A stretch of DNA of 64,000 bases, from positions 78,077-142,076 of the forward strand of contig JAWSVD010000029.1 in the NCBI GenBank assembly GCA_033852095.1, in the 5' to 3' direction. The position numbers were made by a program, and so were the translations under genes. Source of the stretch: Granulosicoccaceae bacterium (GTDB lineage: Bacteria > Pseudomonadota > Gammaproteobacteria > CALCKW01). The notes beneath the pieces are model-generated. The model did not search any database and was not told where the DNA came from. It worked only from the letters and a program-made list of their open reading frames with translations. Below, piece by piece: positions 1 through 64,000 of the stretch (within the stretch, counting starts at the first letter, position 1; each line of letters opens with the position of its first letter).

Positions 1-1
1 A

Positions 2-136
2 AGCGCGCCCATCGAAGTGGAGGACGCCAGCTGGCACCCAGACCAAGGCATTGATCTGGCCACCAAAAAGCTCTGCATCAACTACGGATATGCGCCCTGC
101 AGCGGTACGTTGCAGCTGCAGAAATTGTCCAGCTAA
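2..136 (+). CDS. 3' end of a gene truncated by the window edge (possibly a heparinase II/III-family C-terminus)
   Basis: Open frame from position 2 (SAPIEVEDASWHPDQGIDLATKKLCINYGYAPCSGTLQLQKLSS) to TAA at 134-136. The SWHP-x-x-G segment recalls heparinase II/III-like C-termini, but the match is weak. Confidence 0.3.
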   Translation, partial: SAPIEVEDASWHPDQGIDLATKKLCINYGYAPCSGTLQLQKLSS

Positions 137-208
137 ACAGGCGACCCAGAGCCAGCACGAGCCCGCGTTGCCTTTTGCAGTGCGGCCGAGCACAACCGCT
201 CAATTCGC

Positions 209-378
209 CGGGGGCCGTTGAACCTGCGAAACACACAGCCCATGCCCAAACACCGAGATGGCATCGCTATCCACGGTGCGGTTCGCTCCGCTCGGTGCAC
301 CCTGCGGCGAATGGCCAAGCCCACACGCAGACACCCACAAAAAAATGTAGGGTGCCGTTGAGCCCGCGAAACGCACCG
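209..378. repeat. REP/REPIN-like palindromic repeat cluster, locus 1
   Basis: Degenerate forward unit ggggccgttgaacctgcgaaacacacag (211-238). Inverted unit cggtgcggttcgctccgctcggtgcaccctgc (274-305). Intact forward unit gtagggtgccgttgagcccgcgaaacgcaccg (347-378). A near-identical unit is at 4205-4236. Confidence 0.75.
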
Positions 379-509
379 TGATCGCACAAACACCACGGTG
401 AAATTGGCCAAGACATGACCGCCCCAGCGACACAACTGCGGCGGCTCGCAGGACAGCGCGACTGCAATGCTATAGTGCCCCCATTGAAGTCAACATTGGT
501 ATACCGCCC

Positions 510-2249
510 GTGGAAGATTCACCGTTACGCACCCATTTCGAGATTCACCTCGGCGAGCAGCGCCTCGAGCGCCGCGCGATCAGCGGCGATGAACTCATCG
601 GCCGCGGCCGCCACCTGATTGCCAAAACATTGCTCGATGGCGGCGTCGCCACGGTCGACGCTCTCTCGGCTGACAATCCTTTGATCTTCTCCGCGGGCCC
701 GCTGGCAGGCACCAATTTCTCCAACGCCAACCGCATCAGTGTGGGCTGTCGCAGCCCGCTCACCGGCGGCATCAAAGAGGCCAACGCCGGCGGCACCATG
801 GCCTTCAACTTGGGCCAACTGTCGCTGTCCGGCTTTACTCTGCACGGCGCCTGCAAGGATTGGAGCCTGCTCTATATCAATAAGGAGGGCGAGCTCAGCT
901 TCCACGACGGCGCCCATCTGGTCGGCCGGCCCAACACCGAGCTAGCTACCGAACTGCACGAACAATATGGCAAAAAGGCCAGCCTGGCGCTCTGCAGCCA
1001 GGTGGGTGAATACGGTGGGCTGATGGCCGGCATTGCCTTCTCAGACACAGACCAACGCCCCACCCGCTTTGCCGCTCGCGGTGGCGTGGGCGCTGTGATG
1101 GGCAGCAAGCGCGTCAAGGCGATCGTGGTCGACAGCAACCGCATGCCACCCTTCAGCGACCGCAAAAAGCTGATGGGCAGCGTGAAACAATACAACCGCT
1201 GGCTGGACGAGACCCCCGCCATCCAGACCCTCAAAGAGCTGGGCACGGCAAGCGTGGGTGATTACACCAACGAGGTGGGCGGGCTGCCCACGAACAACTT
1301 CAGCGCTGGCCGCCAAGAGCCCGACAGCGACGGCTTCCATTTAGGCGGCGCCCACATCCGCGAACTCAACCTGAGCCGCGGCGGCAACACCTCGCACGCC
1401 TGCATGCCAGGCTGCCAAATCAAATGCTCTAACGTCTATTTCGGCGCGGACGGCAAAGAGATGGTCTCGCCGGTCGAATACGAAACCCTGGGGTTGATGG
1501 GCACCAACTGCGGCCTGCGTGACCCCGATGATTTGGCGCGGGTGAACGCCCTCGCCAACGACCTCGGCATCGACACCATTGAGGCCGGCGCCACACTTGC
1601 CGTGTTGATGGAAGCCGGGCTCGCGCCTTTTGGCGATGTCGCATTCATGATCGAGGCACTGGATGTGCATATCCGCCAGGGCACTGCACTGGGGAAAATA
1701 TGGGCACAGGGCGCCGGGGCTGTGGGCAGACACTACAAGGTAGAGCGCGTCCCGGTGATCAAGAACCAGGCGATCAGCGCCTACGACCCCCGCGTGATAG
1801 AGGTGACGGCCTTGTCAATGATGACCACAGCCCAGGGCGCGGACCACACCGCGGGCAACGCACCCTCATACGAGTGCGCGGGCAAGAGCCTGGATGAGCT
1901 CATGGCCGCCAGCCTGGACATGCAGATTCTCTGCGCCGCGGCGGATTCACTGGGGCTTTGTGTTTTTGGTCGCAGCGTCACCCACGAGAAGCTCGATTTC
2001 ATGACCCAAACCTTGGGCGATGCTTACGGTGTAACCCTGGATCACGATTTCTACCGCGCGCTGGGCAGAGACACACTGATCCTAGAGCAGGCTTTTAACA
2101 AGGCCGCGGGCTTCACCGATCAGGACGACGAGCTGCCGAGTTTTTTCTACGACGAAGCGCTGCCGCCCAGCGGCAAGAGAGCGCGTTTTCACGCCGCCGA
2201 GATCAATGCCGCCGATGCCCGCTGGTGGCCTGGCGCACCCAACACTTAA
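510..2249 (+). CDS. aor: Aldehyde:ferredoxin oxidoreductase family protein (AOR, W/Mo-pterin, 4Fe-4S)
   Basis: 579 aa. Motifs NPLIFSAGPLAG, SPLTGGIKEANAGG, ARGGVGAVMGSKRVKAI, CMPGCQIKC, EYETL, NDLGIDTIEAG and a late LGLCVF Cys are typical of the AOR family. GTG start. Confidence 0.88.
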   Translation: MEDSPLRTHFEIHLGEQRLERRAISGDELIGRGRHLIAKTLLDGGVATVDALSADNPLIFSAGPLAGTNFSNANRISVGCRSPLTGGIKEANAGGTMAFNLGQLSLSGFTLHGACKDWSLLYINKEGELSFHDGAHLVGRPNTELATELHEQYGKKASLALCSQVGEYGGLMAGIAFSDTDQRPTRFAARGGVGAVMGSKRVKAIVVDSNRMPPFSDRKKLMGSVKQYNRWLDETPAIQTLKELGTASVGDYTNEVGGLPTNNFSAGRQEPDSDGFHLGGAHIRELNLSRGGNTSHACMPGCQIKCSNVYFGADGKEMVSPVEYETLGLMGTNCGLRDPDDLARVNALANDLGIDTIEAGATLAVLMEAGLAPFGDVAFMIEALDVHIRQGTALGKIWAQGAGAVGRHYKVERVPVIKNQAISAYDPRVIEVTALSMMTTAQGADHTAGNAPSYECAGKSLDELMAASLDMQILCAAADSLGLCVFGRSVTHEKLDFMTQTLGDAYGVTLDHDFYRALGRDTLILEQAFNKAAGFTDQDDELPSFFYDEALPPSGKRARFHAAEINAADARWWPGAPNT

Positions 2250-2265
2250 ATCCCCACTGCGGGCC

Positions 2266-2604
2266 TCAGCCCTTGCCGCTCTCAGCGACAAAGGCCAGAG
2301 CCTCTTCCGCCAGTGCACGCCACTGATCGACGTCCCGGTTGGGAATGCTCAGCCACTCTTTGAAGGTCCGGCCATTGGGGGCGAAAGGCTCTCCCGTGCC
2401 CGCCTCAATCAGAGCCAGCACGCGATCTTTGGGCAACTTAACGATCAAGTCTCCTGTCTGGCGATCGGCAGAGGCAAAAAAGCCACCCGCCACACGCAGA
2501 CAGGGCAGCCCCATCATCGTGCCGCGCTCAGCCCCGTGCGCCGCCACCATGTCGGCGAGCAGCGCATCGAAGGGCTGCATCAGCGCCTCGCCTTCAGCCG
2601 CCAC
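2266..2604 (-). CDS. Small TfoX-N/MmcQ(YjbR)-like hypothetical protein
   Basis: 112 aa with the GTMMGLPCLRVAGGFFA...LIVKLP...G.PFAP.GR.FKEW pattern. Start directly abuts the stop of the upstream gene (2605). Confidence 0.6.
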   Translation of the reverse strand: MAAEGEALMQPFDALLADMVAAHGAERGTMMGLPCLRVAGGFFASADRQTGDLIVKLPKDRVLALIEAGTGEPFAPNGRTFKEWLSIPNRDVDQWRALAEEALAFVAESGKG

Positions 2605-3048
2605 TCAGAGCCCCTTCATCACGTAGCGCAAGGTCTCGACCACCTGTGCCGGTGTTGTGGCCCAGGCGTTGGCCGCCGCGTCCACTTCTTTCAGCGGGTG
2701 CACAATCGACTCATCGTGCAGCGTTATATACGGCGTGCCCATGGCAGCACAGTAACCGGCGTCAAAAGCCGCGTTCCACTGCTTGTATTTATCGCCGAAT
2801 CGAATCACCGCGATATCTGCTTGCTGCAATAGGTTCGCCGTTCGCATGGCGTTCACCTTGGCACTCTGGTGGTCCCGCCAGAACTGGCTCTGCTGCTCGC
2901 CGAGATGGTCTCCCGCTGCGTCAGAGGCATCATGATCTGTCACCGCGGAGACAAATTCCAGACCCAGGCCCGCCGCCTCGCAGCCAGCGATGATCTGCTC
3001 GCGCCAATCGGTGTGAATCTCCCCTGATAAATACACAGTCCAACTCAT
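2605..3048 (-). CDS. YtoQ family protein (nucleoside 2-deoxyribosyltransferase-like fold)
   Basis: Begins (M)SWTVYLSGEIHTDWRE and contains VIRFGDKYKQWNAAFDAGY and HPLKEVDAAA, characteristic of YtoQ. Start reassigned to ATG 3048. Confidence 0.85.
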   Translation of the reverse strand: MSWTVYLSGEIHTDWREQIIAGCEAAGLGLEFVSAVTDHDASDAAGDHLGEQQSQFWRDHQSAKVNAMRTANLLQQADIAVIRFGDKYKQWNAAFDAGYCAAMGTPYITLHDESIVHPLKEVDAAANAWATTPAQVVETLRYVMKGL

Positions 3049-3202
3049 GACACTTACTCCTGTTTTCACCCGTTGATTGCACTGCAGTATAAACCATCAC
3101 CTGCTTGTCGCTTCTCTCCCACAAAGTTGCCGCATTTCCTTTATGCCACCGCGGAAATCTGTGGAAACATAGGGCTGTCTCCACAGCTTCGAGGGTGTTT
3201 TG

Positions 3203-4174
3203 ATGTCAATGAAAGTCGGTTTTATCGGGCTGGGCAATGTCGGTGGCAAGCTCTCGGGCAGCTTGCTGCGCAACGGCGTTGATCTCAGCGTGCTCGATCT
3301 GGACAAATCCACGGCGCAGCCCTTGTTAGACAGTGGCGCCAATTGGGCCCACAGCCCACGCGAGCTGGCGGACGCTGTGGATGTACTGATCACCTGCCTG
3401 CCCAACCCAGCGGCCTCCGCCGAGGTGCTGGAAAACCCTGAGACAGGTGCGTTGCTCGGCCTCGGCAAGGGAAAAATATGGGCGGAGATGAGTACCACCG
3501 ACCAGAGCGAAGTGCAACGCCTGGGTGAACGCGTCCGCGCCACAGGTGCCGAGGCACTCGACTGCCCCGTCTCTGGTGGCTGCCACCGTGCCGACACTGG
3601 CAATATCGCTATATTCGCCGGCTGCGAACGCGAGACTTTTGAGCGCATGTTACCGCTTTTGACAACCATGGGGCGGCGCGTCTTGCACACCGGCGAGCTG
3701 GGCTCCGCCTCCGTGCTCAAGGTGATCACCAACTACCTCGCCACCGCCAACCTGGTCAGCGTCTGCGAAGCTCTGGTAACAGCCAAAGTCACGGGCATGG
3801 ATCTGGGCACAGCCTTTGAAGCCATCAAGATCAGTTCAGGCAATTCCTTTGTGCACGAGACCGAAAGCCAAATCATCCTCAACGGCAGCCGCGACATAAG
3901 CTTCACCATGGATCTGGTCAGCAAAGACGTGGGGTTGTTCGCCGCCCTGGCAGAGAGATCGGGCCTGGCACTGGAATTAGCACCGCTGCTGGTGGATATC
4001 TTTGCCGACGGGGAAAAACGCTACGGCCCACGGGAACTCTCACCGAACATTATCAAACGACTGGAGGAAGCAGCGGGTGTCGAATGTCTAGCACCGGGTT
4101 TTCCCGCCGAAATGAGCGACGAAGAGCCAGAAGAGCCGGGTTATGAGGTGATCCCTCCGGGCCGCTCCGCCTGA
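3203..4174 (+). CDS. NAD(P)-dependent oxidoreductase, 3-hydroxyisobutyrate/6-phosphogluconate dehydrogenase family
   Basis: KVGFIGLGNVG Rossmann motif, DCPVSGG, and the catalytic-Lys region SVLKVITNYL. GAGGG RBS at 3191-3195. Confidence 0.88.
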   Translation: MSMKVGFIGLGNVGGKLSGSLLRNGVDLSVLDLDKSTAQPLLDSGANWAHSPRELADAVDVLITCLPNPAASAEVLENPETGALLGLGKGKIWAEMSTTDQSEVQRLGERVRATGAEALDCPVSGGCHRADTGNIAIFAGCERETFERMLPLLTTMGRRVLHTGELGSASVLKVITNYLATANLVSVCEALVTAKVTGMDLGTAFEAIKISSGNSFVHETESQIILNGSRDISFTMDLVSKDVGLFAALAERSGLALELAPLLVDIFADGEKRYGPRELSPNIIKRLEEAAGVECLAPGFPAEMSDEEPEEPGYEVIPPGRSA

Positions 4175-4179
4175 GTCAG

Positions 4180-4296
4180 CCCACACCTTTTTACGCAAAA
4201 AACTGTAGGGTGCCGTTGAGATTGCGAAACGCACCGCTCGCGCCCAAATGCCGAGACGGCATCACCTCACGAAACGATTTGCACGGGGCACCCTGC
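4180..4296. repeat. REP/REPIN-like palindromic repeat, locus 2
   Basis: gcccacac...aaaaaactgtagggtgccgttgagattgcgaaacgcaccg (unit 4205-4236), spacer gcccaaatgccgagacggcatc, then inverted half gcacggggcaccctgc (4281-4296). Lies between convergent genes. Unit, flank and spacer all resemble locus 1. Confidence 0.75.
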
Positions 4297-4305
4297 AACT
4301 TGCGC

Positions 4306-5175
4306 TTAGGCCTCGTCAAAACAAGCGGCTAAACCTGTGGCCAGATCAGGGTAGCGCAGCGAAGCGCCGAGCAGTTCGCGCATGCGGCTGTTATCAATGC
4401 GCCGCGATTCGTCCATGTAGCTGCGCAGGCCCTCGCTCCACTGCGCCTGCAGCTGCTCTCGACTGGCCTCGGGCAGCCGCGGCAAGCCCGCCGCGTCAGC
4501 CAAGCAATGAAAGTACTGGGTCATGCTAGAAGGATTGCCATCGGCCACGTTGATCACCGTCGCGCTGCCGCTGACGGCCTGCACTGTATCGAGCAGATCA
4601 TCCACGTGCACCCGGTTGCTCCAGGGGGATTGTTGCTGCGACAGCAGCGGCTTGCCACTGTGCAATCGACGCAGTGGCAACTTGCCCGGGCCGTAGATGC
4701 CCGCCACGCGCAGCACGGCAAGGGCGACACCTGCGGCTTCGCTGAACTGTGTCCAGGCTTGCTCGGCGTCCACTCGGCGCTTGGCGCGATCCGCCGCGGG
4801 CCGTAAGGCCGCCGCTTCATCGACCCAGCCACCCGCACAATCACCGTAGACGCCAGTGGTGGAGATAAGCACCACATTTGCAGGCAGCACACCGGCCTGC
4901 TGCAAGGTATCAATGAGGCGGCGACTGCGCGCATCGTGCAACACATCACTGCTGGGCGGTGCGAAATAATACAAACGAGCCCCCGCACATACGCGCAGCA
5001 AAGGCTGCAGATCATCTTGATCCAAGTCGAGCGACAAACGCGAATTGTCAGCCAGCGCCGTGCGCGCCACACCGATACAACTGACGCCCTGCGCCGACAA
5101 GCGATGCTGCAGCCGTGTGCCCACGTAACCACAGCCGATCACAACGTCGGAAGCACTGCAGGGCACGGGGTTCAC
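4306..5175 (-). CDS. NAD-dependent epimerase/dehydratase (atypical SDR, YeeZ-like)
   Basis: VVIGCGYVG nucleotide-binding motif, LISTTGVYGD, LRVAGIYGPG, NRVHVDDL. Start reassigned to GTG 5175, overlapping the upstream TGA (GTGA). Confidence 0.85.
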   Translation of the reverse strand: MNPVPCSASDVVIGCGYVGTRLQHRLSAQGVSCIGVARTALADNSRLSLDLDQDDLQPLLRVCAGARLYYFAPPSSDVLHDARSRRLIDTLQQAGVLPANVVLISTTGVYGDCAGGWVDEAAALRPAADRAKRRVDAEQAWTQFSEAAGVALAVLRVAGIYGPGKLPLRRLHSGKPLLSQQQSPWSNRVHVDDLLDTVQAVSGSATVINVADGNPSSMTQYFHCLADAAGLPRLPEASREQLQAQWSEGLRSYMDESRRIDNSRMRELLGASLRYPDLATGLAACFDEA

Positions 5176-6011
5176 GCCTTGTGCCCACGCTGCCAAAGCA
5201 GCCCGTGTTTGGGCGCAAAAACAAAAGCCAAGAGAAAAAACAAGCTCAACAACATCACGATGGTCGGGCCGGACGCGCTGTCCAAGTAATAGCTCAGCCA
5301 CACACCGCCCACGCTGGCGCTCACGGCCAGCGCCACACTGGTGGCCAGCATGGCGGCAAAACGATCACAGAGCAGGTGCGCGATAGCGCCTGGCGCGATC
5401 AACAGCGACAGACCCAATATCAGCCCCACTGCCTGCAGGGCCAAGACAACGGTCAGCGAGAGCACAACGAGCAGGCCGTAGTGCAGGAACTTCACCGGCA
5501 GCCCGATCACTCGCGCGTGGTCGGGGTCAAAGGAGAAAACCACCAGGTCGCGCCAGTAACAAAAGAACAATAGCAGCACCAGCACCACGGCCACAGCCGC
5601 CTCGAAAATATCGCTTTGATCGACGCCGAGAATATCGCCCAACAAGATGTGATCCAGGTGCACATCGGTGTGGATTTGGCTGAACATCACCACCCCCAGA
5701 CCAAACATCCCTGAAAAGACAACCCCCAACACCGTGTCGGATTTCAGCCTGCTGTTGTCGGAGACAAATCCCGCGCTGACCGCACACAACAGACCCGCGG
5801 CAAAAGCGCCCACCGACAAAGGCAAGCCCACGACATAAGCCAAGACCACACCCGGCAGCACCGCATGCGACACCGCGTCGCCCATCAGGCTCCAGCCCTT
5901 GAGCACCAGATAGGGCGACAACACACCCGCCATCACGGCGATCAACACCACCATCATCAGCGCCTGGCGCATGAAGCTAAACTGCCAGGGCTCCATCAGC
6001 ACATCAATCAT
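5172..6011 (-). CDS. sitD: Mn/Fe ABC transporter permease (SitD/YfeD-like)
   Basis: ABC-3 permease motifs LKGWSLMGDAVSHAVLPG and APGAIAHLL. Start reassigned to ATG 6011. Confidence 0.88.
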   Translation of the reverse strand: MIDVLMEPWQFSFMRQALMMVVLIAVMAGVLSPYLVLKGWSLMGDAVSHAVLPGVVLAYVVGLPLSVGAFAAGLLCAVSAGFVSDNSRLKSDTVLGVVFSGMFGLGVVMFSQIHTDVHLDHILLGDILGVDQSDIFEAAVAVVLVLLLFFCYWRDLVVFSFDPDHARVIGLPVKFLHYGLLVVLSLTVVLALQAVGLILGLSLLIAPGAIAHLLCDRFAAMLATSVALAVSASVGGVWLSYYLDSASGPTIVMLLSLFFLLAFVFAPKHGLLWQRGHKA

Positions 6012-6861
6012 GGCTGGCCTCCAACACGCGCAACCGGCGTTTTGCCGCGAGCACCCCGTGTTTGGGCGCAAACAAAAACACCAAGACAAACACCAGCGTC
6101 TGCAAAACGACGATCACACCACCGGTGGCACCGTCCAAGAAATAACTGATGTAGGCACCAAAAAAACTGCAGAAGGCACCGATGAACACGCTCAATGCGA
6201 TCAAACGCGGAAAACGATCCGTGAGTAAATAGGCGGTCGCTCCTGGCGTCACCACCATGGTGATCACCAAAAAGGCCCCGACTGTCATCATCGCCGCCAC
6301 TGTGCAGGCACTGAGCAGCGCAAAAAAGAGAATTTTCAAACGCGGCGGGTTCAACCCCACCGACCAGGCGTGGTTCTCATCAAAAAACACCACCAGCAGA
6401 TCTTTCCAGCGCAGCATCAGCACCAACAGGGAGACACTGGATATAATAATGAGCTGCAGCGTATCTTCTGGCGTGATCGCCAAGATGTTGCCGTAGATAA
6501 TGGTTTTCACATCGATGGGCGTGGGCGAAATTGAGACGATGAACAAACCAAAGCCAAAAAAACCGGTAAAAATCAACCCGATCACCGCGTCCTCACGCAG
6601 CCGCGAACGCTGGCTCACAAACAAGATGGCCGCCGCCGCCAAGCCACCCGACAAAAAGGCACCCACCGAGTAGGGCAGCCCCAGAATATAGGCACCTGCC
6701 ACCCCTGGCACCACGGAGTGTGACAGCGCATCGCCGATCAACGACCAGCCCTTGAGCATCAAATAGGCGGACAAAAAGGCACACACGCCTCCCACCAGTG
6801 CGCTCACCCACATGGCGTTCACCATGTAGCTGTACTGAAAGGGAATCAGCAATTCATCCAT
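6004..6861 (-). CDS. sitC: Mn/Fe ABC transporter permease (SitC/YfeC-like)
   Basis: [53 protein letters not shown] and [14 protein letters not shown]. Start reassigned to ATG 6861. Confidence 0.9.
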
Positions 6862-7732
6862 CACTGTTACCGTCGCTCTTGCCTTTGGGCGACTGCTCTT
6901 CGCCGTCGCCGTAAAACACCACTGGGCGCTCGTCATCGGTGATAACAGTGACACTGCGCGCGTCTTCGTCGTCGTGCAGATCGCTGCCGCCGAGCACAAA
7001 GTGGCGCAATACGCCGCCAAAGGCGCGCTCGAGATTGGCGCGGGTGAAGACTTCAGCGGTGGGGCCCGCTGCCAGCACGGTGCGGTTGACCAAGATCACC
7101 TGGCCGCAAAAGTCAGGCACCGAACCCAAGTTATGCGTGGAGACCAACATCACCCGCCCCTCGTCACGCAGCTCCCGCATCAACGCGACAATGCGGTCCT
7201 CGGTCTGTACATCGACGCCGGTAAAAGGTTCATCGAGCAAAATCAGCTGACTGTCCTGCGCCAGTGCACGGGCCAGGAACACCCGTTTCTTCTGCCCGCC
7301 GGAGAGTTCCCCAATCTGCCGCTCGCGGTATTCAGCCATGCCGACGCGGGCCAATGCCTCATCGACAGCGGCGTGGTCACGCGGCTTGGGCCGGCGCAGC
7401 ATACCCATGTGGCCGTAGCGGCCCATCATCACGACATCCTCGACCAAGACCGGGAAATCCCAGTCTACGTCTTCGTTCTGCGGCACGTAGGCGATTTGAT
7501 TGCTCTTCAGCGCGTCACGCACCGACTGGCCATAGACAGAGACGGCGCCGTGGGTTACAGGCGCAAAACCCATGATCGCTTTGAAAAGCGTGGATTTGCC
7601 CGCGCCATTCACCCCCACCAAACCACAGATAGTGCCCTTGGGGATCTCGAAACTGGCGTCCCGCAAGGCCGTCATGCCATTGCGGTAGGTCACCGTGAGG
7701 CCCTGAGCGCTCAGGGCCGCTGTTTCACTCAC
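6854..7732 (-). CDS. sitB: Mn/Fe ABC transporter ATP-binding protein (SitB/YfeB-like)
   Basis: Walker [10 protein letters not shown], signature LSGGQKKR, Walker B LILLDEPF. Confidence 0.93.
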
Positions 7733-8640
7733 TGCGCTGACTCGGTCAGGCCCTGCGCGATGGTGTCGGCCGTAACACGCAAAAGATCGAGGTAGCTGGG
7801 CACAGGACCGTCAGCTGTGGACAGAGAATCCACGTACAACACCCCGCCGTAACGAGCGCCCGTCTCGCGTGCAACTTGCTTGGCGGGCTTGTCGGAGACA
7901 GTGCTCTCACTGAACACCACCTGGATGCCCTCTTGCCTGATGGTGTCTATAACCTTGCGCACCTGCTTGGGGGTGCCGGTAGCATCGGCGTTGATAGGCC
8001 AGAGGTACAGCTCCCGCAAATCCAAATCACGCGCCAGATAACTGAAAGCCCCTTCGCTGCTCACCAACCAGCGCTGCTCCGGCGGCACCTGCGCTAGGGC
8101 CTCCACGATGGGTGCTTTCAGCGCCTTTATTTCAATGGCATAACGCGCCGCATTGGCGTTATACACCGCGGCGTTGTCTGGATCATGCTCGGCAAACGCT
8201 GCCCGTATGTTTTCCACGTAGATCAAGGCGTCGTCAAAAGACATCCAGGCGTGTGGGTTCGGTTTGCCCGCGTAGGGCCCTTCGCCTATGCCCATCGGCT
8301 CAACGCCATCACTGACCACCGCTTCAGGCACACCGCGCAATTCTTCAAAAAAACGCTCAAACCACAGCTCCAGACGCAGGCCATTCCAAAGAATAAGATC
8401 CGCCTTCTGCGCACGAATCAGATCGCGCGGAGTCGGTTTGTAGTTGTGAATTTCCGCACCTGGCTTGGTGATCGAGACCACCTCAGCCGCTTCCCCGCCC
8501 ACCTGCCGCGCCATGTCAGCGATCACTGTAAAGGTGGTGACCACTTTAAAATCCGCCGCTTGCAGCGGAGCAAGTGGCATCAACAAACAGAGCGCTGCGC
8601 CAAAACGAAGAGACAGATTGCGCATAACAGGGGTAGCCAT
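7729..8640 (-). CDS. sitA: Mn/Fe ABC transporter substrate-binding protein (SitA/YfeA/TroA-like)
   Basis: [37 protein letters not shown] and LYVDSLS metal-ligand motifs. Signal peptide follows ATG 8640. Confidence 0.92.
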
Positions 8641-8683
8641 GATCAGAATTCCACGTGAACCGTTAAATTTGCCTAGGTAGACA

Positions 8684-8704
8684 ATATTAGCCTTGGCTAA
8701 CTTT
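8684..8704. promoter_or_regulatory. MntR operator-like palindrome
   Basis: TTAGCC-TT-GGCTAA (8687-8700) between divergent sitA and mntR resembles the enterobacterial MntR box (core ATAGCC-TT-TGCTAT). Confidence 0.75.
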
Positions 8705-8785
8705 TCAGGCAATCAATATTTCCTGAACATGCGTTACAATGGCCTCGACGATCACCAGACAGGACCTCGCGAGCTCGCACTACCT

Positions 8786-9223
8786 ATGAACGACGACAAC
8801 CATCGGCGCACCCCAGCCGAACAGGCCGCGGCCTTCAGTCGCGTACGCGAAGCGCATCAGACCGAAGTCGCCGAAGACTACGTGGAACTGGTGGATGACC
8901 TGATCGCAGAGAAAGGAGAGGCTCGCGCCGTCGATCTCGCCGAACGCATGGGCATCAACCCCGCCACCGTCAACAAAACTGTCAAGCGTCTGCAGCGCGA
9001 GGGTTATTTAACCGCAGAGCCTTATCGGTCTATATTCTTGACTGCCGCGGGCAAGGCCATGGCCGAGCACTCACGCGAGCGACACTTGCTGGTGTATCGC
9101 TTTCTCAAGGCCATCGGGGTATCAGAGGAAACAGCGCTGCTCGACGCCGAAGGCGTGGAACACCACGTCAGCGAAGAGACACTGGATTGCTTTAAAAAAA
9201 TTATCGACCGGCAGAAGAAATAG
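8786..9223 (+). CDS. mntR: Manganese-dependent transcriptional regulator MntR (DtxR family)
   Basis: AFSRVREAHQTEVAEDYVELVDDLI...GEARAVDLAERMGI and DAEGVEHHVS are E. coli MntR-like. Start uncertain (8729 or 8786). Confidence 0.9.
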   Translation: MNDDNHRRTPAEQAAAFSRVREAHQTEVAEDYVELVDDLIAEKGEARAVDLAERMGINPATVNKTVKRLQREGYLTAEPYRSIFLTAAGKAMAEHSRERHLLVYRFLKAIGVSEETALLDAEGVEHHVSEETLDCFKKIIDRQKK

Positions 9224-9265
9224 TCCCCTGCCACACGATCAAGCCCGCTGCATGACTATCACAAA

Positions 9266-10453
9266 TCAGCGCACGCGCGCGCTAATACGAGTTGGCTGCC
9301 TAACTGCCTTGTACGACTGCAAAAACTTCTTGGCGTAAAACCCCCTTTCCGCCGAAAATCTAATGTCTTGCGGCTTAAGCACAGGGCGCGTCAGTGCGTC
9401 TTCCATGTCACTGAGCGCAGAATTGAATTGGGTGTCCGTCACTAGATCGGGATAACTTTTCAGCAACCAGCGCGCCTCCTCCAAATGGCTGAGCGCGACG
9501 GAAATTTTTGCGAACGTGGCGTGGTACCGCCCCTCTTCGATGAGGATTATCGCAATCACGCTGGGCGGAGCGAGGGTTATTCTCTCCCGCGCGGTAGCGA
9601 GATGGCGCATCGCTGTTTCCTGGTCCCGCTGAATGATCGCCGTTCTCGCCAAGGCAGTGAGCACCAACAGGCTGTTGACCGCGTCCAGCTTAGAGCGCCC
9701 CTGCGACACAGCCTGCCGCATGCTGTGCGGCAAGACCCAGCCAGCGCACTTCGCGCCCTGATACGAGACTGCATCGGCTTATTGCATCAACCCAAGCTGG
9801 TAGTTTTCTAGGTCTTCGCTGTCAGTGGCCAGTTTCAGCCCCTGCATTGTGCACATGCGCGACTCGCGGTACATCCCAGCGTCGTTGATAACTTCGCCGA
9901 GAATGGCGACGAGCTGTCAATGCTCCTGCGCGTGCTTTCCCCGTTCAGCCACGGAGGCGGCCATGTCTGGAAAATTCGCCAAGCTGTCTTTGAAACAGTA
10001 GCTGCGCCGCGACATCAACAACATGGTGCGCTGGGTGGCAGAAAGAGCGCCGATCTCTCGAGCCCTTTCGCCTCGACCCACCGCTGGGAACAAAGCGCCA
10101 GGCTAGAGCCACTGTGCTGCCAACAGCTGAACCGCTGCGAGAACGCGCACATGGGCCGAACAGGACATTTGCAGCCGGATAAAACGCGAGAAATCAGCGT
10201 TCAAAGTGTCGATATCGGCGTATTGGCTGACGAGTTCGACCGCCATGCCATCGATCACTGCCAGAGGCGTTGAAGCCTTGGCGAGATCAGCAACGCCCTG
10301 CCCTATGGCGGCTAAGCGCCCCGCTCGCTACCCAATACGCGCGGCGCCGGTCAGCTGCGAGCGCAGTTGAAACGACCATGGACTACCTATGAGAACACCA
10401 GCACTGGGCGCTCTCGGACACACTGCTTTAGACCTTATACCAGCCCTTGCCAT
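9266..10453 (-). pseudogene. Probable decayed gene with helical/TPR-like segments
   Basis: Manual translation of the 9266..9733 frame upstream stays open except for four in-frame stops (9779, 9917, 10103, 10328) over about 400 codons. Segments such as LVAILGEVINDAGMYRESRMCTMQGLKLA look TPR-like. Confidence 0.4.
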
Positions 10454-10719
10454 GATCAGCGCTCTAGCCCTGAGGAACTCAGTTGATCACAAGCAACCAC
10501 GGGCTATCAAATTACTGTCTTGAAGCAGTCTATTCGTGGCGGTCGCCGTGCACGTATTTTGCAGTTACTCTAGCAATATTCCGAGCAGATCCGGTCAGGC
10601 TTTGCTCTTGCATGAAACGCGGGATTCTCTAGAAAGGGATTATCTCGTCGAGTTAAGTTCGACATGAACACTTCCGCACTACTAACAAGCTACCCAGCTC
10701 TGACGGAGATAGGCAATTG

Positions 10720-11136
10720 ATGGAATTCAAACCCAAGGCGCGCTCGAACGCAGAGAATAACGGATTGCTTTTGATCCGCCTCGCGGTGGGCTTACTGATC
10801 CTGATGGCGGGACTGCAAAAGGCGTTCAACCCCGATCAATTGGTTGAATTTGCGGATGCCATGACAAGCATCAGCCTGCCCAAAGAAGCCGTTTACATTA
10901 TTTTCTTGTTCGAAATCTTCATGCCCTTGATGCTCATTCTGGGTGTGCTGAGCAGGCTGGCAGCGGGGTTTGTCATCGCCTATCTGCTGGTGGCTATTTT
11001 TGCTATCAGCTTTGATTTTTTGTTTGAGATGGTACCTGGACGTGGCCACGCCCTTGAATCCGAATTTTTCTTCCTGCTGGCAAGCTTGGCTATCTGCTTT
11101 CTGGGCAGTGGCGACAAGGCACTCTACCCGGACTGA
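10720..11136 (+). CDS. DoxX family membrane protein
   Basis: GLLLIRLAVGLLILMAGLQK...FE...LMLILGVLSRLAA...G...E..FFLL..LAICFLGSG; GGAG RBS upstream. Confidence 0.85.
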   Translation: MEFKPKARSNAENNGLLLIRLAVGLLILMAGLQKAFNPDQLVEFADAMTSISLPKEAVYIIFLFEIFMPLMLILGVLSRLAAGFVIAYLLVAIFAISFDFLFEMVPGRGHALESEFFFLLASLAICFLGSGDKALYPD

Positions 11137-11185
11137 ATTTACTAAGATCGGCTCGGGTGTTTCTCCCTGGCCTTTCAGCAGGCCT

Positions 11186-11215
11186 AAAAAAACCCAGGAT
11201 TTACCTGGGTTTTTT
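11186..11215. terminator. Bidirectional intrinsic terminator
   Basis: aaaaaaa-cccagg-attta-cctggg-tttttt between convergent doxX and LRR genes. Confidence 0.85.
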
Positions 11216-11237
11216 GTTGATAGCGAAAATGCGCTTT

Positions 11238-12554
11238 TTATCTAGAAGATCTTTTCCCTGCTCGACGGGCGAAGCCCATCAGAGGAAGCAGCCCCAACCA
11301 CAGTGCTGCACCGCCGCCACCACTGCTGCTACCGGTCGTGGTGCCACCAGTTGTGGTTCCGCCCTGCCCCGTGACAGCATTGCTGACGTCGACACTGCCC
11401 GGCGCCGCAACTGTGCCACTCTGAATTGTTGCAGCAGCACCGCTGGTGCTGTTCTGGTAGGCCGTTACTTGCACGCGATAACTGCCCGCCGCAAGGCTGA
11501 TGATATTGGCGCTGCTGTTATCACCGCCTTCGATGGTTTCTGTCGTCCAGTTAAGCCCGTCGTCTGCTGAGTAGGCGACAAAATAACCGTCCGCTGCGAG
11601 CACACCTGTCCAGCTGACCAACATCGCGTTGGCACCGTTGGCCACCGCAGTGACACCGCTGACAGAAGCCAATGCCGGCGAGATTGGCAGCCCACTCGTG
11701 CCGGAACCAGAGGAAATACCCGTGCCTGTAGTATCGACATTTGCAGAAGCGATCTGCCCCGCACTTGGCAAGTTAAGTGTGCCGCCCAGGCCACTGCCAG
11801 CCACCACAAAATAATTTAAGTGGGTGTTATTGCTGTAGTCCGGGATCTGCCCTGTCACGGCGCTGCTCGATGCATTCAATCGCTGCAGCGAATCTTTGGA
11901 GACTTCCAATACCTGAGTAATATCGGCACTCAAGTTCGCAGTATTGTTGATGTTCAAGACCTGCAAAGACGACCCGCCGATGCCGCCTGCCAAACCTGTC
12001 AGGTACAAATTGTCGTTCAGGCCAGCGTACTGGAGTTCGGTGAGTCCACTCAAATCAGGCAACTCACCGGAGAGGCGCGTATTGTCCAGAAACAAGCCCT
12101 CGAGCCGTTCTAAGTCCTGCAGCCCTGTCGCCTCGCCACTGAGATTGTAATTGCCCACCAGATTGAGCGAGCGAACACTGCTCTTCACCGGGGCCAGAGC
12201 TGCCATCAGCGCGCTCATGTTGCCGTGCATCTCGGCGAAAGGAATTTCCAAACTGACGATTTCACCGCCGCTGCAGAGCACACCTGCCCAGGTGTCGCAG
12301 GCGGCGCTTTCGCCACCGATGACCCAGGGATCCCCGGCAAAGCTATTGCGAACACCGTCAATGCCCGCCAGGCCCTGCGTGTATTGGCCGACACCGCTCC
12401 ATGTATTGGCATTGACCCAGTAGGTGTTGGGGATATCGACGGACATGATACTGCGAAGTGATTGCTGGGACGCGGCACTGGTGCCTGCGTGGGCGAAACT
12501 ACTCAGTGCCATCGTGACAGTCACTGCGGCCAGGGAACGCTTGAGAATCATCAT
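11238..12554 (-). CDS. Secreted leucine-rich-repeat / fibronectin-III-like surface protein with GlyGly-CTERM sorting signal
   Basis: Signal peptide (…SSFAHA), cap CDTWAGVLC, repeats such as LEGLFLDNTRLSGELPDLSGLTELQYAGLNDN, Fn3-like LVSWTGV...GYFVAY...SLAAGSYRVQVTAY, Gly/Thr linker, and tail GGGGAALWLGLLPLMGFARRAGKRSSR. Confidence 0.8.
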   Translation of the reverse strand: MMILKRSLAAVTVTMALSSFAHAGTSAASQQSLRSIMSVDIPNTYWVNANTWSGVGQYTQGLAGIDGVRNSFAGDPWVIGGESAACDTWAGVLCSGGEIVSLEIPFAEMHGNMSALMAALAPVKSSVRSLNLVGNYNLSGEATGLQDLERLEGLFLDNTRLSGELPDLSGLTELQYAGLNDNLYLTGLAGGIGGSSLQVLNINNTANLSADITQVLEVSKDSLQRLNASSSAVTGQIPDYSNNTHLNYFVVAGSGLGGTLNLPSAGQIASANVDTTGTGISSGSGTSGLPISPALASVSGVTAVANGANAMLVSWTGVLAADGYFVAYSADDGLNWTTETIEGGDNSSANIISLAAGSYRVQVTAYQNSTSGAAATIQSGTVAAPGSVDVSNAVTGQGGTTTGGTTTGSSSGGGGAALWLGLLPLMGFARRAGKRSSR

Positions 12555-12815
12555 AGTTTGCTCTCTTCTTAGTCATCAAAATAGGCGGGCAATACACGGC
12601 TTTGCCGAACCTTTATGTTCGATCGCACCGGCGGCGAAGCGCGGGCAAATCAAACAAAACGTCATTGAGGAGACTTTATAACCAACTGGACAAAATCGGG
12701 GCGTGCGCTGTGTATCAAAAATGCTATAGACGCAAGAAACACGGGAGAGACCGAGAATTGCGCCACAGTGCGACCGGGCTTCTACCGGGAAATTGACAGA
12801 AAAATGCGAAGCGGC

Positions 12816-13799
12816 TCACAAAACAGCGGAGCTGCTGCGACGGTACTGTGAGGGTGACTGAGCGGCCTGCGATTGCCACAGCCGACGCAGGCTTCGCTCA
12901 TCCGCAAAACCGCAGCGCTCCGCCACCTGCGCGATACTCAGCACCGTCTGCGCCAACAGCTGCTTGCTCAGCTCCAAACGCGCCAACTGCAGATAGTTTT
13001 GAATGGATTCGCCGGTTGCCAGCTGGAACCGGCGCCTAAACTGCCGCTCGCTCAAGCAAGCCTGCTGAGCAAACTGCTCTACCCGCCACCGTGCGCCAGG
13101 TGATTGCATGATGTCATCTTGGATGGCGTGTATGTGGCCCTGCACATGATTGCGGTGCTGCAGCCAGAAGCTGAGGGTTTGCGCATTGCCGTCGCGGCGC
13201 TGATAGACCACCAGGTCGCGCGCGATCTGCTGCGCTACGCCAGCATCAAAAAACCGCGCCACCAAACGCAGGCTCAAATCGATACCCGTGGAGATACCCG
13301 CACTGGTGGTGAAAGGCCCGTCTTCGACGTAGAGACAGTTTTCTTTCACGGTGGCGGCTGGGGCTGCGACACGCAGTTGCGTGAGCAACTCATGGTGTGT
13401 GGTGCAATTCCTACCATCGAGCAAGCCCGACTGAGCCAACAACAGCGCGCCGGAACACACCGCTCCCACACACGCATATTGCAAGGCGTGCTGCGCCACC
13501 CAGGCCACCGCCTGCCGCCCCTGCTCACCTTGCAGCTGGTGCGACATACGGCTGCTGCCGATTACCAGCAGCGCCGCCTGCGGTGGAATATCGGTGGGCA
13601 GAGCTTCCAGCTCAGCGAGAGACAAACCCTGCGCCGACACCAGCTGCTTGGCAGGCCCTATATACCGCAGTTGCAAATCTAGCCGCGCACTGGCAAACAC
13701 CTGCGCAGGCCCCGCCAGATCCAGCAGATGCACCTCGGGCAGCACGAGTAAATCAACGTGCTCAAGCCTGCCGCCACTGACAGATTCAAGACGACGCAT
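12816..13799 (-). CDS. GlxA-family transcriptional regulator (DJ-1/PfpI + AraC HTH)
   Basis: LLDLAGPAQVF, VCSGALLLA, TSAGISTGIDLSL, LSERQFRRRF, CGFADERSLRR. Confidence 0.9.
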   Translation of the reverse strand: MRRLESVSGGRLEHVDLLVLPEVHLLDLAGPAQVFASARLDLQLRYIGPAKQLVSAQGLSLAELEALPTDIPPQAALLVIGSSRMSHQLQGEQGRQAVAWVAQHALQYACVGAVCSGALLLAQSGLLDGRNCTTHHELLTQLRVAAPAATVKENCLYVEDGPFTTSAGISTGIDLSLRLVARFFDAGVAQQIARDLVVYQRRDGNAQTLSFWLQHRNHVQGHIHAIQDDIMQSPGARWRVEQFAQQACLSERQFRRRFQLATGESIQNYLQLARLELSKQLLAQTVLSIAQVAERCGFADERSLRRLWQSQAAQSPSQYRRSSSAVL

Positions 13800-14538
13800 A
13801 AGCTCGGCTTGTGGACTGGCGGCTGATTAAGCGATCAAAATACAAACAATCAAAGGCACTGGCCGCAGGGTCCGCAGCAAAACCGTCACGGCAGCCGGTG
13901 TTACAAAACCCCACCTGAAATCCACGGTAGTCGGTCAACGCATCCGCAGAGACGGGCTTGCCCGATCGGGGGCAGCGGCAATTCAAGCTCGCGTCCGTTG
14001 CGCGCGCTCGAATATGATCAACCGAGACCACAGCCGCAAAGCGCCCGGCGAGCACCATCTCCGTGTGCGCCTTGATCTGCGCCACGCTCGACACCTCGCC
14101 GTTCGGCAGCTGCATGTCGAAAGTGTGCGTGGCGTCCATGACGTACTCCACTTCATACCCCGCGTCACTGGCGACGCGCGCCGTGGTCTCGCAACACTGT
14201 TCGGTGCGCAGGCCGCTGATCAGCAGGCGGCTAATACCGCGCTGCACCAACCAGGGCTCCAGACCGGACTCTGACAGTGCATTGTGCACCCGCTTGTGAA
14301 ATACAGGATCACCCGGCAACCTGTCTACCCACGCCATGGGCTCTACAAAACCCGAGGCCAGCGAAAAAGGCCCGCGGCTGACATGGTAGACAAAGATCAC
14401 CGGCCAAGATTGGTTGCGGGCGTGGGCAATCAAATTGTTCTGCGCAGACTGGTAGGCGGCGAGATCTTGTTCAGTCCAAAATGGCATCTGCTCAAAGGAC
14501 TGCTGTACATCGATAACCAGTAGGGCTGTGTTGCTCAT
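13786..14538 (-). CDS. Isochorismatase/cysteine hydrolase with C-terminal YHS-like Cys-rich domain
   Basis: ALLVIDVQQSF, HKRVHNAL and SGLRTEQCCETTARVA (isochorismatase family), followed by CPRSGKPV...YRGFQVGFCNTGCRD. Confidence 0.85.
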   Translation of the reverse strand: MSNTALLVIDVQQSFEQMPFWTEQDLAAYQSAQNNLIAHARNQSWPVIFVYHVSRGPFSLASGFVEPMAWVDRLPGDPVFHKRVHNALSESGLEPWLVQRGISRLLISGLRTEQCCETTARVASDAGYEVEYVMDATHTFDMQLPNGEVSSVAQIKAHTEMVLAGRFAAVVSVDHIRARATDASLNCRCPRSGKPVSADALTDYRGFQVGFCNTGCRDGFAADPAASAFDCLYFDRLISRQSTSRAYASS

Positions 14539-14697
14539 GTCGCTCTCTCCAAACTATTCATAACAAAGTAGAGCTCCAGTTTCAGCTTTGGGCCGCGCCA
14601 CAGCCACACCAATACAGACAAGCACCGGACACATTCGGCCATCTTAAGCTACAGATGATATCGAATCACCTGCTCCGACTGCCCTGTTTTTTCAGTA

Positions 14698-15939
14698 CTA
14701 CAGCGACTTTCTCGGCTCCACCACTGCACTGGAAAACACCAGACCGGCGATCAGCGACATAAACAGCATAAAACTCTGCACCCCAATTTGATCGGCCGGT
14801 AATATCTGCTGACCGCTGACGGCCGCGTTGAGACCCACGTAGACCTTGCTGCCAGGCACCAGGATGACGATGCCCTGCAAGGTCACAAGTACCGCCGGCG
14901 CATTGCGCCAGCGGGCGAACAAATTGGCGTAGATGCCCACGGCGAAGGCCCCGGCAAAGGCGGCGAGCGCGAGACCGAGCTCCGGCCGCAGATAGTCACT
15001 CACCGCAAACGCCAAAAGCCCCGAAGCCACCCCCCAGGGTGCGTCACGCCACTGTGTTTTGAACACCACGGCCAAACAACAGGACAGCAATAGAACCGCT
15101 GGCCAGACCAGAACATCGGGCACCGCAGGGGCATCCAGGGGACTGACAACGCCCCACAGCTGCACGCCGAGCGCAGCACCCAAGACCGTGCCGAAGTACA
15201 GCTTGAACAGCACCATCAGCGCATCCATGATGCGCGCGGTGCCAGAGATCAGCTCGCGGGCGGCCAGATCCCTCAGCCCCAGAGCCAATGACAACCCGGG
15301 CACAAACACCACAATACTGGAGAGCACCAACAAGGGCTGGTTGATGCGCGGCTCAACGGTGGCGGCAGCCACAGCCAAGAAGGCAACCGTGGTTGCAGCC
15401 AGGGGCTCCAACATCTGCGCAATGCGCGGACTGCGCTCGGCCAACCACACCAAACCGTAGACAACTACGCCCAGCCCCAGGGAGAACAAGACATCCGGCC
15501 AAGTCGCCCGCATAAGCAACGCAAAAGCAGCGGGTATCAGGGAAAAAGCCAACAACGTCACGCCTGTGGAGTACACCGGCCCAGCAGACTCTATCTCCCC
15601 CAAGCCTTGCATCGCTTGCTCTAGGCTCATGCCGCCCAGCACGAAATTTTCAACCAGCGCATCGGCGCGGGCCAGCGACCCCAGATCAAGCTCCCCCGGC
15701 GCCACGCGCATGGAGTAGTTATAGACTTGCTGTTCGGGAGTCTCCACAGGCCACAGACAAAAGATCAGCGAAGTCGGGTTGACCAAAAAATGCCCGCCCA
15801 TCTGCAGGTGTTCAGCCACGTTGTTGAGGTGCGCCTCCAGCCGGTACGCAGGCGTACCATAGCGATGCAACATGCCGCCCAAGCGGATGAGGAAAGCGCG
15901 TTTTTGCAGCACTGAGGGCTGTGCGGTTTGAGGCGACAA
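14698..15939 (-). CDS. Threonine/serine exporter family (ThrE-like) membrane protein
   Basis: LIRLGGMLHRYGTPAYRLE, SIVVFVPGL, RELISGTAR, GIVILVPGS; about 10 TM segments; AGGAG RBS before TTG. Confidence 0.85.
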   Translation of the reverse strand: MSPQTAQPSVLQKRAFLIRLGGMLHRYGTPAYRLEAHLNNVAEHLQMGGHFLVNPTSLIFCLWPVETPEQQVYNYSMRVAPGELDLGSLARADALVENFVLGGMSLEQAMQGLGEIESAGPVYSTGVTLLAFSLIPAAFALLMRATWPDVLFSLGLGVVVYGLVWLAERSPRIAQMLEPLAATTVAFLAVAAATVEPRINQPLLVLSSIVVFVPGLSLALGLRDLAARELISGTARIMDALMVLFKLYFGTVLGAALGVQLWGVVSPLDAPAVPDVLVWPAVLLLSCCLAVVFKTQWRDAPWGVASGLLAFAVSDYLRPELGLALAAFAGAFAVGIYANLFARWRNAPAVLVTLQGIVILVPGSKVYVGLNAAVSGQQILPADQIGVQSFMLFMSLIAGLVFSSAVVEPRKSL

Positions 15940-16223
15940 GCTGGGCTCCTATTGAATGCTCCGAACGGCGATGATGCTACTTGATAACAGGCCATCAAGT
16001 GCAACAAGCTATCAGCCCGGCCTCACATGCAGGCACGGTCAGCATGACCAGAGCGCCCGCACACATGCCGCGCAAAGCGTTGCTTAAGGCCCGCAATCGG
16101 GTATTGTTGAGAGGATCAACAACGATGCAAATAAATACACCGCATCAAGCCGCTCTCGGACAGCCTTCGAAAGACGCTTGAGCCATAGACAGAGCCTGGC
16201 GATCCCAGGCATTTTGGGGTTAC

Positions 16224-17603
16224 ATGAGCCGCAGCAACACCCTTACATCAGCGCCTCTACCAGGGCGTTCGCATCCGCAGCTGCACAGCCTCGCAGCGAA
16301 GCCAACCACAGCTAAAGCGCGGCTCTTGCTCGGTCTGCTCTGTGCTCTGCCTACCATCAGCATGGCACTCGATCTCGGTCCACGGCCCGAATTCCCACCG
16401 AGCGATACTGACCGCGTTCGCCTCGGCCAGCAGCTGTTTTATGATCCGATTCTCTCGGGCAATCAGAACATCAGCTGTGCCACCTGCCACCACCCCAACT
16501 TCGGCACCGCCGACGCGGTGTCCCTGGCCATTGGCGAAGGCGGCAAGGGCCTGGGCCGAGAGCGACAGTTCGGCCACGACAACCTGCCCGAACAGCGCAT
16601 CCCGCGCAACTCGCCAGCGCTGTGGAATTTAGGCGCCACCGAGTTCGATACCTTTTTTCACGACGGCCGCTTGGAATCTGACAGCAGTCAGGCCAATGGC
16701 ATCCGCACGCCGCTGGGCGCAGACATGAGCCGCGGTTTCCAGTCGGCGCTGGCGGCCCAAGCGATGTTCCCGGTGTTGTCCCCCGACGAAATGGCTGGCC
16801 ACTATTCGGAAAACGACGTGAGCCGAGCGGTGCGATTGGGCATGCTCAGTCAACCCGGCGGCGCCTGGGACTTGATCGCGGCTCGGGTGCTGGATATACC
16901 GGCCTACGCGCAGGCATTTGAACAATCTGCACCGGGCGAAAAAATCACTTTTGCAGCAGTCGCCAATATGATCGCCGATTTCATCGCCCATGAGTGGCGC
17001 GCGGACAACAGCCTGTTCGACCGCGTCATGCTCGCCAAAGCCGAACTGCCCGCCAGAGCACAACAGGGCATGGATCTGTTCTACGGCAAGGCGCAGTGCA
17101 GCACTTGTCATTCGGGTTGGTTCCAGAGCGATCATGATTTCCACGCGATCGCACTGCCGCAGATCGGCCCGGGCAAGGCGGCGCGCTTTGAATCCCACGC
17201 CCGCGACGAGGGCCGCATGCGGGTGACGGGCGATGCGGATGACGCCTTCAAATTTCGCACCCCCTCCCTGCGCAACGTCACCCTCACCGCGCCCTACGGC
17301 CACAACGGCGCCTTCGCCAAGCTCAGGGACATGGTGCAGCACCACCTGGACCCTGTGGCCTCGCTGCGGCGCTATGACATAGAGTTATCCCTGCTGCCGG
17401 ATTTCCCCGGCGCGCAAGATCAGCGCATATTGGCAGACCCCGCCGCCATCGACGCGATCGCAGCGGCCAACGAGCTTGAAGCCCAGACACTCAACACGGC
17501 GGAGCTCGAGCAGATCATCGCCTTCCTCGGCACGCTGGAAGACGCGCCAGAACGCCTCGGCGTACCGAACGAAGTCCCCAGTGGTTTGGCGGTGGAGCAG
17601 TAG
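16224..17603 (+). CDS. Di-heme cytochrome c peroxidase / MauG-like protein
   Basis: LGQQLFYDPILSGNQNISCATCHHP (heme 1), RNSPALWN, FFHDGR, CSTCHSG (heme 2), FRTPSLRNVTLTAPYGHNG. Exact start uncertain. Confidence 0.88.
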   Translation: MSRSNTLTSAPLPGRSHPQLHSLAAKPTTAKARLLLGLLCALPTISMALDLGPRPEFPPSDTDRVRLGQQLFYDPILSGNQNISCATCHHPNFGTADAVSLAIGEGGKGLGRERQFGHDNLPEQRIPRNSPALWNLGATEFDTFFHDGRLESDSSQANGIRTPLGADMSRGFQSALAAQAMFPVLSPDEMAGHYSENDVSRAVRLGMLSQPGGAWDLIAARVLDIPAYAQAFEQSAPGEKITFAAVANMIADFIAHEWRADNSLFDRVMLAKAELPARAQQGMDLFYGKAQCSTCHSGWFQSDHDFHAIALPQIGPGKAARFESHARDEGRMRVTGDADDAFKFRTPSLRNVTLTAPYGHNGAFAKLRDMVQHHLDPVASLRRYDIELSLLPDFPGAQDQRILADPAAIDAIAAANELEAQTLNTAELEQIIAFLGTLEDAPERLGVPNEVPSGLAVEQ

Positions 17604-17679
17604 GCACTGATACAGCACACCCCTTGTGGCCGCTAAGCCGCAGGCGCACCGGCGGCATGCCCACGATAACGCGCCGAAC

Positions 17680-19278
17680 CTAGGGGCGCCTCAGCTGCAC
17701 TGTCTGATTGCTTTCCATCGTCTGCCAATCACCGACCGCTCCCTGTGGCCAGATCACCCGCAGCTCCACCTCGCCCGCATCTCCCAGCCCAAAGTGCTGA
17801 AAGCCGGCCTGACCACTGGCGTGGCCACCGCCGACGGTCACTTCGCGCGTCTGCAGGCCCTGCACTGTTTTGATCTCGATGAAGCTGCCCACCGCTGAAC
17901 GGTTCGGTGCATCTGCGATCAGATCGACCAGCAACCAGTTCCCCGCGCGGTGCTGATTGGCGTACACCTGCAAATCCGCGCGGCGGTTGAGCACCGCCAG
18001 ATCGAGGTAGCCGTCGTTGTTCAAGTCCATCAGTGCGGCACCGCGTGAGCGCGCCATCGAGGCGACACCCGCCTCTGCAGCGGCTTCAACAAAAGCACCC
18101 GAGGGCTGTTGCAACAACAAATTATTGGGGTCCTCCATCGCCGCCACGGGCATTTGCTCCACATTGCCCTTGGCCACAAAAAGATCATCCAGGCCGTCGT
18201 TGTTGACGTCGCCAAACTGCGCGTGCCAACCGGTGGAAGGCCTGCCGTCCCCACCCGTGTGAGGCCGGTGCGCGGTGGCGCCGCGCTGGTAGGTGTCGTT
18301 GCGCCACACTGGGCCCGTAGCCGTGGGGTCGAAGACCTGCAGCTTCTGATCGCCCATGGAGGTCAAATAAATCTCGGGGTAACCGTCCCCGGTGATGTCC
18401 CTGGAGGCTATGCCCATGCCCCAGAGGGAGTAGTGCAACCAACCCTGCTCCTCTGAATACAAGCTAGGCTCCGCCCCCATGGCCCAGAGCTGTTCCTGCC
18501 CGCCGCGCACGTAGTAGTGTCGGTCATTGCTCACCCGCAGGTCCGCACGCCCGCTGCGGCCCCAATCGGAAAACAACATCGACAGCGCGCAATAACCGGG
18601 CTCCAGCAGCTGGGGCTCGTGATAGCGATTACCTTCAGGCCGGTACACAAGAGTAGGGTCACACACTTCAAAGGGACCCGCAGGGTCAGACCTATCAACG
18701 TAGCTGCCAAAGGCAAGCGTGGGCAGCGCATTGCCTCCCTCCCAGGTGGCGGAGAAGGCAGTGCTCCAATAGTCCCCTGCAGCGAAGCCCAGCGACTCAA
18801 AGGGCGCGAAGCCACAATGGCCATTGCCGCGCAGCAGTAAGTCAGGCCCGACCCGCAAGACCACCAGATCGAGCGCGCCGTCGCTGTCTATGTCCAGTGG
18901 GTAGGCGCCCACCACCCCCTTCAGCGCCAATGAGGCGGGCGTAGCAACGCTGAAGCTGAGTTTATCCGCGGAGGTGTTTCTGAACAGCTGTGCGGGGTTT
19001 TCCCCGCCCGCCGCATAGAGTTCGGGCAGCTGATCGCCGTCGCAGTCAAAAGCCGCCACGCCGCCGCCTACAAAATGCTCCCACTGGCCGTCGTAAACAT
19101 GAGAAGAGACATCGACCGGATCAAAATGAGGCGTTTCTGGCTGGGAGGCTAGTGCCAGAACAGGACAGGCGGCGAGCGTGAATAACAGGGAGCTGAGAGC
19201 GAGCGCCCGCTGAGGTGACACGGCGCTGCGCGGCAAAGGCGAATCTGAGTGCCGCCGCCGAATATTCATTTGTCTCAC
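17680..19278 (-). CDS. CRTAC1-family protein (FG-GAP/VCBS repeats + ASPIC/UnbV C-terminal domain)
   Basis: GGGVAAFDCDGD, DIDSDGALDL, DITGDGYPEIY, FGDVNNDGLDDL, MDLNNDGYLDL and C-terminal GGGHASGQ...HFGLG...VIWP. Predicted signal peptide; start uncertain. Confidence 0.85.
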   Translation of the reverse strand: MRQMNIRRRHSDSPLPRSAVSPQRALALSSLLFTLAACPVLALASQPETPHFDPVDVSSHVYDGQWEHFVGGGVAAFDCDGDQLPELYAAGGENPAQLFRNTSADKLSFSVATPASLALKGVVGAYPLDIDSDGALDLVVLRVGPDLLLRGNGHCGFAPFESLGFAAGDYWSTAFSATWEGGNALPTLAFGSYVDRSDPAGPFEVCDPTLVYRPEGNRYHEPQLLEPGYCALSMLFSDWGRSGRADLRVSNDRHYYVRGGQEQLWAMGAEPSLYSEEQGWLHYSLWGMGIASRDITGDGYPEIYLTSMGDQKLQVFDPTATGPVWRNDTYQRGATAHRPHTGGDGRPSTGWHAQFGDVNNDGLDDLFVAKGNVEQMPVAAMEDPNNLLLQQPSGAFVEAAAEAGVASMARSRGAALMDLNNDGYLDLAVLNRRADLQVYANQHRAGNWLLVDLIADAPNRSAVGSFIEIKTVQGLQTREVTVGGGHASGQAGFQHFGLGDAGEVELRVIWPQGAVGDWQTMESNQTVQLRRP

Positions 19279-19512
19279 CTTTTCTAACCCCTTTTCTCAC
19301 CGTGAAAGCGCTCAGCGCCTCTCTGCCACACAGCTTAACCGGATCAGCGAGCGCCTCACAGCAGTTTATTTCATCTCTTGAATTAAAAAGCACTCGTGCG
19401 ATAACCAGCCCTGTTCTGAACGCACTTCTGTGCACGGCGATGGGGTAGAACCCATGCCTGCCACAAATACCAGACAACAGACCCCGCAGCCGCGGAATTT
19501 TGCTACAGACAC

Positions 19513-19545
19513 AAAAAAGGGGCGAGGACTTTCGTCCCCGCCCCT
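19513..19545 (-). terminator. Intrinsic terminator of aceA
   Basis: aaaaaa-ggggcg-a-ggac-tttc-gtcc-c-cgcccc gives a GC hairpin plus U-tract on the minus strand about 30 bp after the aceA stop. Confidence 0.75.
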
Positions 19546-19571
19546 CGGCTCTACAACGCTGAATCAGATCG

Positions 19572-21152
19572 TTAGAACTGGTTCATGGTGTTGTCTTTGC
19601 CCGAAGCCTTCAGTGCGGCTTCACCGGCGAAGTACTCTTTATGATCGTCGCCCATGTCGGATCCGGCCATGTTCTGGTGTTTCACACAAGCGATGCCCTG
19701 ACGGATCTCCTTGCGCTGCACACCGGCCACGTAACCGAGCATGCCCTGATCGCCAAAGTAATCCTTGGCCAGGTTGTCCGTGGACAAGGCCGCTGTGTGA
19801 TAAGTGGGCAGCGTGATCAGGTGGTGGAAGATACCGGCTTCGCGAGCCGCATCGGCTTGGAAGGTACGGATCTTCTCATCCGCAGTAACAGACAAGTCCG
19901 TGCTGTCGTAAGTCTCGTTCATCAGGTCAGCACGGTCGTAAGCTGATACGTCCTTGCCCTCTTCTGACCAGGCATCGAAAATCTGCTGGCGGAAGTTCAG
20001 CGTCCAGTTGAAGGACGGGCTGTTGTTGTAGACAAGCTTGGCGTTTGGCACGGCTTCGCGCACCCGGTTCAACATGCCACCGATCTGCGAGACATGGGGC
20101 TTCTCGGTCTCGATCCAGATCATGTCAGCGCCGTTCTGCAAAGACGTGATGCTGTCCAATACGCAGCGGTCCTCGCCGGTGCCGGCGCGGAACTGGAACA
20201 GGTTGCTTGGCAAACGCTTGGGGCGTACCAGCTTGCCGCCTTGTTTGATCACCAGATCACCGTTGTTCATGTCCTCAAGCGACACCTCTTCCACGTCGAG
20301 GAAGCTGTTGTACTGGTCGCCCAAATCACCCGGCTCTTTGGTCACTGCAATCTGCTTGGTCAGGCCTGCGCCCAGCGAATCGGTACGGGCGACGATCACA
20401 CCGTCGTCCACGCCCAGCTCGAGGAAGGCGTAACGCACGGCGCGGATCTTGGCGAGGAAATCCTCGTGCGGCACCGTTACTTTACCGTCCTGGTGACCAC
20501 ACTGCTTTTCGTCGGAGACCTGATTTTCGATCTGGATACAGCAGGCGCCCGCCTCGATCATCTGCTTGGCCATCAAGTAGGTGGCTTCGGCGTTGCCAAA
20601 ACCCGCGTCGATGTCGGCGATGATGGGCACAATGTGCGTCTGGTAACCGTCGATCTGCGCCTGCACCGCCGCTTTATCTGCAGCAGCGGCACCGTCGAGC
20701 TGACGGAACAAACCGCCCAGTTCACGCGCATCGGCCTGGCGCAAGAAGGTGTAGAGCTCGGCGATCAAGCTCGCGACAGATGTTTTCTCGTGCATGGACT
20801 GATCAGGCAGCGGGCCGAACTCAGAACGCAAGGCCGCTACCATCCAACCGGAGAGGTAGAGGTATTTCTTGTCGGTGGTGCCGAAGTGCTTTTTGATCGA
20901 AATCAGCTTTTGCTGTCCTATAAAGCCGTGCCAGCAACCCAGCGACTGGGTGTATTTAGAGCTGTCGGCGTCGTACTCATCCATGTCACGGCGCATAATA
21001 GAGGCGGTGTAACGAGCGATGTCGAGGCCTGTTTGGAATCGGTTCTGCGATTTCATGCGCGCTGCGTATTCAGGGTTGATCGCGTCCCAGCTGCTGCCAG
21101 CTGCGGCTCGAACCTTGGCCAATGCGTCTATGTCTTGTTGGTATTGGGACAT
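19572..21152 (-). CDS. aceA: Isocitrate lyase (long, Pseudomonas-type)
   Basis: YLSGWMVAALRS, IADIDAGFG, catalytic EKQCGHQDGK, VARTDS, IWIETEKP, YNNSPSFNW. Confidence 0.96.
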   Translation of the reverse strand: MSQYQQDIDALAKVRAAAGSSWDAINPEYAARMKSQNRFQTGLDIARYTASIMRRDMDEYDADSSKYTQSLGCWHGFIGQQKLISIKKHFGTTDKKYLYLSGWMVAALRSEFGPLPDQSMHEKTSVASLIAELYTFLRQADARELGGLFRQLDGAAAADKAAVQAQIDGYQTHIVPIIADIDAGFGNAEATYLMAKQMIEAGACCIQIENQVSDEKQCGHQDGKVTVPHEDFLAKIRAVRYAFLELGVDDGVIVARTDSLGAGLTKQIAVTKEPGDLGDQYNSFLDVEEVSLEDMNNGDLVIKQGGKLVRPKRLPSNLFQFRAGTGEDRCVLDSITSLQNGADMIWIETEKPHVSQIGGMLNRVREAVPNAKLVYNNSPSFNWTLNFRQQIFDAWSEEGKDVSAYDRADLMNETYDSTDLSVTADEKIRTFQADAAREAGIFHHLITLPTYHTAALSTDNLAKDYFGDQGMLGYVAGVQRKEIRQGIACVKHQNMAGSDMGDDHKEYFAGEAALKASGKDNTMNQF

Positions 21153-21409
21153 ACTCGAAATACTCCAATAAATTAATCAAAGAGAAATCAGCTAAGCACT
21201 CGTCGGTGCTGCAATGGCGTGAATACTAGCGGCCGCTAAAGCATTGGCATAATAAATACCAAACATGCGTATAATTCACCAAACAAATATTGCGTGAAAT
21301 CAAGTGCTTCTGCTTGTTAAGCCGATTTCGGGCCTGAAATCGCGGCCCTGGCCCCACCCTTGCTCACGCCAATTCCACTGGCTAAATCGCTATTTTTTGG
21401 ACAATAATC

Positions 21410-22369
21410 ATGGCTTTAGGACGTTTCGACCTCAATCTGTTGCGCAATTTGGACGCCCTGTTGCGCGAGCGCAACGTCACCAGTGCAGCCAATTTGCTGG
21501 ATCTGAGCCAACCCGCCATGAGCAACAGTTTGCGGCGGCTGCGCGAGCAATTTGACGATCCACTGCTCATTCGAACCAGTGAAGGCATGACCCCCACCGA
21601 ACGCGCGCTGGCGCTGCAGCCGATCGTGCGCGATGTGCTGGCGACCGTGGACAGAGCGGTTCAACCGCAAACCCGTTTTGACGCCGCCAGCTCTGACCGC
21701 GTGTTCCGCATCATGGCCAGCGACTACGCGGAATCATCGCTGTTCCCGCACCTGATCCGCCGCCTGCGAGCCCAGGCACCGCACGTCATTCTCGACATCA
21801 TGACGCCCAGCGACGTCAGCTTCCCCGACGTGGAACAAGGCAAGGTGGACATGGTGATCAACCGCTTTGATTCCCTGCCGCAATCCTTCCACCAGAAAAT
21901 CCTCTGGAGTGACAGTTTTGCCTGCATCCACAGCGTGGACAACCCGATCGCCGACAGCTTCTCGCTGGACACCTACCTGGCGGCGCAACACGTGTGGGTG
22001 AGCAAAACCGGCATGGGCGTGGGCGTGGGCATGAACCCGGACAATGTGCAGCGCCTCGGCTGGGTGGACGAGGCCCTCACCCGCATCGACAGGAAACGCG
22101 AGATCAGCGTTTTCACACGCTACTACCAGGCGGCCATGTTGTTGGCGCAGGAGAGCGATTTGATCGTCACCCTGCCCTCGCGCGCCGCCCGCCTGCAACG
22201 CAACAACCCCTTAGTAACCGTGCGTAAACCGCCCTTTGAGATCCCCGACATGGAGCTCAACATGGCCTGGAGCCCGCTGTTACAACACAACCCCGCGCAC
22301 CAGTGGATGCGCCGCCTGATAGCCGATGTTGCGGCCGAAAACTGCCCCGAGTTTATGCCTGATCATTGA
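21410..22369 (+). CDS. LysR-family transcriptional regulator divergent from aceA
   Basis: FDLNLL...ERNVTSAA...LSQPAMSNSLRRLR..FDDPLLIRT HTH followed by a LysR substrate-binding domain. Confidence 0.92.
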   Translation: MALGRFDLNLLRNLDALLRERNVTSAANLLDLSQPAMSNSLRRLREQFDDPLLIRTSEGMTPTERALALQPIVRDVLATVDRAVQPQTRFDAASSDRVFRIMASDYAESSLFPHLIRRLRAQAPHVILDIMTPSDVSFPDVEQGKVDMVINRFDSLPQSFHQKILWSDSFACIHSVDNPIADSFSLDTYLAAQHVWVSKTGMGVGVGMNPDNVQRLGWVDEALTRIDRKREISVFTRYYQAAMLLAQESDLIVTLPSRAARLQRNNPLVTVRKPPFEIPDMELNMAWSPLLQHNPAHQWMRRLIADVAAENCPEFMPDH

Positions 22370-22482
22370 GTATTGGCACCTGGGGGCGGGCTTGAGATCC
22401 GCCGTCAACTATTCGGCGACTGTGCGCAACACAGGAAACGGCCTAACCCCAGAGACAAAACAAAACAAAACAAACGGCCAGC

Positions 22483-23346
22483 TCAGCTCTGCGCTGCCAG
22501 CCGCAGCAACATCGCGGAAAAATCATCCCTGCCCTGACCTTCATCGACCATGCGCTGATAGAGCTCGGCAGCGTGCGCGCCCAGCGGTGTCGCAGCCGAT
22601 ACTTGCTCGGCCGCCTGCTGGCTCAGCCCCAGGTCTTTTAACATCAGCGCGGCAGCGAAGCCAGGCTTGTAATCGTTGTCGGCCGGGGTTTCTGGCCCCA
22701 CACCCGGTGCGGGGCAATAGCTGTTCATGCTCCAGCAAGAGCCCGACGAGGTGGAAACCACGTCAAACAATTTTTGCCGATCCAAGCCCAGCTTGTCCGC
22801 CAGATTGATCGCCTCACAGCTGCCGATCATTGATATACCCAGCAACATGTTGTTGCAGATTTTGGCTGCCTGCCCCGCCCCAGCAGCGCCGCAATGCACC
22901 GCCTTGTGCCCCATCACCTCAAACAGCGGCAGCGCAAAGGCAAAAGCTGCGTCCGCGCCGCCGACCATGAAGGTCAGCGTGCCCGCCGCCGCGCCGCCCA
23001 CCCCACCGGACACAGGCGCGTCCAGCGACAACAGGCCAGCCTCCGTCGCTAGCTGATGCGCATCACGCGCGCTCTGCACGTCCACCGTGGAGCAGTCCAA
23101 CACACAGGCCCCTGCCTGCAGCGCCGGCACCAGCTCGTCGTACACCGTGCGCAATATCTGCCCGTTCGGCAGCATGCTGATCACCAGCTCGGCGCCCGCC
23201 GCCACCGCCGCGACGCTGTCGGCTTGCTGCACCCCTTCGATGGCCACACCCGCCACATCAAAACCCGAGACCAGATGGCCAGCAGCCGCGAGATTGCGCG
23301 CCATTGGCCCGCCCATGTTGCCCAAGCCTATAAAGCCAATGTTCAT
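22483..23346 (-). CDS. mmsB: 3-hydroxyisobutyrate dehydrogenase
   Basis: MNIGFIGLGNMGGPMA, DAPVSGGVGGA, AAKICNNMLLGISM, YCPAPGVGP..PA..DY.PGF. Start reassigned to 23346. Confidence 0.9.
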   Translation of the reverse strand: MNIGFIGLGNMGGPMARNLAAAGHLVSGFDVAGVAIEGVQQADSVAAVAAGAELVISMLPNGQILRTVYDELVPALQAGACVLDCSTVDVQSARDAHQLATEAGLLSLDAPVSGGVGGAAAGTLTFMVGGADAAFAFALPLFEVMGHKAVHCGAAGAGQAAKICNNMLLGISMIGSCEAINLADKLGLDRQKLFDVVSTSSGSCWSMNSYCPAPGVGPETPADNDYKPGFAAALMLKDLGLSQQAAEQVSAATPLGAHAAELYQRMVDEGQGRDDFSAMLLRLAAQS

Positions 23347-23635
23347 TTGATCGCCTCTCGCAGAAAGTAAAAAAAGGTGCACTTGAGATGAACTATCCCC
23401 CAGCCTGCGCCAAAGGTACAGGGATGAGCGCTCGCGACCGCTCCATCAAATCCCGCTGCGGCCAAGTTTTCTTAACCGACGCCAACACTGTGCAAAGCGG
23501 ATGAATACCACCCACGCTCAACTGTATGTCGCCCGCGCCACAGAAGTGTTGTAAAAGCACGATAACAACGCGAGTAATTGCGTTAGCTTGTGTGCACGTC
23601 AATGAAAACTTAGCCAGCTCCCTGAGGACATGCAC

Positions 23636-24637
23636 ATGCCCAGTTTCGATCTCAGCTTGCACCAGCACCCGCTCATCGGACCGGGCTTCGAAGCGATCAC
23701 GGACGACCCGATCTTTGACCCCAGCGTCCACCTCGCGCTGGAGCAACCAAGCGACACGCTCAGCTTGAGTGACCTGGGTTACGGCGATGAGATTGCAGGC
23801 ACCACTCCCAGTGATGTCGCCGCCACCGCCTGCTTCAGGGTACTGAGCGATGAAGGCGTTGCCGCCATGTATCACGTCTGCAAGCAGCTCGAAGCCTTCA
23901 CCACCTCCAACGCGCGCATCGCCCGCAACACCCGTGGCGGGGTGTACCGGTCGCGGTTTCTGAGGGACTTCAGCAACAGCGCGGACTTGGCGCAGCACTT
24001 ATCCGGCATCATGAAAACGCCACTGATCCCGCACGCCATGGGCCACCAGATAGCGCACATCAACTACAACCCGCTCACGTTGGGTGAGAACGTCGACAAA
24101 TGGCACTACGACACCTTACAAGTGGACACGGTGTTGTTTGTCACCGACCCCACCGCCGTAGTAGGCGGCGAGTTCCAATATTTTAAAGGCACTCGAGAAG
24201 AAATGGCGGCGCTGTACAAAGGCGGTGAGCCCTTCCCCGCCGAGCGGATTGTATCGCCTGAGATGCCGGGCCCAGGCTACGCCGTGTTGATGCAGGGCAA
24301 TTACGTGGTGCACCAGGCGCGCGGGCTGCGCGAAGCAGGTGAACGCATCACCCTCGTCAATGGCTTCAGCTACGCCGACCCAAACACCCCCGACTTCACA
24401 GCTTTAGGCCAATTATTCCACGCGGACCCCACTCCGCTTGCCTCCGCAGAATACGCCCGCCATGTCTCGCTGCGCTGCGGCCGCCAACTCTCACAGCTGG
24501 TCAACCAGCCTGATTACTTGGCCACACCTGTGCAGCAAGCCCGCAAACTGGCTGCGATCCGCGCGGAGCTCGACGCAGCGATAACCCAACTCGAACACGC
24601 GGAAGGCGAAGAAATGAAGCATTTTGGGGACGGTTGA
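23636..24637 (+). CDS. Uncharacterised 2OG-Fe(II) oxygenase-like protein
   Basis: WHYDT (HxD), GGEFQY, VVHQA (distal His) and ERITLV (Arg) are spaced as in DSBH Fe/2OG oxygenases. GAGGA RBS favours ATG 23636. Confidence 0.6.
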   Translation: MPSFDLSLHQHPLIGPGFEAITDDPIFDPSVHLALEQPSDTLSLSDLGYGDEIAGTTPSDVAATACFRVLSDEGVAAMYHVCKQLEAFTTSNARIARNTRGGVYRSRFLRDFSNSADLAQHLSGIMKTPLIPHAMGHQIAHINYNPLTLGENVDKWHYDTLQVDTVLFVTDPTAVVGGEFQYFKGTREEMAALYKGGEPFPAERIVSPEMPGPGYAVLMQGNYVVHQARGLREAGERITLVNGFSYADPNTPDFTALGQLFHADPTPLASAEYARHVSLRCGRQLSQLVNQPDYLATPVQQARKLAAIRAELDAAITQLEHAEGEEMKHFGDG

Positions 24638-24865
24638 TCAAATTTGAAACAGGGTCGCTTGAGCTCGCTGCATTTCTCGAAATAAAGAGCAGCGATTGAC
24701 GATTTCGCACTACGCAAGGCTTAGTACCTTAGTGCAGGCTCCGGTAGAATAGAGCTTATACAGACACACCAACTGCACAGTACACCGGCTGGTCTGTGAC
24801 CGCCTTGAGCGCCCTGCGCAGCAAAGGCCACTCAACGGGGAACGCGCACTTCGGGAGCCCACGCC

Positions 24866-26017
24866 GTGTCAATTCATGATCTTCGCCAGCGACGAGACAC
24901 CACTGAAGGGCAGTGGGCTCGCTTTGCTGACGGCAAAAAGTTCAGCCGCCGCACAGCGCTGCCCGAGTCTATCTGCTCATCGTGGCAGCGCAGTGCCGAT
25001 TGCATTGATTTGAGCCGAGCCTGCGCCCCGCTCGAAGACAGCCACACCACGGCCAACCGCTGGCAAAATTCACTGCTGAAAAACGCCGCAGCCCAAGAGC
25101 ATGGCAACATGGCACAGCTGGTGAATGACGGCAACATGGTCGCAGCCATCGCCGACACAGCGGGCCAACTGCTGTGGACCTCGAGCAGCAGCCACATGCG
25201 CCAGCGCGCGGAGTCGGTGAACTTCATGGCAGGCGCCCGCTGGGACGAAGAATCCGTCGGCACCAACGCCGTCGGCTTGGCGCTCGCGCTGCGCCGCGCT
25301 GTCACGGTTTTCTCCAACGAGCACTACCTGCCCTCGGTACACGACTGGGTCTGTTACGCCGCGCCGATCATCCACCCCAAAACGCAGGACTGCGTCGGCA
25401 TTCTGGACATGTCCACCTCGTGGCAGCGCCACAGCCCGCTCGGCCAGGCAGCGGTCATCGGCATGGCCCACTCCCTCGCAGCCGGGCTGCCCGACCCCGT
25501 CGCCAAGGCCGACCTAGAGATCTACGCGCTGGGCCAGCCCCGCGTGGTCTATCAGGGCCAGACACTGCACCTACAACAGAGACAGCTGGAGATACTCTGC
25601 CTGCTGGCGCTCAACCCCGAAGGCTTGACGTTGCAGCAGTTTCACGCGGTGCTCTACGGTGATTCCCCCGTCTCCGCACACACCCTGAAATCCGAGCTCT
25701 CGCACCTGCGCCGCATGCTGGGTGGCAACATTGGCTCCAGACCCTACCGCCTGCAGACGCCCGTCTGGGCAGATTTCATCGAGATATGGCAAGCACTGCA
25801 CCGGCAACAATCGGACGAGGCTCTGGGGCTCTACCGCGGCCCGCTCATCCCAAAATCAACGTCCCCAGAGCTCGAAGAGTGGCGCCGCTGCATCGACGCC
25901 GTGATGAGCGAAGCCCTCGACAGCTGCAACGACAGCGCCACCTTGATCAAGCAGCTCACCACCAGCACCGGCGGCAGTGAGCTGATCCGCGAGCGCTTGT
26001 CGGAAATACTGAGCTAG
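24866..26017 (+). CDS. GAF-domain transcriptional regulator (AcoR-type GAF + winged helix / BTAD-like)
   Basis: SSWQRS, GARWDEESVGTNAVGLAL, EHY..SVHDW.CYAAPI (AcoR-like GAF), then LGQPRV...EILCLLAL...LKSELSHLR. No AAA+ domain seen. Confidence 0.8.
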   Translation: MSIHDLRQRRDTTEGQWARFADGKKFSRRTALPESICSSWQRSADCIDLSRACAPLEDSHTTANRWQNSLLKNAAAQEHGNMAQLVNDGNMVAAIADTAGQLLWTSSSSHMRQRAESVNFMAGARWDEESVGTNAVGLALALRRAVTVFSNEHYLPSVHDWVCYAAPIIHPKTQDCVGILDMSTSWQRHSPLGQAAVIGMAHSLAAGLPDPVAKADLEIYALGQPRVVYQGQTLHLQQRQLEILCLLALNPEGLTLQQFHAVLYGDSPVSAHTLKSELSHLRRMLGGNIGSRPYRLQTPVWADFIEIWQALHRQQSDEALGLYRGPLIPKSTSPELEEWRRCIDAVMSEALDSCNDSATLIKQLTTSTGGSELIRERLSEILS

Positions 26018-26033
26018 TGGGCTAAAACTCGTT

Positions 26034-26912
26034 TCAGCCATGCGGCAGTGTGAACAAACGGGTCATAGCGGCAACGCAGACGAATATAGCGAGGAACAAC
26101 AACAGCTCCAATGCCAAAGACTGACCCAGGCGCCGCGTCATGCGGCCACCATCATTTTGCAGCCCTGGGACCAAGCGCCATTTATGCAGGGCAGCCAGTG
26201 CAAATATCACCACAACTAGGGTGAGTTTGGCGAGCAAGGTCAAGCCGTAGCCGCTGCTGAGCAAGCCCCATATATCTTCGAATCTCAGCAGTATAAACAG
26301 CGCCCCTGATGCCACCACCAAGGCCGTGGCGAGCGCGGCCACCCCGCCGAATGTCTCTGCAACATCCCGCAGCTGCGGTAATCTCAGCGCACTGAATGCC
26401 CCCCGCATCAAAGCTGGCACAGCGGCAAACCAAAAGCTGATACACAGCAGATGAACCGTGATCAGCACGGCGAGCAGCAACCTTGGCTCCGCAACCGCGT
26501 GACCGGATGCGGCAAAGGAGCTGGCACTGAGAAGAGCACCAAACAGCGGCAGCACAAGGCCCGGTCGCCCGAAGCTTGAAAGCAAACACAGCAACAACCC
26601 CGCGGCACGCAATGCCAGCGCCGTGCCCAGCGAGCTCTGCCAAATAAAGTGATACATATTCGGCTCAAAGGCGCCCTCGAGGCCCTCGTCGTACATCTCC
26701 GCCGCGGTATAAGCGGTTTGCAGCACCAAGCCAAGCAGCGCACAGCAAGCCGCCAGGCGCAGCTGCTGCTTGAGCAATGACAAGAAGGGCCGGTTGCCAC
26801 TGTAGACACAGCTAAGCAAAGCCGAGCCCAGCGCCAGGCAGGTGGCGGTCACGACCCCCCACTGCAACAGCGCAGCGAGATACTCGTCGCCCAGGCCCAT
26901 CATGCCGAACAC
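26034..26912 (-). CDS. copD: CopD-family copper resistance membrane protein
   Basis: GHAVA, HLLCISFW, SGYGLTLLAKL, LHKWRLVP; multi-TM; follows copC. Start may be the ATG at 26903. Confidence 0.8.
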   Translation of the reverse strand: MFGMMGLGDEYLAALLQWGVVTATCLALGSALLSCVYSGNRPFLSLLKQQLRLAACCALLGLVLQTAYTAAEMYDEGLEGAFEPNMYHFIWQSSLGTALALRAAGLLLCLLSSFGRPGLVLPLFGALLSASSFAASGHAVAEPRLLLAVLITVHLLCISFWFAAVPALMRGAFSALRLPQLRDVAETFGGVAALATALVVASGALFILLRFEDIWGLLSSGYGLTLLAKLTLVVVIFALAALHKWRLVPGLQNDGGRMTRRLGQSLALELLLFLAIFVCVAAMTRLFTLPHG

Positions 26913-26916
26913 ATCG

Positions 26917-27255
26917 CTAGCGAATGCTGAACTTGATGCGACCCTTCATCAGATGACCATCCTCGCCCATCGCACGCCAGCTGGCGATGTATTTACCGGC
27001 CGCCAAGGCCGTTGGCAGGGGCAGTTCATGGTGGCTACTTTGTGCTGCATCCGGTCCAGGTTTGAGCACCAGCTCTTGCGCCCCTTCGAGCTTTAACTTC
27101 AACAGTCGGACTTCGCGTTTGAAGCTCAGCTGAAAGCTGTCGGGTGATTGCTCAAGCCTTGCGTTATTGCTCGGCTCGCTGGACAACAAAGGCGAGTGCG
27201 CAAAGGCAGAGAGTGGAAAAGCCAATAAAGCGGCCAAAAAAATGCGTTTATTCAT
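26917..27255 (-). CDS. copC: CopC-family periplasmic copper-binding protein
   Basis: Signal peptide ending AFA-H, mature N-terminal His (HSPLLSSEPS), C-terminal WRAMGEDGH..KG.I.F. Confidence 0.88.
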   Translation of the reverse strand: MNKRIFLAALLAFPLSAFAHSPLLSSEPSNNARLEQSPDSFQLSFKREVRLLKLKLEGAQELVLKPGPDAAQSSHHELPLPTALAAGKYIASWRAMGEDGHLMKGRIKFSIR

Positions 27256-27283
27256 GGGTATTTCTCAGTAGAAAGCCAGCAGC

Positions 27284-27311
27284 TAAAACGCCGCGCCACC
27301 ATCGGCGCGGC
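27284..27311 (-). terminator. Hairpin + U-tract between DUF411 gene and copC
   Basis: gccgcgcc-accatc-ggcgcggc (27290-27311) followed on the minus strand by GTTTT. Confidence 0.55.
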
Positions 27312-27329
27312 AGTTAGAAATAACAGACA

Positions 27330-27851
27330 TCAATGTTCCGCAGGGTAATCACTGAACACGCCTGTCTGCTTGCCGTCGGTGAAACTGATCACCTTGTACG
27401 CCTGCGCGGGTCTGGTGGGTGATTCCATGCCCGGTGAGCCCGTCACCATGCCCGGCACAGCCAAGCCCGACACCGCGGGGCGCTCGCGTAGCAGACGCTC
27501 GATATCACTGGCGGGCACATGGCCCTCGATGGCGTAACCGTCCACGAATGCCGTGTGGCATGAGCCCAGACCGGGCCCGAGTTTCGCCTTGATCTTGTAC
27601 TGAGTTTGATCGTCCACATTAATGGCTTCGATCGGGAAGCCGGCCTCACGCATGTGCGCGACCCAGTGCTTGCAGCAGCCGCAACTGGCGCTCTTATAGA
27701 CGGTAACTTGCGGCAGCTGCGCCTGCTCTGCAACAACAACCTCCGCAGCTACCTTTTCGGCCGCTGCCGGCGCGTTGTTGTTGGTCGTGGCGACCGCGGC
27801 GACCGCGACACCCAGCGCTAGAACAGCAAACAGTGGTGTTGTGTATTTCAT
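27330..27851 (-). CDS. DUF411 (CopG-like) periplasmic metal-binding protein
   Basis: VYKSASCGCCKHWVAHM, LGSCHTA..DGY.IEGHVP, GLAVPGMVTGSPGME. Start reassigned to ATG 27851. Confidence 0.88.
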   Translation of the reverse strand: MKYTTPLFAVLALGVAVAAVATTNNNAPAAAEKVAAEVVVAEQAQLPQVTVYKSASCGCCKHWVAHMREAGFPIEAINVDDQTQYKIKAKLGPGLGSCHTAFVDGYAIEGHVPASDIERLLRERPAVSGLAVPGMVTGSPGMESPTRPAQAYKVISFTDGKQTGVFSDYPAEH

Positions 27852-27932
27852 GGTTTTCTCTTTCAAAAAACGGGCAGGTATCGCCAGATATCACTGACGA
27901 ATAATAAAGGGCCAACAGAGTAGCGAGCGATG

Positions 27933-28295
27933 CTACTGGGGCGGTTTATCGAGGGGATACACCGGTGATACGTGTGCAAGTGGCTCAAATTGCTGAAGTG
28001 AGCCGCCAGACAACCGAAACTCGCCGAGTTCAAGCGCACACAAAGCGAGCGGCGCGCTGCTTTCAGCGCAGAGCACTTCACAGCAACTCTCAGCGGATGA
28101 CTGGCAATGGTTTTCGGTGTCTGGCGTAGCGGACCGCTCACGATCCTCTGCGTGGTTCATCGAGTGTTCAGTCAGCGCCCATTTCTGGCAAGCGACCGGG
28201 CTGCTGCCCTCTGCCGTCACCGCTCCCGCCAATACGTTCGTCCACGCAAACAACAGCAAGAAGACACAGCAAGTGGATTCGAAAAATTTTCTCAC
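27933..28295 (-). CDS. CopL/DUF2946-like small Cys/His-rich protein
   Basis: Hydrophobic N-terminus, HSMNH, HCQSSAESCCEVLC, C-terminal PLDKPPQ (xPP tail). GGAGG RBS before GTG 28295; heads the cop module. Confidence 0.6.
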   Translation of the reverse strand: MRKFFESTCCVFLLLFAWTNVLAGAVTAEGSSPVACQKWALTEHSMNHAEDRERSATPDTENHCQSSAESCCEVLCAESSAPLALCALELGEFRLSGGSLQQFEPLAHVSPVYPLDKPPQ

Positions 28296-28754
28296 AGCGC
28301 CTCCTGATGGTGAATAAACTGCGGGGCAGCCTTTTGAGATCGCCACCCAGACGGAAATTTTAGCACGCTGAAAATGACTGTGGCGACAGGTTTAAGAACC
28401 GGCAGTGCCAACTCCCCCCTGCGCCTCAATCAGCATGAACCCAGCCCTAGGCCACTAAATAACGCATGTAGCCGGTGTTTACCATGCCTATCACCTGCAC
28501 TTTTTCAGTCGCGCCCTTCATGGAGGCGTACAGCAATTTCGCCTCCGCTTCTTCACTGCGAATGGGCAGTGGCAACACATCGTCACCGGCCACCAAAGGG
28601 GAAATCCAAGCCATTGCAGCTGTGCATGGTCATCCACGCGGCAAAACACAGATATCCGACCTCGCCATGCTCTGATCGTTCAGTTTTTCAGGCAAGCTAC
28701 GTCAAAAACCTGCCTGAAACCAGTGATTCTAAAGGCGCGAGCGAGAGCCGACCC

Positions 28755-29711
28755 TCAGTGTCGCCCTTGCTGCTCACGGCCATAGACCAACAGCATGCCG
28801 ACGATAACCGATCCGTAGATGATTTGGCGAAAGGCTTCTGGCATTTGCATGATGGACAACACCGAATTTAACAATACAATCAAGACCACGCCAACCAGCG
28901 TGCCAAGGTAACGCCCGCGCCCACCGAGTATGTGGGTTCCACCGAGTACCACGGCCGCTATTGCGGGCAGCAAGAAGGCGTTGCCCATGCCCTGATAGGC
29001 TTTGGCGCTGTAACCCGCCAGCAGTATCCCAGCGGTAGAGGCGCACAGGGATGAGATAACAAATGCGCCCACTATCACCCAGCGGGTGCGAATGCCCGAA
29101 AGAAAAGCAGCGCGCTCCTTTGCACCCGTGGCGTAGATGGATTTACCAAACCCAGTGCGAGTCAGGATGCCGGCGATCAGCAGAGACACACCCGCCCAGA
29201 CAAAAATAGCCACTGGCAGACCGAATAATCTGTCCGCTGCCAGATAGCGCATCAAGGGTGATGCTTCCGTCTGCGGGGCAAAACCGCCTGTGTGGGCAAC
29301 CATCAGCCCCCGCAACACGGAATCAACACCGAGTGTGAAAATCATTGACGGTATACGCAGACAGGAAACACCCAGCCCATTGATTACCCCGACCACTAAT
29401 CCCACAGCCAATCCCGCTGGTATGGCCCAGTCCCCTCCCACGGTAGTGGCCATCATGGCTGCAGCAGTCAGTGTCCAAGGTACAGACAAGTCAATGTGCC
29501 CCAGCAAGATCACCGTCATCATGCCCGCGGCACAGATGCCCAGGAACGCCCCTATTTGCAGTTGCAGCAGTAGATAGGCCGGCGACAACATCGGTGCTGT
29601 GCCCTGTGTGGTGAGCGTGTAGGCGGTACCCACCAGCACAATCGCAACGATAAAGAGCAGAGCAATAACAATGGGCCGATTTTCCGCCGACACACGATTG
29701 AACACATTCAT
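28755..29711 (-). CDS. Sugar ABC transporter permease (RbsC-like)
   Basis: GHIDLSV, IPSMIFTLG, FGKSIYATG, IAAVVLGGT.ILGGRG. Confidence 0.9.
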   Translation of the reverse strand: MNVFNRVSAENRPIVIALLFIVAIVLVGTAYTLTTQGTAPMLSPAYLLLQLQIGAFLGICAAGMMTVILLGHIDLSVPWTLTAAAMMATTVGGDWAIPAGLAVGLVVGVINGLGVSCLRIPSMIFTLGVDSVLRGLMVAHTGGFAPQTEASPLMRYLAADRLFGLPVAIFVWAGVSLLIAGILTRTGFGKSIYATGAKERAAFLSGIRTRWVIVGAFVISSLCASTAGILLAGYSAKAYQGMGNAFLLPAIAAVVLGGTHILGGRGRYLGTLVGVVLIVLLNSVLSIMQMPEAFRQIIYGSVIVGMLLVYGREQQGRH

Positions 29712-30751
29712 CGAAACAGCTCCAGTTTATTCTTCACTCTAAAAGTGCGCAGCGCCCCTAGGCTAACCGCCGCAAGTAATACAAGCCCTTCGATTAACGG
29801 TTGCAGCAGAGGGTCGATGGACACAATACGGAAATAAAAGGAGATCAACCGCAGAATACCCGCACCTATCAGCGAGCCAATGGCACCGCCAATGCCCCCC
29901 AATAATGACGTCCCTCCGAGCACAACTGCAGCGATGGAATTCAGCGTATAGGCCCCCGCCTGTGCCACATCGGCGTTCCCCGAGGAGGTCTGTATCGCAA
30001 GGTAGAGCCCCCCGCAGGATGCGAAAAAACCAGCCAGCGCAAAGGCCGCTATCTTGGCGCGCGCGACGGGCAGCCCCGAAGCATAGGCGGCGCCTTCAGC
30101 GGAACCTATCGCGTAGACTGTGCGACCGGTCAACGAGCATTTGAATGGGATCCAGACACCAAAGCCTATGACCAACAGGATGATCAAGGGCACAGGAATA
30201 CCGGCAAAGGGCTGCAGCCAAGCCGCGTGCCCATCGTCAGCCAAACCGTAAGTCTCGGCGAAATCGAAGACTGCGTTTGTCAGTGCCCAATTCAAATCGC
30301 CGTCGATATCGCCCCCAGGAGTGGGCCTGATCAGCAGTGCCAGACCCATGGCAATGGCACCGGTCGCCAATGTGGCGATGATCGGCTGAATACGTCCGTA
30401 CACCACAATCAAGCCGTTCATCAAACCAAATGCCGTCCCGACGGACAGCGTCAGAAGCATGCCAAGTAGCATTTGTGCGGGTGAGCCCGTGACCACGTGC
30501 GAGGCCACGGTGTTGGCCAATGTCATCACCGCGCCCACCGACAGATCAAGGCCACCCACCAACACCGGGATTGTCTGCGCCATCGCCACAAAGCCAATGG
30601 CCACACTTTCGTTGGCATTCTGCACAAAAACCGCGGTGGAGAAACCGCGCGGATGCAGCATGTGGTAACTGATAAAAAACACCGTGAACAGCAGCAGAGC
30701 CCCCGAAAAGGCCCTGTTACGCAGTATCACGGACTTAAACTGTCGCATCAC
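29708..30751 (-). CDS. Sugar ABC transporter permease (RbsC-like)
   Basis: GGLDLSVG, IQPIIATLA, GRTVYAIG, LNSIAAVVLGGTSLLGG. Confidence 0.9.
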   Translation of the reverse strand: MMRQFKSVILRNRAFSGALLLFTVFFISYHMLHPRGFSTAVFVQNANESVAIGFVAMAQTIPVLVGGLDLSVGAVMTLANTVASHVVTGSPAQMLLGMLLTLSVGTAFGLMNGLIVVYGRIQPIIATLATGAIAMGLALLIRPTPGGDIDGDLNWALTNAVFDFAETYGLADDGHAAWLQPFAGIPVPLIILLVIGFGVWIPFKCSLTGRTVYAIGSAEGAAYASGLPVARAKIAAFALAGFFASCGGLYLAIQTSSGNADVAQAGAYTLNSIAAVVLGGTSLLGGIGGAIGSLIGAGILRLISFYFRIVSIDPLLQPLIEGLVLLAAVSLGALRTFRVKNKLELFR

Positions 30752-32265
30752 GCCACGCTCCCCTCTTGAATGTTGAGTGAAGCTGCCACAATGGCCTCTT
30801 CTGTGAGTTTGTCCCCAGAGAGCTCACTCACCACTCGACCGTCGTAGATGATCGACACCCTGTCGCAGCAACCGATCAATTCGGCGTAGTCGGTTGAATA
30901 GAAAACAATCGCCTTTCCAGCGTCAGCGAGATCGCGCATAAGACTGTATATTTCCTGTTTGGTACCGACGTCGATACCGCGTGTTGGGTCGTTGAGCAAT
31001 ATCACATCGGGGTCCGACATCAACCACTTGGCAATCACGACCTTTTGCTGATTTCCCCCAGAGAGGGTATCTACAGCAACCATGGCACTCTCAGCTTTGA
31101 TGTGCAGTTTTTCGATAGCCTTGTCGACTACATCTCGCGCCAGAGAACGATCGATCAACGGCCCGCGCGAAACGCCCGCGTAATTGGGCAACAGTAAGTT
31201 ATCCGCAATCGATAACGGCAACATCAGACCCTCTGTTTTACGGTCTTCGGGCACCAACGCAATTGCCTTCGCTTTGCAGCGTGCAGGGTCACGTGGTTGA
31301 AAGCCTTTCCCTTTAAATTCGACTCGGCCTTTGACTCCACGCAACACGCCAAAGAGTGCGAGCAGAAGCTCTTTGTGGCCTTGCCCGTCCAGACCGCCAA
31401 GACCCACGATCTGGCCAGCAGCCACTTCAAGATCGATGCCTTTGAGTCGATCCTCCCAGCGCAAATCTGATACTTTCAATACCGGTTGATTGTTCTCTCT
31501 TGGCGGGGGCTTTGGCGGGTATTGCGCTTCTATATCGCGGCCGATCATCAATCGAACAATCTCCGCTTCGTTCAATTCACCCTTTCCAAAAGTCTGGATA
31601 TGCTGACCGTTGCGAAACACGGACAAGCGATCACACAGTGCTTCGACTTCATGCATGCGATGGCTGATAAAAAGACAGGCCACACCGTCAGCACGCAACT
31701 CGTTCAACAGGGCATAGACTGTTTTCACGTCGCCACTTGTCAGCGCAGACGTCGCTTCGTCCAGAATCAATACACGCGGTCGCTTGGAAATGGCTTTCGC
31801 TATCTCCACCATCTGCCGTCGTGACAGGCTCAGGTCCCGTACCAGCATGTCTGGATCCACATTGCCGCAGTTTATTCTGAGCAAAACCTCAGCAGCCATG
31901 CGGCGCTGAACCTTTTTGTCAATCAGCCCAAACCGCCGCGGCGGATTGTCTATGAATATATTGTCCGCAACCGACAGGTCGGGGATCAGTGAAAGCTCCT
32001 GAAAGATGCAAACGATGCCATCGGCTGTAGCCTCAGATGGAGAGCCGTATTGCACTGCCTGGCCGTTGACCAGCAGACTGCCTTCGGAGGGATCGAGCAC
32101 GCCCGACAGAATTTTGATGAGGGTCGATTTGCCCGCGCCGTTCTCACCGAGTATTCCGTGCACTTCTCCAAGATGGCAGGAGAAATTGACGTCCTTAAGC
32201 GCAGTGACTCCGCCAAAATAGCGCGAAACCCCTCGCAATTGGACGAATCCAACAGTATTGGACAT
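30748..32265 (-). CDS. Sugar ABC transporter ATP-binding protein (two NBDs, RbsA-like)
   Basis: [35 protein letters not shown]. Start reassigned to ATG 32265. Confidence 0.92.
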   Translation of the reverse strand: MSNTVGFVQLRGVSRYFGGVTALKDVNFSCHLGEVHGILGENGAGKSTLIKILSGVLDPSEGSLLVNGQAVQYGSPSEATADGIVCIFQELSLIPDLSVADNIFIDNPPRRFGLIDKKVQRRMAAEVLLRINCGNVDPDMLVRDLSLSRRQMVEIAKAISKRPRVLILDEATSALTSGDVKTVYALLNELRADGVACLFISHRMHEVEALCDRLSVFRNGQHIQTFGKGELNEAEIVRLMIGRDIEAQYPPKPPPRENNQPVLKVSDLRWEDRLKGIDLEVAAGQIVGLGGLDGQGHKELLLALFGVLRGVKGRVEFKGKGFQPRDPARCKAKAIALVPEDRKTEGLMLPLSIADNLLLPNYAGVSRGPLIDRSLARDVVDKAIEKLHIKAESAMVAVDTLSGGNQQKVVIAKWLMSDPDVILLNDPTRGIDVGTKQEIYSLMRDLADAGKAIVFYSTDYAELIGCCDRVSIIYDGRVVSELSGDKLTEEAIVAASLNIQEGSVA

Positions 32266-32292
32266 GGGTATTTGCCTCTTCAAGTAAGTAGA

Positions 32293-32318
32293 GAGGCGCA
32301 CTGCAATGAGTGCGCCTC
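32293..32318. promoter_or_regulatory. Intercistronic 10-bp stem-loop after the binding-protein gene
   Basis: gaggcgcact-gcaatg-agtgcgcctc. Position is typical of the mRNA-stabilising or attenuating hairpins in ABC operons. Confidence 0.6.
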
Positions 32319-32333
32319 GAGCACTAGCTTGTA

Positions 32334-33470
32334 TTAACCGAGGTCTGCTTCGTCTTGTGCCATGATGGCGGGACCTGTGATGTTCACACCACAGGGCGGG
32401 AACTCGTTGACGGTGAAGAAGTTATCGGGCAGGTCAGCCCAATAGTTCTTGCCCTCTTCGAGCTCCGCGTAGGTCGCCATGGGCAACGGGACAGATATCA
32501 ACTGCGGCATAACATTGCCCTCGAGCGCAGACACTGCCGCCTTCATCGCTATAGCAACAAGACCAGGCGACTGACCGATGGATATACCCTTGAGCCCCGC
32601 ATCGGCGTGTTCGGCCATCAATTTGCGATAGCCGTTCTCCGCCTCACCCGACACTGGCACCATGGGGTGACCGGCGTCGAGCATCGCCCGCACCACACCG
32701 GTGGTACCGCCCTGCGCCAGAATGGCATCAAACTCTCCGTGCACAGCGATAGCATCTGCCACGACCTTCTGTGCCGTGCCGTCATCCCACATGCCGTTGA
32801 CACTCACACGCTCCCACTCGCCACCGGATTCATCGAGCACCGCATTGATACCGATAGAGCGGTCACGGTCTACAGAGTTACCCGCCAGGCCACGCACCTC
32901 CAGCACTTTACCCGAGGTTTTTCCGATCTTCTTCAGCTCCGCCAATACATGCGTGGAATAGGCACGCCCCATGGCGAGCTGATCTTCGTTCACCTGCATG
33001 ACCTTGTCCGTGTCCAGCACATTATCAAAGGGCACCAACACCACATCATTTCGATCAGCCAATCGAATCACCCGATCGAAACCATCCGGGCTCACCGCAA
33101 TAGTGATGATCGCATCGTATCCCTGGTTGATAAAATCCTCGATGGCGCCGAGCTGCGCAGGAGCGTCAGTACCGGTGGACACAACTTTGAACTCGGAAAT
33201 CTGATCGGCAATGCTGGGATCTTTGGCGAAGGCCTTGGCCGTTTTGATCATTTGAATACGCCAAGTATTGCCCACAAAGCCATTGACCACGGCTATGCGG
33301 AAGGGACCTTCGCGCTCGCCCCATTGCATGTACTTGGTGCTCTCGTCCCACGGGGCAAAACAACCGGGGTTTGCACCGGGCCCTTCGACAATCGAAGGCC
33401 CCGCAACACTTGCCGATGAGAAGATAAGTGCGCCCGCAACTACAGATAAAAACCGTATTTCATTTTTCAT
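32334..33470 (-). CDS. Sugar ABC transporter substrate-binding protein
   Basis: Signal peptide, GNTWRIQM, FINQGYDAII, VLVPFDN, VRGLAGNSVD..R, class I periplasmic binding fold pattern. Confidence 0.85.
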   Translation of the reverse strand: MKNEIRFLSVVAGALIFSSASVAGPSIVEGPGANPGCFAPWDESTKYMQWGEREGPFRIAVVNGFVGNTWRIQMIKTAKAFAKDPSIADQISEFKVVSTGTDAPAQLGAIEDFINQGYDAIITIAVSPDGFDRVIRLADRNDVVLVPFDNVLDTDKVMQVNEDQLAMGRAYSTHVLAELKKIGKTSGKVLEVRGLAGNSVDRDRSIGINAVLDESGGEWERVSVNGMWDDGTAQKVVADAIAVHGEFDAILAQGGTTGVVRAMLDAGHPMVPVSGEAENGYRKLMAEHADAGLKGISIGQSPGLVAIAMKAAVSALEGNVMPQLISVPLPMATYAELEEGKNYWADLPDNFFTVNEFPPCGVNITGPAIMAQDEADLG

Positions 33471-33542
33471 TTGTATCTCCTTTTAGTGTGTAGGAGTTCG
33501 GTGCAGCTCAGTCATGTGGCTTCGCCGCGGACGCCTTATGAC

Positions 33543-34292
33543 TCAGTCACTGGCGCCTTCTTGTGCGTCGGGGCCCTCCTCAAACCGCTCGACTTTATTA
33601 AATTGCGCGTACCCCATTTCCAGATGGGTCTTCATACGATATTGATAGGCCAGACGATCACGTGTCTGCAGTGCATCGAGCACGCTTTCATGCTCACTGA
33701 ATGTGTCAGTTTCGAAGGTATGACGTGTTTTCCCCTTCAGCATGATGTTCAAAATCACCGGTTTCATCAGGCCGTAGACATCCAGAATCGCCTTATTACT
33801 CAGTACGCGGATCAAACGCGTGTGAAACAAAAAGTCCTGCTCGGAAGCCTCGTCTTTGCCTTCCGCAGCCTTCAACCCGGCGTTTATCTGGCGCAGTTCA
33901 ACGATGTCTTGATCGGTGATACGGTCGAATATTTCATCCACCGAGGAAACCTCCAACAAGATACGAAAGCCCTGAATATCCGAGAAAGTCGTACGGGAGA
34001 TTTCCATCACATTGAACGAAAACATATCCAGCGCCGACGCCATACGGTTGTCGACAATGGTCGCTCCCACTTTTGGCCGCACCTCGACCACACCGTAGGC
34101 TTTGAGAATGCGCATCGCTTCACGGACCGTGTTACGTGATGCACCGAAGGCCTCACACAGCTCGCGCTCGGTCGGCAACTGATCGCCGACAGTCAAACCC
34201 TTGTCACTGATGAGTTCACGCATTTGCAACACCACGTCATCCACAGCGGAGCGAGGCTCAGCTTTAACTGCACAGCCCTTCTGTCGACTCAT
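33543..34292 (-). CDS. GntR/FadR-family transcriptional regulator
   Basis: VGDQLPTERELCEAFGASRNTVREAM..L HTH, FCD domain with D..FH. Start reassigned to ATG 34292. Confidence 0.9.
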   Translation of the reverse strand: MSRQKGCAVKAEPRSAVDDVVLQMRELISDKGLTVGDQLPTERELCEAFGASRNTVREAMRILKAYGVVEVRPKVGATIVDNRMASALDMFSFNVMEISRTTFSDIQGFRILLEVSSVDEIFDRITDQDIVELRQINAGLKAAEGKDEASEQDFLFHTRLIRVLSNKAILDVYGLMKPVILNIMLKGKTRHTFETDTFSEHESVLDALQTRDRLAYQYRMKTHLEMGYAQFNKVERFEEGPDAQEGASD

Positions 34293-34380
34293 CTCTCGCC
34301 ACCCTCGATCATTGTTCTTTGCTGCGCGCCCACTGCCCAGGGCGCACATTCTCTCTTTTGCGTATCACTGCTTACTATCC

Positions 34381-34460
34381 TATTTGTCCTACAAATAAGA
34401 GTCAATACCTCCATAAATTGAATTTAACGCACGTATTCATGGGGTATTGACCAACAAATA
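34381..34460. promoter_or_regulatory. FadR-type operator sites
   Basis: Perfect TATTTGT-CCT-ACAAATA (34381-34397) fits the TxGT-N3-ACxA consensus. A degenerate second copy TATTGACCAACAAATA is at 34445-34460. Both lie between the divergent gntR and lactonase genes. Confidence 0.7.
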
Positions 34461-34538
34461 GGGATGCGACACACTGATCTACGCTGCAGGTGCTCAACTT
34501 GGCGCCCTGCATTACAACGCCTACTAGGGACTGCTGTT

Positions 34539-35444
34539 ATGAGTGAGAGCTGTTATGAAGTTCATGACCCACGCTTTGCCGGCCTGATCCACAGCAACGC
34601 TCGGGTTGAAGTGCTTTGGCAGGGGGGACGCTGGCTGGAGGGCCCTGCCTACTTCCCCGCAGGCCGCTATCTGGTCTGGTCTGACATTCCCAATGACCGA
34701 GTGATGAGGTGGGACGAAAACGACGGCCACGTCTCCGTGTTCAGCCAAGCTTGCAATAACCAGAACGGCCATACAGTGGACCTAGAGGGTCGACTCATCA
34801 GCTGTGAGCATCGCAGTCGATGCGTCAGCCGGATTGAACACGATGGGTCAATCACTGTTTTGGCCAGCGCTTTTGAGGGAAAGCGCCTGAACTCCCCCAA
34901 CGATGTGGTCGTGAAGTCGGATGGCTCGATCTGGTTTTCCGATCCCAGCTACGGCATCGACAGCGACTACGAGGGCGATGCAGCCCCTTCGGAAATTGGC
35001 AGCTGCAGCGTGTACCGCATCGATCCTTCAGGGCGCATTTCTCGCGTTGTCGACAACCTGGTGCAACCTAATGGCCTGGCCTTTTCCGCCGATGAGCGAC
35101 TGCTCTATGTTGCTGACACCGGAAAAACACACGAACCCAATTGCACACCGGCGATCTGGACCTACGCGGTCGAAAACGAGCGCTTAGGCCCAGGCCAACT
35201 GCTGATAGAAAGTGATGCAGGCCTGTTTGACGGGTTCCGCACAGACACTCAGGGAAACATTTGGACCTCGGCGGGTGATGGGGTTCACTGCTACGCGCCT
35301 GACGGCGCGCTGCTCGGGAAAATTTTGCTCGATGAAGTCGTTGCAAACCTTGTCTTTGGCGGCCCCAAAAAGAACCGCCTTTTTATCTGCGCGACAACCA
35401 CTTTACGCTCTGTCTACGTCAATGCCCGAGGCGCTGCTCGATAA
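34539..35444 (+). CDS. SMP-30/gluconolactonase family protein
   Basis: WLEGPAYF, WSDIPN, NQNGHT, LNSPNDVVV, PNGLAFS, DGFRTDTQGN. Start reassigned to ATG 34539. Confidence 0.9.
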   Translation: MSESCYEVHDPRFAGLIHSNARVEVLWQGGRWLEGPAYFPAGRYLVWSDIPNDRVMRWDENDGHVSVFSQACNNQNGHTVDLEGRLISCEHRSRCVSRIEHDGSITVLASAFEGKRLNSPNDVVVKSDGSIWFSDPSYGIDSDYEGDAAPSEIGSCSVYRIDPSGRISRVVDNLVQPNGLAFSADERLLYVADTGKTHEPNCTPAIWTYAVENERLGPGQLLIESDAGLFDGFRTDTQGNIWTSAGDGVHCYAPDGALLGKILLDEVVANLVFGGPKKNRLFICATTTLRSVYVNARGAAR

Positions 35445-35553
35445 GCTGAGAAGTCGGACAAAGCCCATAAACCAGGGGACTCCGCTGTCTTGGCATTGAC
35501 AGATCCAAGGTGGATTCAGTCAGTCTCTGCCAAGACACCGAGCGGGCAATCAC

Positions 35554-36126
35554 TTAAGCCAACGACGTCACCCGCAGCTGCGCCGAGTCTCTGAGCAAAT
35601 CAATGCTGCCTACCTCCACATCACTGATGGACGCATCGACGCGCGACCTGAGGTCTCGCAGCAGCTCCTCTCGGTGCTCCTGCTTCAGGTTATCGACCCG
35701 GTCATATACCACCACCCGAGAGAAACTCCGCGGCGCGAACAGCTGGGTCTCCGCACCCGCCACCATCAGGCACAAGAAGGCGTTCAACAGCGCGAGTTCG
35801 AGCAATGTGATGGGCCCGACCGCCGCCATCAGCGACATGACAATGACGATGAACAAATAGGTCATGTCCCGCAGGGATATGGCCTCGGTGCGGTACCGCA
35901 ACATGGAGAGCACGGCAAACAAACCGAAAGCAAAGCCCATCGATATGTCCACGTCGTGCATCAGCGCGCTGATGATGTAGACGCCGTGGCCAAAGAGGTA
36001 GAAGCCAAACATAGCATCTCGACTCGCTAAGTGCCGGAAATACACGACCCTCAGCAAAACAGTCAAGACAACAAAGTTGATTAAAAGTCGGAGAATAAAG
36101 TCTGAGGAAAGCGATTCACTGATCAC
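35554..36126 (-). CDS. DUF4956 membrane protein
   Basis: MGFAFGLFAVLSMLRYRTEAISLRDMTYLFIVI motif and C-terminal GSIDLLRD..L.V domain. Confidence 0.85.
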   Translation of the reverse strand: MISESLSSDFILRLLINFVVLTVLLRVVYFRHLASRDAMFGFYLFGHGVYIISALMHDVDISMGFAFGLFAVLSMLRYRTEAISLRDMTYLFIVIVMSLMAAVGPITLLELALLNAFLCLMVAGAETQLFAPRSFSRVVVYDRVDNLKQEHREELLRDLRSRVDASISDVEVGSIDLLRDSAQLRVTSLA

Positions 36127-36159
36127 TGTCTATCCCTTTTAAAGTTAAGTGGAGAAGGA

Positions 36160-36987
36160 TCACGCCGCCAGAGGGCGTGCAATTTTGTGGAACAAATTTC
36201 GTTTCAAATTTGCATCAGCGGTGTGGTACACGCCCATGCAATATTTACTGAAAGAGCATTGACGAATGCGGTGACGCTTGGCCCACTGGAAGAACGGTGA
36301 TTTTCGGCAGTGACTGCCCTGCTTCAGCTCCACCACAATCCACGGGCCAATATTCCAGTGCAAGTTGCGGCCGTGGGTGTCGCTGAAATCGAGGTTCACG
36401 TCAATCGTCAAGCGCTCACCCTGCGCTTCATTGGCCAGGGCAATGCGTTGATAACCGCTGGCCTGTACTTTCACGAGATCGTCCGGCTGCTCAAGCCCGC
36501 AGTCGCGCATAAATGCAAGCGAGGTCGGGGTGATGGCCCGGCTCGCAGAGCTGACCTTGATGCGTTGTTTGTTGGTGCGCTTTTTGTTGTTTTTAAATTT
36601 GACCTCCAAATACGATGTACCACTGTCCACGTAGGTTCTGCAACGCACTTTGTAGCGATTCACCTGGCCGTTGTGGTGCGCCGCGTAGAAAGCAAAATCC
36701 CGCGTGTCATAGTAGTCATTCATATAATCACAACAGCGCTTGCCATCAATTTCGAGCATGCTGTAGTGCACCTGCATGCTGTCGAGCAGATCAGGCAACA
36801 GCGCGCGCGGCACCACAAATTTACTGTCCACCCTGTCCATCAGAGCCGCGTTCTTGAGGTCTGCCAATCCGTGCCCTGTGTAGGCTTGAATTTCTGCCAC
36901 ACAATCCGCCGGGCCAGCTGCCGCTAGCGCCACAACGTCTTCGGTTTCGGCTTCGACCGAATGCTCAACACTTGTACAACTGTCCAA
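36160..36987 (-). CDS. VTC-domain (CYTH/polyphosphate polymerase-like) protein
   Basis: RVDSKF, YYDT, YKVRCRTY, YLEVKFK, YQRIAL, ERLTID, VELK and FSKY are the conserved CYTH/VTC tunnel residues. TTG start with AGGTGG RBS. Confidence 0.85.
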   Translation of the reverse strand: MDSCTSVEHSVEAETEDVVALAAAGPADCVAEIQAYTGHGLADLKNAALMDRVDSKFVVPRALLPDLLDSMQVHYSMLEIDGKRCCDYMNDYYDTRDFAFYAAHHNGQVNRYKVRCRTYVDSGTSYLEVKFKNNKKRTNKQRIKVSSASRAITPTSLAFMRDCGLEQPDDLVKVQASGYQRIALANEAQGERLTIDVNLDFSDTHGRNLHWNIGPWIVVELKQGSHCRKSPFFQWAKRHRIRQCSFSKYCMGVYHTADANLKRNLFHKIARPLAA

Positions 36988-37325
36988 AATCCCACCTATT
37001 CGAGAAGTTAAAGGGCTCCTGTCTGCTAGTCTTCAGGCCGCAGTGTGCACAGCTGTAAAATCAGCTGCCCTGAAATCAGACGGATTCAATCACTGACGTG
37101 ATCATGAATATTGTCGGTGTTATGCAGCGGAGCATCTCCGCTGCTGAAGTGATTTGCTGCAAGACACTCGCCCCGCAGCGGCCCTCATCACCGCCCTGCA
37201 AACTACCTTTGCGGTAGATTTATGCCACTGAAGGGCCGCTCGCCAGAAAATTTCTTAGCTCGCTCCCTTCAGCCTCCTAGATCCTGCTCCTATCGCCTGC
37301 CGCGCAGGCCCCAGCCGATCACTGA

Positions 37326-39149
37326 CTACTGGACATTCGACACGCCTTGAGTGGCCGTGAAGGTCGCGAAATCGCTGCCCCCGCTGTAACTTCCGCTGCT
37401 CAGCAAACCATCCTCAATGTCGCCACTCATGCTGCCACCGACGCTGACGGTGTAAGCAGTGCCCGCCGTCAAGCTAGGCGCTGAATAGACAAACGAAGCG
37501 AAGGATTTGCTCGGTGCGAAGCTCAGCAAGGAATTGCTCGAAGCGTCGCGAATGTTGATCGCCGTGCCCGCGGACTGCATGCCCGACAGCGCCAGCTTGA
37601 GCGAATTCTGCGCGGACGAAGCGCTGGGTGCCTGTGCCATGCCAGCACTGCCAGCGGCCACCAATACACCGCCACTGATAACAAAGCTGCCGTCGTAGTC
37701 GAGCGCGCCATTGCCGCCGCCAGTGGGCCCGTTCACCAACACCGTGCCGCCGCTCATGGTGATTGATCCATTGGCATCCAGGCCATCGCCCTGGGCGTCG
37801 ACGACAATACGACCACCGGTGATGTTCAGCAGATTGCCCTCTGCGGTCACGGCCGCTGCTCGCGCACCGCCACCACCAAAACCAGGCCCCTGCCCACCGC
37901 CCGAGCCGTCGTTGCCGCCCGCCACGTTGATGCCATCATCAGAGGAGACAACGTTCACGCTGCCGCCATTGACGTTGATGATGGTGGCCTCGAGGCCTTC
38001 ATAGGATTCCGTGACGACGATCGAGCCCGCGTTGACCGTCAACTGGGTGTCGGCGTGTAGCCCGTCGTCCCCTGTCGCTATGTTGAAGTTGCCGCCGTTC
38101 ACCTCGATGATATAGCCCGAGTGCATCGCGTCATCGGGCGAGTCGAGCAGCAGCGTGCCGCTACTGACTTCGATCACCACGCCCGCCTTTAAGGCCTTGG
38201 CCGAATCCTCAGCGGAAATCACCTGGGTGTGCCCGCCGGCGGTGGTGATGTCCAGGGTGGCACCGCCGCTGACCAGAATATCGCTCGCCGCTTGAATGCC
38301 GTCCGCCTGCGCGGCCACGTGTAGTGTCCCGCCCTCTACCGAGACATAGCCCTTGGCCGCGTCGCTGTCGTTGTTGGATCGCAGCCCATCGCCACCGGCT
38401 GTCACGTCGACGGCGCCGCCTAACAACACCAGGTAGTCCTTGCCGTCTATGCCGTCGTCCTGGGCTATCACCGTCAGGTTCTCAGCGTTCAATACCAAGC
38501 CGTCTTTAGAGGTGATCCCGTCTGCGTACTGACCCGTCACCAGCAGGTTGCCCGCGCCGATGATACTGAGATCGTCGGAGCTGAAGACTGCCGCGTTCGG
38601 CTCATCCAACTCCGCGTCCGGGTAGACGTAGCTGGTCGCGTCGGTGAGGCGATTGTCCGTACCGTCCAGCACCACCACGACTGTCTTGTCAGCCTGCTCC
38701 ACATTGATAGCGGCACTGCTGCTGTGATTAATGTCCACATTGTCGAGCAACAGCCACACGGTACCGTCGGCCTCGCTGTCAACCAGCACGCCGCCGTCGG
38801 TGGTCGCACCGCTCAAGCTATAGACGCCCGGCTCGGAGATCGTCACTTGCGCACCCAGTGCGGCAGCGCCGTTGCCGGTCACGCTGACCGTGCTGCCGTT
38901 GAAGACTATCGCTGTGCTACTGCTGCCGTAGAGATAATCCGCAGCGTCATCGTGGTGCGGCTTGTTTTCTACGGCGGCCGCTGTGGCCAAGTCCGCGATA
39001 TCTGTCGTGTCAGTGCTCTCGCTTGTATCTGTGCTGCCGAGCAGATCAGGATCTTGCGTGTCCGCGCTATCACAGCCCGCAGTGGTCGCCGCAAGGGCCA
39101 GCCATATCAAGCTCGCCAGTTTTTTCTTTTCCATCATCAAGTGGTGCAA
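37326..39149 (-). CDS. Cthe_2159-family (DUF4353) beta-helical carbohydrate-binding lipoprotein
   Basis: Lipobox TAG-C; VTI..PG.Y.LSG, EPNAAVFSSDDL.I.G.G.L.V, many DG-I/L repeats (DGITSKD, DGIDGKD, DGIQA, DGLHA, DGLDANG), GNGALDYDG...GG. Start could be 39137-39149. Confidence 0.85.
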   Translation of the reverse strand: MHHLMMEKKKLASLIWLALAATTAGCDSADTQDPDLLGSTDTSESTDTTDIADLATAAAVENKPHHDDAADYLYGSSSTAIVFNGSTVSVTGNGAAALGAQVTISEPGVYSLSGATTDGGVLVDSEADGTVWLLLDNVDINHSSSAAINVEQADKTVVVVLDGTDNRLTDATSYVYPDAELDEPNAAVFSSDDLSIIGAGNLLVTGQYADGITSKDGLVLNAENLTVIAQDDGIDGKDYLVLLGGAVDVTAGGDGLRSNNDSDAAKGYVSVEGGTLHVAAQADGIQAASDILVSGGATLDITTAGGHTQVISAEDSAKALKAGVVIEVSSGTLLLDSPDDAMHSGYIIEVNGGNFNIATGDDGLHADTQLTVNAGSIVVTESYEGLEATIINVNGGSVNVVSSDDGINVAGGNDGSGGGQGPGFGGGGARAAAVTAEGNLLNITGGRIVVDAQGDGLDANGSITMSGGTVLVNGPTGGGNGALDYDGSFVISGGVLVAAGSAGMAQAPSASSAQNSLKLALSGMQSAGTAINIRDASSNSLLSFAPSKSFASFVYSAPSLTAGTAYTVSVGGSMSGDIEDGLLSSGSYSGGSDFATFTATQGVSNVQ

Positions 39150-39316
39150 CTCCAGTTTTTAAGCCCCGGCCATACCACAGATAGCTGTGTCGGCACATGC
39201 GTGTTCGTGTTACTCACCGCATATTCTGTGCTTACTATGGCTCGCAAATATGGAGTTGCTGTGAAGATTATCTGACGAATATAGGCAGTGCCAGCTGAGC
39301 TTGCTATACATGCAGG

Positions 39317-40784
39317 ATGAACTTAAGAATTTGGCACAAACTCGCCCTCGCCCTGTGCATCGGTATCAGCCTACTGATGCTGGCGATGGCCTACGTCTCC
39401 AGTTACGGCGTTGAGCACAGCTTTAGAAACTACCTCAATACGCAACAGCAACAGCGGGCGCTACAGCTGGAAGAACAGCTCATTGAAGATTATGAGCAGC
39501 GTGGCGACTGGCGTTTCATCCAGGACCAGCAAGAGTGGCACGCCTACCTGCATTGGATCGAAGACGACGGCATGCCGCACAAGGGGCCTGATCCGCACCC
39601 CGACAAGAACAACGACAGCCATTCACCTGGCCGTTCACCGGGAAACGCGCCCAAACGCGCAGGCAAAGGCTCCAAGCACCGCTTCTCACTCACTGATGCG
39701 GACAAGCAGCTGCTGTTCGGCGCGGCAATGGACGAGCAGAAACACCACGACACCGCCTTGCAGCTGCGCGGGGAAACCATCGGCTATTTGCACTACCGGC
39801 CCTTTAACGCTGGCCACATGAGCAAAAAGGACCGGGCATTCCTGCAGCAGCAGCACAGCGCGCTGATCCACCTCGCCTGGATCAGTTTTGTACTCGCCGG
39901 TGTTTTCTCTTGGCTGGCCTCCGCCTATCTGCGCAGCCGCATCCGACCGCTGTCGAACTTTTCGCAGCAGCTGTCCAACGGCAATTACGACAACAAATTG
40001 AGTGTGCCGGGCAATGATCAGCACGATGAACTGGGGCAACTGGGGGCGGACCTGAACCACCTCTCCCAGGCGCTGGCGCAGGGGAAATCCGCACGGGAAC
40101 GCTGGGTTGCCGATATCGCCCATGAGCTGCGTACGCCGCTGTCCATACTGCACGGCGAGATCGAAGCCATGCAGGACGGCATTCGCCCACTCGATCAAGC
40201 TGCTCTACAGTCCTTGCTCAGCGAGACCACCCAGCTGAGCCGCATCGTGGAGCAGTTGCGCAAACTGAGCCAGGCGGAAATGGGCGAGCTGCACATCGAG
40301 CGCAGCGATTGTGACCTGGCCGAAATCCTGCGAAACGTCAGCGATAACTTCTCGGCCCGCTTTGCTGCCGAAGAGATCGCGCTCACGCTGCACGTACAGG
40401 CAAACACCGCCCACCGCTGCTGGGGTGACGCTAGCCGCCTGCATCAACTGCTCAGCAACCTGCTGGAAAACAGCTTGCGCTACACCTGTGCAGCTGGCCA
40501 ACTGGCCAACTGGCCAACTGGAGATAAATCTGCACACGGCGGATGAAGAAATCTGTGTGGTGTTTGAGGATTCCGAGCCCGGAGTAAGTAACGAGCAACT
40601 TCCTCTGCTGTTTGAACGGCTCTACCGCGCGGAAAATTCCCGCAACCGCAAGACCGGAGGATCCGGCCTTGGCTTGTCTATCTGTCAGGCGCTGGTGCGC
40701 GCTCACGGCGGGCACATGAACGCCGAACACGCCGCCCAAGGCGGATTAAAAATCACCGTGAAGCTGCCCGTCCATCATGACTAA
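39317..40784 (+). pseudogene. BaeS-like sensor histidine kinase frameshifted by an 8-bp tandem repeat
   Basis: TM-periplasmic-TM-HAMP, H-box DIAHELRTPL and N-box NLLENSLRY lie in the frame ending 40546. G1 (EDSEPG), F (LFERLYR) and G2 (GGSGLGL) boxes lie in the frame ending 40784. Removing 16 bp (40502-40517) joins them into one 483-aa ORF. Confidence 0.88.
40494..40521 (+). repeat. Octanucleotide tandem repeat (CTGGCCAA)3 + CTGG
   Basis: ctggccaa at 40494, 40502 and 40510, plus partial ctgg at 40518. Confidence 0.95.
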
Positions 40785-41478
40785 AATCATTGCCATCGTC
40801 GAAGACGAAGAAAAAATCGCCCGCATCCTGATCGACTACCTCGAAGCCGAGGGTTATGCCTTGCGCTGGATTGCGGACGGGAAGCAAGCTTCACAATGGC
40901 TTGCAGAAAACACCTGTGATCTGATTTTGCTGGACCTGATGTTGCCCGGAAAAGACGGCATGACCCTCTGCGATGAGATCCGCAGGCTCTACCAAACACC
41001 TGTTTTCATCATCACCGCCAAAGCTGAAGAGCTGGACCGGATCAAGGGTTTGGAAACTGGCGCTTATGACTATATTTGCAAACCCTTCAGCCCGCGCGAA
41101 GTCGTGGCCAGGGTCAATGCTCTGTTTCGGTTGCTTGCGGCGCAAGGTTTGAACACGTTGACGGAACAGCCGGCTCAGCGCATGCAACTCGAGCCGCATA
41201 TCCACAGGGTGAGCTACGCCGGCACATCAGCTGACCTGACCCGCGCCGAATACCGCCTGCTGGAAAACATCTCCGCCAACCCAGACAGTGTCTTCTCACG
41301 CCAAGCGCTGGTGCATCTGATCTACGACGACAACCGAGTGATCTCCGACCGAACGATCGATTCACACATAAAAAACCTGCGCAAGAAGCTCGACAACATC
41401 GGTCTGCGGCACAATCCGATCCGCACCGTTCACGGGGTCGGGTACAAGTGGAATAGTTTCGAAGAGACCCTTGAATAG
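40777..41478 (+). CDS. OmpR/BaeR-family response regulator
   Basis: IVEDE, LLDLMLPG, DYICKPFSPREV, DRTIDSHIKNLRKKL, RTVHGVGY. Overlaps the restored kinase 3' end. Confidence 0.93.
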   Translation: MTKIIAIVEDEEKIARILIDYLEAEGYALRWIADGKQASQWLAENTCDLILLDLMLPGKDGMTLCDEIRRLYQTPVFIITAKAEELDRIKGLETGAYDYICKPFSPREVVARVNALFRLLAAQGLNTLTEQPAQRMQLEPHIHRVSYAGTSADLTRAEYRLLENISANPDSVFSRQALVHLIYDDNRVISDRTIDSHIKNLRKKLDNIGLRHNPIRTVHGVGYKWNSFEETLE

Positions 41479-41611
41479 GGTTCCATAGCACATGGGGCAA
41501 AGCTCGGTGAGAGACACCGAGCAAACAACAGCCTGAGGAAAACAGAGTGGCCAAGCGGCCAGCGCCCCCTCAAGAGGCCGGCGCGTTTCGCCGGCCCAAA
41601 GACAACAAGGC

Positions 41612-43132
41612 CTAGAAGAAACCCAGTGGGTTGATGTCGTAGCTGACCAGCAGGTTCTTGGTCTGCTGGTAGTGATCGAGCATCATCTTGTGGGTCTCGC
41701 GACCAATGCCGGACTTCTTGTAGCCGCCAAAAGCCGCGTGCGCTGGGTAGTGGTGGTAGCAGTTGGTCCAAACGCGACCCGCCTCGATGCCACGGCCCAT
41801 GCGGTAGGACAAGTTCATGTCACGTGTCCACACACCCGCGCCCAAACCGAACTCACTGTCATTGGCGATGGCCAATGCTTCGGCTTCGTCTTTGAAAGTC
41901 GTCACCGAGATAACAGGCCCGAAGATCTCTTCCTGGAAGACGCGCATGTCGTTGGTGCCTTTCAGCAGGGTTGGCTGCACATAGTAGCCCGTGCCCATCT
42001 CACCGGAGAGCGTCTCGACATCACCGCCCGCGAGCACTTCGGCCCCTTCGTCCTTGCCGATCTGGATGTAACGCATGATCTTGTCGAACTGCTCGCTCGA
42101 CGCCTGCGCACCGACCATGACGTCTGTGTCCAGCGGGTTGCCGCGTTTAATTTTGGCGGCGCGGTCGATGACCATGGCGATGAATTCATCGTAGATCGAC
42201 TCCTGCACCAACAAACGCGAGGGGCAAGTGCAGACTTCACCTTGGTTGAAGAAAGCCAAGACAGCCCCCTCAACACACTTGCTGATGAATTGATCCTCTT
42301 GCTTCAGCACATCTTCAAAATAGATGTTGGGTGACTTGCCGCCCAGCTCAACGGTGGAGGGGATGAGGTTATCCGCCGCACACTTAAGGATATGGGTGCC
42401 GGTGGGTGTGGAGCCGGTGAAGGCGATCTTGGCGATGCGTTTGCTGGTGGCCAGCGCTTGGCCGGCCTCTTTGCCGTAGCCATTGACCACGTTCAGCACG
42501 CCAGCTGGCAGCAGGTCACCGATCAGCTCGAGCATCACCAAGATAGACGCGGGGGTCTGCTCGGCAGGCTTGAGCACGATGCAGTTACCCGTCACCAGTG
42601 CAGGTGCGATCTTCCACACCGCCATCAGGATGGGGAAGTTCCACGGGATGATCTGACCGACCACGCCCAGGGGCTCATGGAAATGGTAAGCCACGGTGTT
42701 CTCATCGATCTCACCTATACCGCCTTCCTGCGCCCGCATGCACCCGGCGTAATAGCGAAAGTGGTCAACGGCCAGGGGCAGGTCGGCGTTGAGTGTTTCA
42801 CGCACCGCCTTGCCGTTGTCCCAGGTCTCGGCCACGGCGAGCATTTCCAGATTCTGCTCGATGCGGTCGGCGATTTTCAGCAGGACATTCGAGCGTGCGG
42901 CGACAGATGTCTTGCCCCACGCAACTTTTGCGGCGTGTGCGGCGTCCAGCGCCAGATCGATATCAGCCGCGTCAGATCGTGGGATCTGGCAAAAAGGCTT
43001 GCCGTTGACCGGGGAAATATTGTCGAAGTAATTGCCATTGACCGGCGCGACCCACTCGCCACCGATGTAGTTGCCGTAGCGCTCTTTAAAATTGACAACC
43101 GCACCGTCTGTATTTGGATTTGCGTATTCCAC
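41612..43132 (-). CDS. aldB: NAD-dependent aldehyde dehydrogenase (AldB/AcoD/ExaC type)
   Basis: [47 protein letters not shown], final [12 protein letters not shown]. Start reassigned to GTG 43132 (AAGGAG RBS). Confidence 0.93.
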
Positions 43133-43278
43133 CAACACTCTCCTTATCATGATAATTAGCTGCAGGCCGATCACTGAGATCAGGCCGACGTTGCATAAGA
43201 GAGTAAAAGACCAAAGGTTGGTAAAAGGTTGGTGCGGCGAACAAATCACGCGCTTAGACGGGGCATTTACCCCTCCTC

Positions 43279-43298
43279 GGAACTTGCACTCAAGTTCC
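43279..43298. promoter_or_regulatory. Inverted repeat between divergent aldB and ppaC
   Basis: GGAACTTG-CACT-CAAGTTCC, perfect 8-bp arms. Confidence 0.5.
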
Positions 43299-43432
43299 TC
43301 ACTGGCAATAAATCTCACCATTTCAAGCATTTGCAGGCGAGTCGGCACAGTTTCAGCTTAGAATAGCGCAATCTGATTTATAACTGATCGTGATCCATCA
43401 AAGGATCGAACACACATTCAAAAGGAATACCC

Positions 43433-44353
43433 ATGACCATCCAGATTTTTGGCCACAAGTCCCCCGATACAGACTCCACCGGATCCCCGCTGGTGTGGTC
43501 ATGGTATCTCAATGAAATCAAAGGCATAGCTGCAAAGCCCATGCTGCTGGGTGAGCCCAACACCGAAGCGCTGTTTGTGCTCGAGCGCTGGGGCTTTGAT
43601 AAACCCGAGATCATGACAGAGCTCGCTGACGGCGCCGACTGCATCATTGTTGACACCAACAACCCCGCTGAGCTGCCCACCAACATCAACGACGCCAACG
43701 TCATCGCGATCATCGATCACCACAAGCTGGTGGGCGGCCTGGAGACAAAAGGCCCCATCGACATCACTATCCGCCCCTTGGCTTGCACCGCGACCATCAT
43801 GGTCGACATGATCGGCGACGACATGGCGAAAATGCCCGACAACATCAAGGGCGCAGCACTGTCCTGCATCTTGTCAGACACATTGGAGTTTCGCTCGCCC
43901 ACCACCACCGAACACGACATCGCCGTGACCAAGCGCTTGGCCGATGAGCTGGGTATCGACATCCCCGCCTACGCCGCCGAGATGTTTGCCGCTAAGTCCG
44001 ATGTGTCTCGCTTCTCCGACGCCGAATTGCTGCGCATGGATTCCAAGGAATACACCATCGAGGGCACCGCCTTCCGCGTGTCTGTGTTGGAGACGACGTC
44101 ACCGCATATGGTCTTGGACCGCAAAGACAGCTTGATGAGCGCCATGGTGGACGTGGCCAAAGAAGACGGCGCCGACCAGGTGTTGTTGTTCGTGATCGAC
44201 ATCCTGAACGAAGAGGCCACCCTGCTGGTGCCCAACGACATGGTCAAGACCATCGCAGAGAAGTCCTTTAACGCGACTGTCAGTGGCGACACAGTGGTTT
44301 TGCCGGGCGTCATGAGCCGCAAGAAGCAGATCATGCCCTTCCTGACACTCTGA
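43433..44353 (+). CDS. ppaC: Mn-dependent inorganic pyrophosphatase (family II, DHH/DHHA2)
   Basis: GHKSPDTDS, IVDTN, IIDHH, ILSDTL.FRSPTT, VMSRKKQ. Confidence 0.94.
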   Translation: MTIQIFGHKSPDTDSTGSPLVWSWYLNEIKGIAAKPMLLGEPNTEALFVLERWGFDKPEIMTELADGADCIIVDTNNPAELPTNINDANVIAIIDHHKLVGGLETKGPIDITIRPLACTATIMVDMIGDDMAKMPDNIKGAALSCILSDTLEFRSPTTTEHDIAVTKRLADELGIDIPAYAAEMFAAKSDVSRFSDAELLRMDSKEYTIEGTAFRVSVLETTSPHMVLDRKDSLMSAMVDVAKEDGADQVLLFVIDILNEEATLLVPNDMVKTIAEKSFNATVSGDTVVLPGVMSRKKQIMPFLTL

Positions 44354-44407
44354 TCATTTGCCGATCATTTGATTGAATGAGCGGCGCAGCTATTCGCTGC
44401 ATCGCTG

Positions 44408-44432
44408 GCAGAGGCCCGCCCTGGGCCTCTGC
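44408..44432. terminator. GC hairpin between convergent ppaC and DUF445 genes
   Basis: gcagaggccc-gccct-gggcctctgc, 10-bp stem. Confidence 0.55.
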
Positions 44433-44479
44433 TAAATACGGCCCGCCCCGCCGTCTTTTAGGACCCCGGAGAGCGCCGA

Positions 44480-45178
44480 TCAAACCAGTGCTGCTATCGC
44501 CCCGATCAAGCCGCCAAACACCGCTCCCCAGACCACCAGCCAGCCCAAGTGCTTGGCGATCATGTCCTGCACAATCTGCTTCACCATCTGCGGGTTGAGC
44601 TCATCCAGGCGCTTTTCTATCACCGCGCTGATCTTCTCGAATACCATGTCGCCGCCCGCCCCAGATGCCAGGCTGCTGCGCAGGGAGGCCTGAAACTCCT
44701 CCGTCGCCGTCACCTTGATCAAAGAGCTTTTCATGCGCTCACAAAAGGGCTCGCGCAGGGGCTGCAGCGCTTCGACACCGCCCACCATGGCCAGCATGCC
44801 ACCAAAAGAGGATGCTTCGATCACGCTGACAAAACCATCAAAGGCCGGGTCAAGATCAGCTTTCTCAATCACCGGCGCCAGATCCAATGCCTTGCCACTG
44901 CCCGCGCCACTCAAAAAACGCTGCATGTTCTCGGGGCTGAAAAATTGCTTCATCAGCAACTCGCGGATCCCGAGTTTGAAATCCTCAAAATGCGTGGGCA
45001 CCACCCCGGAACCATACAAGCCAGGCACCTTTTCAAACAGCATGTGAATAGCCAGCCAATTGGTGAGCGCACCGGAAAAAGCGAAAAGCCCGACGCTGGT
45101 CATGAGGCTGTTGCCGAGTAAATACCCGCCAAGAAGCACGGCAAGCGCCGCAATATTACTGAGTAGACTTTTGTTCAC
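44480..45178 (-). CDS. DUF445-family membrane protein
   Basis: FAFSGALTNWLAIHMLFEKVPGLYGSGVVP and C-terminal HLGWLVVWGAVFGGLIG. Confidence 0.85.
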   Translation of the reverse strand: MNKSLLSNIAALAVLLGGYLLGNSLMTSVGLFAFSGALTNWLAIHMLFEKVPGLYGSGVVPTHFEDFKLGIRELLMKQFFSPENMQRFLSGAGSGKALDLAPVIEKADLDPAFDGFVSVIEASSFGGMLAMVGGVEALQPLREPFCERMKSSLIKVTATEEFQASLRSSLASGAGGDMVFEKISAVIEKRLDELNPQMVKQIVQDMIAKHLGWLVVWGAVFGGLIGAIAALV

Positions 45179-45965
45179 AAGCTCGGATCATCGCATAAGA
45201 CAGGGAGCTGAATTATACCTCATGCGCAAATACAAGCCCCATCCGGCCCTGTTCCCGTGGATGAAGGCACAGCTCAAAACTTGGCGGCGACTACCGGTCA
45301 TGACATCACGCAGTGAAGCCCGCTCTCAGAAGCCGACCGCAGCTTAGGTACCGGCGTGGCAGGATCTCGGCGACGGCATCAAAACACGCACTTGCAGCGA
45401 GGATTATTGTGAACTCGCCACGTATCGTGGCGACAGCAAGCATTACCCGATCACTCCCTAAGCGCGTGATATTACTGACAAAGCCCGCCAACTCTTGTGC
45501 TTGAGTTACATTTTGCCAAGGTTATAACAACATCAATTCGCCTTGCAAAACGCCTTTCATTAGCGTCGTTTGCAGCACCTAAAGCGACCGTAAACCTTGA
45601 GCACTACTTTGCAGGCGCTGGCAAAATACTGCCTCAGCCACCGCCCAAAGCCGCTCAGAGCAAATTATGTACTGTAAAGCGGCTGCATCAATCGCGCATA
45701 TTGAACAGGCAATGCATGCGCGCTCTGGCCACCTCATGGGTGCCCGAAACAATCACCGGATCACGGGCCAAGGGTGATTCCAATTATTGTAAGTTGCTAT
45801 GCTTCCGCGGAGAAAGTTATGGTGGGCGGATCGAAGTTACAGGGAGTACTTGCAGATATCATCGTGGGCTAAGTGATTGCTCAATCCTCGGTGAAACTGT
45901 CGCCTTCGAGCAATGTCTTATTTTAATACATTGAATTTCAATCGCCCCTGCAGAAGGTAATTGCC

Positions 45966-46664
45966 ATGCCCCAACTGTCACCCAAGATCGACAGCAAACT
46001 CCTTGCCATATTGGGCCTAAGCGCCCTGCTCACAGCCTGCGGCGGTGACTCGAGCGAGCCCGAAGCGACGGAGCCCGAGCCCACCGGCGAACAAACGGGT
46101 GGAGGTGGCGAAACAGGTAGCAGTGGCGCCATAGGATTGATTGGTGGCAGCGGCACAGAGCCAACCGCAGCCGCAGCTGAAGAATGCGGCGCGGCAGATG
46201 GCACGCGGGGCACTGACCCTGACTCCCGCGATGCTCCCTGGATGAACAATTGCTACATTCAACGCGATGAGGCATTCGTTGACAGCTCCTATGCACAGGG
46301 TATTCAACGCATCACTTGGTGCTTAGGCTACGATGACACTGACAGCATGAGCGACTTCGCCGACGGATCTTATGGCCCAAGATCAGAAGCCGCTGTAGAG
46401 GCTTTTCAAACGGTAAATGACATCACTGTTGACGGGATCGTTGGTCCGGAGACCTGGGATAAGTTAGAGCACTCACTGGAGTTACTCGCAGAAATCGGCA
46501 ACCGTGACAGTTTTGGCGTTTTCACCGACGAGACAGAATACCAAGACTGCAAAGACGTGGTCATGTTCTACGAGAAGTTCGACCCGGACACGCAGCTGTC
46601 CATTGGCTGGAAGATGGCAGCACCGGACACTGAAGTTGAGATGACCTTCTCAACAGGGTTCTAA
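45966..46664 (+). CDS. Lipoprotein with peptidoglycan-binding (PG_binding_1) domain
   Basis: Lipobox LTA-C, acidic/Gly-rich linker, DGSYGPRSEAAVEAFQ...DGIVGPETW. Confidence 0.75.
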   Translation: MPQLSPKIDSKLLAILGLSALLTACGGDSSEPEATEPEPTGEQTGGGGETGSSGAIGLIGGSGTEPTAAAAEECGAADGTRGTDPDSRDAPWMNNCYIQRDEAFVDSSYAQGIQRITWCLGYDDTDSMSDFADGSYGPRSEAAVEAFQTVNDITVDGIVGPETWDKLEHSLELLAEIGNRDSFGVFTDETEYQDCKDVVMFYEKFDPDTQLSIGWKMAAPDTEVEMTFSTGF

Positions 46665-46781
46665 GCAAGCCAGCGGCCACTAAACCATCAGCCTCTAACA
46701 CACACATCTACAGCCAAACGATCGTGTTGCCACGCGCTGCTCTGTGCAACAGAGCAAGCGCGCTACAACGCGGAGAGATGC

Positions 46782-47825
46782 ATGCCCTCACGCCAACAAA
46801 AAACAGCTTTCTCACTGCTCGCGCTGCTTGTCGCAACAGCCGTGACATACCTGTATATCAGGCTCCCCTCCCCCGAGCCGATCGCAGCCCAGCTCGAGGA
46901 GAAAACTCTTGTCGCGGCCTCTGAAGAGACTAACAGCAGCCCGGAGCCCCCCGAGCTGAGCACGGCGGAGCACAAAGCCAATGCGGCCGAAAAAACATCA
47001 ACTGCCGCCAATAAAACTGAAGCGATAAGGCCGCCAAAAGTACCGGGTCTTGCCGCTGACGCCGGTGTTTTTGCGATCGAAACCGCTCTGTCTCTTCCCA
47101 GTGATCCGGAGTTCTATCGCCTGGTCGAACTGCTAAAGCAGGACCCTGATTACTTCGACGAGATGGTGCAGGAACTGATGCGTGAAACAGACGCACTGCG
47201 CCTGAAATGGCTGGCCTATCTGTTGGCCGAGACACGTGATGCCCGCCTCACGAACATCGCGGCACAAATGCTCAGCGCAGGCCGGACGGAATCGTCGCTT
47301 GCAGCCCTGACCCTGTTGCGACGGACCCAACAACACAGTGAAGCCGCTCGGCAGTTGGTGCTGCAGACCATCTCGCACCAAACAGAAGCTCCGCTGCTGG
47401 TCGCAGCGATAAATGCCCTGTCTCGCGTGGGCACAAACGCCTCGACCAAGCACAGACAACAGGTAGCGAGCCACTTGTTGCCACTGCTTGCACACCAGGA
47501 AGCAAGCGTCAGGCGAGCGTCTTACAGCACGCTGCTGCGATGGTCTAATGGCTCTGTGGATATCGCTCCGCAGCTGGCCGCTGGCCTCTCCGACTCAGAT
47601 GCAAAGGTCAGGCGCAGCACAGCCTTTGGCCTTATCCGCAACCCGCACCTCGATCAATCCACCAAGCTTGCGCTGTTCAGTATGCTGAACGACACCGAAG
47701 AGCCCCTGCGCAATCGCAAAGCGGCAGCCATGGCACTGATGCGCTTCGGCCTTAACAGCGATGAAAACGCTCACGTTGAAGCACTCACCCACAGCTTCAA
47801 CCGCAAGCGAAAATCAGCGCCCTAA
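46782..47825 (+). CDS. Membrane-anchored HEAT-repeat protein
   Basis: N-terminal TM helix, Pro/Glu linker, LAHQEASVRRASY, LSDSDAKVRRSTA and LNDTEEPLRNRKAAA HEAT-like units. Confidence 0.65.
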   Translation: MPSRQQKTAFSLLALLVATAVTYLYIRLPSPEPIAAQLEEKTLVAASEETNSSPEPPELSTAEHKANAAEKTSTAANKTEAIRPPKVPGLAADAGVFAIETALSLPSDPEFYRLVELLKQDPDYFDEMVQELMRETDALRLKWLAYLLAETRDARLTNIAAQMLSAGRTESSLAALTLLRRTQQHSEAARQLVLQTISHQTEAPLLVAAINALSRVGTNASTKHRQQVASHLLPLLAHQEASVRRASYSTLLRWSNGSVDIAPQLAAGLSDSDAKVRRSTAFGLIRNPHLDQSTKLALFSMLNDTEEPLRNRKAAAMALMRFGLNSDENAHVEALTHSFNRKRKSAP

Positions 47826-47827
47826 GC

Positions 47828-48208
47828 TCACCGCTCATTCTGAGGCAAGCCATCCGCAATGGCGTAATAGTCACCCTTGTCTGCGACAAAAATGTGTTTT
47901 TCAAGCTGCGTGCGCGAAGGCGAATCAAAGGCCCCCATGGCGATGGCGATGCGCTCACCTTCGAGCGGGTCCCAGAATAAAAAACTGCCACAACAACTGC
48001 AAAACCCCCTGCGGACTTTTTCAGAAGCTTGATACCAATTAAGTTTGTCCTCTCCCCGCAAGCGCAAAGACTTGCGCTCAATGTCGGTCGAGGCCCAGTA
48101 GTGGCCACTTTGTTTGCGGCACATTGTGCAGTGGCAGGCATCGGGTGCAGCCAGCTCACCTGACACATCAAAGCTGACCTCACCGCACAAACAAGATCCG
48201 TGGTGCAT
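47828..48208 (-). CDS. GFA-family protein (Zn-binding, glutathione-dependent formaldehyde-activating/CENP-V)
   Basis: GSCLCG, CHCTMCRK, RGFCSCCGS. Confidence 0.9.
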   Translation of the reverse strand: MHHGSCLCGEVSFDVSGELAAPDACHCTMCRKQSGHYWASTDIERKSLRLRGEDKLNWYQASEKVRRGFCSCCGSFLFWDPLEGERIAIAMGAFDSPSRTQLEKHIFVADKGDYYAIADGLPQNER

Positions 48209-48346
48209 TTTTCATCTCCAGTACAGGCCCAATGACAGCTGCCCCGCCGACACGCTTTAGTCCGCTGGCCGCTGCACAGTATCAATATCTACAGAGAAGC
48301 AATGGCCTCGCCTCACGCAGTAGACAAGCCATGAAATAATCTCGCC

Positions 48347-48922
48347 CTACTTGCTGTCCGCGCGGCTCACGAATTTGCGCTCTTCCACACTCACCTTCAG
48401 CTTCTCGCCCGAGGAAATGTACTCTGGCACTTGCACCACCAATCCAGTGGACAGTGTTGCAGGTTTGGTTCGAGCAGTCGCCGAGCCACCCTTGATAGAG
48501 GGGTCGGTCTCAACAACGACCAGATCCACGTTGCTAGGCATGTCCAGCGCCACGGGCACATCATCGACAATCACCACCTGAATACCGGCGGTCTCTTCAG
48601 TGATGAAGAGAATCTCATCGCTGATGCTCTCTTTGTTCAAGTTGTAGGGCGTGTAGTCCTCGCTGTCCATGAACACGTATTCGTCGCCGTCAATGTAGGA
48701 AAACGTGGCGGGCTTGCGCACCAGATCAGCAAACTGCAACATGTCCGAGTCTTTGAAAGTCTCATCAATCTTGCTGCCGCTGACCACGTCGTACATGCGC
48801 ATGCGGTAGAGACTCCCGCCCGCCCGACCCTGTGGCACAGAGCGCTCGATATCCCGCACAATATAGGTATTGCCGTTGTATTCAACGGCCGCGTTCTTTT
48901 TGATGTCACTGGCTTTTGGCAT
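48347..48922 (-). CDS. yeiP: Elongation factor P-like protein EfpL/YeiP
   Basis: MPKASDIKK, loop PQGRAGG (Arg tip), [33 protein letters not shown]. Confidence 0.92.
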
Positions 48923-49184
48923 GCGGACTCACCTTAAATAATTCAATTCATGATCATTAGACAATGTCGCTCATTTTAGCCGATCTATGCCCTTGCATGT
49001 AGTTTAAGCATTTTGGCCATGCCAGCGCCTTGGCTCGCATTATCGCGCAGGGTAGAGCACGGCGTTCATGAGCGCGCCATCAGCTCTTCATGAGCCGTGC
49101 GGCTATTCCCGCATGCCTCGGAAAATAAGACGCTGCACCGACTTCAGGCAACAAGGCACTGGAAACAGACTTTCAAAAACTTTC

Positions 49185-50573
49185 TTAGTGCGCCTGCGGC
49201 CCATGCAAATTCAATGGCAAAGCAAGCGTGATACTGGCCCCTTGGGCCACAGCATCAACCCGCAATGCCCCGCCGTGCGCATCTGCCACGGAGTGCGCTA
49301 TTGCCAGCCCTAATCCGCTGCCACTGGAGGGCTCAAGCTGACCGAATCGGCTAAACGCTTTTTCCTGGTCTTCTGGCCGCAGGCCCGCTCCGTCATCCAC
49401 CACCGTGACACAGGCGTGGTCGCCGTCTAACCATGTCTTCACCGAGATTTCCCTCAGCGATCCGCCCCCGTGCACCAGGGCGTTATCAACCAAATTTTTG
49501 ATCACTTCTGAGACAAAGAATCGGTCCGCCAACACCGCTAACGGCGCGTCATGCTGCAACAGCGCAAAGCCCACCTCCGCAGAGAGAACTGTCGGCGCCA
49601 AGTCCGCACACACGTGTTTACTCAAGGCATTGAGATTCAGCAGCTCATGAGCGGATCGCCAGCTCCCCTGCCGCAACCGGTCCAGTGACAACAATTGATC
49701 CGCAACGCGAGATGACGCATAGGCCGCGCTGATCAACTCTTTTACCCGCAATTCACGCTCATGATCAGTGTTCGCATCACGCACCGCCTCCGCCATAGAC
49801 AAGACAGCAGCCGCCGGGTTTCGCAACTGATGCGCCGCATCCGAAATAAAGGCTTGATGTGAATGCAAGCTTGTCACCACTTGTTCGAACAGGCGATTCA
49901 GCGTGGCGACTATGCCCTGCGCTTCGACCGGAATAGGCCGCTTGATGGTACTGAGGTCATCGGGCGAGCGCGAGGCAATCGCATCCTGCAGATCGAGCAG
50001 CGGGCGCAGCCCTGTCTGCACCGCAAAAGACACAACGACAGCTAGCGTGGTCAGCAGCCCCACGATCAGCGCCACGGCGCGCCAGGCCAATTGCCGCGCA
50101 AAATCCACACGCGCGCTGCCGAGCTGCCACACCGTGACCGTGGTATCGCCCGACAAATACTCCGTGGAGGTGTGCTCGGTCATGCGTATAACCCGGACCA
50201 ACTCCCCCTTGTACACCCCTTCAAAATACTGCGGTTTATTGGGCTCGAACAACCAGTGCCCCGCCGGCACAGGGGGGTAGGCATAACCAGTGACATAAGC
50301 GCCGCCAGGCCCACTGACGTGGTAGAACACCTCTTCCACTGCCGCCTCGCGAATGAGGCTGCGCGTGGAGGGCAACAGCGCGTCACCGTCCGACACCGCC
50401 ACGTCTCGACTGATGGCCAATGCGGCGGCCAACAGCGAACGGTCAAAGAGCTTGTCGGCGGTATCCTGCGCCACGCTGTAGCGCCAGTAACCCAAGAGTA
50501 CGGCCATGATCACCAACGGCAATAAGATCAATACAAACAGGCGCTGGCGCAGCGAGCGGGTCGACTGGGTCAT
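49185..50573 (-). CDS. tctE: TctE-like sensor histidine kinase
   Basis: LFDRSLLAAALAI (2CSK_N), FISDAAHQLRNP, NLVDNALVHG, GSGLGLAI. Confidence 0.85.
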   Translation of the reverse strand: MTQSTRSLRQRLFVLILLPLVIMAVLLGYWRYSVAQDTADKLFDRSLLAAALAISRDVAVSDGDALLPSTRSLIREAAVEEVFYHVSGPGGAYVTGYAYPPVPAGHWLFEPNKPQYFEGVYKGELVRVIRMTEHTSTEYLSGDTTVTVWQLGSARVDFARQLAWRAVALIVGLLTTLAVVVSFAVQTGLRPLLDLQDAIASRSPDDLSTIKRPIPVEAQGIVATLNRLFEQVVTSLHSHQAFISDAAHQLRNPAAAVLSMAEAVRDANTDHERELRVKELISAAYASSRVADQLLSLDRLRQGSWRSAHELLNLNALSKHVCADLAPTVLSAEVGFALLQHDAPLAVLADRFFVSEVIKNLVDNALVHGGGSLREISVKTWLDGDHACVTVVDDGAGLRPEDQEKAFSRFGQLEPSSGSGLGLAIAHSVADAHGGALRVDAVAQGASITLALPLNLHGPQAH

Positions 50574-51238
50574 TTATCGGCCTCGAGCATATACCCCAAT
50601 CCGCGCGCAGTTTTGATGCGTATGCCGTGCCCGGCAAGGCGTTTTCGCAAGCGCGAAATATGCGGCTCCACAGCCGTGTCGTCGACGTCTGCTCCCACCC
50701 CGTAGACGTGATCGGTCAGCTGATCCTTGGACACCAGCCTGCCGCGGCGCTCAAGCAGGCACTCCAGTGTGGCGAGTTCACGGCGGGGAATTTCCAGCGC
50801 CTCTCCCCCGGCCAGCAGCTGCCGTGTGCCGCGGTCAAAACTCAGCTCTCCCACACGTTCTGTCGCGCCGTAGTCGATGTCTTTGCGTCGTGACAAGGCC
50901 CGTATGCGCGCCTCCAACTCATCCATTTCAAAGGGTTTGACCAGGTAATCGTCCGCCCCCGCATCCAGCCCCATTACCCTGTCCCGGGTGTCGCTGCGGG
51001 CGGTCAGCAGAATAACCGGCGTATTGGCGCCGCGGGCCCTGAGTGCACGCAACACGTCCAAGCCGCTCATTTTGGGGAGGTTAATGTCCAGCACCAGGAG
51101 ATCTGCACCTTCAGTCGCGAGAAACTGGTCCGCCGCTGCGCCGTCGTACAGCAAGTCCACGGCATGCCCTCTGTCGCGCAGGCGATAGGCAATTGCATTG
51201 GCCAGTGTCTGGTTGTCCTCGACCACTGCTATTCGCAT
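50570..51238 (-). CDS. tctD: TctD-like response regulator
   Basis: MRIAVVED, VLDINLP, DDYLVKPF, HISRLRKRL, ARGLGY. Start reassigned to 51238. Confidence 0.88.
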   Translation of the reverse strand: MRIAVVEDNQTLANAIAYRLRDRGHAVDLLYDGAAADQFLATEGADLLVLDINLPKMSGLDVLRALRARGANTPVILLTARSDTRDRVMGLDAGADDYLVKPFEMDELEARIRALSRRKDIDYGATERVGELSFDRGTRQLLAGGEALEIPRRELATLECLLERRGRLVSKDQLTDHVYGVGADVDDTAVEPHISRLRKRLAGHGIRIKTARGLGYMLEADK

Positions 51239-51374
51239 TTCAGACCCCGCAAGTTTCACGCAAGCTTAGCTGTTTATGATCGATCCATCGTCAAAGCACT
51301 CCAGCCCGCTGGCGCTCGGCGATATAGAATCGAATCCAGAGGCAATACAATTGCCCACCCAAAGGGAGTTATAC

Positions 51375-52466
51375 ATGAAAGCCACTACTTTCATCCGTCG
51401 TACCGCACTGAGCTTGGCTGTCGCAGCAGTGACTTTCGCCGCACCCGCATCAGCAGAAGTCGACTTTTCAGGCAAAACCATCGAGTGGGTCATCCCCTTC
51501 TCCGAGACCGGCGGTTCAGCCAAGTGGGCCAACTTCTTCGCCCCGCTGCTCGCCGAAGAGCTGCCGGGCGAGCCCACTGTTGTGGTCAAGTTCATGCCGG
51601 GCGCAGGTTCGACCAAAGGCGCCAACTGGTTCCAAAAACAAACACACAAGGACGGCACATTGCTGTTCGGTTCGTCCGGCTCCACGCAGTTCCCCTACTT
51701 GCTGGGCGACCCTCGCGTGCGCTACGAATACAATGACTGGAACGCTGTCATGGCATCCGGCACGGGCGGCGTAGCCTACCTCAACCCAGAGGCCGGCGCC
51801 AAATTCAACGGCACCGCCAACGCGCTCAAAGATATAGACTTCATCTACGGCTCACAGGGCGCCACGCGCCTCGACCTCGTTGCCCTGCTCGCGTGGGAAA
51901 TGCTGGGCATGAACGTCGAGCCGGTGTTCGGCATCAAGGGCCGCGGTGACGGGCGACTGATGTTTGAACGCGGCGAAGCCACGATCGATTACCAGACATC
52001 TTCAGGTTACCTCAAGGGCTCTGCCGACCTGGTTGCGGACGGCAAAGCCGTGCCCATGATGACCTGGGGCGCACTGGGCGAGAGCGGCGACATCGTGCGC
52101 GACCCGACCTTCCCCGAGATCGCCACCTTCAAAGAAGTGTGCGAAGCGACCGAAGCTTGTGAGACCTCCGGCGATAACTGGGACGCATGGAAGGCCTTCT
52201 TCATTGCGGGATTCCCCTCGCAGAAGCTCGCCTTTTTGCCTGCTGGCACGCCGCAAGATGTGATCGACACCTACACCCAGGCCTTCGAAGCAGTCGTTGC
52301 ACGGGAAGATTTCGCCGCGATTTCATCCAAGCGCGTCGGCAAATACCACGTATTTGTAGGCGAGAACGCACAGACCGCCCTGGCCTCTGCGACCAGCGCA
52401 CCTGAGAGCGCCGTCACCTTTGCGCGCAGCTGGTTGAAAGACAAGTACGGCGTCACGCTGAAGTAA
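51375..52466 (+). CDS. tctC: Tripartite tricarboxylate transporter substrate-binding protein (TctC/Bug-like)
   Basis: Signal peptide, IEWVIPFSETGGS, MPGAGSTKG. Divergent from tctDE and upstream of tctA. AGGGAG RBS before ATG 51375. Confidence 0.75.
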   Translation: MKATTFIRRTALSLAVAAVTFAAPASAEVDFSGKTIEWVIPFSETGGSAKWANFFAPLLAEELPGEPTVVVKFMPGAGSTKGANWFQKQTHKDGTLLFGSSGSTQFPYLLGDPRVRYEYNDWNAVMASGTGGVAYLNPEAGAKFNGTANALKDIDFIYGSQGATRLDLVALLAWEMLGMNVEPVFGIKGRGDGRLMFERGEATIDYQTSSGYLKGSADLVADGKAVPMMTWGALGESGDIVRDPTFPEIATFKEVCEATEACETSGDNWDAWKAFFIAGFPSQKLAFLPAGTPQDVIDTYTQAFEAVVAREDFAAISSKRVGKYHVFVGENAQTALASATSAPESAVTFARSWLKDKYGVTLK

Positions 52467-52647
52467 GACAGTACCGAGCTGGCACGGGCATCCTGCCGTG
52501 CCGCTCTGAGGCGCCCAGCCTCAGAGCGTGAGAAAAATTCACTGCGCTTTTGATGACCGCTGCGCCTTGGCAGCGGCATGCTCGTGGGTTTTTTCTCAAG
52601 CTCTCAGCCCCTCCCTTTAAAACCTCATAATTTATGGAGCGACTCCT

Positions 52648-54678
52648 ATGGAGATGTTCGCGACCGCTATTCCTGCGCTTGTAGAAGCCTGGCAACTCAT
52701 CCTGCAACCCGTCGTACTCGGCTATCTAGTGCTCGGCGTGGTGATGGGATTGACCATCGGTGTATTCCCTGGGCTCGGCGGCATCGCCGGGCTTTCGCTG
52801 TTACTGCCCTTTATGTTTGGCATGGATCCAGTCCTTGGCCTGGCCCTGATGATCGGCATGGTGGCGGTTGTGCCAACCTCCGATACCTTTGCCTCGGTGC
52901 TGATGGGCATACCCGGCTCCTCCGCCTCACAGGCGACTGTGCTGGACGGTTTTCCCATGGCGAAAAATGGCGAGGCCGCGCGCGCGCTCGCCGCCGCCTT
53001 CACCTCCTCCTTGTTCGGCGGCTTGGTGGGCGCTGCCTTTCTGACAGTGTTCATCCTCATCGCCCGCCCCATCGTGCTAGCTTTTGGCCTGCCCGAAATG
53101 CTGATGATCACCGTGCTCGGCCTGTCCATGGTGGCCGTGCTGGCGGGGCGTATCCCGCTCAAGGGCCTCGCGGCCGCGTGCCTGGGTTTGATGATCGGCA
53201 CCGTCGGTGAAGCAGACGCGGGCGGCAGCCTGCGCATGGCGAGCTACGACATCCCCTACCTGACCGACGGCCTGAAACTGGTGATTGTCGGCCTTGGCAT
53301 ATTCGCCATCCCAGAGATCATCTCCCTGCTGCGTCAAGACAGCTCCATCGCCAAGGGCGCCAGTTTGGGCTCGGGCTGGATGGACGGCGTGCGCGATTGG
53401 GTCGACAACAAGTGGCTCTCAGTGCGCTGCTCCATCATCGGCGTCGTTGTCGGCATTGTGCCGGGTCTCGGCGGCTCGGTTGTGGACTGGATCGCCTATG
53501 GCCACACGGTGCAGAGCACCAAAGACAAATCCAAGTTTGGCAAGGGCGAGGTGCGCGGCGTGATCGGGCCCGAGAGCTCCAACAACGCCAAAGAGGGCGG
53601 CGGACTCGTGCCCACACTGCTGTTTGGCATTCCCGGCTCTGGCTCGATGGCGATCTTCATCGGCGCCATCGCCCTGCTCGGCTCCGGCGACATCGAAGTC
53701 GGTCCTGCCATGCTGCAGAACAACCTCGACATCACCTACTCCATCGTCTGGCTCTTGGCGCTGGCCAATGTCGCGGGCACCGTGCTCTGCATCGCCCTGT
53801 CGGGCAGCATTGCCAAGCTGACCACCATCCGCTTTACCTACTTGGCGCCCTTTCTGTTCATGCTGATCAGTTTCGCCGCCTTCCAATCGGGGCAGAACTT
53901 CGAAGATTTGTTGGCGCTGCTGGCGATCGGTTTGATCGGAATTTTTCTGCGCCGCTTTGATTGGTCTCGCCCTGCGTTTTTGATCGGTTTTGTGCTCTCC
54001 AACCCGGTGGAAAAATTCTCCAATCAGGCTTTTCAAATCGCCAGCTTTCGCTTTCGCAAAAGTTTTGAAGAAGGCATGGACTACGTCTTCAGCCCGATCG
54101 TGATCGTGCTGATCGTGATAACAGTGGTGTCCGTTGTGCTGGGCATTCGCCAGGCCAAGAGCATCATGGCTGAGGGCGAAGTGAAATCTGGTTCCAAACG
54201 TGCGCCGCTGGTCTTTTTGCTGGCCATATCCGCCTATCTGCTGGCAGCCGTCATCAACGCCAACAGCATCCCCGACTTCAACCTCACCGACAAGATCATC
54301 CCGCTGGCGATCGGCTGCTTCGCGCTGTTGTGTTGCCTGATTCTACTGATCCAGATGATGCGGCAGCCCGAGGGCGACAGCATCTTTGCCGACAAAGAAG
54401 TCGCCGGTGAAGACGCCGACGCCCCCTACGGGCTGTGGTCTACCCTGGCATGGTTCGCCTCGCTGATTGCCGGCACCTGGTTTGTCGGTTTCATCTTTGC
54501 TCTGTTTGCTTTTCTGATCTGCTTTCTGCGCATACGCGCCGGTGCCAGCTGGTCCAAAACACTGCTGCTGACCGCCTGCGGCATAACGTTCATGTGCCTG
54601 ATGGCCGGCGCGTTGAACCGAGACTTTCCACCGGGGCTGCTGCAAGCAGCCACTGACTTGCCGTGGCCACTGAGATGA
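52648..54678 (+). CDS. tctA: Tripartite tricarboxylate transporter permease TctA with fused C-terminal TctB-like domain
   Basis: G..PGLGG, GIPGSSASQATVLDGFPMA, GPESSNNA, LFGIPGS. At 676 aa it has about 170 extra C-terminal TM residues ending P.GLL...LPWPL. Confidence 0.88.
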   Translation: MEMFATAIPALVEAWQLILQPVVLGYLVLGVVMGLTIGVFPGLGGIAGLSLLLPFMFGMDPVLGLALMIGMVAVVPTSDTFASVLMGIPGSSASQATVLDGFPMAKNGEAARALAAAFTSSLFGGLVGAAFLTVFILIARPIVLAFGLPEMLMITVLGLSMVAVLAGRIPLKGLAAACLGLMIGTVGEADAGGSLRMASYDIPYLTDGLKLVIVGLGIFAIPEIISLLRQDSSIAKGASLGSGWMDGVRDWVDNKWLSVRCSIIGVVVGIVPGLGGSVVDWIAYGHTVQSTKDKSKFGKGEVRGVIGPESSNNAKEGGGLVPTLLFGIPGSGSMAIFIGAIALLGSGDIEVGPAMLQNNLDITYSIVWLLALANVAGTVLCIALSGSIAKLTTIRFTYLAPFLFMLISFAAFQSGQNFEDLLALLAIGLIGIFLRRFDWSRPAFLIGFVLSNPVEKFSNQAFQIASFRFRKSFEEGMDYVFSPIVIVLIVITVVSVVLGIRQAKSIMAEGEVKSGSKRAPLVFLLAISAYLLAAVINANSIPDFNLTDKIIPLAIGCFALLCCLILLIQMMRQPEGDSIFADKEVAGEDADAPYGLWSTLAWFASLIAGTWFVGFIFALFAFLICFLRIRAGASWSKTLLLTACGITFMCLMAGALNRDFPPGLLQAATDLPWPLR

Positions 54679-55775
54679 GTCAAATTGGAATCCCCTACCT
54701 CTTCATGCGCGGCGGTACCTCCCGCGGACCGTATTTTCACCGCGGCGACTTGCCGCAGGACGAGACCACGCTGGCCGACGTCCTGATCGCCGCCGTGGGC
54801 GCAGGTCACAAGCTCAACATCGACGGTGTCGGCGGCGGCGCCGCAGTGACAACTAAGGTCGCCATGCTCTCCCCTTCAGACGACGACTGGGCCGATGTCG
54901 ATTACTTCTTCGCCCAAGTGTCGGTGGAGGATCGCCGCGTGGACTTCAAACCCACCTGCGGCAATATCCTCTCCGGTGTGGGCCCAGCCGCCATCGAGAT
55001 GGGTCTAATCAAGCCCTCAGGTGAAGTGACTGAGATCAACATCCACGCCGTCAACACCGGTGCCAGGGTTGTGGCTCAGGTGCAGACGCCCGGCGGCGAG
55101 CTCACCTACGAAGGCGACACAGAGATCGCCGGCGCACCCGGGGCCGCAGCGCCGGTTTCACTGAAGTTCATGGGTGTTGTGGGCTCCTCCACCGGTGCTT
55201 TTTTGCCCACCGGCGAGTTGCGCGATACGGTCGACGGTATCGAGGTCACGTGCATGGACGTGGCCATGCCACTGGTCATTGCCCGCGCCAAGGATTTCGG
55301 CCTGAGCGGCCACGAGAGCGCTGAAGAGATCGACCAAAACACGGAGTTTTTTAGCAGCATGGAAGCGGTTCGGCAAAAGGCGGCGCTGCTGATGGGCATG
55401 GGCGACGTGAGCAAATCCGTCACCCCAAAATTTGGCCTACTGGCAAAAGCCAAGTCAGGTGGCACCCTTGCCACGCGCTATTTTATGCCCTGGAACACCC
55501 ACCCCACCATGGCGGTCACCGGCGCCCAGTGCCTGGCGTCATGCGCACTCACGCCGGGCACAGTGGCCGATGGTCTGCTGCAAAGGCCCGAAACATCACC
55601 GGCTGAAGTGGTGCTGGAGCACGCCTCAGGCACCATCGACGTACTGGTCGACTTCGACAGCAGTGAGGGCTTCGAGCTGCTGTCTGCCGGGCTGGTGCGC
55701 ACGGTGCGCAAACTGGCCGACGGCAAGGTCTATGTGCCCGCATCCGTCTGGCCGATCGACAGGAGAGCCTCATGA
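54675..55775 (+). CDS. PrpF-family isomerase (4-oxalomesaconate tautomerase / aconitate isomerase-like)
   Basis: MRGGTSRGPYF, IDGVGGG..VTTKVA, YFFAQV..D..P.CGN. ATGA overlap with tctA. Confidence 0.85.
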   Translation: MSQIGIPYLFMRGGTSRGPYFHRGDLPQDETTLADVLIAAVGAGHKLNIDGVGGGAAVTTKVAMLSPSDDDWADVDYFFAQVSVEDRRVDFKPTCGNILSGVGPAAIEMGLIKPSGEVTEINIHAVNTGARVVAQVQTPGGELTYEGDTEIAGAPGAAAPVSLKFMGVVGSSTGAFLPTGELRDTVDGIEVTCMDVAMPLVIARAKDFGLSGHESAEEIDQNTEFFSSMEAVRQKAALLMGMGDVSKSVTPKFGLLAKAKSGGTLATRYFMPWNTHPTMAVTGAQCLASCALTPGTVADGLLQRPETSPAEVVLEHASGTIDVLVDFDSSEGFELLSAGLVRTVRKLADGKVYVPASVWPIDRRAS

Positions 55776-56593
55776 GCTTAAAAAACATACTGGTTGCTTT
55801 CAACGGTTCAACCGCCTCTGAAGCTGCTTTGCGCTACGCCTGCGCTGCCGTGCGCGACAACGGTGGGCACGTGACCGCCCTGCTCGCCCACGCCACCAAC
55901 GAAGTGGTGAACAGCCGCGACGCCTGGGTACCGCCAGCGGCACGCGCCATCATCGCCGAGGCCAACAGCAGCATTCTCAGCGAAGTCGAGCTGCGCTTTG
56001 AAGCACTCAGAGCGGATCTAGCGCTGGGCGAGCGTTTGCATTTTCAGCGCGCGGCAGGGCGTGTGGACGCTGTTATTGCAGAGTGCGCCCGCAGCTACGA
56101 CATCATCGTGGTGGGCAATCTGATCTCTGGCGGTGCAGATCCACACGTTGCAGTACACCCAGATCGCGTTGCGCTGATGAGCGGCCGGCCGGTGCTGGTG
56201 ATCCCCGATGACTACCAGCTCGATGCCCCACACGCACACGCCGCCGTGGCGTGGGATGGCAGTCGCGCCGCTGCCAGAGCTCTGTCCGACAGCCTACACA
56301 TACTCCAACAGCAAGGTCGGGTCAGTGTGCTCACAGTGGGCAAAAAACCGTTACCACGCCCAGTGGAGGAGTTGATGCAACATCTCGAGCGCCAAGGCGT
56401 ACAGGCAGAGCATCAAAACTTGCCACAACCCACCAGTGTGGGCTCGGCGATCGTTCGCTACTGCGCCGAACAAGACCCCTGCATGTTGGTGATGGGCGCC
56501 TACGAGCACTCTAAGTTTCGCGAGGATTTTTTTGGTGGCATCACAGCCAAGGTACTGAAGAAGATCAAAACCCCGCTGCTGCTCTCACACTGA
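55772..56593 (+). CDS. Tandem universal stress protein (USP) domain protein
   Basis: KNILVAFNGS, SGRPVLVIP, VAWDGSRAAARA, LVMGAYEHS..RE..FGG.T...L...P.LLSH. Confidence 0.88.
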   Translation: MSLKNILVAFNGSTASEAALRYACAAVRDNGGHVTALLAHATNEVVNSRDAWVPPAARAIIAEANSSILSEVELRFEALRADLALGERLHFQRAAGRVDAVIAECARSYDIIVVGNLISGGADPHVAVHPDRVALMSGRPVLVIPDDYQLDAPHAHAAVAWDGSRAAARALSDSLHILQQQGRVSVLTVGKKPLPRPVEELMQHLERQGVQAEHQNLPQPTSVGSAIVRYCAEQDPCMLVMGAYEHSKFREDFFGGITAKVLKKIKTPLLLSH

Positions 56594-56719
56594 GTTGTGC
56601 AGCTCAGGGCGCATAGCAAGGTGTTTCTAACTAAATATCGCAACTGCGTCACTGTAGGTTCGAATTTGTTCGGAGATTTTCTACCAGCCCTCGACGCCGT
56701 TGTCCGAATAAAATCTGAT

Positions 56720-64000: not shown

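Follow-up and report, generated by a model that had tools for sequence, protein, structure and literature searches.

A VTC–DUF4956–Cthe_2159 gene module beside a two-component system in a gammaproteobacterium, with a possible role in polyphosphate synthesis and export

Three intact, co-oriented genes in a 64,000-nucleotide stretch of a Granulosicoccaceae genome (the window, here meaning that whole stretch) encode an acidic Cthe_2159-family lipoprotein, a VTC-domain enzyme with the residues of yeast Vtc4, and a DUF4956 membrane protein, next to a sensor kinase and a response regulator. As the best of several readings, though short of regarding it as probable, we infer that the module corresponds, in split form, to the VTC machine of eukaryotes, with polyphosphate (polyP) synthesis coupled to export. 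The VTC enzyme would dock on a DUF4956 oligomer from the cytoplasmic side, at the conserved LRYRTE loop and the ACT-like domain, and would build a polyphosphate chain from the gamma-phosphates of ATP. This chain, or phosphoryl groups of it, would cross the cytoplasmic membrane to the envelope, where the Cthe_2159 beta-helix would bind, hold or process it along with a polymer of the cell surface. Control of expression would fall to the neighbouring two-component system, which is BaeSR-like and of the envelope type. An earlier sequence-only reading of this DNA had given the exact coordinates of the three genes; from its interpretation, the conserved trio, the Vtc4-like enzyme and the extracytoplasmic partners are supported, and polyP production, the DUF4956 channel and the outer scaffold stay conjectural.

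Bacterial polyP is thought to come from the cytoplasmic PPK1/PPK2 enzymes, and a widespread enzyme of the Vtc4 type, linked to a membrane protein and to exported partners, would add a second route. If true, this could account for the energy source of phosphoryl chemistry outside the cytoplasm, where ATP is absent. The module is readily testable, with small proteins that are soluble enough for expression and with tractable carriers in Paenibacillus and B. thetaiotaomicron.

The VTC enzyme and its DUF4956 partner

The VTC gene (36160..36987, minus strand) encodes a soluble, cytoplasmic protein of 275 aa that passes the threshold of the Pfam VTC family (PF09359, 1.5e-21; 77.4 bits, cut-off 23) and matches Vtc4 3g3q at 3e-14 in a profile comparison. 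Residues R52/K56, R115/R117, K130, K140/R142, Y179/R181, R192, E220/K222 and S247/K248 align to the Vtc4 catalytic set, and an alignment of 42 homologues has these positions invariant or nearly so. The claim of intact tunnel motifs is thereby confirmed, the full catalytic residue set being kept, catalytic lysine included. The inactive Vtc2/3 proteins are reportedly without the lysine K200, whose equivalent the window enzyme retains. In Vtc4 itself the catalytic residues are reported to be K200, R264, R266, K281, K294, R361, R373, E426, S457 and K458 (Hothorn et al. 2009). The AF2 model (pLDDT 87.8) adopts a triphosphate-tunnel beta-barrel fold, and its top Foldseek match is Vtc4 3g3r (E 1e-14), with YgiF, thiamine triphosphatase and other TTMs ranking behind. 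VTC is the sole domain detected; residues 1-25 are disordered, and the protein has no signal peptide, no N-terminal SPX domain and no fused C-terminal three-helix transmembrane domain. By its residues, it is an enzyme with a complete Vtc4 polyphosphate-polymerase active site, and polyP synthesis is predicted for it. PPK1 is encoded elsewhere in the genome, which argues that the VTC module does not serve bulk polyP storage. The searchable literature contains no assay of, or experimental function for, any bacterial VTC or DUF4956 protein, in agreement with what had been said of bacterial VTC-DUF4956 loci.

The DUF4956 gene (35554..36126, minus strand; 190 aa) starts 33 nt downstream of the VTC stop codon. 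Its product covers positions 1-167 of the 169-position profile PF16316 (5.3e-47; 160 bits, cut-off 30.6), which represents a family of 8051 representatives at E <= 1e-3 (50% identity). The AF2 model (pLDDT 86.9) comprises five transmembrane helices and a C-terminal beta-alpha-beta-beta (ACT/dodecin-like) domain; this domain and the RYRTE loop are predicted to be cytoplasmic from a positive-inside count, and R77, within the conserved LRYRTE loop, is invariant in the homologue alignment. A Foldseek search of the model against PDB folds returned nothing better than E 0.07, a profile search of the PDB matched no VTC chain and gave no similarity to the transmembrane domains of Vtc1/3/4, and comparison with solved channels revealed no detectable similarity. 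Sub-threshold matches to MgtC (PF02308) were obtained for 5 of 40 family members (best E 0.012), and hhalign paired the two families with a probability of 11% and E 0.0028. The proposed role of DUF4956 as a membrane or channel subunit thus gains no support as regards a channel: similarity to the VTC transmembrane parts was not detected, and the architecture is only MgtC-like. The same result speaks against the synthesis-export reading itself, as MgtC is a regulator and not a pore.

The lipoprotein, the spacer and the regulators

The Cthe_2159-family gene (37326..39149, minus strand; 607 aa) is assigned by PF14262 (1.3e-85; 287 bits, cut-off 25.8), and residues 75-304 of its product align to the beta-helix repeats of the C. 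thermocellum crystal structure 4peu at 1.7e-39. The N-terminus, read from the sequence, is of the lipoprotein type (KKK-LASLIWLALAATTAG-C), with the lipobox TAGC and Asp at +2, and the true start probably lies a few codons inside the ORF, at MEKKK. The protein is very acidic (pI 4.05, 74 D+E vs 17 K+R). These matches, the N-terminus and the isoelectric point uphold the description as an acidic beta-helical lipoprotein; its proposed place as an outer scaffold gains no such support, and the +2 Asp could even mean retention in the inner membrane. A protein of such acidity cannot bind polyP without bridging cations, which counts against the synthesis-export reading. Cthe_2159 binds cellulose and, as a polyanionic sugar polymer, polygalacturonic acid, and it resembles PL9 lyases (10.1101/401869); the sequence-only reading described it as calcium-binding too. 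In near-identical strains the allele is 95% identical, with a mosaic pattern of divergence along the gene.

Between the Cthe_2159 and VTC genes lies a 338-nt structured spacer (36988..37325, minus strand), possibly a leader or terminator region. Its predicted RNA fold has an MFE of -143.6 kcal/mol (z = -3.99 vs 100 shuffles); it has no Rfam match and its sequence is unique in the genome. Homology to the relative L139 stops 2 nt upstream of where VTC starts. The three-gene operon claimed earlier thus holds as regards co-orientation, but the spacer had been overlooked, and with 338 nt between Cthe_2159 and VTC a single operon is not assured; VTC-DUF4956 may be a transcription unit of its own.

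Divergent from the trio, as had been described, are two plus-strand regulatory genes. The BaeS-like sensor histidine kinase (39317..40784) is split into two ORFs, 39317-40546 with HAMP and HisKA and 40311-40784 with HATPase_c, which match NCBIfam BaeS models at positions 5-374 and then 371-461. The OmpR-family, BaeR-like response regulator (40777..41478; 233 aa, Response_reg and Trans_reg_C) has a start that overlaps the kinase stop. With 257 bits against a cut-off of 500 for the kinase and 274.5 bits against 380 for the regulator, the pair is, on model scores, only BaeSR-like and not a pair of BaeSR equivalogs. The kinase frame is broken by a tandem tract, (CTGGCCAA)x3, read directly at 40494..40517 on the plus strand. 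One copy of this 8-nt repeat would restore the frame (...RYTCAAGQLEINLH...); two Logan contigs with 98.3% identity to the window have two copies, likewise out of frame, and the 8-nt deletion maps at 40494. The earlier account was right that both a kinase and a response regulator are present, but it missed the frameshift, which means that the module may be silent here. Its word "dedicated" is sustained by recurrent adjacency alone: the kinase is broken, and the nearest homologues of this two-component system elsewhere have VTC or DUF4956 in 0 of 80 loci.

The intergenic promoter region from which Cthe_2159 and the kinase gene diverge (39150..39316) contains a single weak site of the sigma-70-like kind, at 39294-39267 on the minus strand, and is 6% divergent from the near-identical strain L315, with 0% divergence in the flanks. 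Neither upstream region in the window contains a Pho box, the best score of 8/14 being at or below the shuffle mean of ~9. Neighbouring genes in the window encode a gluconolactonase, a GntR regulator, a sugar ABC transporter and an aldehyde dehydrogenase, and a family II pyrophosphatase gene lies 2 kb from the module. The host is a marine-type gammaproteobacterium.

Recurrence of the module and competing explanations

Of 80 loci retrieved by way of VTC, 76 have DUF4956 next to it. Retrieval by way of Cthe_2159 gave 55 loci, of which 37 contain the full trio, nearly all of these in Bacillota; 25 of the 37 also have an adjacent response regulator and histidine kinase. The trio arrangement is more than chance, and its conservation, which the sequence-only reading had both claimed and named as a point on which it could fail, is borne out by this co-occurrence analysis. 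All recurrent third partners are extracytoplasmic, namely the Cthe_2159 lipoprotein, CotH kinases with lipoprotein signals, OprO/P-type porins and DUF2490 barrels (of the 80 VTC loci, 49 have CotH, 37 DUF2490 and 19 Porin_O_P), which is consistent with transfer of something over the membrane.

In a phylogenetic tree, the window VTC is nested in a CotH-linked Cellvibrionaceae clade (support 99/94), and the Cthe_2159-linked VTCs of Bacillota form a separate deep clade. Members of the Gram-negative clade to which the window enzyme belongs usually have CotH kinase and an OprO/P porin as partners. In a relative whose VTC is 78% identical, 928 bp separate an aldehyde dehydrogenase gene from VTC-DUF4956, and neither Cthe_2159 nor the two-component system is present; the 4.6-kb block of Cthe_2159 and regulators is an indel relative to L139, and VTC is absent from five genomes of the same genus. 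Gene order and regulator subfamily differ from those of the Bacillota modules, and VTC and DUF4956 are deeply diverged from theirs, which shows that the window module was assembled independently. That Cthe_2159 and two-component partners joined a VTC-DUF4956 pair of Gram-negative type on a separate occasion is evidence, from comparison, for the parts working together.

Several other explanations bear on the same data. A rather unlikely one makes VTC and DUF4956 a regulatory or homeostatic pair, in which an MgtC-like DUF4956 would modulate another membrane machine or the phosphate/ATP balance, VTC would be a triphosphate or short-polyP hydrolase or a sensor, and the exported neighbours would be merely co-regulated. 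The architecture of five transmembrane helices plus beta-alpha-beta-beta, the weak MgtC matches (5/40 members; hhalign E 0.0028) and the hydrolytic nature of other TTM enzymes, with YgiF and thiamine triphosphatase next in the fold ranking, agree with it. So do the data from Streptococcus intermedius, where a phenotype followed loss of DUF4956, described as MgtC-TM plus ACT, and none was reported for loss of VTC. The hhalign probability is nevertheless low, the VTC protein has polymerase-type residues and is nearest to Vtc4 rather than to hydrolases, and this reading does not explain why pairing with exported or outer-membrane partners is nearly obligate in different phyla. Inward phosphate scavenging, which we consider unlikely, would take in polyP or pyrophosphate through an OprO/P-type porin or surface proteins and across the inner membrane through DUF4956, with VTC hydrolysing it or converting polyP and ADP to ATP. 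Porins of this type and Pho-box-like sites are phosphate-uptake hallmarks and to that extent argue against export: in 19 of 80 loci the gene immediately downstream of DUF4956 encodes Porin_O_P, and sites scoring at least 11/14 precede 5 of 31 gammaproteobacterial operons, compared with 2.4% of shuffled sequences and 1.8% of the remaining intergenic regions. Exo_endo_phos phosphoesterases adjoin some loci, and the pyrophosphatase gene of the window is of the same tenor. The five Pho-box loci, however, are closely related Cellvibrionaceae and therefore not independent; the window lacks a Pho box and its genome any Porin_O_P, Firmicute modules have neither outer membrane nor porin, and we know of no VTC enzyme that runs in reverse.

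A similarly low probability attaches to surface-polymer modification, in which VTC/DUF4956 would supply phosphoryl groups, as polyP or by way of a lipid or glycan intermediate, for phosphorylating or cross-linking an exopolysaccharide or wall polymer outside the cytoplasm; Cthe_2159, as a pectate-lyase-like binder of polyanionic sugars, or CotH, with its kinase fold, would be the enzyme that acts on the polymer. To our knowledge, no CotH-fold kinase uses polyP, and glycan-synthesis genes are absent from the flanks of the window module. The proposal overlaps the synthesis-export reading and differs from it only in the fate of the product. In its favour are the VTC/DUF4956/CotH genes contiguous with Gram-positive pel loci (10.1101/768473), the effect of this gene set on Pel-dependent aggregation (PMC12345266), the binding of cellulose and polygalacturonate by the PL9-lyase-like Cthe_2159, the joint occurrence of CotH and Cthe_2159 upstream of VTC in the Myxococcales locus L110, and fusions to Lamin Tail Domains in both partner families. 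It is most improbable that the module is a remnant of recent acquisition, now inactive, whose Cthe_2159/two-component adjacency is an insertion accident and whose broken kinase reflects decay. The frameshift, present in the window and in a different form in two near-identical contigs, would suit this, as would the lack of VTC in the five same-genus genomes, the 4.6-kb indel and the mosaic divergence of Cthe_2159. Against it, none of the three structural genes is disrupted or has lost a conserved residue, the same combination in 37 of 55 unrelated loci indicates that the adjacency is not accidental, and a variable-copy repeat is equally compatible with reversible switching. A bolder form of the synthesis-export reading, which we hold to be very doubtful, is that bacteria have a PPK-independent split VTC machine, in which a Vtc4-like polymerase on a DUF4956 oligomer extrudes polyP through the cytoplasmic membrane as both energy and phosphoryl currency of an envelope that lacks ATP, that interchangeable extracytoplasmic users (CotH kinases or, in the window and in Bacillota, calcium-dependent Cthe_2159 beta-helices) bind the polymer or transfer it onto surface glycans, and that in this lineage slipped-strand changes of the 8-nt repeat in the kinase turn the entire module on or off.

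Comparison with known systems

The eukaryotic VTC complex (yeast Vtc4/Vtc3 or Vtc2/Vtc1; 3g3q, 3g3r, 7ytj, 8i6v) shares with the window the tunnel catalytic domain, the Vtc4 residues and an enzyme obligately tied to a membrane component, and its yeast product ends on the far side of the membrane. The window module, in contrast, is without SPX, a fused transmembrane domain or a Vtc1-like subunit, its DUF4956 is unrelated in sequence and fold to the VTC membrane parts, and its putative regulator is a two-component system where eukaryotes use inositol pyrophosphates. PPK1/PPK2 would share the proposed product, polyP from ATP, but have an unrelated fold and a cytoplasmic product. MgtC is, like DUF4956, a small multi-transmembrane protein with a cytoplasmic ACT-like C-terminal domain; homology is not established, MgtC genes do not lie beside VTC enzymes, and the genome of the window has none.

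The only genetic data for the family come from the cotH/VTC/DUF4956 set, which has the same core and an exported third protein. These genes, with VTC as "polyphosphate polymerase", accompany the pel loci of Gram-positive bacteria as accessory genes (Whitfield et al., 10.1101/768473), with SIR_1592-1594 as the set of S. intermedius, and C. perfringens NELoc-2 (PMC2879425) is a further carrier. In S. intermedius, deletion of DUF4956 or CotH cut aggregation by >50%, and the VTC-gene deletion, the sole one published, brought no reported change; the authors also gave the MgtC-TM plus ACT description (PMC12345266). In the window, the third protein is a Cthe_2159 beta-helix lipoprotein and not CotH, pel genes are absent nearby, a two-component system is present, and the organism is gammaproteobacterial; the genome has just one CotH+LTD lipoprotein gene, which lies outside the module, on contig C167 beside tol-pal. 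The RR-HK/VTC-DUF4956-Cthe_2159 modules of Paenibacillus, Clostridia and Enterococcus comprise the same five families and are known from annotated genomes only, no publication on them having been found. They place Cthe_2159 last and the response regulator before the kinase, where the window has Cthe_2159 first and the kinase before the response regulator; their identity to the window proteins is 15-23% for VTC and 13-19% for DUF4956, and their regulators belong to a different OmpR subfamily. The system can thus be called undescribed only in part, as the VTC/DUF4956(/CotH) core is already in print (10.1101/768473; PMC12345266; PMC2879425), and the variant that joins this core to Cthe_2159 and the regulators was not found in these publications.

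Gene content and predicted proteins

The module comprises three intact, co-oriented genes on the - strand, encoding the Cthe_2159 protein (37326-39149; 607 aa; Pfam Cthe_2159, 1.3e-85), the VTC-domain protein (36160-36987; 275 aa; Pfam VTC, 77 bits against a cut-off of 23) and the DUF4956 protein (35554-36126; 190 aa; Pfam DUF4956, 5e-47), exactly where the sequence-only reading had placed them. None of the three is matched by an NCBIfam model. Opposite the trio, on the + strand, lie the sensor kinase and response regulator that the same reading described. The kinase, with HAMP, HisKA and HATPase_c domains, is spread over two reading frames (39317-40546, then 40311-40784), and the OmpR-type regulator lies beside it; their best NCBIfam models are BaeS and BaeR, each below its equivalog cut-off. 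Two features had been overlooked, namely the kinase frameshift and a structured 338-nt spacer between the Cthe_2159 and VTC genes (36988-37325, - strand). This spacer folds far better than its shuffles (MFE -143.6, z = -3.99) and is unique in the genome rather than a genomic repeat, and an Rfam search of the spacer and the intergenic region matched no RNA family. It may act as a leader, attenuator or terminator region. Since the VTC and DUF4956 genes are just 33 nt apart, this pair may form a separate transcription unit. A gene for PpaC, a family II manganese-dependent inorganic pyrophosphatase, is found at 43433-44353 (+; score 368 bits, cut-off 283), 2 kb from the response regulator and on the far side of an ExaC-type aldehyde dehydrogenase.

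The VTC protein has no signal peptide. A PDB search with the single sequence returned no match, and a profile of 42 homologues was required to reach the Vtc4 catalytic domain (3g3q, 3e-14). In the resulting alignment, R52/K56, R115/R117, K130, K140/R142, Y179/R181, R192/T194/D196, E220/K222 and S247/K248 fall on Vtc4 catalytic positions, and these residues are invariant among the 42 homologues except K130 and R142, each kept in at least 90% of members. The AlphaFold2 model (pLDDT 87.8) retrieves Vtc4 first in a structure search (E 1e-14), followed by YgiF and other tunnel triphosphatases. The earlier description of intact tunnel motifs is therefore borne out. Judged by profile and predicted fold, the protein is closest to Vtc4, and alignment and model together place a Vtc4-like active site on a cytoplasmic protein.

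DUF4956 is a small membrane protein and the near-obligate partner of VTC; its conserved arginine loop and its soluble domain are predicted to be cytoplasmic. In its confident AlphaFold2 model (pLDDT 86.9) five helices precede a beta-alpha-beta-beta domain. By the positive-inside count the N-terminus lies outside, and the LRYRTE loop, with invariant R77, lies on the cytoplasmic side, as does the C-terminal domain. PDB sequence and profile searches and Foldseek gave no significant similarity to any solved structure, and by the same searches a known channel was not matched. Natural VTC-DUF4956 fusions were not seen. Four long DUF4956 proteins of the representative library (P0284, P0273, P0315 and P0332) join DUF4956 to CotH or DUF2490; these are probably merged neighbouring genes, because the junction still contains a complete signal or lipoprotein peptide in the three that were read (P0284, P0273 and P0332). 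If real, such joins would mean that the C-terminal domain of DUF4956 is cytoplasmic.

The Cthe_2159 protein carries a signal of the lipoprotein type, in which residue +2 is Asp, and a linker that is acidic, as is the protein as a whole to a high degree (pI 4.05). It aligns with the Clostridium thermocellum Cthe_2159 crystal structure (4peu) at 1.7e-39. Some close homologues (P0128, P0205 and P0221) carry a Lamin Tail Domain, one of them a dockerin as well; this accessory domain is common to some Cthe_2159 homologues and to CotH partners of VTC-DUF4956.

Partners and history of the module

Two samples of loci describe the company that these genes keep. In the first, 80 loci reached from the VTC protein and belonging to Cellvibrionales, other gammaproteobacteria and Bacteroidota, DUF4956 follows VTC in 76 and Cthe_2159 occurs in none. 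Several other partners recur: a CotH kinase lipoprotein, in many cases bearing a Lamin Tail Domain, is present in 49/80, a DUF2490 outer-membrane barrel in 37/80, an OprO/P-type phosphate porin in 19/80 and a BaeSR-like two-component system in 3/80 (Oleiphilaceae, Bermanella). The third partners of VTC-DUF4956 are all extracytoplasmic. The trio itself is conserved, being complete in 37 of 55 loci reached from the Cthe_2159 protein of the window, and 25 of these 37 have an adjoining response regulator and kinase. Trio loci are almost all from Bacillota (Paenibacillus, Clostridia, Enterococcus). A Myxococcales locus has the order Cthe_2159-CotH-VTC-DUF4956, and no Cthe_2159-VTC linkage was found in the other Gram-negative relatives of Cthe_2159 (Bacteroidia, Cytophagia, a gammaproteobacterial MAG, Chloroflexi).

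A maximum-likelihood tree built from 119 VTC proteins divides into two deep clades. In one, the window protein is nested (99/94 support) within CotH-linked Cellvibrionaceae, and the other holds the Bacillota proteins linked to Cthe_2159, so linkage to Cthe_2159 arose at least twice. A Logan contig of a related organism (L139), with a VTC gene 78% and an aldehyde dehydrogenase gene 84% identical in DNA to those of the window, has the order aldehyde dehydrogenase, 928 bp without a convincing ORF (L139:1435-2362), VTC-DUF4956. The block with the Cthe_2159, kinase and regulator genes (window positions 36990-41588) is an indel relative to this contig, and homology restarts two bases before the VTC start codon. 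The separate clade and this indel history imply that assembly of the same five families took place independently here, around a VTC-DUF4956 pair of Gram-negative type. This is the best comparative case for their working together. None of the 5 same-genus genomes compared has VTC, nor do 35 class-level genomes. The genome's RuvB gave matches of only 77-78%, to MAGs of Granulosicoccaceae and Thiotrichaceae. The window's genome encodes a single CotH, a lipoprotein of 807 aa whose C-terminal domain is a Lamin Tail Domain (contig C167:32129-34552), which is unlinked to the module and lies downstream of the tol-pal cluster; its architecture is that of the VTC-linked CotH partners in relatives. PPK1 is likewise encoded away from the module.

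Comparison with L315, a Logan contig 98.3% identical to the window overall, reveals mosaic divergence. The two ends of Cthe_2159 (4.8%) and its promoter region (6%) differ by about 5-6% (tracts 37400-37900 and 38600-39300), part of a sugar ABC transporter differs by ~2-4% (29000-31200), and VTC, the spacer, the flanks, SGL and GntR are identical. Changes between the near-identical sequences number 49 synonymous and 30 non-synonymous. This pattern suggests recombination tracts or mixed-strain assembly.

Regulation of the locus

The kinase frame is broken by three tandem copies of CTGGCCAA (40494-40517). With one copy the kinase would read RYTCAAGQLEINLH in frame, like its BaeS relatives, and only one or four copies would open the frame. 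Both near-identical Logan contigs, L315 and L316, have two copies as against three, and are likewise out of frame. The tract is thus unstable across the window and these two contigs, all alleles seen being OFF, and it is a candidate for either a slipped-strand, reversible switch or decay.

The two-component system had been called dedicated to the module. Its adjacency does recur (25 of the 55 Cthe_2159 loci), but co-inheritance does not hold: VTC and DUF4956 occur in none of the 80 loci of the nearest response regulators, one of which has only a short, 160-aa Cthe_2159-like ORF, and the regulators of the Bacillota modules come from a different OmpR subfamily. What ties the system to the module is thus its recurrent adjacency, and it is better described as repeatedly recruited. 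The window locus has no Pho box. Pho-box-like direct repeats (11-12/14 matches to CTGTCATnnnnCTGTCAT) lie upstream of 5/31 gammaproteobacterial loci, against 2.4% of shuffles; these five precede CotH-VTC-DUF4956 operons (L008, L016, L026, L003 and L020) in related Cellvibrionaceae and are not independent.

Possible function and relation to known systems

On the favoured reading, modelled on the yeast VTC complex, polyphosphate (polyP) would be made from ATP at the membrane and passed to its far side; in the envelope, the polyanion-binding beta-helix would then hold the product or act on it. This reading, drawn by analogy, is offered tentatively, at clearly less than even confidence. Against export stand the lack of resemblance between DUF4956 and the VTC channel, a porin and Pho-box context typical of uptake, and deletions in S. 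intermedius, where loss of VTC gave no phenotype and loss of DUF4956 or CotH did (PMC12345266). A relation of DUF4956 to MgtC, proposed in the same study, is weakly indicated, and it is unlikely that VTC and DUF4956 form an MgtC-like regulatory pair.

Inward scavenging of polyP or PPi, the direction to which the porin context points, appears a little less probable again; no Porin_O_P was found in the window's genome. A glycan-modification system, for which the description of the Cthe_2159 family as a PL9-like beta-helix that binds cellulose and polygalacturonate (10.1101/401869) would speak, is equally doubtful. That the module is a decaying acquisition, as a broken kinase frame within an indel might suggest, is very improbable.

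Earlier papers record VTC, DUF4956 and CotH together next to Gram-positive pel loci and in NELoc-2 of C. perfringens (10.1101/768473; PMC12345266; PMC2879425). The designation of an undescribed system consequently fails for this set, but stands for the variant with Cthe_2159 and a two-component system, on which a literature search found no publication. The pel-locus and NELoc-2 sets have CotH as partner, whereas the window module has Cthe_2159 and the two-component system. The enzyme family is thus already known and the bacterial module already noticed; what is new is this combination of partners and its independent assembly.

Follow-up and report, generated by a model that had tools for sequence, protein, structure and literature searches.

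A slippage-prone octanucleotide repeat of varying length in the frameshifted sensor histidine kinase gene of a marine gammaproteobacterium

To our knowledge, repeat-driven phase variation of sensor proteins has so far been described mainly in host-adapted pathogens, for example Bordetella and Campylobacter. The (CTGG)3 sequence in lacI of Escherichia coli is reportedly a frameshift hotspot at which slipped mispairing adds or removes entire units, a finding said to go back to Farabaugh and colleagues in 1978. In Bordetella pertussis, phase variation of the sensor kinase gene bvgS occurs at a C6/C7 homopolymeric tract, as recounted in the part of PMC1891110 that cites Stibitz et al., 1989; according to that account, the frameshift truncates the kinase and silences the regulon. 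Phase variation has also been reported for the flgS/flgR two-component system of Campylobacter jejuni, in which short repeats within the kinase gene and the regulator gene give rise to frameshifts (reviewed in PMC3930126).

The tract described here lies within a sensor histidine kinase gene of a free-living marine gammaproteobacterium and is of a kind already known, namely a repeat-mediated frameshift in a regulatory gene; its value lies in a documented natural length polymorphism. Its best mechanistic analogue would be the lacI (CTGG)3 sequence, which is also a three-unit direct repeat starting with CTGG and acts as a hotspot without regulatory purpose, although the lacI unit is 4 nt long and was defined in the laboratory whereas the kinase tract has an 8-nt unit and shows natural polymorphism between strains. 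The likeness to bvgS lies in a slippage-prone coding repeat in a sensor kinase gene. In the account of bvgS given in PMC1891110, however, the unit is of 1 nt, ON and OFF forms occur within cultures and the switch is tied to a phenotype, whereas the present tract has an 8-nt unit, has been recorded in OFF alleles only and is known here from sequence alone. The flgS/flgR system differs in that its tracts are homopolymeric or heteropolymeric, that pseudorevertants have been described and that its switching between ON and OFF is reversible and has been measured (PMC3930126). The locus also resembles ordinary tandem-duplication pseudogenes, where one extra microhomology-flanked copy breaks an intact gene that is young as a pseudogene and carries no other lesion. 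Unlike these, the kinase tract is demonstrably unstable, since its length has changed again, or has been exchanged, between very close strains.

The features of the locus are listed below by their position in the window, i.e. the whole stretch of 64,000 nucleotides that was analysed; the sister strain is represented by the 2.5-copy assemblies discussed further on.

35554-36126, minus strand: DUF4956 membrane protein, usually paired with VTC-domain genes in bacteria (Pfam and VTC loci elsewhere)
36160-36987, minus strand: VTC-domain (polyphosphate-polymerase-like) protein (Pfam)
37326-39149, minus strand: exported lipoprotein of the Cthe_2159 family, divergent from the kinase gene (Pfam), mosaic relative to the sister strain
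39150-39316, no strand assigned: divergent intergenic region between the kinase and lipoprotein genes, differing from the sister strain by substitutions at 10 of its 167 bp
39317-40546, plus strand: upstream frame of the sensor histidine kinase, 409 aa (translation; HAMP and HisKA by Pfam)
40451-40637, plus strand: block separating the window from all three 2.5-copy assemblies, comprising C/T at 40451, the extra unit and 11 substitutions at 40565-40637
40494-40521, plus strand: perfect octanucleotide tandem repeat, (CTGGCCAA)x3 plus CTGG, 3.5 copies, 16 bp longer than the inferred ancestral single unit
40522-40784, plus strand: remainder of the kinase ATPase domain with intact G1, F and G2 boxes, in the +1 frame and not translated with the kinase in the window allele
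40777-41478, plus strand: OmpR-family response regulator (Pfam), the ATG of which overlaps the stop codon of the intact-frame kinase (ATGACTAA)

The 409-aa product consists, in order, of a signal/transmembrane segment, a periplasmic sensor, HAMP, HisKA (H-box AHELRTP) and the N-box, and ends in a 15-aa out-of-frame tail followed by a TGA stop at 40544-40546. HAMP and HisKA were matched by Pfam in this product and HATPase_c profile positions 30-110 in the downstream frame (40524-40781), so that the break falls within the ATPase domain, with the N-box NLLENSLRYT before it and the DxGxG, F and G2 boxes after it. A BaeS-like HisKA kinase carries all of its modules in one polypeptide; here, HATPase_c is divided between two frames, and HAMP, HisKA and a complete HATPase_c are joined only in 1- or 4-unit alleles constructed in silico. 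At 40494-40521 the sequence reads CTGGCCAACTGGCCAACTGGCCAACTGG, i.e. three full CTGGCCAA units followed by CTGG, for which Tandem Repeats Finder returned a period of 8, 3.5 copies, 100% matches and a score of 56, the top score in the window among repeats with a period of at least 7. As at contingency loci, the unit lies within a coding region and is not a multiple of 3 in length. Rebuilding the kinase gene in silico gave products of 401 aa (OFF) with 0 units, 483 aa with an intact C-terminus (...YTCAAGQLEINLHT...) with 1 unit, 400 aa (OFF) with 2 units, 409 aa (OFF) with the 3 units of the window allele and 491 aa, the frame being restored, with 4 units. An initial annotation of this DNA had placed three copies of the octamer directly after the N-box, had worked out the frame for one to four copies, had put the truncation ahead of the G1, F and G2 boxes and had described both halves as otherwise intact. 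These statements were confirmed by the reading of the tract and Tandem Repeats Finder, by the rebuilt alleles and by the Pfam domain placement, respectively, and by the finding that every catalytic motif is intact with no second inactivating lesion.

The downstream regulator matches Response_reg (4.5e-29) and Trans_reg_C (1.4e-19) in Pfam and shows the features of the OmpR family, i.e. a receiver domain with acidic pocket, phospho-Asp, Thr and Lys (D10, D53, T81 and K103 being visible in the translation) and a winged helix. The overlap of its ATG with the kinase stop suggests that it is probably translationally coupled to the intact-frame kinase, and no obvious Shine-Dalgarno sequence precedes the ATG. 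In the intergenic region between the kinase and lipoprotein genes, no direct or inverted repeats of a regulator-binding type were found, and promoter and terminator scans were uninformative. Elsewhere in the window, a perfect pentanucleotide repeat, (ACAAA)x4, is located at 22455-22474 within a 161-codon open frame.

Other alleles of the tract were found in three Logan contigs (L006, L007 and L022) from the separate metagenome runs SRR26541461, SRR26541454 and SRR26541458, which contain near-identical, syntenic DNA and carry (CTGGCCAA)x2 plus CTGG, i.e. 2.5 copies as compared to 3.5 in the window. The contigs from SRR26541461 and SRR26541454 encode a 399-aa product and have the gene order of the window, and the contig from SRR26541458, located via an identical response regulator, has 2.5 copies too; this allele is also OFF. 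Repeat number thus differs between close strains, as known from contingency loci and as the initial annotation had expected of different genomes. Since extra units are present, and their number differs, in four assemblies that are ~99.5% identical elsewhere, copy number is truly polymorphic and an assembly artefact is very unlikely. The outcomes that the annotation had named as speaking against a switch, a uniform single copy or a tract fixed at three copies with other lesions, were both absent from these four assemblies. Among 5.8 billion proteins, the sole close relative is a 399-aa product ending ...YTCAAGQLANWR, which corresponds to the two-unit reading, the next match being of 38% identity; the 90% cluster of this product has two members only, itself and the 409-aa product of the window. 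No 483- or 491-aa allele (1 or 4 units) was found in this protein collection, in which a search with the downstream ORF returned the window's own fragment only. When JGI metagenome contigs were scanned for a DNA pattern anchored in both flanks, with a gap of 10-40 nt, 0 matches were obtained, and a DNA search of 40 relatives returned no orthologue. Instead of the ON and OFF alleles expected in nature of a contingency locus, OFF alleles only have been recorded, within a thin sampling of two known alleles from four assemblies, three of which come from one run series. A second slippage event in the kinase gene is seen in a 3-bp CAG indel in a CAGCAGCAG run (window 39844-39846), which separates the window from the sister strain; the site is a Q-run in the periplasmic/TM-proximal part of the kinase.

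The ancestral length of the tract can be read from intact homologues, to which the 1-unit protein aligns gap-free over the N-box and the G1, F and G2 boxes. When the 1-unit kinase was aligned with its 119 best intact homologues, the T390-N399 segment (YT-xxxG-xLxI) was 10 residues long in 120/120 sequences, i.e. in all 119 homologues. The ancestral state is therefore a single unit, to which the window adds 16 bp, since the nearest intact homologues have the one-unit length without exception (119/119). The 4-unit form adds 8 aa (GQLANWPT) at this site of fixed length. The 1-unit kinase itself has C391 where D is present in 100/120 sequences and A393 where G or P is present in 111/120. In the ancestral CTGGCCAACTGG, CCAA is flanked on either side by CTGG, a 4-bp microhomology, and the 1-unit ON form has no repeat remaining to slip.

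It appears reasonably probable that the kinase has recently been inactivated by an 8-bp tandem duplication that keeps slipping, which is not the same as a proven switch. Slipped mispairing between the CTGG copies of CTGGCCAACTGG would duplicate exactly CTGGCCAA, and this first duplication would have produced the out-of-frame 2.5-copy allele, in which the longer tract would offer a better substrate for slippage. A further unit, gained in place or imported by recombination, would then have led to the 3.5-copy window allele, still out of frame. In both alleles, translation ends 230-250 nt short of the regulator start, and the stop ahead of the ATP-binding half implies a truncated kinase lacking that half. 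Coupling would probably be lost and the regulator under-expressed as well, a polarity suggested by the overlapping ATG and its lack of an obvious Shine-Dalgarno sequence. Reversion would be possible in principle through the loss of one or two units, the gain of one or two units or recombination with an intact allele. The recorded alleles amount to drift from one OFF state to another in two genes that seem no longer to be constrained, and a recent duplication, which the initial annotation had offered as its alternative, is the better reading. Against it, no second inactivating lesion is present, yet at ~0.5% divergence this is to be expected of a young pseudogene too; the 10:1 synonymous tract in the ATPase frame (p=6e-6) and the non-significant contrast with the pooled neighbours, both described below, and the thin sampling of alleles also count against it.

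Several further mechanisms were considered. Hairpin-driven instability was not distinctive, the ssDNA fold being weak, with an energy of -7 to -8 kcal/mol and a z of -1.1 to -1.8. An IS excision footprint, i.e. two retained 8-bp target duplications, is conceivable as the origin of the first extra unit but unneeded given the CTGG microhomology, and would leave the third unit unexplained. Programmed ribosomal frameshifting or transcriptional slippage past the break has no supporting feature, and the shift needed would not be the same in the two alleles.

Relative to the sister strain, the kinase gene upstream of the repeat has 2 synonymous and 4 nonsynonymous substitutions (T126S, Q149R, A244P in HAMP, and L379F) besides the CAG indel, and the response regulator has 0 synonymous and 1 nonsynonymous substitution (A96G, in the conserved GAxDY motif and private to 2/3 contigs). 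The corresponding figures are 5 synonymous and 0 nonsynonymous for the aldehyde dehydrogenase gene (Aldedh), and 0 and 1 for the VTC and DUF4956 genes (1.4 kb). Outside the repeat block, the 5 nonsynonymous and 2 synonymous substitutions of kinase and regulator together (Nei-Gojobori) fit neutrality (binomial p=0.66), as compared to 1 nonsynonymous and 5 synonymous in the pooled neighbours Aldedh, VTC and DUF4956; the contrast is not significant with the three pooled (Fisher p=0.10) and reaches p=0.028 against Aldedh alone. These counts give a hint, suggestive only, of relaxed constraint on kinase and regulator.

The pattern is different 3' of the repeat, where 11 substitutions fall within 73 bp (40565-40637), 10 of them synonymous in the ATPase frame (p=6e-6 vs neutrality). 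This 10:1 ratio indicates that purifying selection acted on the ATPase frame in the lineages from which the divergence stems. The window-specific differences are contiguous and form a 187-bp block which is probably one recombination tract spanning the repeat; the third unit may therefore stem from recombination and not from in-place slippage, and the 3.5-copy tract may have come with DNA of a more divergent lineage, as hinted by this block. No paralogue can have supplied the divergent 73 bp, for which the closest further match within the genome is 69-74% identical. The Cthe_2159 lipoprotein is 95% identical to that of the sister strain (L007:8014-9822), and 74/77 differing codons lie in two blocks, codons 1-190 and 441-540, the differing codons being 49 synonymous and 28 nonsynonymous. 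This distribution is that of a recombination mosaic in a surface protein. The first block runs on into the intergenic region. Together, the ATPase tract and the mosaic lipoprotein indicate an exchange of short stretches of DNA between this locus and a more divergent lineage.

Control of the VTC system by the kinase had been proposed in the initial annotation, and adjacency is the one feature that would point to it. The closest intact kinase homologues occupy five loci (three metagenome contigs, one same-genus genome and a paralogue on contig C290 of the genome itself), all of which are in unrelated neighbourhoods, none being near VTC, DUF4956 or Cthe_2159 genes; one adjoins an LTXXQ-family periplasmic gene (faint Pfam match). 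A search with the sensor-domain protein returned distant intact homologues only, with 31% identity in the same-genus genome and 28% in the C290 paralogue. No two-component system was found at three VTC loci examined. Downstream of the best VTC homologues on long contigs (L025 and L026) lie DUF4956, a phosphate-selective porin (Porin_O_P) and, at one locus, CotH, and these VTC-DUF4956 and porin surroundings point to a putative phosphate-related module. At one of the two loci, an Exo_endo_phos gene is located upstream of VTC-DUF4956. A literature search found no paper on DUF4956 together with VTC, and none on the SRA runs. A further VTC gene, 78% identical to that of the window, is carried by a Logan contig of 3361 bp (L027) from SRR26541459, of the same run series as the 2.5-copy assemblies, where it lies 950 nt from an aldehyde dehydrogenase gene. 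Here, no kinase, regulator or lipoprotein separates VTC-DUF4956 from the aldehyde dehydrogenase gene, and the spacer is without a long ORF, its only trace of the window's arrangement being a 52-bp match (77%) to 39228-39279 in the kinase/lipoprotein intergenic region. This arrangement indicates that the kinase-regulator-lipoprotein segment is a variable insert relative to the L027 lineage. The conserved linkage expected of a dedicated VTC regulator was therefore seen at none of the five kinase and three VTC loci, and the proposed control finds no support in conservation, homologous kinases and VTC clusters being unpaired elsewhere.

These data also bear on other explanations of the tract. A working contingency locus, at which slipped-strand mispairing would cycle the gene between OFF (2, 3, 5 or 6 units) and ON (4, 7 or 1) and so vary the two-component system and its targets, possibly the divergent Cthe_2159-VTC-DUF4956 genes, is conceivable if rather unlikely. 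Such a locus would fit a copy number that differs between strains otherwise ~99.5% identical, a unit that is not a multiple of 3, a regulator and two kinase halves that are intact, strong purifying selection on the downstream frame in the divergent tract, and the precedents of phase-variable sensor kinases in bvgS and flgS/flgR. Loops of 8 nt, moreover, escape mismatch repair. However, the ON allele was seen nowhere in the protein collection or the JGI contigs and the observed change is from OFF to OFF, in a tract of 2-3 units only, whereas classical contingency loci have many more. A 4-unit ON allele would insert GQLANWPT where 119 homologues do not vary in length, and a 1-unit ON allele would destroy the repeat, a return to OFF then needing a new duplication; the lack of a conserved kinase-VTC pairing and the hint of relaxed constraint on kinase and regulator also argue against it. 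The reversible ON/OFF switch of the initial annotation is accordingly not supported, as both recorded alleles are OFF and no 1- or 4-unit allele was found, and its four-copy restoration, while in frame, would bring an 8-aa insertion absent from 119/119 homologues. A more far-reaching version would take the repeat of this free-living marine gammaproteobacterium for a genuine octanucleotide contingency locus, with a tract that persists across recombining lineages and a 2-3-4-unit cycling that would switch the BaeS-like kinase and, by polarity, its regulator, and would diversify the adjacent fast-diverging surface lipoprotein and VTC-like genes; this we regard as plainly unlikely.

It is also improbable, and markedly so, that the truncated product is itself selected as a kinase-dead, phosphatase-competent TM-HAMP-DHp sensor which would keep the regulator unphosphorylated and cause OFF alleles to be kept. 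The 409-aa product does retain HAMP, HisKA and the H-E-x-x-T motif (AHELRT), which serves phosphatase activity in HisKA kinases, and because this motif is intact the putative phosphatase role raised in the initial annotation is mechanistically reasonable; in addition, two different OFF alleles persist in several samples. The DHp domain of EnvZ alone reportedly has phosphatase activity, as Zhu, Qin, Yoshida and Inouye are said to have shown in 2000. EnvZ is comparable as a HisKA kinase without its ATP-binding domain, a module that the kinase truncation retains, but its fragments were engineered, stable and studied in vitro, whereas the natural kinase product carries a broken domain stub and is deduced from the DNA. 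Against selection of this product, its ~40 residues of broken ATPase domain and out-of-frame tail are likely to be unstable, the target regulator would probably be under-translated once coupling is lost, A244P (HAMP) and the regulator A96G (GAxDY) accumulate in the sister strain and, without a cognate kinase, there would be hardly any phosphorylated regulator for it to act on. An assembly or sequencing artefact, the true sequence having one unit and the extra units being errors, is scarcely credible. The source is a fragmented draft of 642 contigs with a contamination estimate of 4.5%, but the extra units occur in four independent assemblies, three of which agree exactly on 2.5 copies; graph-loop collapse or expansion is impossible because the k-mers commonly used in assembly exceed the 20-28-bp tract in length, and the insertion of an exact 8-bp unit is no known error mode of short- or long-read platforms.

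If the tract does switch, it would extend repeat-driven two-component phase variation to an environmental marine bacterium, with an unusual 8-nt unit, and would provide a handle on the unstudied bacterial VTC/DUF4956 genes alongside. On present evidence, the recent duplication represents a clean natural case of a microhomology-mediated, gene-breaking event whose length is still changing, and it cautions that copy-number polymorphism by itself is no proof of a regulatory switch. For annotation, the kinase here and in the sister strains is best recorded as a frameshifted, probably non-functional gene, and the neighbouring cluster should not be presumed to be kinase-controlled.

Across the 6.3-Mb genome, a primitive 8-mer is repeated perfectly three or more times in tandem at just two places, against ~0.0015 expected by chance (6.3e6 x 4^-16), which places the kinase repeat beyond chance. 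Tandem 8-mers of two copies are no more frequent than chance predicts (94 found vs 96 expected), and there is no genome-wide octamer-repeat system. The octamer was also rejected as an over-represented word or uptake-type signal, its frequency being ~3x the mononucleotide expectation with two-copy tandems at chance level. On contig C172 (33-555, minus strand; L018, a 4.5-kb contig), a perfect (GCAG)x9.5 repeat, read as LPACLPAC..., splits an RNase H-like gene (MPHLQIFTDGS...) between two frames, and these 9.5 units make it, compared with the kinase tract, the better candidate for classical repeat-driven phase variation. A promoter-proximal heptamer repeat, (GGCGTCA)x3.9, is present on contig C65 (9730-9756; L019 731-757) in the 80 nt that separate a HAD-like hydrolase gene from a 502-aa mannitol-dehydrogenase-like ORF. 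Other perfect repeats with units that are not multiples of 3 are CCCAG x6.2 (C209:5618), GTGGC x6 (C342:9152), CCTGT x5 (C326:4651), CGGTGTT x4.9 (C493:474) and AGAAA x5 (C572:494), most of which look intergenic or lie in short open frames.
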